Shown here: in pieces, positions 1-30,601 of the stretch | How the letters are laid out: every line of letters starts with the position of its first letter | How positions within the stretch are numbered: position 1 is the stretch's first letter | Source: a virus | Lineage: Duplodnaviria > Caudoviricetes | Strand: one strand, 5' to 3' | Virus record (IMG/VR): IMGVR_UViG_3300037157_000005 | Span: 1 to 30,601 of that record | Length of the DNA: 30,601 nt | Position numbers and translations under genes: made by a program | Notes under the pieces: generated by a model | Told to the model about the DNA's origin: nothing | The model's database searches: none | The model's input: the letters and a program-made list of their open reading frames with translations, nothing else

Positions 1-2
1 AC

Positions 3-494
3 GCCCTTCTCTACAACACTGCGGGCCAGAACAGCGCGGTGGGGTATGGCGGGCTCGTCAGCAACACCAGCGGTGGATTCAACACCGCGCTGGGATATAA
101 CGCTGGGTACGGCCCATCGGCGACGAATGCCAACACTACCGGCTCTTACAATAGTTTTCTGGGTTGGGAAGCCGCGCCTGGCTCGACAGTCCAGCAGACT
201 TACATGACCGTGATCGGCGCGGGCGCCACAGGCACATGCTCCTCGTGTGTGGTGCTGGGCAGGCCAGCGGACATGGTTGTTGTTCCGAATGGCTATAAGA
301 TCACGCCGCTTTACTCGGTAGCCGGGACCGCCCTGCCGGCATGTTCCGCAACCACCCTGCTGGAGCACCTGGGCGTGACCGATGCGACCTCTATTACCCC
401 TGGCACCACTTACGCGGGCAGTTCGACTTACACCGTGACGGTCGAATGCGTGTCAAATTCCACCGGTCCCACCTATACGTGGATCATAGACTGA
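3..494 (+). CDS. Tail-fibre/adhesin-like repeat protein, C-terminal part (5'-truncated)
   Basis: Frame open from position 3 (ALLYNTAGQNSAVGY...); repeated N(T/S)AxGxxA units (NSAVGY, NTALGYNA, NSFLGWEA) typical of trimeric beta-roll fibres; TGA overlaps next ATG. Confidence 0.65.
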   Translation, partial: ALLYNTAGQNSAVGYGGLVSNTSGGFNTALGYNAGYGPSATNANTTGSYNSFLGWEAAPGSTVQQTYMTVIGAGATGTCSSCVVLGRPADMVVVPNGYKITPLYSVAGTALPACSATTLLEHLGVTDATSITPGTTYAGSSTYTVTVECVSNSTGPTYTWIID

Positions 495-826
495 TGCGGC
501 TTTTGTCGGTCTTCCTGGTGGCATGTGCGCTCCATGCAAGTCCCTGGTCGAAGCTCTATAAGATCTCAGTCGCCGTCGTGGCCGCCGCATCGGTAGCCGA
601 CGCCGCGACGTCGATGGGCAAAGGCGAGCTAAACCCCGCGCTGCGCTCTCCGGATCAACGCTTCGGCGCGCGAGGCATCGAGATCAAATCCGGCATTGTA
701 GCCGGAACACTTTTAACCGGCTGGCTGGCGACGCGGAAACACTCGCGAGCCCCGGCCGTCGTCGCCAATTTCGCCACGGCGGCGGTGTATGGCGCTACGG
801 CGCTGCACAACACCAAGGTCAAATAA
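494..826 (+). CDS. Small membrane/secreted protein (110 aa), DUF5658-like
   Basis: ATG at 494 coupled via TGATG; signal-like N-terminus, hydrophobic helices, D-xx-TS...G-E-LNP motif; start revised from 341. Confidence 0.7.
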   Translation: MRLLSVFLVACALHASPWSKLYKISVAVVAAASVADAATSMGKGELNPALRSPDQRFGARGIEIKSGIVAGTLLTGWLATRKHSRAPAVVANFATAAVYGATALHNTKVK

Positions 827-828
827 CC

Positions 829-904
829 GTGGATGGTGGCTGGTGGCTGGTGGCTGGTGGCTGGAAACACAACCACTAGCCACTAGCCACCGACCACCAG
901 CCAC
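829..904. repeat. Inverted heptamer tandem array: 5x GTGGCTG-like facing 5x CAGCCAC-like
   Basis: 829-863 GTGGATG,(GTGGCTG)x4; loop GAAACA; 870-904 CAACCAC,TAGCCAC,TAGCCAC,CGACCAC,CAGCCAC; followed by AAGTTTT. Confidence 0.95.
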
Positions 905-948
905 AAGTTTTCGGCCTGCTTGGCTCACACGGAGCTGGCTGGGCCACC

Positions 949-972
949 CGCGCACTGTCGAAAGATAGCGCG
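949..972 (+). promoter_or_regulatory. GNRA hairpin upstream of scaffold start
   Basis: CGCGC-A-CTGTC-GAAA-GATAG-CGCG ending 6 nt before ATG 979, which lacks an obvious SD; similar element at 3361-3386. Confidence 0.55.
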
Positions 973-978
973 CCCCCC

Positions 979-1938
979 ATGACAGACAACGACACTCTTG
1001 TAATCCCTGCGCCCGGTGAGGCGAGCAACGAGCAGGCCGTCGAGCCTACTCTGATCGAAAGCGATTTTCGCGCGTACCGGAAATTCCGGGAAACGGGCGA
1101 AGAGCCTGCCCCGCAGGAAGAAGATGCTACGACCGCTGTTGGCGATGACACGCCGGCGGAAACCGCTGCCGAGGATACGGACCTGGCAGACACTCCGGAG
1201 GACGGGGACGAAGACGAACCCGAACCCAACCAGCCCAAGAAAAAGGGCGGCTATCAACGCAAGATCGACAAGCTGGCGCGTGAGAAAGAAGAACTCGCCG
1301 CGCGACTTACGGCTCTCGAATCCAAGCTGGCAGGCGATGCGCCCGCTGGCGAGGTTCTCCCCACAAAGGAAGCCGCCGCGGCCGACGACAGGCCCGTACC
1401 GGAAAACTTCGATACGTACGAAGAGTATGTTGACAAGTTGACCGATTGGAAGCTCGATCAACGCGCCAAGACCGCCGAGAAGACCAAAGCCGAAGACGCC
1501 GGACGCGAACGCGCCGCCGAGATCGGCAAGCAGTGGCAGGAACGGCAGGCCGAGGCCCGTAAGGACCCGTCCATGCCCGATTTCGATAAAGTGACGCAAG
1601 CCGACATTCCGGTATCCGACGCCATGGGCGCCGTGCTGCTGGAGTCTCCGGACGGAGCGAAGCTGGCCTATTGGCTGGGCAAGAATCCGTCTGAAGCCGA
1701 ACGGATCTCGAAATTGCATCCCCTGGCCGCCGCCGCTGAATTGGGCGGAATCATCAAGGATCTGAAAGCCTCCTCCAAACCGCAACCCCCGGCCGCTTCA
1801 CGCGCGCCCAAGCCAATCACGCCCGTCAATCGCGGCGGCACCACGGCTACCCATGCCGGCGGTGTCTACGACGAAAAGACGGCCAACGATTTCACCGCTT
1901 GGAACAAAGCGCGCAACGCGCAACTGGGCAAGAAGTAA
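979..1938 (+). CDS. Capsid scaffolding protein
   Basis: Directly upstream of coat gene; acidic disordered N-terminus, QRKIDKL coiled coil, P-ENFDTYEEYVDKLTDWK, G-KLAYWLGKNP, S-AP-PI-PV and basic C-terminal helix. Confidence 0.88.
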   Translation: MTDNDTLVIPAPGEASNEQAVEPTLIESDFRAYRKFRETGEEPAPQEEDATTAVGDDTPAETAAEDTDLADTPEDGDEDEPEPNQPKKKGGYQRKIDKLAREKEELAARLTALESKLAGDAPAGEVLPTKEAAAADDRPVPENFDTYEEYVDKLTDWKLDQRAKTAEKTKAEDAGRERAAEIGKQWQERQAEARKDPSMPDFDKVTQADIPVSDAMGAVLLESPDGAKLAYWLGKNPSEAERISKLHPLAAAAELGGIIKDLKASSKPQPPAASRAPKPITPVNRGGTTATHAGGVYDEKTANDFTAWNKARNAQLGKK

Positions 1939-1943
1939 GTCAC

Positions 1944-1964
1944 CAGCCACTGACTAAGTGGCTG
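1944..1964. repeat. Short inverted repeat built from the CAGCCAC heptamer
   Basis: CAGCCACT-GACTA-AGTGGCTG, perfect 8-bp stem after scaffold stop. Confidence 0.7.
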
Positions 1965-1986
1965 TAACTCGCTTCACAACCAACTA

Positions 1987-2006
1987 CCGGCGTGATGCCG
2001 GAAGGA
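1987..2006 (+). promoter_or_regulatory. Hairpin abutting the coat-gene ribosome binding site
   Basis: CCGGC-GTGAT-GCCGG (1987-2001) followed at once by AAGGA, 7 nt before ATG 2014. Confidence 0.55.
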
Positions 2007-2013
2007 ACACCCC

Positions 2014-3246
2014 ATGAGCAACGCTCTACTTACCCCGCAGATCATCGTCAACGAGCTACTGCGGCGCTTTCAGAACAACCTCGCTTTCGCCGGCGGAATC
2101 CGCCACGAATACGATGGCGAGTTCGGTCAAAAAGGCAGCAAGGTCGGGGACACGATCAATTTGCGCATCCCCGTGCGTTTCGGCGCTGCGGACGGCGCAA
2201 CCCTCGTTGTGCAGGATGTGACCGAGTTGAAGGTCCCGTTGACCCTCAACAAGCAGAAGCACGTCGGCTTCTCTTTCACCTCCAAGGATCTGACTCTCAC
2301 CGTGGATCGCTTCGGCGAGCGGTACTTGGATTCGGCGGCCGTCGCGCTGGCGAACCAGGTGGATCTCGACGGGCTCACCCTCGCATCGACCGCCGCATTC
2401 AACGCGGTAGGCACTCCCGGCACCATCCCGACCGCGCTGAAGACCTATAACTACGGCTCCGCGCTGCTCGATAAGTCCGGTTGCCCGTTCGACGAAAAGC
2501 GTTCGACGGTGATCACGCCGGATATGAACGTCGAGATCGTCGACGCGCTCAAAGGCCTGCTGGTTCCCGCCAAGCAGATCGGACCCCAATACGAGAAGGG
2601 CCGCATGGGTCATGCGGTGGGCCTCGACTGGAAGACCGATCAGAACTGCGTCACCCACACCTACGGGCCGCAGGGCGGCGCGCCACTGGTCAACACCGCC
2701 GGCCAGACCGGTTCCACGCTGCTCACCAAGGGCTGGACCGCCGCCGCCGCGCCGCGCCTCTCCGTTAGCGATCGTTTCACCATCGCTGGCGTCTATATGG
2801 TCAACCCGGTTTCCGGCGCCGTGTCCACCACGCTGCAAACCTTCGTCGTGACGGCCCCGTTCTCCTCGGCCGCCGATGGCACCGGCACCATTCAGATTTC
2901 GCCGGCAATCTCTTTGCCCGGCACCGGCACCAACGGGATCAACCCGTATGCCACCGTGTCGGCCTCGCCCGCTGACGGCGCCGCGATCACCGTGAACGGC
3001 GCAGCCAACGTGCTGAGCCCCACCGGCCTGATCTATCACCGCGATTCCATGGCCTTCGCCATGGCCGAATTGGAGCTGCCGCAGGGCGTCCACTTCCGCG
3101 CTCGCCAAACCGATCCGGACACCGGCATGAGTCTGCGGATCGTGTCGATGTACGATATCATGAACGATCTTTTTGCGACCCGCGTGGATTGCATATACGG
3201 TTTTGCCGTTGCTCTCCCCCAATGGTTGGTTGCAGTTCAGAGCTAA
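2014..3246 (+). CDS. Major capsid protein, P22 coat (gp5) family
   Basis: MSNALLT...N-L-F...R-YD-EF...K-GDTI-LR-P N-terminus, I-domain with D-FTIAGV--VNP, C-terminal R-D--YG; 410 aa; SD present. Confidence 0.93.
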   Translation: MSNALLTPQIIVNELLRRFQNNLAFAGGIRHEYDGEFGQKGSKVGDTINLRIPVRFGAADGATLVVQDVTELKVPLTLNKQKHVGFSFTSKDLTLTVDRFGERYLDSAAVALANQVDLDGLTLASTAAFNAVGTPGTIPTALKTYNYGSALLDKSGCPFDEKRSTVITPDMNVEIVDALKGLLVPAKQIGPQYEKGRMGHAVGLDWKTDQNCVTHTYGPQGGAPLVNTAGQTGSTLLTKGWTAAAAPRLSVSDRFTIAGVYMVNPVSGAVSTTLQTFVVTAPFSSAADGTGTIQISPAISLPGTGTNGINPYATVSASPADGAAITVNGAANVLSPTGLIYHRDSMAFAMAELELPQGVHFRARQTDPDTGMSLRIVSMYDIMNDLFATRVDCIYGFAVALPQWLVAVQS

Positions 3247-3452
3247 CCACTCACTCACCAAGTAAGTAAGTTGCTGGCGGCGAGTGACTCAGCGAGTCAC
3301 AAGCCGCCAGTGACCATTCACCTTGCAAGTACCTAACACAAGTTTCGGCAACGACCAAACCGCGTACCGTCGAGAGACAGAATGCGTGCGGCGCTGCCGC
3401 TCGGGGGTGAGGCCGCGGCCCCGCCCCCAACTTCCATTTCAGGAGCCCTCCA
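3247..3452 (+). other. Highly structured 206-bp intergenic region after coat gene (terminator/attenuator or cis-regulatory RNA)
   Basis: Stems at 3274-3310 (8+7 bp), 3361-3386 (GAGA loop), 3388-3400 and 3403-3428; SD AGGAG at 3441-3445. Confidence 0.55.
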
Positions 3453-3704
3453 TTGTCACTGCAAAAGTTCTACCCCAAGATGCTGTACTCTGCCACCGAA
3501 CCCGCCATCGTCGTCCAGAACCCCGCCGAACACGATGAACGCCGCAAAGAAGGCTGGTCCGAGACGCCCGTCGCGACCGTCGATCCGCTGGCGGAACTGC
3601 GCGCCGAGAACGCCAAGCTCAAAGCGGAAAACGAGACGCTGCGCAACGCGATGGCGCTGCTGCCGGCCGTTCCCGAAGCGCCCGCGAAGAAGGCCGGTAA
3701 GTAA
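3453..3704 (+). CDS. Small capsid-associated hypothetical protein (83 aa)
   Basis: AGGAG SD 7 nt before TTG; YPKMLY...IVV----E------GW motif, short coiled coil, basic tail; typical post-coat position. Confidence 0.8.
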   Translation: MSLQKFYPKMLYSATEPAIVVQNPAEHDERRKEGWSETPVATVDPLAELRAENAKLKAENETLRNAMALLPAVPEAPAKKAGK

Positions 3705-4421
3705 GTGCAGGTTACATCGACCGCCCTCACTACCAGCGCGATGGTGCTGCTGAATGAAGTGTCTCCCGCCGAGACGCTTTCGGACGACGAGTTAGCGGAC
3801 GGATTGCAGCATACCAACGAGATCCTGGAAACGCTGGCCGTCGAACAATCGACCATCCCGTACCTCACCCACGAGACGTTTCCCATGATCGGCGCCGCGA
3901 GCTACACCATTGGCGGCGCGCTGAATACCGTGGGCGGCACGCTGGCCTCGACGCGCCCGCTGCGTATCCTGGCGGCTTCGACGGTGGACATTGCCGGCGC
4001 GAGTCATCCCGTGCGCCTCGTGACGGCCGCGGAGTGGGAAGCGCTGCCGGATCGCACGCGCACCGGCCTGTTCGCCGAAGTGCTTTTCTCCGATGGCGGA
4101 TTCCCCATGAATACGTGGTATCTGTCGCCGAAGCCGGCCGCCGGTTCGCTGGTCACCGACTCGCTGAAGCTGCTCACCGCGTTTCCCGATCTCATCACCG
4201 CCATCGAGCTGGCCCCCGGCTATCTCAATTACCTGCGGCATTTGCTGGCCGCCATCCTGGCCCCCGAGTACGGACGCGACCCGTCCATCGTGGCGGGAGG
4301 TCTGGCGCTGGCGAAAGCGGCCGTCATCACGCTCAACGCGCAAACCCTCGGCCCGGTATCGCCGGAATCCATGCAGGCTACCGGCGCGGGGCAACCGCAG
4401 CAGCAGCAGCAGGCGGCCTAA
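3705..4421 (+). CDS. Head-to-tail adaptor, P22 gp4-like (copy 1)
   Basis: E-L---E--DGL---N-IL, SYTIG, RP-RI, I-L-PGY---L---LA--LAPEYG pattern; GTG directly after upstream TAA. Confidence 0.8.
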   Translation: MQVTSTALTTSAMVLLNEVSPAETLSDDELADGLQHTNEILETLAVEQSTIPYLTHETFPMIGAASYTIGGALNTVGGTLASTRPLRILAASTVDIAGASHPVRLVTAAEWEALPDRTRTGLFAEVLFSDGGFPMNTWYLSPKPAAGSLVTDSLKLLTAFPDLITAIELAPGYLNYLRHLLAAILAPEYGRDPSIVAGGLALAKAAVITLNAQTLGPVSPESMQATGAGQPQQQQQAA

Positions 4422-5168
4422 ATGTCGAGCCTCATCGTCACCGGAACCACCTTCATGCGCGGCGCGCTGCGCTGCATCGGACAGTTGCGTCCCGGGCGCG
4501 GTCCCGGTCCCTCCGAACTGATCGACGCCACGTATGTGTTCAACCGCATGCTGGACTACCTCGGCATCGATCGCGGGAACATCTTCACCATCGCGATCAA
4601 TCAGTATCCCCTGACGGCGGGCAAGCAGAGTTACCAGATGGGTCCGTCCGTCGTCGCTCCCGACTGGCCGGCGCTTCGGCCGGTCAAGATCGATATCGCG
4701 AACCTCATCATCACCAGCAATGTCGCCTCACCGCTCACGCAGCCGCTGGCGATCTGGGATGACGTGGCGTGGGCGTCCATCGCGCTCAAGGCGACGCCCT
4801 CGACGCTGCCGCAAGGCATCTTCAACGACGGCGGCAACCCGGTTTCGACCATCTGGACGTGGCCGGCGGAATCCATCGGCGGCAACCTGGTCGAGCTTTA
4901 TACGTGGCAGACCTTCCAGCAGATCCTCGATATCACCCAGCAGCTCGTCTTTCCCGATGGTTACTGTGAGGCACTCACTTACAACCTCGCCGTGCGCTTG
5001 TCTATCGAATGGGGCAGGCCGCTCAATCCCGGCGTGGCGGAACTGGCAAAAGAGACGCTGGCCGCCATCCAACGGATCAACGCGCCGCATCCGGTCCTGC
5101 ACTGTGAGCCGATCATGCACGGCGGCGGTAAAAACTACTTCAACATCCTGACGGGGCAACCCACTTGA
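4422..5168 (+). CDS. Head-to-tail adaptor, P22 gp4-like (copy 2)
   Basis: ALR-IG-L-PG...E--DA----N-MLD, L-AGK-SY-MGP, RP-KI, P-GY-EAL-YNLAV-L--E-G; collinear with copy 1. Confidence 0.85.
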   Translation: MSSLIVTGTTFMRGALRCIGQLRPGRGPGPSELIDATYVFNRMLDYLGIDRGNIFTIAINQYPLTAGKQSYQMGPSVVAPDWPALRPVKIDIANLIITSNVASPLTQPLAIWDDVAWASIALKATPSTLPQGIFNDGGNPVSTIWTWPAESIGGNLVELYTWQTFQQILDITQQLVFPDGYCEALTYNLAVRLSIEWGRPLNPGVAELAKETLAAIQRINAPHPVLHCEPIMHGGGKNYFNILTGQPT

Positions 5169-6898
5169 AATTCGAGGCATTCACAGAGGGCTTTTATAGC
5201 TTCCCTTCGGTGGACGTGGCGAGTCAGTTGTGCATCAACTATTACCCCGATCTGCTCGAAGGCCAAGCCCCCTCCGTCACCAATCGCGCGGGCAGCGAAA
5301 AGGCGTGGAAAGTCCTCACGCCAACGCCTGGGCTGCAATTATTCTGCACCCTCCCCACGCTTCCGGTACGCGGGCTATGGGCAGGCGAGCAACGCCTGTT
5401 CGCGGCGGGCGGCGCCATCCTCTACGAAGTGATCGGCGGCGGCCTGGGCGGCGGCGCGGTCACTTTCGTCAACCACGGCAACATCGGCAACGACGGCAAT
5501 CCCGTCCAATTCTTTCCCAACGGATCGCAGTTATTCATCGCGTCGGCGGGACAAGCGTATATCGACACCGGCTTGGGCGCGGTCAAGTGCCAATTCTCCT
5601 CGCAATTGACCGACCTCGTAATCGACGCCACCACCGGACGGCTCACCACCGTGACCGGAGGCGAGTTCGATGCTACCGATATCGGATGCCCGGTCACCGT
5701 CACCGGCGGCGCGGGCTTCAACGTCGGCAGCATCACCATCACCGCGGTGGATGCCAACGGCATGGCTACCGGATCGTCGAGCTGGGGCACGGCGGGCTCG
5801 ACCGGCGGCACCGCCATCGAATGGCTGGGGACTGTCGTCGGCGGCGCATTTGTGCCTTCCTACGTCACCGCTTCCTGCGGCGCATATCTTGACGGCACGT
5901 TTTTTGCGGCCACGCCCTCGAACAAGACGGTCTATTTCAGCGGCGTCAACGACGGAGTGGACGGCTGGGATCCGCTCAACGTATTGAGCAAGATTTCCTA
6001 TCCCGACAACGTGGCGATGATGCTCTGCGACCACCAGGAAATCTACTTGTTCGGCGACGAGGAATCGACCGAAGTATGGCGCGACGTGGGCAACGCCGAT
6101 AACCCCTTTCAGAAAGATCCCGGCTGTTTCATGCACTACGGCTGCTGCTCTCCCTGGGCGACGGTGCGGGTGGGCGGCGGCGTGGCGTGGATCGGCGGCG
6201 ACGTGCGGCGCGGCGAGCGCGTGGCCTTCGTGGCCGTGGGCTACACTCCGCAGCGGGTTTCGACGGCCGCAGTGGAGAAGGCCTGGGCTTCCTACGCGAC
6301 CGTGGGCGATGCGGTGGCCTACAGCATCATCCATGACGGCCAGGAGTTCTGGGTCATTTCTTTTCCGACCGCCAATATCACCTGGGCTTATTCTCTGACC
6401 CTCGGCGAGTGGCACCAGCGCGGCTGGTGGAACGGCGCGGGCTGGGACCGCCAGCGCGGCGCTTTCCATTGCTGCGTGGCGCTCGCGACCGGCGCGACCC
6501 CATCGAACGAGCAGCATTACGTGGGCGATTGGCAGAATGGCAACATCTACACCATGTCGGCGGCCTATGCCACCGATAACGGTGTCGCGATCCACCGCCG
6601 CAGGCGTGCTCCACACCTCTCCAACGAGAACAAGCGCCGCTTTTATTCGCGCGCCGAAGTGGACGCCGACGTGGGCAGCGCGGATATCGACGAAGCTCCC
6701 CAGCGCATCGCGTGGCGGCGCTTCGGCGAGGGCCGCGATCGGGTGTGGCAGCTCGATGACGATGGGGCGGGAAACCTCACTATCGGATGGAGCGACGATC
6801 GCTGTAAAAACTTCGCGACCAAGACGGCCATCAACGTCTCCGACACTTCGCCGTCAGTGGTTGCGCTCTATTTGAGATTCGTCGAAGGGACAGCGTAA
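5165..6898 (+). CDS. Tail hub / packaged-DNA stabilization protein, P22 gp10-like
   Basis: C-N-YP, L--TPGL, P-RG-W, LFG--STEVW---G---PF, RVST-AVE, F-VISFPTA--TW-Y---WH-R motifs; follows gp4 genes. Confidence 0.88.
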   Translation: MKFEAFTEGFYSFPSVDVASQLCINYYPDLLEGQAPSVTNRAGSEKAWKVLTPTPGLQLFCTLPTLPVRGLWAGEQRLFAAGGAILYEVIGGGLGGGAVTFVNHGNIGNDGNPVQFFPNGSQLFIASAGQAYIDTGLGAVKCQFSSQLTDLVIDATTGRLTTVTGGEFDATDIGCPVTVTGGAGFNVGSITITAVDANGMATGSSSWGTAGSTGGTAIEWLGTVVGGAFVPSYVTASCGAYLDGTFFAATPSNKTVYFSGVNDGVDGWDPLNVLSKISYPDNVAMMLCDHQEIYLFGDEESTEVWRDVGNADNPFQKDPGCFMHYGCCSPWATVRVGGGVAWIGGDVRRGERVAFVAVGYTPQRVSTAAVEKAWASYATVGDAVAYSIIHDGQEFWVISFPTANITWAYSLTLGEWHQRGWWNGAGWDRQRGAFHCCVALATGATPSNEQHYVGDWQNGNIYTMSAAYATDNGVAIHRRRRAPHLSNENKRRFYSRAEVDADVGSADIDEAPQRIAWRRFGEGRDRVWQLDDDGAGNLTIGWSDDRCKNFATKTAINVSDTSPSVVALYLRFVEGTA

Positions 6899-6899
6899 C

Positions 6900-7379
6900 G
6901 TGGCGAGCACTCCCACGCCCGCGCCCTCGATCCCAGTGGTTCCAATTCGAACCGCGATGTTTCAGGGGCAGCCGCTTCAGCCGCTCTCCGCGGTGTGGGT
7001 GGCTTTCTACGAGGACTTGATCCCTTCGGCGGCCACTTCGCAAGCCTACGGCCGCACGCTCGATCTCAACAATTGCACGGTGGGTAACAATATCGCGCCG
7101 TGCCTCACCGCGCAGGCCTCCGGTACGGCCTTCGAAGTATCTGGCGTGCTGCGTAAAGCCATCACGGCGAATCTGGTGGTGCGAATCAACGTCAATCAGA
7201 ATCCCTTCATTACCTGCACCGTCAACGCGGTGGCGAAGCCTTTCACCGCCCTGACGTGGACGTCGTTCTCGACGGACGGCACGCTGGCGAAGGGCGACAT
7301 TTTCAGCTTCGACGTGCTGGCCTCGGACGGCTCGATCGATCCCAATGGCATCGCGAGTTTCACGGTCCAATGGCGCTGA
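6900..7379 (+). CDS. Hypothetical tail-associated protein (gp26 position)
   Basis: GTG 1 nt after gp10 stop; N-terminal PIRT...L---WV-F--L as in genes following gp10; beta-rich C-terminus. Confidence 0.75.
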   Translation: MASTPTPAPSIPVVPIRTAMFQGQPLQPLSAVWVAFYEDLIPSAATSQAYGRTLDLNNCTVGNNIAPCLTAQASGTAFEVSGVLRKAITANLVVRINVNQNPFITCTVNAVAKPFTALTWTSFSTDGTLAKGDIFSFDVLASDGSIDPNGIASFTVQWR

Positions 7380-8365
7380 TTACTCCACTGGCTTTGTCGC
7401 CGGATAACCCGCTGCCGGCGTGGGCGCTCAGTGGCGGCCCGCTGGTGTTTCAGCAGCTCGACGGATCGAGCGGCGCGGTACTGAGTGCGGCCCTGATCGC
7501 GGCGCTCCTGGCGGCCGGCTGGGTCGAGACGGCCACGCTATCGACCGGCGCAACCTTGCAGGCTACCAGCCCGCAGAGCCTCACCGTTCTACTCGACGTG
7601 ACCTGGCTCACTTATGCGGGCACCGATTACGTGGGCGTGCAGCTCCACGGGACGGCGACCGGCTACCAGCATTACGTGGGATGCGCGGCGGCCCGCACGT
7701 TCCAGATTGTCGCTGGGCCGTGCCAAGGATTTCTCAGCCAGCCTGGCGTGGCGGGCCCGGCGAGCTATGGCAGCAATATCGCCTTCGGCATTCCGTATCT
7801 CGCACCCACCGATCCGGTTTATCCGGATGGCGCGCTGCCCGATGAATGCTGGTGGAGCAACGGAGACAAATGGCCTTCGGGGACGTCCAACTCGTTCCGC
7901 AACAACCTGGGCTACGTGGACGACAATCAGCCGGCCTGGTGCGCATACTTCCACCGGCCCGGCGAATCGACCACGCACTCGCTCGCGCTGCAGCACGGCG
8001 CGGTGGCGCTGATGTGCGTCGAGATGAGCTTCGGCGCGGGCGTTCCCACGCAGATGATCTATCCGCAACTTGAACCCTTCGCCCTGGAACCATTATTGGC
8101 GTGGGGCGATTGGTGCGCGGCCGGCTACGTATATCCGGCCGGCTTCGTTGGATTTCCGCCCAAGGTGCGCGGCCAACTTTACGATGCCATGATCCTCAGC
8201 GGCCCGCAGATCGGCAATGCCACGCCGGGCGGATCGGAACAACTGGTGCAACTCTACGGCGACAAAAGCATGTGGCTGAATTTCAGTTTTGGCTTGCCTC
8301 TGGCGAATCTCATGTTGCTCCTTCCCGGCGGCGAAAGCTCGGCAGTAGGGAACGTGGCTTACTAG
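7370..8365 (+). CDS. Putative virion structural protein, paralog A (331 aa)
   Basis: ATG 7370 overlaps upstream gene end (start revised from 7256); shares L-AAGW, GQLYDA and terminal VGN motifs with 9639-10985. Confidence 0.75.
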   Translation: MALITPLALSPDNPLPAWALSGGPLVFQQLDGSSGAVLSAALIAALLAAGWVETATLSTGATLQATSPQSLTVLLDVTWLTYAGTDYVGVQLHGTATGYQHYVGCAAARTFQIVAGPCQGFLSQPGVAGPASYGSNIAFGIPYLAPTDPVYPDGALPDECWWSNGDKWPSGTSNSFRNNLGYVDDNQPAWCAYFHRPGESTTHSLALQHGAVALMCVEMSFGAGVPTQMIYPQLEPFALEPLLAWGDWCAAGYVYPAGFVGFPPKVRGQLYDAMILSGPQIGNATPGGSEQLVQLYGDKSMWLNFSFGLPLANLMLLLPGGESSAVGNVAY

Positions 8366-8378
8366 CTCAAAAATCAGA

Positions 8379-9614
8379 ATGAATGTGGATCTACATCCCA
8401 GCATCAACGTGCTCTCCCTCTGTTCCGGCTACGGCGGAATCGATCTCGGATTGCGACTCGCTCTCCCAGCTACTAGAACCATTTGTTACCTGGAAAGGGA
8501 GGCAACTGTCGCGCAAATCCTGGCTGCGCGTTTTGAAGACGGCGCCCTCGACGAAGCGCCTATTTGGTCGGACGTTAAAACCTTCGACGGCAAGCCGTGG
8601 CGCGGCCTCGTGGATATCCTCTGTGGCGGCTACCCGTGCCAGCCTTTCAGTTGCGCGGGCAAGCAGCTCGCCGAAAAAGACCCGCGCCACCTCTGGCCGC
8701 ACATCGCCCGCATCGTGCGCGAAGTCGAGCCCGAATGGGTCTTTCTCGAAAACGTCGATGCACATCTTCGACTCGGCTTCCATGAAGTCGCCGACGAATT
8801 GGAAGCGATGGATTACCGAGTTGCGTGCGGACTCTTTAGCGCGCAGGAAGTCGGCGCACCGCATCGGCGGCTCAGGCTATTCGCGTTGGCCCACCGCAAT
8901 GGCGCAGGATTGCGAAGCGGCGGGATCGAAAAGCAAGGGTTATCTGACAAGCGCCGCGCAGATGTGGCCCACCTCGAGGCAGGAAGACGCGGAGAGTTGC
9001 GGCAACCATCCAGGAGCGACGGACTCCTTAACGGGAGCATTGGCGCAATGGAAGACGCCCCACGGCATGTCGGGTCACGACAAGTCGGGCAAGGTAGCGG
9101 GCGGGGGCGGGGAATTCGCCAAGCAGGCACTCAGTTGGCAGACGCCGGCGACGGACTCATTCCGCTCTCGCGGCGGAGACCGGGTGGACGAACCGGGATT
9201 GGACCAGCAAGCGCGGCAGTGGCCGACGCCCAAGGCTTTGACCGGCGGAGCCAATTCGCAGCGGCTGAAACGGCGACGGAACGGCAAAGGCGGCCCGGGA
9301 GGCACGGACCTTCAGGAATCCGCGGAACAATGGCCGACACCTCAGAGCCGCGACTTCCGCTCGACCGTAACGGGCGATATAGCGAAGCAGAACAGCCGTC
9401 CGCTCTCGGAAGCGGTTGGGCATTTCCCCCAGGACCAAACGACCTACCAGGGTGGCAAGAGTTGCTTGCCGTATGCCCGCAGGTTGAACCCGCTATTTGT
9501 CGAGGCTTTGATGGGATTACCCCTCGGGTGGACCGATTGCGGGCACTCGGCAATGGCGTCGTTCCGCTCGTGGTTGCGCACGCATACCGCACTCTTAGAC
9601 GCGCTTTCGACTAA
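8379..9614 (+). CDS. C5 cytosine DNA methyltransferase, catalytic polypeptide
   Basis: Motif I LSLCSGYGG, IV GGYPCQPFS, VI LENV, VIII PHRRLRLF, X RLRALGNGVVP; motif IX not visible in this frame. Confidence 0.92.
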   Translation: MNVDLHPSINVLSLCSGYGGIDLGLRLALPATRTICYLEREATVAQILAARFEDGALDEAPIWSDVKTFDGKPWRGLVDILCGGYPCQPFSCAGKQLAEKDPRHLWPHIARIVREVEPEWVFLENVDAHLRLGFHEVADELEAMDYRVACGLFSAQEVGAPHRRLRLFALAHRNGAGLRSGGIEKQGLSDKRRADVAHLEAGRRGELRQPSRSDGLLNGSIGAMEDAPRHVGSRQVGQGSGRGRGIRQAGTQLADAGDGLIPLSRRRPGGRTGIGPASAAVADAQGFDRRSQFAAAETATERQRRPGRHGPSGIRGTMADTSEPRLPLDRNGRYSEAEQPSALGSGWAFPPGPNDLPGWQELLAVCPQVEPAICRGFDGITPRVDRLRALGNGVVPLVVAHAYRTLRRAFD

Positions 9615-9642
9615 CGCGCAAGACGTACCGATAGCCGCATGA
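8383..9642 (+). CDS. Overlapping +1-frame partner polypeptide of the C5 MTase (TRD-like repeats plus motif IX)
   Basis: 419 open codons; six W-x-T-x repeats (WPTA, WPTS, WKTP, WQTP, WPTP, WPTP) and RRLNPLFVEALMGLPLGWT; ATG 4 nt after first ATG; TGA overlaps ATG 9639. Confidence 0.8.
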   Translation: MWIYIPASTCSPSVPATAESISDCDSLSQLLEPFVTWKGRQLSRKSWLRVLKTAPSTKRLFGRTLKPSTASRGAASWISSVAATRASLSVARASSSPKKTRATSGRTSPASCAKSSPNGSFSKTSMHIFDSASMKSPTNWKRWITELRADSLARRKSAHRIGGSGYSRWPTAMAQDCEAAGSKSKGYLTSAAQMWPTSRQEDAESCGNHPGATDSLTGALAQWKTPHGMSGHDKSGKVAGGGGEFAKQALSWQTPATDSFRSRGGDRVDEPGLDQQARQWPTPKALTGGANSQRLKRRRNGKGGPGGTDLQESAEQWPTPQSRDFRSTVTGDIAKQNSRPLSEAVGHFPQDQTTYQGGKSCLPYARRLNPLFVEALMGLPLGWTDCGHSAMASFRSWLRTHTALLDALSTNAQDVPIAA

Positions 9643-10985
9643 TGCCCCTCGTCCGCTATAGCAACCGCATTGTAACCAGCCCCGAACCCTTCGGCATGGA
9701 TGTAGGACTCACCACCGTGGCGGCCGTCAACGCGATCGCCGGCAGCGGCGGCTTGCTGGAGGCGGCTGGCTGGACGCAAGGACCGTTTCCAGGCGGTAGC
9801 TATGCGACCGCGCATTTCAATTTCCCCTTCGGCGTTCCAGGTCTGAGCTTCGGCATTCCGGATTTCGAGGTCGATGCCGTCTGGTATCGGTACGTCGCGG
9901 GCGGCACGCCTGGCCATCCGACGCTGAGCGGCGGCGTGGTCACCGTTCCGCTGGGCAGCGACTCCGACGACGCCACCGCGGCCGCGCTGGTGGCGGCAGC
10001 AGTCACACTGTTCTCGCAGTGGACCGCCACAGCCAATATGACCGGCGCGGCGTCGTTCACGCTCGATCTCAAAGCGAAGACCACCGGCACAGGCCCCAAC
10101 GATTCGATATTCGGGTACAACGCCGAAAATTGCGTGCTCACGAGCGCACCTTCGGGCGGCTCTTGCACCTGGTTGTCGCAGACAAACCCAGCCGGCTCGC
10201 AGATCCAAATCAGTCTGATCGCCGGGCCGAGTGAGTTCGGACTGACGAACTGCTCCATCCTGCTGACCTTTCCGGCGCCGCTGGGCGGCGCGCAGCCCGC
10301 TTACACCTGGGTGCTGGCGGCCCGCGGCGCCTGGAATTTCTGGGCCGATCCGTACTCGCTCTGCTTTTGGATGATGCCGGGATCGAGCGGAGAGTCCGGC
10401 GACCCGTATCCGGCGCACACGTTCTTTTTTGCCGGCGTCCCGCGCAACACGCAGGTGACTTATGGCGCGCTACCTTACGGCGGCATTTCGCAGGCCTTTG
10501 CGCACTGGGATCCAAACCAGACGCTGATCGCGAACTACACCCCCGGCGTCGACGAGCTGAACGGAGTTTTCACCACCGGCGTTCCGAACTGCGCGATCGC
10601 GGCGCCGTCGATCGCCAGCTACGAGCTGGACGGCAAGGGAGCGGTCGATCCCATCGTCTCCGGACACGTCGGCTTGCCGATCCTGCTGCCGGCGCGGCTG
10701 GGACTTCCATTTCCCGGTGGCTATGGCGGCGCCATCACCACTTACGTGGTCGGCCAACTTTACGATGCATTCGTCGCATGCGCGCAGTATCCGCTGGGTA
10801 CGGTGATCCCGTATGACGGCCACCAGTGGATTGCGATGCTTTCGCAACCCGGCGCGACCTTGTTCCTCTGCAGCGCGACGGCGGCCGGCGGTCCTTACGC
10901 GGTGGTGCCCTGGACAAGTGAGATCGGCGCGGGCGGCGATCCAGGCGGGGGCGGCGCGGCGGTGGTTGGGAATTTCGCTCTATAA
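9639..10985 (+). CDS. Putative virion structural protein, paralog B
   Basis: 448 aa G/A/T-rich; LEAAGW, GQLYDA, VGNFAL shared with 7370-8365. Confidence 0.8.
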   Translation: MMPLVRYSNRIVTSPEPFGMDVGLTTVAAVNAIAGSGGLLEAAGWTQGPFPGGSYATAHFNFPFGVPGLSFGIPDFEVDAVWYRYVAGGTPGHPTLSGGVVTVPLGSDSDDATAAALVAAAVTLFSQWTATANMTGAASFTLDLKAKTTGTGPNDSIFGYNAENCVLTSAPSGGSCTWLSQTNPAGSQIQISLIAGPSEFGLTNCSILLTFPAPLGGAQPAYTWVLAARGAWNFWADPYSLCFWMMPGSSGESGDPYPAHTFFFAGVPRNTQVTYGALPYGGISQAFAHWDPNQTLIANYTPGVDELNGVFTTGVPNCAIAAPSIASYELDGKGAVDPIVSGHVGLPILLPARLGLPFPGGYGGAITTYVVGQLYDAFVACAQYPLGTVIPYDGHQWIAMLSQPGATLFLCSATAAGGPYAVVPWTSEIGAGGDPGGGGAAVVGNFAL

Positions 10986-10996
10986 GGCGGCTTCAA

Positions 10997-11641
10997 ATGG
11001 GTCATTTTTTCGATATTGTCAAGAACATCACTAACGGCGGCAACCCGCTCGCGAACGCCGCGAATCCCATTACCGCCAGCGGCGCGGCGAGTCCAGCACC
11101 GACACCGCCGCAAGGGCTACAGGCGATCGGTCAGGGCATCTTAGGGTCGATAATGGGAGGCGCTCCGCTTCCCACCACGCTCGCTCAAACTATGGATGCG
11201 GGACAAGCGGCCGCGACGCCGGCAGGAGCGGTGGCCACCGCTGGGCAACCGGCGGCAGCCGTCCCGGCAGCAGCGCCACCGGCCACGGTCCCCGCACCAG
11301 CGCCAGAGACGGCGACGGCCACCACGCCCCTAAGTTCAGTCATGTCGGTTGGAACGCCGCCAGCCGTACAGTCACAGCCGGCCGCGATCTCTCAACAAAT
11401 GCCCAGCGCCGCGAACTACCTGGCACAGCAAATCGCGAACGCCCCGCCTCAGCAGCAAATAGAGCCGACCATCGACGATTTCTTCCGAAGGCTCTCCGCC
11501 GCGGGCGGCGCCTATGCGGGTGTCGGCCAGGGAGCCCAGCAAACCCAGCAAATGCAGGGATTGACTGGCCCGCGGCCCCCCGCCCCTAGCACCGAAGTCA
11601 ACAGCCCACACGATGCGCGCTTGATGATGGGTCTGGCTTAG
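10997..11641 (+). CDS. Low-complexity A/P/Q-rich hypothetical protein
   Basis: Fills gap exactly; TAAGG SD-like upstream of ATG; no recognisable domain. Confidence 0.65.
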   Translation: MGHFFDIVKNITNGGNPLANAANPITASGAASPAPTPPQGLQAIGQGILGSIMGGAPLPTTLAQTMDAGQAAATPAGAVATAGQPAAAVPAAAPPATVPAPAPETATATTPLSSVMSVGTPPAVQSQPAAISQQMPSAANYLAQQIANAPPQQQIEPTIDDFFRRLSAAGGAYAGVGQGAQQTQQMQGLTGPRPPAPSTEVNSPHDARLMMGLA

Positions 11642-12094
11642 GTGCTCTTTGAGAGAACGCGCAATTACGAACTGGTGCGGCGCATCATGGTCGAGCCGCA
11701 TAACTGGCGCGCGGGCGCCGACGACTTCTCGCCGTCAGCCGCGGACTTCGACCCGCTCCGTCATCTGGACTACATATCTGTATACGACGGCGGCGAGCTG
11801 CTTGGCCTGTTTGTGCTCCTCTGGCACTCTCCGATCCTGGTCGAGATCCACACCCGCCTGCTGCCCATCGCGCGCGGACGCGCGCGCGCGGCGCTCGACG
11901 GAATGCTCGCCTGGATCTGGGAACACACCGGCGCGCATCGTATCGTGACGTCCATCATCCAAGGCAACCGGCTGGCTCTGAAACTCGGACGCGATACGGG
12001 ATTCACGGAGTACGGGATTAACGTACAGAGCTGCCTGAAGAACGGCCTGTATCGGGATCAGCACCTACTCGGCATCACCAAACCGACTTACTAA
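11642..12094 (+). CDS. GNAT-fold protein, P22 gp14-like
   Basis: EIHT-LLP-ARG...W--I...N--A-KL----GF---G----S--KNG---DQ-LLG; sits just before ejection genes as gp14 does. Confidence 0.82.
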   Translation: MLFERTRNYELVRRIMVEPHNWRAGADDFSPSAADFDPLRHLDYISVYDGGELLGLFVLLWHSPILVEIHTRLLPIARGRARAALDGMLAWIWEHTGAHRIVTSIIQGNRLALKLGRDTGFTEYGINVQSCLKNGLYRDQHLLGITKPTY

Positions 12095-12118
12095 CTCTTC
12101 GCAGAAAGAGGCAATCAT

Positions 12119-13099
12119 TTGTCACTCATCACCGGCGTCATTTCGGGCATTCAAGGGGCATCCGCGGCCCACAACGCAGCGAACGCGCAAGTCAAAGGCT
12201 ACACCAGCGCCGCGGGAGACGTGAACGCGGCCGTCACGGCGGCCAACCCCGGCATTACCAGCGCGGCCCAGGCGGCCGGCGCGGGCGTAACTGGCGCGGC
12301 CTCCCAAGCGGCGACCGGCGCGACGGCGGCAGCCAATACAGCCATCGCGGGCGTGAGCCCATACACCTCGGCGGGGGCCAACGCCACCCAAACACTGGGC
12401 GGCATGATGGCGCCCGGCGGCCAGCTCAATACGCCGTTCAACGCGTCCATGATGGCGCAGTCGGATCCCGGCTATCAGTTCCAGGAGCAGCAGGGCCAGA
12501 ACGCTCTCGCGCGTTCGGCGGCGGCCTCCGGACTGACCGGCTCGGGCGGCACGCTCAAAGCGGCCATGCGCTACAACCAGGACTACGCCAACACCGCGTA
12601 TAACAACGCCTTCAATCAATACCAGACCCAGAACACCAACACCTTTAACCGTCTTTCGACGGTCATGGGGATGGGTCAGCAGGCTGGCGAGTACGCGGGA
12701 AATGTCGGGACGCAAGCGGCGCAATATGGCGGGAACATCAACACCGGCGCGGCTCAATACGCCGGGACGCTGAACAACACGGCGGCCGACAATGTGGCGA
12801 ACAACCAGATTCAGGCCGGCGTTTACAGTGGCAACGCGGCCATCGGCGCGGGAAATGCGACCGCTCAGGGCGATATGAACGCCGCCAACGCCTGGAACGG
12901 CATGCTGAACGGCGTAGGCAGCTTCGCCAACACCGCCATGATGGGCGGCTTTTCGGGTGGAGGGAGCACGCTCGGCGGAATGATGGGATTCGGCGGCGGT
13001 GGTCCCAACGCCAACACGCCGTACTTCAATCCGGCCACCGGGGGCGCCTACGGCTCGACGCCGGCGCCTCCCGCATCCAACACCGGAACGATGAACTAG
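12119..13099 (+). CDS. DNA ejection/transfer protein, gp7-like
   Basis: A/G/N/Q-rich; PY--AG--A and DPGYQF---QG--AL--SAAA-G---SG-TLKA---Y-QDYA motif; AGAGG SD before TTG. Confidence 0.82.
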   Translation: MSLITGVISGIQGASAAHNAANAQVKGYTSAAGDVNAAVTAANPGITSAAQAAGAGVTGAASQAATGATAAANTAIAGVSPYTSAGANATQTLGGMMAPGGQLNTPFNASMMAQSDPGYQFQEQQGQNALARSAAASGLTGSGGTLKAAMRYNQDYANTAYNNAFNQYQTQNTNTFNRLSTVMGMGQQAGEYAGNVGTQAAQYGGNINTGAAQYAGTLNNTAADNVANNQIQAGVYSGNAAIGAGNATAQGDMNAANAWNGMLNGVGSFANTAMMGGFSGGGSTLGGMMGFGGGGPNANTPYFNPATGGAYGSTPAPPASNTGTMN

Positions 13100-13109
13100 G
13101 AACCCCACC

Positions 13110-14570
13110 ATGCCATTCGATACCAACGTCGCGCAGCCCGACCGGCTGCAACTGCAGATGCCGCCGATGCCCGACCCGCTCGATGCGGCGACGAAGATCC
13201 TCACGCTTCGCAATCTGACCCAGCAGGGACAAACGCAGGCCGCGCAGTTGCAGGGCCTCCAGATGGAGAACCAGCAGCGTCAACTGCAGCTCCACGATCA
13301 GCAGTATCTTTCGACCAACCTGCCGAAGATGTATAGCGATCCGCAATACCAGGACCAGCAGGGCAACGTGGACTTCGGCAAGATCGCGCGCGCGGTGGCG
13401 CCCAACGTCTCTCTGGCGACGGCGCAATCGATGTACAAGGGCGTGCTGGAGAATCAGAAATCGGTGGCCGAGATCACCAAGGCGCGCGCCGACACGTCGA
13501 AGACCAACCAGGAAATCCAGGCCAACGACGGCGACATGCTGGCGGGCGCGGCCTCGCGCTGGAAGACCGACGCCAACGGCAACTACAACACCGCCGCCAT
13601 CGGTTTCGACCTCGACCAGTTCCAACGCAGCCATCCCGAATACGGGCCGCAGCTCGAGCAGCTTCGCCAGCACCTTTCCGACAATCCCGACCAGATCGAG
13701 CAGACCGTCAACGGGATCATGGGCGGCGCGAAAGCCGACCGCACCCGCGCCAATGCCATCGCACTCGACGCGCAGAATACCGCCGCGCGCCTGAAGGCGA
13801 CCATGCCCGGTCTGATCTCCGACGAAGAGGCGAAGCAGAAGGGTGCTATCGCGGGCACGCTCGCCAACTCGCGCAACTCCGCCGACTATCAGCAAAACCT
13901 CTCGATGCTGAATGCCCGCGCCAACGATCCGGCGAACCCAAACCCCGGCGCGGCTCCGCAAATTCCGTTCGATCCGCAATCGCTGTTCGACCAGAATGGC
14001 AACTGGAAGCCGCAGGCCCAGCAGTACGTCCGCAACTGGGGACTCACCGACGAACAGCAGCAGTCCGCCATCAACGCGGCCAAGGTTCGCACGGATGCCG
14101 AAGCGGCGCAAGCGGGCGTCGCCAGCGGCCGCGCCGAGACGGCCCGTCACGATCGCGTGGTCGAAGGCCAGGGCCAGGACCGCATCGACAATTCGACGGC
14201 CGCGCAGAATCAGGCCGTCCAGCAGCAGCTCTCCCGCGCGCTCGCCGACGATACCTCGCACAGCCCCGCCAACGCTCTCCGCAACGTACAGCAGTTTTAC
14301 CAGAACGACGACGCCATGGATGCGGTGCGCGGTAAAGTCGTCACCGCCCTGCAAAACATGGTCAACCCTCCGAAGGGCAGCGGCGGCGCGAATGGCGCGC
14401 TCGCGACCCTCGCCGCCATGGGTAAAGGCAAGAAGCCGCAACCGGCGCAGGCTTCCGGCGGCAACGCCGCGGCGGCCACCCCGGCCCCGGCGCAACCGCA
14501 GCAGCCGAATGCCGTACCCAGCGCCAGCGATTACATCAATAACCTCCAGAAACGCCGCAAGCAGCAATAA
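13110..14570 (+). CDS. Probable DNA ejection protein (gp20 position)
   Basis: Q/A/N-rich helical protein following gp7-like gene; AGGA SD; E--RHDR--EG motif. Confidence 0.7.
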   Translation: MPFDTNVAQPDRLQLQMPPMPDPLDAATKILTLRNLTQQGQTQAAQLQGLQMENQQRQLQLHDQQYLSTNLPKMYSDPQYQDQQGNVDFGKIARAVAPNVSLATAQSMYKGVLENQKSVAEITKARADTSKTNQEIQANDGDMLAGAASRWKTDANGNYNTAAIGFDLDQFQRSHPEYGPQLEQLRQHLSDNPDQIEQTVNGIMGGAKADRTRANAIALDAQNTAARLKATMPGLISDEEAKQKGAIAGTLANSRNSADYQQNLSMLNARANDPANPNPGAAPQIPFDPQSLFDQNGNWKPQAQQYVRNWGLTDEQQQSAINAAKVRTDAEAAQAGVASGRAETARHDRVVEGQGQDRIDNSTAAQNQAVQQQLSRALADDTSHSPANALRNVQQFYQNDDAMDAVRGKVVTALQNMVNPPKGSGGANGALATLAAMGKGKKPQPAQASGGNAAAATPAPAQPQQPNAVPSASDYINNLQKRRKQQ

Positions 14571-14588
14571 GGCTCTCCTCCCTTCTCC

Positions 14589-17500
14589 ATGGCCGACAAT
14601 CTGACCCCGCAAGACGCTCTGAGCGATCCGCAGTTTTACCAACTGCCGCATGAGACGCGCGTCGCCGTGCTCCAGCAGCTCGATCCGGACTTCGGCAAAC
14701 TGCCGAGCGAGGAGCAGGGTAAGGTCATCGCGTGGGGTTACTCTCAACTTCCCTCGTCTCAGGCCACCCTGCGGCCCAGCCAGAACGTGCCTCGCCCCGG
14801 CGAGAGCTATGGACAGACTGGCTCATCGGTCCACGCCGGCAACGTGCCTTTGTTGACCGAAGACGAACCGCAGCCCACCACGGCCCCCGGCATCCTGCCC
14901 CCGGCCGCTGGAATGCCGCGCGCCGGCGCAGCGCAGCCCGCACTGCCCACCGAACTGCAAGCCAATCCCGCCCCCGTGATGGCCCGCCACGGCCGCGGCC
15001 AGGTGGAGGCTCCGGTCCCGCAGCCAAACCCGTACAACCCGCTCGACTCGCCCGCGACCGGCGTGCAGCAGATGGTCACTGGCGTGGAGCAAAGCGCGGA
15101 ACCCATCGGAGCAGCCGCGCACGATGCCATGCGGCAGAGCTACCAAGATCCGGTAGCACTCACACCGGAATTGACGCGCCAGGGCGCGGGCGCGGCCTAC
15201 AAGATCGGATCGGGCGCGCTGCAGGCCGCCGCTCCTCTCATGATTCCCGCCGGCATCGCGGCCCAGCCGCTCAAGGCCGCGGCAACCCTCGGTATCAGCA
15301 TCGCCGGAACGGAAGCCACCAGCCATGGGCTGAAAGCGGCGGGCGTCCCGGACGAGTACGCCGACCTCGCCTCCCTGGTGTTCGGCGTTTGGGGAGCGGG
15401 CGAATTCAGCAAGATCGTCGGCGGCGAGTTTCCGCCCGAGATCACACCCGAAGCGAAGGCCCTGGCGCAACAGACCGGCGGCATTGCCTCGCCCGACGTC
15501 ACCCCCGCGCAGGCGGCGACCATGGCGGAACACATGCGCGGCGCAGGGCATCCCCTGGCGGCGAACGCCTGGGACAAGCTCAACACCTCGAAACCGCTGC
15601 CGCTGATCGTCGACGGCCAGCCCGCGCTGCTGCACCCGCCCGAGTCCGCGCCGACGTCCACCAGCATCCAGAACCCCGACACGCCATGGAACAGCCCCAC
15701 GCCCGTCGTCACGGGCCGCATGCCCGCTGTGCGCGTCACCGATCTCGCCGGTAACACCATCCACCTCGATACCGTGAGCGGCATCGATGGCTGGCTACGG
15801 CAGAAAGGCGTCATCGGCGATATTCCGCCGCAGCGCCCCGCCATCTTCGGCACGCCCTCGCAGGGCCTTTCACCCGAAGCGGAGGAAGGTATCGCTGCTC
15901 TCGGCCAGGAGCAGCAGTACATCCAAACCGCCGCCGGCCGGGTCAAGCTCCCAGACTGGTGGCAGCAGGCCATCCAAGACAACATCGCGGAAGTCCGCGC
16001 CGCCCAGGCGCAGCACGCCGTCAACCCCACGGCCCCCGCCGCGCCGCGCCCCATCGACACCTCGGGAGTCGCCGGCACGCCCGAAAACGCGCCACAGGTC
16101 ACACCAGCAGCCCCGCCAGCGAATCCGCAGGAAGCGCCTGGACCTACCGCACCCCCCGAAACCGTTCCCCCTGTTCCCACTCCACGGCCGCACGTCGCCG
16201 CGGCGAACCCCGCCGCCGGCTATCCGACCGGCGACACCGGCACGGTGAAGACCGCCGCCGGCACGCGCGCCGATTACCAGTGGGCATGGCTCCCGCGCAC
16301 GCAGGTTTTGGGCTCGCACGACGCGCAGGGCAACCCCAACCCGGATTTCCCGCAAGCCATTCAGCCGCGCGATCGCTCGCGCGATGCGCTCCAGGCCCAG
16401 GTCCAGCACATCGCCGCATCGCTCGACAACGAACAGACCGGACCCGACCCCATGGCGGATCGCGGCGCGATGCTGGTCGCGCCCATGTCCTCTCTGGGCC
16501 AGCCCAACGATCCGCGCTTCGCCACCGTATCGGGCAACGGCCGCAAGGCCGCTTTCGATCAGCTCGCCTCGACCGGCCATCCGAATTGGGACGGCTACCA
16601 GCAGTATTGGGCGGATCACGCCGAGGACGTGGGCGTCGATCCCAACCAGGTGCTTTCCAATCCGGACGGCATCATGACCCGCGTGCTGGTCCCGCATAAA
16701 AACCTCGACCTCGCGCGCTTCGCCGCCGAAGCCAACCAGGACGACAAAGCGGCCATGTCTCCCGTCGAACAGGCGAAAGCCGACGCCGCACGGCTCGCGC
16801 CGATTATGCCGCTGTTCCAGGCTGCGGAGAATGGCGAGATCATCCACCCCGGCAACCGCGATTTCATTCGCGCCTTCATGCAGGGCCTTCCCACAGGCGA
16901 GCAGGCCGGCTTGCAGACCCGCGACGGCCAGCTCTCCCAGGCTGGCGTCACGCGCATCCGCAATGCCGTGTTCGCGCACGCTTACGGCGCCGACACCGCC
17001 GCGCTCGAAAAGCTGGCCGAGTCTCCCGACTCCAATATCAGGAATATCACGAGCGGTATGTTGCAGGCCGCGCCCGCGTTCGCCTCGATGCGCCACGGCG
17101 TCGCGAGCGGCACGCTGTATCCCGGCACCGACCTCGCGCCCGACGTGTCGGCCGCCGCGGCGAAGCTCTCCGCGCTGCGCGAGAGCGGACAGACGATACC
17201 CGACTACCTGAAGCAGCAGGGATTGTACGGGCCGGAACTCACGCCCGAAGCTAAGATGCTGTTGCAGGCGTTCCACGCGCACCGCGCGAGCGCCAAGCGC
17301 ATCGGCGCCATTCTGAAGAACTACGCGGCGGCCGTCGAAGCCGCCGGCGATCCGAAACAGCAAGGCATGTTCGGCGTGCAAAGCGCGCCGACGAAAGGTG
17401 AATTACTTGAAGCCGCCATCCATCTCGCAGCCAAAGAACCCATCGCTCCCGTCGTCGAGCCAGGAACACAACTACTTCCCGTCGAACCGGCCGGCAATGG

Positions 17501-20500
17501 TGCGCCGTCTGATTCACCTGGTGCGCCTGAAGCAAGCGGCCAGCAGCCTGCCGGCGATGGCATCGCCGCGCCCACAGGGACTCCCGAGCCTGCCGAAGCT
17601 GCCGGGAGTGTAAGCCACGCCCTGCCGCACGCCCTCGCCGGCGCCAAGCCGCGCTATAGCTATGGCCCCAAACAGTTCGATCTGACGTTCGCCGACGATC
17701 TCGATAAGGCCGCATACATCTCAGCGCAGCCCAAGCGTTCCAAGCATGACGCCGATTACGTGAAGTGGGCGCGCGAACAGTCGGGCGCGTCCGAACAGGC
17801 CGTGCGGGATGCCGGCGCGCACGTGCGCGATCACATCAAGGCAATGGCACGCAGCGCGGAGCCTGGCGTGTTGCACGTGCCGGCGATCGCGCGGGAAAAA
17901 TTGAAGGCGCCAGCCCCCAGCCCCGAACCCCCAGCCCCCGCACCCGTCATTCCGCCGAAAGCGCCGACCAAGGGCGACATACCGCCGCAAGTGCGCACGC
18001 GCGTGAAGTGGGCCGTCGATACACTGAACGGCATCGCCGAAAAGCTGAAGCACGCCCGCGAGGCGGATCGCCAGTTTGGCAATGAAGGCCGGTACGAGTG
18101 GGAGACGTGGGAGAGCATCAACGACCGCGACAAACACATCGCCCAGGCGAAAGAGACGCTGGCGCTGTTCCGCGAGATGGCCACCGGCAAAGGCATCGAC
18201 CCCGAGGCCCTCATTAACGATCTGGGCGGCATCGGCGATTACGAACCGTCCGCTAAAGGCCGCGAGTGGGGCGGGCAGAAATCCTCAGCCCCCAGCCCCG
18301 AACCCCCAGACGCACCCCAGGCGGTCACCGCCGACGAGTACGTCGCGTCACTCACGGGCGATTCGAAGAACTTTGCCCAGCAATGGCTTGACCATCGAAG
18401 AGGAAAAGGGCCAGCGCCCGACGCCAGCAAATTCACATTCACCGAATCCGATGGAGACGCCATCGTCATTCGTGCGCGCATCAACGCCCGCGTGGACCAG
18501 GAAGAACAATCGCCCGTGGCCGCGCCAGCCGCCAAACAGCCATTGAAAGCCGGCTTTATGGTCGAAGGCCAGCCGTTCGCCATCGGTAAACTTCATTACG
18601 TCATTGCGGTGGTCAACCATCAGGGCAAGTTACTCGGCCAAGCGCATATGTTTTCGAGCGGCGCGCGCAGCGACCAGGTGGCAGGACGCAACGGCGACGG
18701 CACATGGCACAAATCGGGCGCCTGGATAGGTCAGCAGTGGGCCGACGCGCACGGCGCGCAGCTCGAAGAGGAATACCAGAAGATCGCCGCGCACGTGGAA
18801 CCCGCGGCCGCCACTATCCCGCCCAAAGCGCCGACGAAAATGGGCACCCCCGAACAGCGCCAGCAGGTTTATCAAATGGCCGCCGACGCCCTGTTTACCT
18901 GGGCGAACGATGTGCAGCGCCAGCTTGCGCAAGTGGATTGGAAACCGCAGGCCGACGACACGGCGGTAGCGCAGCTCCGCAAAGTCATTGCCCGCGCCGA
19001 AGAGATCGAAAAGACCGTCGCCGCTCCCGAAAATTCGCCTGCCGCCGACGCCCTGCACGCGCGCCTCCAGTTTGCGCGCGGACAATTATCCGACTTGGAA
19101 AAGCGGATGGCCGCCGCGGAACCCGTTGCCAGCGAGCCCGACCTCACCGACAAAGAGAAAGCCTTTATCGACGCCGCCTACGAGCGCCTGCGCGGCGAAG
19201 GCTTCAAAGACAATCCCGACCTGCAGCGCTTCGCCACCGAAATCTTCGGCGGCGATCGCCACGCCGGCAAGTGGAACATCAAGCAGGTTTACGATCTGCT
19301 GGAGGCGGCCGTAGCCAAGTACATCGACAGCCACCGCCAGGGCTTCACGCCCAAAGCGGCCCTCGCCGAAGTCCGCGCGCTGATGGCGAAACTGCCGCGC
19401 CAGGTGGACCGTACCGCGGGACAAGAAGCCTTCCAACAATTCTCCACGCCGCCGACGATCTCGCTCCTCGCGGCCGTGGCCGCGCACTTCGGGAAATCCG
19501 ATATCGCGCTCGAACCTTCCGCCGGCACCGCCATGCTCGCCGTGTGGGCGAAGGCCGCCGGCGTCGCGCACATCGAAACCAACGAAATCGATCCGCACCG
19601 CCGCGCCATCCTGCGCTATCTGGGATTCACTCCCACCGCGCACGATGCCGAGCAGCTTCACAACCTCACCGAAACGCGCCCCACCGTAGTCGTCATGAAT
19701 CCGCCTTTTTCGGCGGCCGGCAATCGCGGCATCACCAAAGATCAGACCGTGGCGCAACGCCACGTCGAACAGGCGCTACACATGCTCGTCGACGGCGGGC
19801 GCCTGGTGGCGATCCTCCCGGGCGGACGCACCGGAATGCCGACCGAAGGCGCGGCGCTCGATGGCGGCTGGAGCAACTGGTGGGAGAAGATCGCGGCCAC
19901 TTACAACGTGCGCGCCAACGTCTTGCTCCCCGGCAAAGAGTACTCGAAATACGGCACCACTTACCCGACGCGCCTCGTGGCGATCGATAAGACCGGCGCG
20001 ACACCGGGCGGGAAAAGCGCGATACTGAGCACAGATGCCGCCGACCTCGACGCCGCCCTCGAAATCGCCGCCCAGATTGGAAGCGACCGCCCAAACCTTG
20101 CTCAACCAGGTGTGGGACCTGTTCAGCCTCGCGCTGGAGAAGTCTCCGGATCTGGAACAGATGTTGCCGACGTTTCAAATCCCGACGACCAAGGCAGTCC
20201 ACGACAGCCTGGACCAGTGGGATCCGATCGCGTTCCTGGCGAAGTGGAAGCGGGTAAACCCGAGCCTGCCGCCGCGGAGGGTAGCGGAGATCGCGGACCA
20301 GGACGACCCGAGCCTGCCGGATCTGCGGACAGTGGCGCAAGCGGCGATGCAAGTCCTCTCGCCGGAAACGGATTAGCGGGCGCGCTGGGCGTTTCGCCCG
20401 AAGACCTCATCGACCAGATTGCGGAAGCGCTCGGCGCTCCTGCTGCTGCTGCCGAACCGAGTTCTAAACCCACTCCCGCGGCAGCACCGGCGCCCAAAAA

Positions 20501-23500
20501 ACGCATTCCGCCGAAGGCACGCACCAAAGGACAGAAGGCCCCCGCACCGGCCCCGGCCCCGGTACCGGCGCCGCCCGTCAATCCGCTGAAGGCTGCCGCC
20601 GAGGCTGCCGCCAAACGGCTCCGCGACAAATACCTGAACGGCGCGCAGCTCAACATCGGCCTCGACCCCGCCGACGCGAAAGACGTCATGGTCATGGGCG
20701 CATCGCTCATTCTCGACGGCGCGCACAAGTTTAAGGATTGGTCCACGCGCATGGTGGAATCCTTCGGCCCGCTGCTGAAGGCTATGGCCGCGCAGATCGG
20801 CCAGAGCGTACAGAATCTCCTGCGCGACATTCACCAGCTCGCCGCCGCGGCGGCCAAGCGTTTCGGCGTGGAAGCCGAGGCGACGCCCGCCGCGGAGCCC
20901 GAAGCGAAACAGCATCCCGCCGTCAAGCTGGGCCTGAATCCCCTAGCGCATCAACAGCAGGACGTGGGCGGCGGTACGTTCACGCATTACGTTCCGGCGA
21001 AGCTCATCGGCGGCGCACCCCACCCAGCCCCCATCGTCCAATCCGCGCCGCTCGCCGCCGTGGATCCGCCCGATATCACTTACCTGCCGAAGTTCGATCC
21101 CGCGCTCATGACCGATGGCCGCATATCGAACGTGCAGCTCGAAACCATCGCCTATGCAGGCCAGCGCCATGCGCGCAAACTCGCGGACGGCACGCGCGCA
21201 GGTCTGTTTATCGGGGATGGCACCGGAGTTGGCAAGGGCCGCGAGATCGCCGGCATCATCCTCGACAATTGGGCGCAAGGCCGCAAGCGTTCGATCTGGG
21301 TATCCGCCTCGCAAGACCTGATCGAAGACGCGCAGCGCGATCTGACCGACCTCGGCGCGGCGATCCCCATTCGCGTGGTGAATGACTGGAAAGCCTCGGC
21401 TCCGATCGATCTCGACGCCGGCATCGTGTTTCTCACTTATAACTCGCTGATCGGTGAGTCCGACGATCCGAGCGACCAGAATGCCGCGCCCAAAACGCGC
21501 CTCGACCAATTGACGAAGTGGCTGGGCGACGATGGCGTAATCGTCTTCGACGAAGGCCACCGCATGAAAGGGGCGTTCGACGACGGCGCCGGCGAACCCA
21601 CCAAGACCGGACAAGCCGGCATCGATCTGCAGGACCATCTGCCGAATGCGCGGGTAGTCTACGCCTCGGCCACCGGCGCAACCGAAGTCCGCAACATGGC
21701 TTACATGACCCGCCTGGGCCTGTGGGGCGACGGCACGCCATTCCCGCAGTTCGGCAACTTCCTCGCCAGGATCGACCAGGGCGGCGTGGGCGCCATGGAG
21801 GCCGTCTCGCGCGATCTCAAGGCGCACGGCGCTTATATGGCTCGCACGCTTTCGTACGAGGGCGTCCAATACGACGAAGTACATCATCACCTTTCCGACG
21901 CGCAAAAGCACGTCTATGACACCGCCGCGAACGCATGGCTCAAAGTCATCGCGAAAATTCAGGATGCCATCGTCTCGACGCACGCACCAGGCCGCGCCCG
22001 CGCCCGCGCGCTCTCGCAATTCTGGGCGACACACCAATTATTTTTCAAGCGGCTCATTACCGCGCTGAAGGTTCCTACCGCCATTACCGAAATTCAGAAG
22101 GCGCTCGACAACCATCAGAGCGTCGTGGTTTCCGTGGCCACCACCGGCGAAGCGCAGCAAAAACGCATGCTGCAACAGGCGCGCGAGAATGGCTCCTCGC
22201 TCGACGATCTGGATTGGTCTCCGCGCGAAGTGCTCGACCATCTCATCGCCCAAGTGTTTCCGATCCATGCCAACGAAGAGTATGTGGATCCGAAGACCGG
22301 CCAGAAGAAATGGCGGCCGGTCAAAGACGCGGACGGAAACCCCGTGATCGACCGCGTGGCGCTCGCCCAGCGCGAGGCCTTGCGCGACTCCCTCACCGAC
22401 GTGGCGCTCCCCGGCAACCCCATCGACTTGCTGCTCGAAAAGTTCGGTCCCGAGAACGTGGCGGAACTGACCGGCCGCAAGGAACGTATCCAGGCCAACG
22501 CCCAGACCGGCAAGAAGGAAGTCGCCAAAAGGAAATCCGAAGGCGTAGCGGCGAAGAAAAACAACCTCGCGGAAATGGCGGCATTCCAGGCGGGCAAGAA
22601 ACACATCGCTATCATCAGCGACGCGGCATCGACGGGCATCAGCTTGCACGCCGACCGGCGCGCGGGCAATCAGCAACAGCGCGTACACATCGCCCTCGAA
22701 TTGAAATGGAGCGCGGATAAGCAGCTCCAGGACTTCGGCCGCACCCACCGCTCGAACGAAATGAGCGCGCCTAAATACGTGCTGCTCTCGACCGACCTGG
22801 GTGGCGACAAGCGCTTTTCAGCGACCATCGCCCGCCGTCTCGCTTCGCTGGGCGCACTGACGCAAGGCTCGCGCGATGCGTCGGCCGGCGGCGAGATCGC
22901 CAAGTACAATTTCGAATCGACTTACGGCCAGCAGGCCGTGACGACTTTGCTCGCCGAACTGGCGCGGCAGCAATCCAGCCCGCGCGAGATGCAGGTGTGG
23001 GCCATCAAGCAAAACGCGTTTAAGAATTTCGGCGGCGAAGGCGCCCTCACTGCGCGCTACACCGGCGAACGCATGCGCGAGATTCTGGGCCTCCGTCCCG
23101 ATCAAAATCTTAACGGCATCGGGAGTCCCGAGGGCCGCGGCATCATCCGCCAGCTCACCCGCCGCGATGTGACCATCGGCGACGAATCGGCCGCGGGAAC
23201 TTACCAATTCACCGACGAAGTACGGGACGCCACCGCACCCGCCCAGGACGGCCGCGAGCTGCTCGCCAAGATCGGCCTGATGCGGCGCAACGATCTGACG
23301 CGCTTGCCCGAGGGCAATCCTATCCCTGCCGGCGTGCCGCAATTCCTCAATCGCGTGCTTTCGCTCCCCGTGGCCGAACAGAATAACCTCTTCGAACGCT
23401 TCGTGAACCTGTTCGCCAACGCCATCGAGACGGCCAAACGGCAAGGTTCGTTCGATGAAGGCGTCGAGGACCTCAAGAACGCCGAAGCTATCCGCGTAGT

Positions 23501-26500
23501 GCATTCCGACCTGGCGCACCAAGCCGACGATGGCGCACAGACCTGGCACTACCACCTGGAGATCGACGAGAAGACCGAACCGCTCTCCTGGGCCGACGCC
23601 AACCAGCGGCGCAGTCTCCGCGATAGCGTGGATCCGATCCGCAGCGGTCGGCCGTCCGGGTTCTACAAACAGAACCGCAGCGGCAACATCGTGCTCGCCG
23701 TCAATGGCGGCACATCCACCAACCTGGACAGCGGCGCGACCTCGCGCAATTATGCCCTGTCGCGTCCCAACGGCGCGGTGGAGCGCATGGCTACCGCCGA
23801 GTTCGACGAGAAGTACTCGCCCGTCTCGGAAGAAGAAGCGCGGCGCTGGTGGAACGAGAAATATCAGGGTGTGCCCAAGATCCGCACGCGCGAGCTGCAT
23901 TTGATCGGCGGCGCGATGCTGCAATTCTGGGATCACCTGGAACATGCCGGCGCGCACGGTATGCACGTCATCCGCGCGCAGGCCGACGACGGCCAGCGAG
24001 TTGTCGGCGTCGAGATTCCCAACCGCGCCGTGGCGGAAGTGCTGAAGGCTTTGGGCGTCGGACGCGAAGCCACCGACCCCGCGGATGTATTCGCCGCGCT
24101 GGGGCAAGGCGCGGAAATCCAACTGGCGGGCGGCCTGAAGCTGCGCGCCACCAAAGTCCACCGCGAGGATGCCTATGAGATCGCGGACGCCAAGCTCGCC
24201 GACTTCTCCACCATCGAAGCGGCCGGCGCGATCGCCGAACGCATCGACGGCAAGAAGCGCTTTTTCATTCCGACCGAACAGGCAGCAGGCCTGCCCGTGC
24301 TGAAGGCAATTCTCGACCGCTGGCCCGTGATGCGCGCGAATACCGGCGATCAATTGCACTCACGCCGCCGGGGAGAGCGTGGGCCGATTTTTGAACAGTT
24401 TCGTCACGACGAAAAGGGCGCCACGGCTGCCTTGGTAAAAGCTCAGAATGGCGAGGCCATCGGAGCACTTGAGGATAAGAAGTTTGGGTACGGCGACGTG
24501 GATCTAGTCTGGGGATACAAAGGCATCGCCCCTCCAGAGTGGAAACAAGGCTACGGCCTGGCGCATATCCTGGCAAAACATCCGTGGCTCAAAAACCATT
24601 TACAGGAGATGTTCGACCGAATGACGCGCGCGGCGGCCCATGGACCCGAGCGAGTCGATCTATCGAATGAGCGAGGTGAACACGCAGTACTCGCCTTGAC
24701 TTGGTTTGGGCGGGAAAAGAAAACATGGCTTCTCACGGAATACGATAAGCCGCCAGCTTCCGAACGAATCCTTGACGGTTCCGGTAATCCCGTTTCCGGG
24801 ACCAGCAGGCCGACTTCCCCACTGACTGGCGGCTCCGATACTAGTGTGACGCCACCGAAGGCCCCAGTCAAGAGTGACGGCACGCTCGACGCACGGCGCG
24901 GTACTTCCCCTGGTTCCCTGGCTCCCAACGCGCCCCGCGCCGTCTACAAGCGCGGCGTCGTCTTCGCTAACCCCGCCGCCGTCGCGCTGATTCACCGCGC
25001 CGAAAAAACTCATGACGAATGGGACGCCACTCTATTGAGTGCCCCCAGCGCGTTCGCGCTGCGCGGCGCGCTGATGCGGATGTCGATGGGCAACACGCCC
25101 GACAAAGACGCGCTGCGCTCGCTTGCCGAGATGCTGGCCGAGGCGCAGAAAGAAAACGCCGAGGTGCTCCTCACCGAAGTGAAGCCCGGCGAATCCTTCG
25201 CCTCGCTGAAATCGAAGATCCGCCACGAACGCATGCACCGCGCACAACACGCGCTGGCCGCCAGCGGCAGCGTGCGCGATCACGTCGATTGGGACACCCT
25301 GCTCAATCATCCGCTGGCCGGACGCGCCGCGAAGCGATTGATGAACGACGGCTATCCCGCCGACGATCCGATCCTGGCAGCGGAGATCGGCGCGCACCTG
25401 GCGAGCGGACCCATAGGCTGGAAACGCATGGGACTCTCGGACGCCGATGCCTTCGCACTCTACCGCGCTTACGTGAATCTGTTGAACGCCACGCACGTCA
25501 AGGACGTGAACGCGCACCTGGCGCATGTGGACCCGCGTTTAGCGACAATCAGGTATGGACAAGAAACCGCCGCACAACCCGACGCGCGATCTCATGCGGG
25601 CAGCGAAAGTGAATCCGAAGGCCTTCGAGGAGGAGTTTCGGAAGCAATTCCCGACAGCGGACCTCAGCAAGACCTGTTCGGATCCGCCGACAGCAACGCC
25701 GCAGCCGAAGCCGCCGGCAGAGCAAAACTCACCGCCGACCAGCTAACCGCCGAATTTAACTCGCCCACGCGCGGCAAGACCAAACGCGCTCCCAAGCCCG
25801 TCCAGACGTCCATCTTCGACGAGACGCCCGAAGACGATCAGCCATCGCTGTTCTCCCGGCGCCGCCAGTATCTCGATACGACCCAAGACCCCGCCACCAC
25901 GCGCAGCGGCCGCGTCAAAGCGCAAGTGCTCGAACCGCTCGCCGACGTGGCGCATTTCGTCCACGAGACGCGCGACGATTTCCGGCGCGTCTTCAATCCC
26001 GCCGCGCTGCCACAGGCCGACCGCGCCGCGCTCAATCTGCGCTATCAGGCGGCCACGCAGGCCCGCGACTACGCGCGCGTCGAGCGCGCCCTGTCGAAAG
26101 CCCGCGCCTACTTCGCCGGCCAGCCATGGGATGACAACCTCGCTTTCATCAACCGCATCGAAGCCAACGAACCGCAACCGAACGAGCAGCTCCAACAGAT
26201 CGCCGACGTCATGCGCGAGGCTCTCGACCGCTACCGCGATGCCGTGCAGGGCCTCGGCACGGGTAAGTTGTCTACGTTCTATGAGACTTACTTCCCGCAT
26301 CTGTGGCAGAGGCCGGCGCAGGCCGTCGACGCCTTCAAAATGATTTTTGCCCGCCGTCCGATCGAGGGCACCAAGAGTTTCCTGAAGCAACGTAAATTTC
26401 AGAGCTTCCAGGAAGGCGTCGATGCCGGCCTGAAACCAGTGTCGGAGAATCCCGTCGATCTGGTGCTGGCGAAGACCATGGAGATGGGCCGGTACTTGCT

Positions 26501-29024
26501 CGCGCATCGCTGGCTGGCGGAACAGAAGCGCATCGGCGAAGCGCGCTACGTGCCCGCCCGCATGCTCAAGCGCGCGCCGCGCGGCTGGACGCAGCTCCCC
26601 GACCCCATCGGCGTGGTGTACGGCAATCCGCGCGTGCCCGTGCGCGAGCTGCTCGACAAGGAAATGATGGGCGGCCTGGAGAAGCAGCTCGCGACGCTGG
26701 GCGTCGACCATCAGCGCGCCGTCAAGATCGGCGGAACCAGGTGGGGCTACGCCGTGGGCGACAAACACATCACCACGCGCTTTGGAGGCCCTGAATCGAT
26801 CCTGATCCATGAGTTAGGTCACATCCTAGACGAACGGTACCACTTAGCCAGTCAGTTAGTAAATGTGAAGCCGTACCGCGAGGAACTGCGCCAACTGGCC
26901 GACGAACGGAAGGACGATCCGAACGACCGCGGCAGCTATCACAAGTACGTGCGCAACGGCCACGAGAAGATCGCCAACATGGTGGCGGCCTGGGTCCACA
27001 ACCGCAAGCGCTTCGAGCGCATCGCCCCCAACAGCTTCCGCTTCTTCAGCCGCTTTGTCGCGGCGCGTCCGGAGCTGGCCGAACTCGGCCGGCTGGAATA
27101 CGGCATGAAGCTGGAGATGCTGCGCAACGAGATCGACACCGGCGGCCTGCTGATTCGCGGCTACTGGTACGTTCCCGCCGGCGCGGCCGTCGTCGCCAAG
27201 AATTACCTCTCCCCCGGACTCTCCCGCAAGGCGTGGTATCGCGGCCTGCGTGGGTTCGCCAATGCCACCCTGCAATTCGCGCTGGGCTTCAGCGGCTATC
27301 ACGCCGGGTTCACCGCGGGCGAGGCCATGGTCTCGCGTCTCTCGGTAGCCATCGAAGCGGCGGCGGCCGGTCAAGGCGAACTGGCGATCGCCAACGCGCT
27401 GAAGGTTCCGGTTTCCGCCGTGTCGAACGTGGTCACCGGCGACAAGATCATTCACGCCTACCTCGAACCGGCCGGCGCCGATCCCGCCATGCTGCGTTTC
27501 GTCGACGCGCTCACTCAGGGCGGCGGGCGCATCAAGATGGACGAACAGTATCGGACGCGCTTCCGCCAGCGGTTCTCCGACGCTTGGGCGAAGTCCGGTA
27601 CCGCGGGCAAGCTGTTTCAGATCGCCAACCCGCTGCACGGCCCGCGCAACATCGGAGCCATCGCCGAGGCCGCCTCGTGGCCGGTCATGGAGTGGCTTGT
27701 GCCGCGCCAGAAAGTCGGCGCGTTCGCCGCGATGGCCGAGCGCATCATGCAGCAGTATCCCGACGCCAGCAAGGAAGAAATGCGCCGCAGGTTCGCGCAG
27801 GCCTGGGACTCCATCGACAACCGTTTCGGCCAGATGGTCTATGACAATCTGTTCTGGGATAAGATGGCCAAAGACCTCGCCATGATCTCCGTCCAATCCG
27901 TAGGCTGGAATCTCGGGACGTTCCGCGAGATCCTGGGCGGCCTGGGCGATTATGGAAAATTCGCCATACAGGCCGCGCGCTACGGCGCCGCGAAGATCGG
28001 CGGGCAGGGCAAGCCGCCCGACGACGACGACGAAGACGGCGCAACTCCCGCAGGCGGCGGAACTAATCCACCAGCCACCAGCCACGAGCCACCAGCCACC
28101 GGCAAGCCCTACGTGCTGCCGCCGGAAGTGACGCCGCGCATGGCTTACGTGCTGGCGCTTCCGATACTCACCGGCATGGTGGGCGCAGTGACCACTTACC
28201 TCAACACCGGCGAGGGACCGAAGGACTGGCGCGACTATTTCGCGCCTCCGACCGACGCCTCGCGCACGCGCCGTATATCGCTCCCGACTTACATGAAGGA
28301 CGTCATTCATTGGGCCGAGCGTCCCGGCCAGGCCGCGGTGAACAAGATCCACCCATGGCTGCGCACGGCCGTCGAAGGCATGCGCAACGAAGGTTACGAC
28401 GGCACGGAAATCTATAATCCGAAAGACCCGCTGGTGACGAAGGCCGTCGCGCTGGCGAAGCACCAGCTTGGAACCTTCGAGCCTTACGCCGTGAGTAACA
28501 CGCTGCGCTCGCGCGATGCCGGCGACTCACTCGCCATGCAGCTCGCGCCTCAGGCCGGTATCACCCGCGCGCCGAGTTACCTCACTCAGACTGACGCCGA
28601 ACGGCGCATGTCGGAGATTGCCGACGAAGGCCACGGCGGCGCCGCGCGCACGCCGGAACAGGCCGCGCGATCGCGCGCCAAAGGTGAACTGACTCGCCTC
28701 GCGCGAGAAGGCGATCCGCGTGTAGGATCGCGGGCACAAGAGCTGTTCCAAAATGGAACACTTACCGAAAAGGATCTGAGAGACGTCATTCGCGATGCCT
28801 CGAAAGACGCCGACGTACAGCATTTCGAGAGACTCACCGCCGAGCAAGCTATCGAGGTGTACTCAGTCGCCACGCCCGCCGAGAAACAGGCATGGCTGCC
28901 CGACCTGGCGAAGAAGATCACCACCCTGAATCACCGCTCGCCCGCGGAGTTTGAAGCGTTCGAACGCCGCTGGGCTCCGGAGCTGCAAACCGCCATCGCG
29001 GATGCACAGCACGCCACGCAGTAA
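14589..29024 (+). CDS. Giant polyvalent protein (4811 aa): ddrB-like ParB, N6-adenine MTase, Strawberry-notch SF2 helicase, PBECR-type RNase, two HExxH peptidase motifs, large C-terminal domain
   Basis: QPRDR (16362) and SGNGR (16530); LEPSAGT (19509) and NPPF (19698); GDGTGVGKG (21213), DEGH (21549), SAT, GRTHRSN; DLVWG...GYGLAHI-KH...WLLT (24380-24750); HERMH (25224); HELGH (26808). Confidence 0.92.
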   Translation: MADNLTPQDALSDPQFYQLPHETRVAVLQQLDPDFGKLPSEEQGKVIAWGYSQLPSSQATLRPSQNVPRPGESYGQTGSSVHAGNVPLLTEDEPQPTTAPGILPPAAGMPRAGAAQPALPTELQANPAPVMARHGRGQVEAPVPQPNPYNPLDSPATGVQQMVTGVEQSAEPIGAAAHDAMRQSYQDPVALTPELTRQGAGAAYKIGSGALQAAAPLMIPAGIAAQPLKAAATLGISIAGTEATSHGLKAAGVPDEYADLASLVFGVWGAGEFSKIVGGEFPPEITPEAKALAQQTGGIASPDVTPAQAATMAEHMRGAGHPLAANAWDKLNTSKPLPLIVDGQPALLHPPESAPTSTSIQNPDTPWNSPTPVVTGRMPAVRVTDLAGNTIHLDTVSGIDGWLRQKGVIGDIPPQRPAIFGTPSQGLSPEAEEGIAALGQEQQYIQTAAGRVKLPDWWQQAIQDNIAEVRAAQAQHAVNPTAPAAPRPIDTSGVAGTPENAPQVTPAAPPANPQEAPGPTAPPETVPPVPTPRPHVAAANPAAGYPTGDTGTVKTAAGTRADYQWAWLPRTQVLGSHDAQGNPNPDFPQAIQPRDRSRDALQAQVQHIAASLDNEQTGPDPMADRGAMLVAPMSSLGQPNDPRFATVSGNGRKAAFDQLASTGHPNWDGYQQYWADHAEDVGVDPNQVLSNPDGIMTRVLVPHKNLDLARFAAEANQDDKAAMSPVEQAKADAARLAPIMPLFQAAENGEIIHPGNRDFIRAFMQGLPTGEQAGLQTRDGQLSQAGVTRIRNAVFAHAYGADTAALEKLAESPDSNIRNITSGMLQAAPAFASMRHGVASGTLYPGTDLAPDVSAAAAKLSALRESGQTIPDYLKQQGLYGPELTPEAKMLLQAFHAHRASAKRIGAILKNYAAAVEAAGDPKQQGMFGVQSAPTKGELLEAAIHLAAKEPIAPVVEPGTQLLPVEPAGNGAPSDSPGAPEASGQQPAGDGIAAPTGTPEPAEAAGSVSHALPHALAGAKPRYSYGPKQFDLTFADDLDKAAYISAQPKRSKHDADYVKWAREQSGASEQAVRDAGAHVRDHIKAMARSAEPGVLHVPAIAREKLKAPAPSPEPPAPAPVIPPKAPTKGDIPPQVRTRVKWAVDTLNGIAEKLKHAREADRQFGNEGRYEWETWESINDRDKHIAQAKETLALFREMATGKGIDPEALINDLGGIGDYEPSAKGREWGGQKSSAPSPEPPDAPQAVTADEYVASLTGDSKNFAQQWLDHRRGKGPAPDASKFTFTESDGDAIVIRARINARVDQEEQSPVAAPAAKQPLKAGFMVEGQPFAIGKLHYVIAVVNHQGKLLGQAHMFSSGARSDQVAGRNGDGTWHKSGAWIGQQWADAHGAQLEEEYQKIAAHVEPAAATIPPKAPTKMGTPEQRQQVYQMAADALFTWANDVQRQLAQVDWKPQADDTAVAQLRKVIARAEEIEKTVAAPENSPAADALHARLQFARGQLSDLEKRMAAAEPVASEPDLTDKEKAFIDAAYERLRGEGFKDNPDLQRFATEIFGGDRHAGKWNIKQVYDLLEAAVAKYIDSHRQGFTPKAALAEVRALMAKLPRQVDRTAGQEAFQQFSTPPTISLLAAVAAHFGKSDIALEPSAGTAMLAVWAKAAGVAHIETNEIDPHRRAILRYLGFTPTAHDAEQLHNLTETRPTVVVMNPPFSAAGNRGITKDQTVAQRHVEQALHMLVDGGRLVAILPGGRTGMPTEGAALDGGWSNWWEKIAATYNVRANVLLPGKEYSKYGTTYPTRLVAIDKTGATPGGKSAILSTDAADLDAALEIAAQIGSDRPNLAQPGVGPVQPRAGEVSGSGTDVADVSNPDDQGSPRQPGPVGSDRVPGEVEAGKPEPAAAEGSGDRGPGRPEPAGSADSGASGDASPLAGNGLAGALGVSPEDLIDQIAEALGAPAAAAEPSSKPTPAAAPAPKKRIPPKARTKGQKAPAPAPAPVPAPPVNPLKAAAEAAAKRLRDKYLNGAQLNIGLDPADAKDVMVMGASLILDGAHKFKDWSTRMVESFGPLLKAMAAQIGQSVQNLLRDIHQLAAAAAKRFGVEAEATPAAEPEAKQHPAVKLGLNPLAHQQQDVGGGTFTHYVPAKLIGGAPHPAPIVQSAPLAAVDPPDITYLPKFDPALMTDGRISNVQLETIAYAGQRHARKLADGTRAGLFIGDGTGVGKGREIAGIILDNWAQGRKRSIWVSASQDLIEDAQRDLTDLGAAIPIRVVNDWKASAPIDLDAGIVFLTYNSLIGESDDPSDQNAAPKTRLDQLTKWLGDDGVIVFDEGHRMKGAFDDGAGEPTKTGQAGIDLQDHLPNARVVYASATGATEVRNMAYMTRLGLWGDGTPFPQFGNFLARIDQGGVGAMEAVSRDLKAHGAYMARTLSYEGVQYDEVHHHLSDAQKHVYDTAANAWLKVIAKIQDAIVSTHAPGRARARALSQFWATHQLFFKRLITALKVPTAITEIQKALDNHQSVVVSVATTGEAQQKRMLQQARENGSSLDDLDWSPREVLDHLIAQVFPIHANEEYVDPKTGQKKWRPVKDADGNPVIDRVALAQREALRDSLTDVALPGNPIDLLLEKFGPENVAELTGRKERIQANAQTGKKEVAKRKSEGVAAKKNNLAEMAAFQAGKKHIAIISDAASTGISLHADRRAGNQQQRVHIALELKWSADKQLQDFGRTHRSNEMSAPKYVLLSTDLGGDKRFSATIARRLASLGALTQGSRDASAGGEIAKYNFESTYGQQAVTTLLAELARQQSSPREMQVWAIKQNAFKNFGGEGALTARYTGERMREILGLRPDQNLNGIGSPEGRGIIRQLTRRDVTIGDESAAGTYQFTDEVRDATAPAQDGRELLAKIGLMRRNDLTRLPEGNPIPAGVPQFLNRVLSLPVAEQNNLFERFVNLFANAIETAKRQGSFDEGVEDLKNAEAIRVVHSDLAHQADDGAQTWHYHLEIDEKTEPLSWADANQRRSLRDSVDPIRSGRPSGFYKQNRSGNIVLAVNGGTSTNLDSGATSRNYALSRPNGAVERMATAEFDEKYSPVSEEEARRWWNEKYQGVPKIRTRELHLIGGAMLQFWDHLEHAGAHGMHVIRAQADDGQRVVGVEIPNRAVAEVLKALGVGREATDPADVFAALGQGAEIQLAGGLKLRATKVHREDAYEIADAKLADFSTIEAAGAIAERIDGKKRFFIPTEQAAGLPVLKAILDRWPVMRANTGDQLHSRRRGERGPIFEQFRHDEKGATAALVKAQNGEAIGALEDKKFGYGDVDLVWGYKGIAPPEWKQGYGLAHILAKHPWLKNHLQEMFDRMTRAAAHGPERVDLSNERGEHAVLALTWFGREKKTWLLTEYDKPPASERILDGSGNPVSGTSRPTSPLTGGSDTSVTPPKAPVKSDGTLDARRGTSPGSLAPNAPRAVYKRGVVFANPAAVALIHRAEKTHDEWDATLLSAPSAFALRGALMRMSMGNTPDKDALRSLAEMLAEAQKENAEVLLTEVKPGESFASLKSKIRHERMHRAQHALAASGSVRDHVDWDTLLNHPLAGRAAKRLMNDGYPADDPILAAEIGAHLASGPIGWKRMGLSDADAFALYRAYVNLLNATHVKDVNAHLAHVDPRLATIRYGQETAAQPDARSHAGSESESEGLRGGVSEAIPDSGPQQDLFGSADSNAAAEAAGRAKLTADQLTAEFNSPTRGKTKRAPKPVQTSIFDETPEDDQPSLFSRRRQYLDTTQDPATTRSGRVKAQVLEPLADVAHFVHETRDDFRRVFNPAALPQADRAALNLRYQAATQARDYARVERALSKARAYFAGQPWDDNLAFINRIEANEPQPNEQLQQIADVMREALDRYRDAVQGLGTGKLSTFYETYFPHLWQRPAQAVDAFKMIFARRPIEGTKSFLKQRKFQSFQEGVDAGLKPVSENPVDLVLAKTMEMGRYLLAHRWLAEQKRIGEARYVPARMLKRAPRGWTQLPDPIGVVYGNPRVPVRELLDKEMMGGLEKQLATLGVDHQRAVKIGGTRWGYAVGDKHITTRFGGPESILIHELGHILDERYHLASQLVNVKPYREELRQLADERKDDPNDRGSYHKYVRNGHEKIANMVAAWVHNRKRFERIAPNSFRFFSRFVAARPELAELGRLEYGMKLEMLRNEIDTGGLLIRGYWYVPAGAAVVAKNYLSPGLSRKAWYRGLRGFANATLQFALGFSGYHAGFTAGEAMVSRLSVAIEAAAAGQGELAIANALKVPVSAVSNVVTGDKIIHAYLEPAGADPAMLRFVDALTQGGGRIKMDEQYRTRFRQRFSDAWAKSGTAGKLFQIANPLHGPRNIGAIAEAASWPVMEWLVPRQKVGAFAAMAERIMQQYPDASKEEMRRRFAQAWDSIDNRFGQMVYDNLFWDKMAKDLAMISVQSVGWNLGTFREILGGLGDYGKFAIQAARYGAAKIGGQGKPPDDDDEDGATPAGGGTNPPATSHEPPATGKPYVLPPEVTPRMAYVLALPILTGMVGAVTTYLNTGEGPKDWRDYFAPPTDASRTRRISLPTYMKDVIHWAERPGQAAVNKIHPWLRTAVEGMRNEGYDGTEIYNPKDPLVTKAVALAKHQLGTFEPYAVSNTLRSRDAGDSLAMQLAPQAGITRAPSYLTQTDAERRMSEIADEGHGGAARTPEQAARSRAKGELTRLAREGDPRVGSRAQELFQNGTLTEKDLRDVIRDASKDADVQHFERLTAEQAIEVYSVATPAEKQAWLPDLAKKITTLNHRSPAEFEAFERRWAPELQTAIADAQHATQ
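17407..17613 (+). CDS. Candidate nested +1-frame gene in linker after ParB module
   Basis: AGGTGA SD-like 5 nt before TTG 17407 (GTG 17398 and ATG 17497 are alternatives); host frame becomes A/T-rich at codon position 3 while +1 frame reads MVRRLIHLVRLKQ...LPKLPGV. Confidence 0.4.
   Translation: MKPPSISQPKNPSLPSSSQEHNYFPSNRPAMVRRLIHLVRLKQAASSLPAMASPRPQGLPSLPKLPGV
17910..17937 (+). repeat. In-frame heptamer array CCAGCCC/CGAACCC, copy 1
   Basis: CCAGCCC CCAGCCC CGAACCC CCAGCCC; 24 bp identical to 18286-18309. Confidence 0.85.
18285..18309 (+). repeat. In-frame heptamer array, copy 2
   Basis: TCAGCCC CCAGCCC CGAACCC CCAG. Confidence 0.85.
19998..20026 (+). promoter_or_regulatory. Candidate internal sigma70-like promoter for nested gene 20035
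   Basis: GCGACA-N17-GATACT, 8 nt before ATG 20035 (leaderless geometry). Confidence 0.4.
20035..20376 (+). CDS. Nested +1-frame gene (113 aa) in MTase-helicase linker
   Basis: From about 20077 the +1 codons end mostly in G/C and encode an amphipathic helical sequence, while the host frame gives G/P/S/D/R filler with A/T third positions; bias reverts after TAG 20376. Confidence 0.72.
   Translation: MPPTSTPPSKSPPRLEATAQTLLNQVWDLFSLALEKSPDLEQMLPTFQIPTTKAVHDSLDQWDPIAFLAKWKRVNPSLPPRRVAEIADQDDPSLPDLRTVAQAAMQVLSPETD
24747..24836 (-). ncRNA. Candidate ~90-nt antisense structured RNA behind the PBECR nuclease domain
   Basis: Perfect 9-bp terminal inverted repeat (24748-24756 / 24826-24834) extended by G-U pairs on minus strand only; internal UGGUCCCG-GAAA-CGGGAUUA hairpin; begins 7 nt after predicted -10. 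Confidence 0.6.
24843..24871 (-). promoter_or_regulatory. Antisense sigma70-like promoter
   Basis: Minus strand TTGACT (24871-24866)-N17-CACACT (24848-24843). Confidence 0.6.
25555..25746 (+). CDS. Nested +1-frame gene (63 aa) in linker after first HExxH domain
   Basis: GACAAT -10-like hexamer 5 nt before ATG; +1 codons G/C-ending (RDLMRAAKVNPKAFEEEFRKQFP) while host frame uses CGA/GGA/CTT/GTT/AGA. Confidence 0.55.
   Translation: MDKKPPHNPTRDLMRAAKVNPKAFEEEFRKQFPTADLSKTCSDPPTATPQPKPPAEQNSPPTS
28065..28099 (+). repeat. In-frame CAGCCAC heptamer array
   Basis: AATCCAC CAGCCAC CAGCCAC GAGCCAC CAGCCAC encoding NPPATSHEPPAT; same unit as 829-904. Confidence 0.9.
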
Positions 29025-29053
29025 GTCGCGTGGGCTTGCCAATAACCCACTTT

Positions 29054-29644
29054 ATGACGACCGATAAACCTGTGCGCGCGGCGATCTACGCGCGTGTTTC
29101 GACTGACGATCAAAACTGTGAGATGCAATTGACCGATCTCCGCGAGTACTGCCAGCGGCGTGGCTGGGAGATTGTCGCGGAGTATGTGGACACCGCATCC
29201 GGCATCAAAGCCTCGCGCCCGCAGCTCGACCACTTGATGCACGAGGCCGCGACGCGCAAGTTCGACGCCGTGCTGGTGTGGAAGCTGGACCGCTGGGCCC
29301 GCAACCTGGGCAACTTCGTGACTAGCGTTTCGACGCTGGCATCGCTGGGCGTCCGCTGGCTGTCCATCACCCAGAACCTGGACACCGATCAAACGAACCC
29401 CATGGCGCGCTTCATGATCGGCATACTTGCCGTCTTCGCCGAGTTCGAACGCGATATCACGCGGGAGAGATGCCTCGCCGGCATCGCCAAGGCCAAGCGT
29501 AGCCGCGTGCAGTTGGGCCGCCACCTGAAGGTCTTCGACCGGGACCGCGCGCGCGCGCTCAAACGCGCCGGTAGTTCGGTGCGCGAGATCGGCCGCGTCC
29601 TCGGTGTGGGCAAGTCTACCGTCGCGCGCCTGCTGGCCGCTTAG
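29054..29644 (+). CDS. Small serine recombinase (resolvase/invertase family)
   Basis: YARVSTDDQ catalytic motif, D-ASG---RP-L, KLDRWAR, FAEFER--ER--G---AK, C-terminal HTH; ATG 29054 preferred to GTG 29030. Confidence 0.95.
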   Translation: MTTDKPVRAAIYARVSTDDQNCEMQLTDLREYCQRRGWEIVAEYVDTASGIKASRPQLDHLMHEAATRKFDAVLVWKLDRWARNLGNFVTSVSTLASLGVRWLSITQNLDTDQTNPMARFMIGILAVFAEFERDITRERCLAGIAKAKRSRVQLGRHLKVFDRDRARALKRAGSSVREIGRVLGVGKSTVARLLAA

Positions 29645-30111
29645 GCGCCCGCCGCGGCGGCCTTCTCGATTTCGTCGGCCTTCGCCTTAACGAAGCGGTA
29701 GCGCCCGCTGGCAAGCCGCCGGGTGATGCCCTGCGTCAACATCGCCCTATTCGCACTGTAGGCTTGCTGCTTGCGCTCGACGACGCCCCGGTCCATCATG
29801 GCCGCGACAAACTCGCCCGTGCTGAAGTTTCCGAGCACGCGCGCAATAGAGACACCGTGATCCTTGATCGACTCGTTCGCGTTCGCGATCTCTTCGAGCG
29901 ATGGCGCCCGTGGCCCGCTGCGCTTCTGCTTCCGGCTGCCTTTCGCCTGGCCCGACACCTGCCAGTCTGACGCGCCCACCGTCGCGAGGCGGCTCTGACC
30001 GTCGAGCGATGCGCGGAACGCCACGGCCTGCGCCATGCGCGCCTGCAGGCTTGCGATCTCCACGTTCCACACGTCGATCTGCATGTCCAGGTTTTCGAGT
30101 AACGTACTCAC
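29641..30111 (-). CDS. Hypothetical protein, coiled coil plus probable winged-helix DNA-binding domain (156 aa)
   Basis: GTG 30111 overlaps upstream TGA (GTGA), GGAGG upstream; N-terminal heptads, basic linker, C-terminal R---G-YR wing; start revised from 30321. Confidence 0.7.
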   Translation of the reverse strand: MSTLLENLDMQIDVWNVEIASLQARMAQAVAFRASLDGQSRLATVGASDWQVSGQAKGSRKQKRSGPRAPSLEEIANANESIKDHGVSIARVLGNFSTGEFVAAMMDRGVVERKQQAYSANRAMLTQGITRRLASGRYRFVKAKADEIEKAAAAGA

Positions 30112-30332
30112 TTCCCCGCCTCCTTCACCAGCCGGATAAATTCCCCCATGGAACTCACCAGCTTGTCTATGCGCGAATCGAGTAACGCCATCGCCTCCTG
30201 GTGCTGGCGCATCGCGAGGTCGTGCGACTGCAGCCATTCCGAGTGATCCTTGAGCACGCGCCCCTGGCGCGCCTGCAGGCCACCCATCACCGCCATAGCG
30301 TCCTCGACTTCCTTCCTCCATTGTTGCGTCAC
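30108..30332 (-). CDS. Small coiled-coil protein (74 aa)
   Basis: GAAAGGAG SD then GTG 30332; MTQQWRKEVEDAM...LDSRIDKLVSSMGEFIR; start revised from 30500. Confidence 0.75.
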   Translation of the reverse strand: MTQQWRKEVEDAMAVMGGLQARQGRVLKDHSEWLQSHDLAMRQHQEAMALLDSRIDKLVSSMGEFIRLVKEAGK

Positions 30333-30600
30333 GCCTTCACTCCTTTCGTTATACTCATTGCACCATTCTCCTCTCGAGGTCTGCCAGTTTAGCCATGACC
30401 TCGGAATGGTTGCGCTCGACGATGCGGAGCAACTCCTGAAATTGGGCGCGCATCTCGGCGCGCAGCGTATCCTTCGCTTCGCCGACACTCGCCCGCACAT
30501 CGCCGATGCGCGAGTTCGAGTAGATCGGCAGACTCAGCGGCACGATGACCGCCAGCGCCAGGGTCAATAGTTGGATATCGGTCACGCCTTCCCTCCTTTC
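30328..30600 (-). repeat. Duplicated 20-bp translation initiation region
   Basis: GAAAGGAG(G/T)GAAGGCGTGAC at 30600-30581 and 30347-30328, one mismatch. Confidence 0.85.
30355..30585 (-). CDS. Small protein with N-terminal TM helix and coiled coil (76 aa)
   Basis: GAAAGGAG SD then GTG; LLTLALAVIVPL hydrophobic helix, LRAEMRAQFQEL heptads. Confidence 0.8.
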   Translation of the reverse strand: MTDIQLLTLALAVIVPLSLPIYSNSRIGDVRASVGEAKDTLRAEMRAQFQELLRIVERNHSEVMAKLADLERRMVQ

Positions 30601-30601
30601 T

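Follow-up and report, generated by a model that had tools for sequence, protein, structure and literature searches.

Organisation of the locus

The window, the whole 30,601-nucleotide stretch of viral DNA analysed here, is a phage late-gene block with a P22-type coat protein encoded at 2014-3246 and a giant gene whose product is, as Iyer et al. 2017 (PMC5512222) use the term, a DarB-like polyvalent protein. The 4811-aa protein combines ddrB-ParB, methyltransferase-like and Strawberry-notch SF2 helicase domains with a PBECR1 domain, and the linker behind PBECR1 carries a predicted promoter and a predicted structured RNA on the opposite strand. The features are listed below with the evidence for each.

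14589..29024, plus strand: giant DarB-like polyvalent protein gene, 4811 aa, 14.4-kb ORF (Pfam domains)
24372..24752, plus strand: PBECR1 domain, predicted BECR-fold RNase (Pfam PF18809, E 1.6e-6, aa 3300-3387)
24579-24581 (His) and 24735-24737 (Thr), plus strand: proposed active-site codons of PBECR1 (homolog columns)
24747..24836, minus strand: predicted ~90-nt non-coding RNA with a four-way junction (fold, top match of model R2, clade covariation)
24835-24825 with 24757-24747, minus strand: closing stem P1, 11 bp (minimum-energy fold)
24803..24824, minus strand: hairpin P2, 7 bp, with an 8-nt loop beginning GAA (fold, R2, clade covariation)
24787..24802, minus strand: hairpin P3, 6 bp, with a GAAA tetraloop; other family members have a variable P3 or none (fold, alignment)
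24760..24784, minus strand: hairpin P4, with a 13-nt loop that has UUC at its end (R2 alignment, clade covariation)
24817-24815 with 24768-24766, minus strand: loop-loop pairing of GAA with UUC (R2 alignment)
24843..24871, minus strand: predicted antisense sigma70-type promoter lying over linker codons (motif; position and type kept in homologs)
24871-24866 and 24848-24843, minus strand: -35 element TTGACT and -10 element CACACT, separated by a 17-nt spacer (sequence)
29030..29644, plus strand: serine resolvase gene, next downstream of the giant gene (Pfam Resolvase, E 1.7e-41)

Because the serine resolvase gene is the next gene downstream, no small immunity-type gene stands behind the giant gene. 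This agrees with the sequence-only reading of this DNA, which had noted the absence of an adjacent protein immunity gene and had proposed that the hidden RNA silences the RNase domain instead.

Homologous loci come from five named phages and from three scans that confirmed 248, 159 and 337 relatives, of which the best 80 per scan were taken, so the set leans toward relatives of the queries. The 245 loci yield 254 PBECR1 domain matches, 251 of them with enough tail, and these reduce to 109 distinct PBECR1 tails at <80% amino-acid identity, the window copy included. Counted as domains, not genomes, and labelled from record titles, 30 of the 109 have proteobacterial hosts, 21 Bacteroidota hosts and 58 other or unidentified hosts. 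Four loci (L001, L007, L246 and L248) match the window at 100% identity and do not count as independent; the only close relatives found with DNA are L008 and the distal unit of L018.

The PBECR1 domain

The PF18809 match in the window scores 29 bits, above the curated cut-off of 27.6, and both the domain and the WLLTEYD motif recognised in the sequence-only reading are present. Pfam assigns this stretch to PBECR1 only and not to the ToxN/AbiQ, CptN or TenpN families. The near-invariant alignment columns are K65 (His in the window), H70, R94, W119 and T122. In the predicted structure, H70 ends the helix spanning residues 62-69 and T122 lies within the strand spanning residues 115-125; the AlphaFold model of the domain has a pLDDT of 91.5. 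The candidate catalytic His is found in 107 of the 109 domains (five of them read by eye), with Arg in the other two, and the candidate catalytic Thr/Ser is found in all 109.

A PDB sequence search with the domain profile returns nothing below E 0.5, and Foldseek with the model returns nothing at E<=0.001. In the structure search, which has a tool threshold of Z 8, the best match is CdiA-CT NC101 (Z 5.1, rmsd 3.6, 77 aligned); BrnT (Z 4.9, rmsd 3.4, 68 aligned), CdiA-CT BWH57 (Z 4.8, rmsd 4.5, 89 aligned) and colicin D (Z 4.4, rmsd 2.3, 65 aligned) are also retrieved. These whole-domain matches to BECR RNases are weak, and unrelated propeller fragments score equally. Colicin E5 is not among the 50 matches listed in this search. 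A link to colicin E5 drawn earlier is not supported as stated: the His/Thr site of PBECR1 is of the colicin D type and not of the E5 type (PMC5512222, section 19). The domain does have AT-richer codons, as had been noticed, with a GC3 of 0.58 against 0.77 gene-wide, placing it in the lowest 3% of same-size windows.

We know of no PBECR1 domain with known RNase activity or toxicity, and of no known substrate or means of self-protection for PBECR domains. According to section 19 of PMC5512222, PBECR domains are predicted RNases that the virion delivers and that, like colicin D, have a His and a Thr/Ser; Iyer et al. there stop at a prediction of RNase activity and suggest non-toxic roles. Up to 26% of the polyvalent proteins of phages contain PBECR domains (PMC5512222), and the main text of that paper, from which the words 'antisense' and 'noncoding' are absent, names no RNA partner or immunity factor for them.

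The antisense promoter

The minus-strand arrangement TTGACT-N17-CACACT at 24871..24843 is present as first described, with the predicted start G24836 lying 7 nt past the -10 hexamer. It scores 9.3 bits with sigma70 base frequencies; higher-scoring antisense sites occur at two other places in the giant gene, and a consensus promoter scanner leaves it unlisted (8 of 12 matches). Taken from the window alone, the promoter and the fold are modest signals, suggestive only and not striking. Both stand above chance because they are conserved in homologs.

In the homologs, promoters were sought on the antisense strand from 80 to 240 nt past the WLLT motif. Specifically, sigma70 sites of at least 8 bits occur there in 21 of the 30 proteobacterial tails, against 1/30 on the sense strand, 1/30 within the domain, 4.4% of downstream windows (n=90) and 5.8% of shuffles. 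The motif TAnnTTTG, the promoter element of Bacteroidota, is found antisense in 20 of the 21 Bacteroidota tails, against 0/30 proteobacterial tails and 9% of shuffles (Fisher p 6e-8 for the sigma70 contrast and 3e-13 for the TAnnTTTG contrast). In two Helicobacter prophage genes, extended -10 motifs, the promoter type of this group, number 10 antisense and 0 sense in one and 8 antisense and 3 sense in the other, mostly ~30-45 codons past domain-like ends. At a third Helicobacter tail, in H. pylori phage L273, no extended -10 was found and the model match is weak (E 0.54). Comparison establishes the promoter motif and its strand at the level of sequence. That the promoter changes type with the host's polymerase while keeping its place speaks more strongly than any other observation for a transcribed unit.

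Antisense promoters also stand behind PBECR3 (3/3), LPD3 (3/3) and PBECR2 (1/1) domains, where the RNAs have folds that differ from the PBECR1-type RNA; behind other domains they occur in only 4 of 43 cases, and behind MuF_C in 0/1. LPD3 is a domain without assigned function.

The folded RNA and its family

The minimum-energy fold contains the 11-bp closing stem with nine Watson-Crick and two G-U pairs, exactly as described in the sequence-only reading. The GAAA hairpin is likewise present, with 6 bp in the best fold and not the 8 bp claimed for it, since its two outer pairs compete with P2. A supposed hairpin with a GUCAA loop is, by homology, part of the open 13-nt loop, and hairpin P2 (24824-24803) and the GAA/UUC loop-loop pairing had been missed altogether. 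G-U pairs do occur, but the family-type fold has six of them and not four. Folding of the 106-nt region gives z -2.83 for the minus and z -2.15 for the plus strand; a 95-nt cut of the RNA reaches z -3.79, and a better fold is found in 1 of 151 tiles of the giant gene. The U-tract past P1 is weak in the window. ARAGORN finds 0 tRNA genes in the window, and the window RNA matches none of the tRNA, tmRNA, Y RNA or C4 models of ARAGORN and Rfam.

Across the homologs, a fixed 100-nt tail window gives a mean z of -2.36 antisense and -1.80 sense, against -0.60 in the domain and -0.08 downstream, and the antisense fold is better than the sense fold in 71 of 109 tails. A two-loop motif pattern is present in 60 of the 109 tails, 57 of which were aligned by sequence. 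The family structure consists of closing stem P1, hairpin P2, a variable P3, hairpin P4 with its 13-nt loop, and a pseudoknot, formed by a covarying 3-bp helix in which the first bases of the P2 loop pair with the last bases of the P4 loop. In the 57-row alignment, whose structure was drawn by eye from few rows and whose rows are pre-selected and related, 89.3% of cells are paired, with two-sided changes at 23 of 24 pairs and 39-53% in slid controls; the loop-loop helix is paired in 98.2%. Outside the seed, complete loop-loop pairing is found in 30 of 36 rows (38 model matches minus two seed rows; three of the 36 fit the motif pattern), against 9.6 +/- 2.5 in 5000 shuffles. This covariation establishes the fold and the pseudoknot.

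The pairs include 113 G-U against 19 A-C, and DT dipeptides of the linker use the Asp codon GAC in 123 of 133 cases against 87 of 144 elsewhere. The G-U excess and the GAC bias therefore indicate selection on the minus-strand bases and not on the peptide. Additionally, a U-rich tract lies behind P1 in 68 of 95 model matches.

The window RNA is missed by model R1. Model R2, built from 38 matches with no window-type RNA among them, was applied to the whole window and ranks the window RNA first (19.6 bits, rough E 0.0022; next 12.5 bits), aligning its 8-nt P2 loop and 13-nt P4 loop and pairing GAA with UUC; at E<0.2, neither R1 nor R2 finds any further copy there. In four related units (the window, L008, the distal unit of L018, and L154), 86.7% of cells are paired and nine two-sided changes occur. 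The cognate RNA of L008 is missed by R2 and has one mismatch in the loop-loop pairing. The window RNA is a divergent member of the predicted family.

The trinucleotide GUC is found in 89 of 93 P4 loops and 79 of 93 P2 loops and may still be a substrate-like motif. Both loops of L008, the closest distinct relative of the window, are without it. An earlier suggestion of tRNA-Asp mimicry is not supported in its original form: GUC lies in the 13-nt P4 loop and in P2 loops of 5-13 nt and is not centred in a 7-nt loop, the arm at the anticodon position is the variable and often absent one, and L008 lacks GUC altogether in both loops. A ribozyme was also considered and dropped, as there is no invariant junction core and the conserved bases lie in loops and depend on the clade.

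Linkage, cassette movement and additional RNAs

Applied to 300 kb from 100 of the 104 distinct loci, R2 returns 96 matches, exclusively minus-strand and spread over 90 loci; 94 of the matches lie within ~320 nt behind a PBECR1 domain. Many of these matches are training sequences, and the informative part is therefore that no matches occur elsewhere, which establishes a one-to-one linkage to PBECR1. Ten of the 100 loci have no R2 match at default filters, and seven of these reach E<0.1 unfiltered. The domain is internal to its protein in most loci. In Campylobacter phage L274, the domain stops at a stop codon, and the promoter and fold persist in non-coding DNA; a second unit then follows behind what seems to be the decayed end of a further domain.

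Domain, RNA and promoter move together as one ~500-bp unit, which bears out an earlier proposal, made from codon composition, that they form a cassette. Among 1295 pairs of near-identical domains, which are non-independent and come mostly from a few gut-phage clusters, DNA likeness ends inside the RNA, before +120, in 0 and just past the promoter, at +120 to +200, in 702. For example, a 17.8-kb contig has only a 538-bp stretch, from domain through promoter, in common with gut-phage locus L022. In the chromosomal murC of one Caenarcaniphilales genome, a ~500-nt cassette is inserted in frame with its active site intact, giving a product of 668 aa, whereas all eight relatives compared lack the cassette and have products of 451-523 aa; a 461-aa murC allele without it is 93% identical over the first 674 nt. 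P0039 belongs to the same lineage as the genome with this insertion. Neither a target duplication nor a terminal repeat is found at the murC junctions, and plasmids give no cassette match. Tandem copies are present in L010, L098, L122, L154 and L238. A failure of the homologs to keep the promoter or the stem had been named in advance as grounds for abandoning the RNA; promoter, stems, strand and cassette behaviour are all conserved.

Four loci (L018, L008, L021 and L178) contain extra RNAs resembling those of other PBECR1 clades. In L018, a window-type RNA (74/93 nt) precedes the locus's own RNA, the L018 and window domains being 43% identical. L008 carries two units that have their own promoter and no domain in front; one of them matches the L085 RNA (63/92 nt), the L008 and L085 domains being 40% identical. 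The extra units of L021 and L178 are closest to the L002 and L122 RNAs. The L021 provirus, at 99% completeness, has two RNAs and a single PBECR1 domain; for the L008 and L018 records completeness is ~60%, so a cognate domain could sit in the missing part. The second unit of L151 is a duplicate of its own unit, and the distal unit of L144 has no close match. RNA similarity correlates with protein similarity (Spearman 0.56), for which linkage alone suffices.

On these comparative grounds, the linker RNA is a real family, undescribed in the literature searched (main texts of mostly open papers) and without an Rfam match (0 in the window at gathering score, 0 in 20 loci at E<=1). The accessible text of a BECR classification preprint (10.64898/2026.08.28.747851) makes no mention of antisense or of an RNA antitoxin, the main text of PMC10910872 holds no description of the RNA, and neither does the text of PMC4176332, whose supplement may list an antisense transcript for a related gonococcal prophage gene. 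The PBECR1-specific RNA family and its pseudoknot are new, as are the switch of promoter type with the host, the foreign RNAs and the insertion in murC.

Proposed role of the linker RNA

The comparative evidence is all compatible with an RNA-antitoxin role, and the chances are about even that the linker RNA is an antidote that inhibits, by binding to it, the predicted RNase domain with which it is encoded. The host's housekeeping polymerase would transcribe the RNA both in the lysogen and during infection. The RNA would fold compactly, with the two loops held together and their conserved bases presented to the protein, and would silence the predicted RNase in cells producing the giant virion protein. 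It would also neutralise a like RNase injected by an incoming related phage, which would explain why RNAs of other PBECR1 clades are kept without a domain; a domain injected into a naive cell would be active ahead of the RNA or in its absence. An antidote would account for the restriction to RNase-type domains, the conserved loop bases, the tolerance of the cassette in murC and the retention of foreign RNAs. In murC, where the active site is intact, a toxic domain would need constant antidote. Against such a role, a tight-binding RNA would tend to be packaged along with the protein.

The last point is absent if the RNA is instead a required partner, that is, a cofactor, guide or cargo of an RNP, injected or active in the lysogen, since no inhibitor would have to be stripped at packaging. 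One-to-one linkage, conserved loop bases and tertiary pairing fit a partner equally well, as do different RNAs for different domain families. The variable part is a hairpin, however, which leaves no freely variable single-stranded segment for a guide, RNAs retained without a domain are more readily explained as protection, and the known BECR RNases described in PMC9086364 work without RNA cofactors. A partner role is regarded as unlikely.

That domain, RNA and promoter form a selfish sub-genic mobile unit, with the RNA serving mobility or addiction and any benefit to the phage secondary, is rather improbable, although in its addiction form it would be compatible with an RNA antidote. It draws on the exact in-frame unit in murC that all eight relatives lack, on the clean ends of DNA likeness outside the RNA, on the isolated 538-bp stretch and on the tandem copies. 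The chromosomal case is nevertheless a single lineage, P0039 included, whose junctions bear no mark of target duplication or terminal repeat; the unit contains no recombinase or reverse transcriptase and has no plasmid match; and ordinary linker recombination would yield the same mosaic in pairs drawn mostly from a few gut-phage clusters.

Improbable to a similar but slightly greater degree is a cis-antisense regulator, type I- or STnc6030-like, that pairs with the giant mRNA and lowers leaky or superinfecting late expression. The antisense position suits it, and so does the U-tract past the closing stem, as in a discrete small RNA. Pairing would not need a loop sequence and pseudoknot conserved across phyla, however, and would not be restricted to RNase-type domains; start and stop are both uncovered in most loci, and the fit is poor with non-cognate RNAs and with the murC copy, where an essential gene would be silenced. 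In type I toxin-antitoxin systems, the antisense RNA overlaps a small toxin mRNA at its 5' or 3' terminus, whereas the window RNA lies midway in a 14.4-kb ORF. A precedent is STnc6030 of Salmonella prophage BTP1, described in PMC7067206 as a lysogen-expressed antisense RNA in late genes that mediates superinfection exclusion. Both RNAs lie antisense inside phage late genes; STnc6030 is 786 nt long, with proposed base pairing and no domain tie (PMC7067206), whereas the PBECR1-linked RNA is ~90 nt, structured, family-wide and tied to RNase-type domains.

A low-complexity linker whose peptide or chance composition mimics promoter and fold, with no functional RNA at all, would suit the modest signals of the window itself and is very improbable, being contradicted by the promoter switch, covariation, synonymous bias, strand asymmetry and persistence past a stop codon.

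Relation to known systems and implications

An RNA antidote to PBECR1 would invite comparison with type III toxin-antitoxin systems (ToxIN, CptIN and TenpIN), which, as described in PMC12283969, tie an endoribonuclease-type protein one-to-one to a pseudoknotted RNA, as here, and like PBECR1 loci sometimes have non-identical tandem units and occur on phages. Their defining layout places antitoxin repeats upstream of the toxin gene on the same strand, with a shared promoter and a terminator between (PMC12283969). At the PBECR1 locus, in contrast, the RNA lies downstream and antisense, nested in the protein's reading frame, with its own promoter. Instead of short tandem H-type pseudoknot repeats before a terminator, it has a ~90-nt multi-arm fold, in which the covarying 3-bp loop-loop pairing supplies a pseudoknot of different topology, and the protein is a predicted BECR-type domain of a virion polyprotein and not a ToxN-like toxin. 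The best reading of this analogy is that the RNA/PBECR1 pair would act like type III while falling outside its defining layout and toxin family.

The orphan units of the putative antidote RNA recall orphan immunity genes. The colicin D-like and CDI BECR tRNases described in PMC9086364 (CdiA-CT NC101, Kp342 and EC3006) have a weak whole-domain likeness to PBECR1, whose conserved Lys/His/Arg/Thr set is reminiscent of the Kp342 and EC3006 residues. The antidotes there are proteins encoded downstream (PMC9086364), and none such is present at the PBECR1 locus.

More broadly, and tentatively, at somewhat less than an even chance, virion polyproteins may contain a hidden layer in which RNase-type domains each have an antisense linker RNA, travel as sub-genic cassettes and make up either an immunity array of RNAs against rival clades or the partner of an injected RNP. 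Cassette movement would on these terms extend even into essential host genes, and the arrangement would raise the possibility of RNA-based immunity of phage against phage. The recurring odd linker peptides of polyvalent proteins would be explained as imprints of promoter and RNA. Such RNA genes form a class that escapes intergenic motif searches, and cloning PBECR-type domains without their tail would remove their control. A cognate linker RNA makes the question of PBECR substrate and self-protection directly testable and, if its proposed role is true, would have no precedent in the literature searched as an antidote or partner RNA of a BECR-fold RNase.

RNA units and cassettes in unusual settings

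In the homologous locus L157:481-2484 (G001) from a Ca. Caenarcaniphilales genome, a MurC ligase carries PBECR1, the predicted antisense RNA and its promoter inserted in frame, a cassette absent from relatives. A second insertion of ~60–70 aa, unrelated to the cassette, lies upstream of it. L008, the nearest non-identical relative of the window, has two predicted RNA units in tandem within its giant gene (L008:569-790), with their own predicted antisense promoter and no PBECR1 domain ahead. In a Campylobacter phage, a predicted promoter and RNA occupy non-coding DNA past the stop codon of a C-terminal PBECR1 (L274:3870-4250), a stretch annotated as tiny hypothetical ORFs; beyond them lies what reads as a degenerate remnant of another domain's end, which a further RNA appears to accompany. 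A 2H phosphoesterase/Acb1-like anti-CBASS domain (L018:690-950) immediately precedes PBECR1 within one polyprotein.

Antisense features of polyvalent genes

The window's giant gene contains a second low-GC3 stretch (0.52–0.58) behind a methyltransferase-like domain, at 19989-20400 (aa 1801–2000), with no scoring antisense promoter, and two further well-folding antisense tiles (20 shuffles each):

Window 15729-15823, minus strand, z -4.4
Window 27889-27983, minus strand, z -3.4

Two Helicobacter prophage polyvalent genes carry repeated antisense extended -10 motifs, mostly located behind domain ends and imprinted in the peptides ILPQ and NSTT:

L275:1987-9279
L276:1-7404

Other polyvalent domains

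Antisense promoters and folded RNAs with different shapes are predicted behind four further domains:

LPD3: L010, L229, L151
PBECR3: L062, L210, L153
PBECR2: L150
LPD13: L135

The single protein P0027 combines two PBECR1 domains with one PBECR3 and one PBECR2, and the same promoter-imprint peptide (S/I-x7-VK type) follows each of the four. The promoters and folded RNAs behind both LPD3 and LPD13 suggest that these domains are RNase-like, and the predictions also suggest that each polyvalent domain family has its own RNA.
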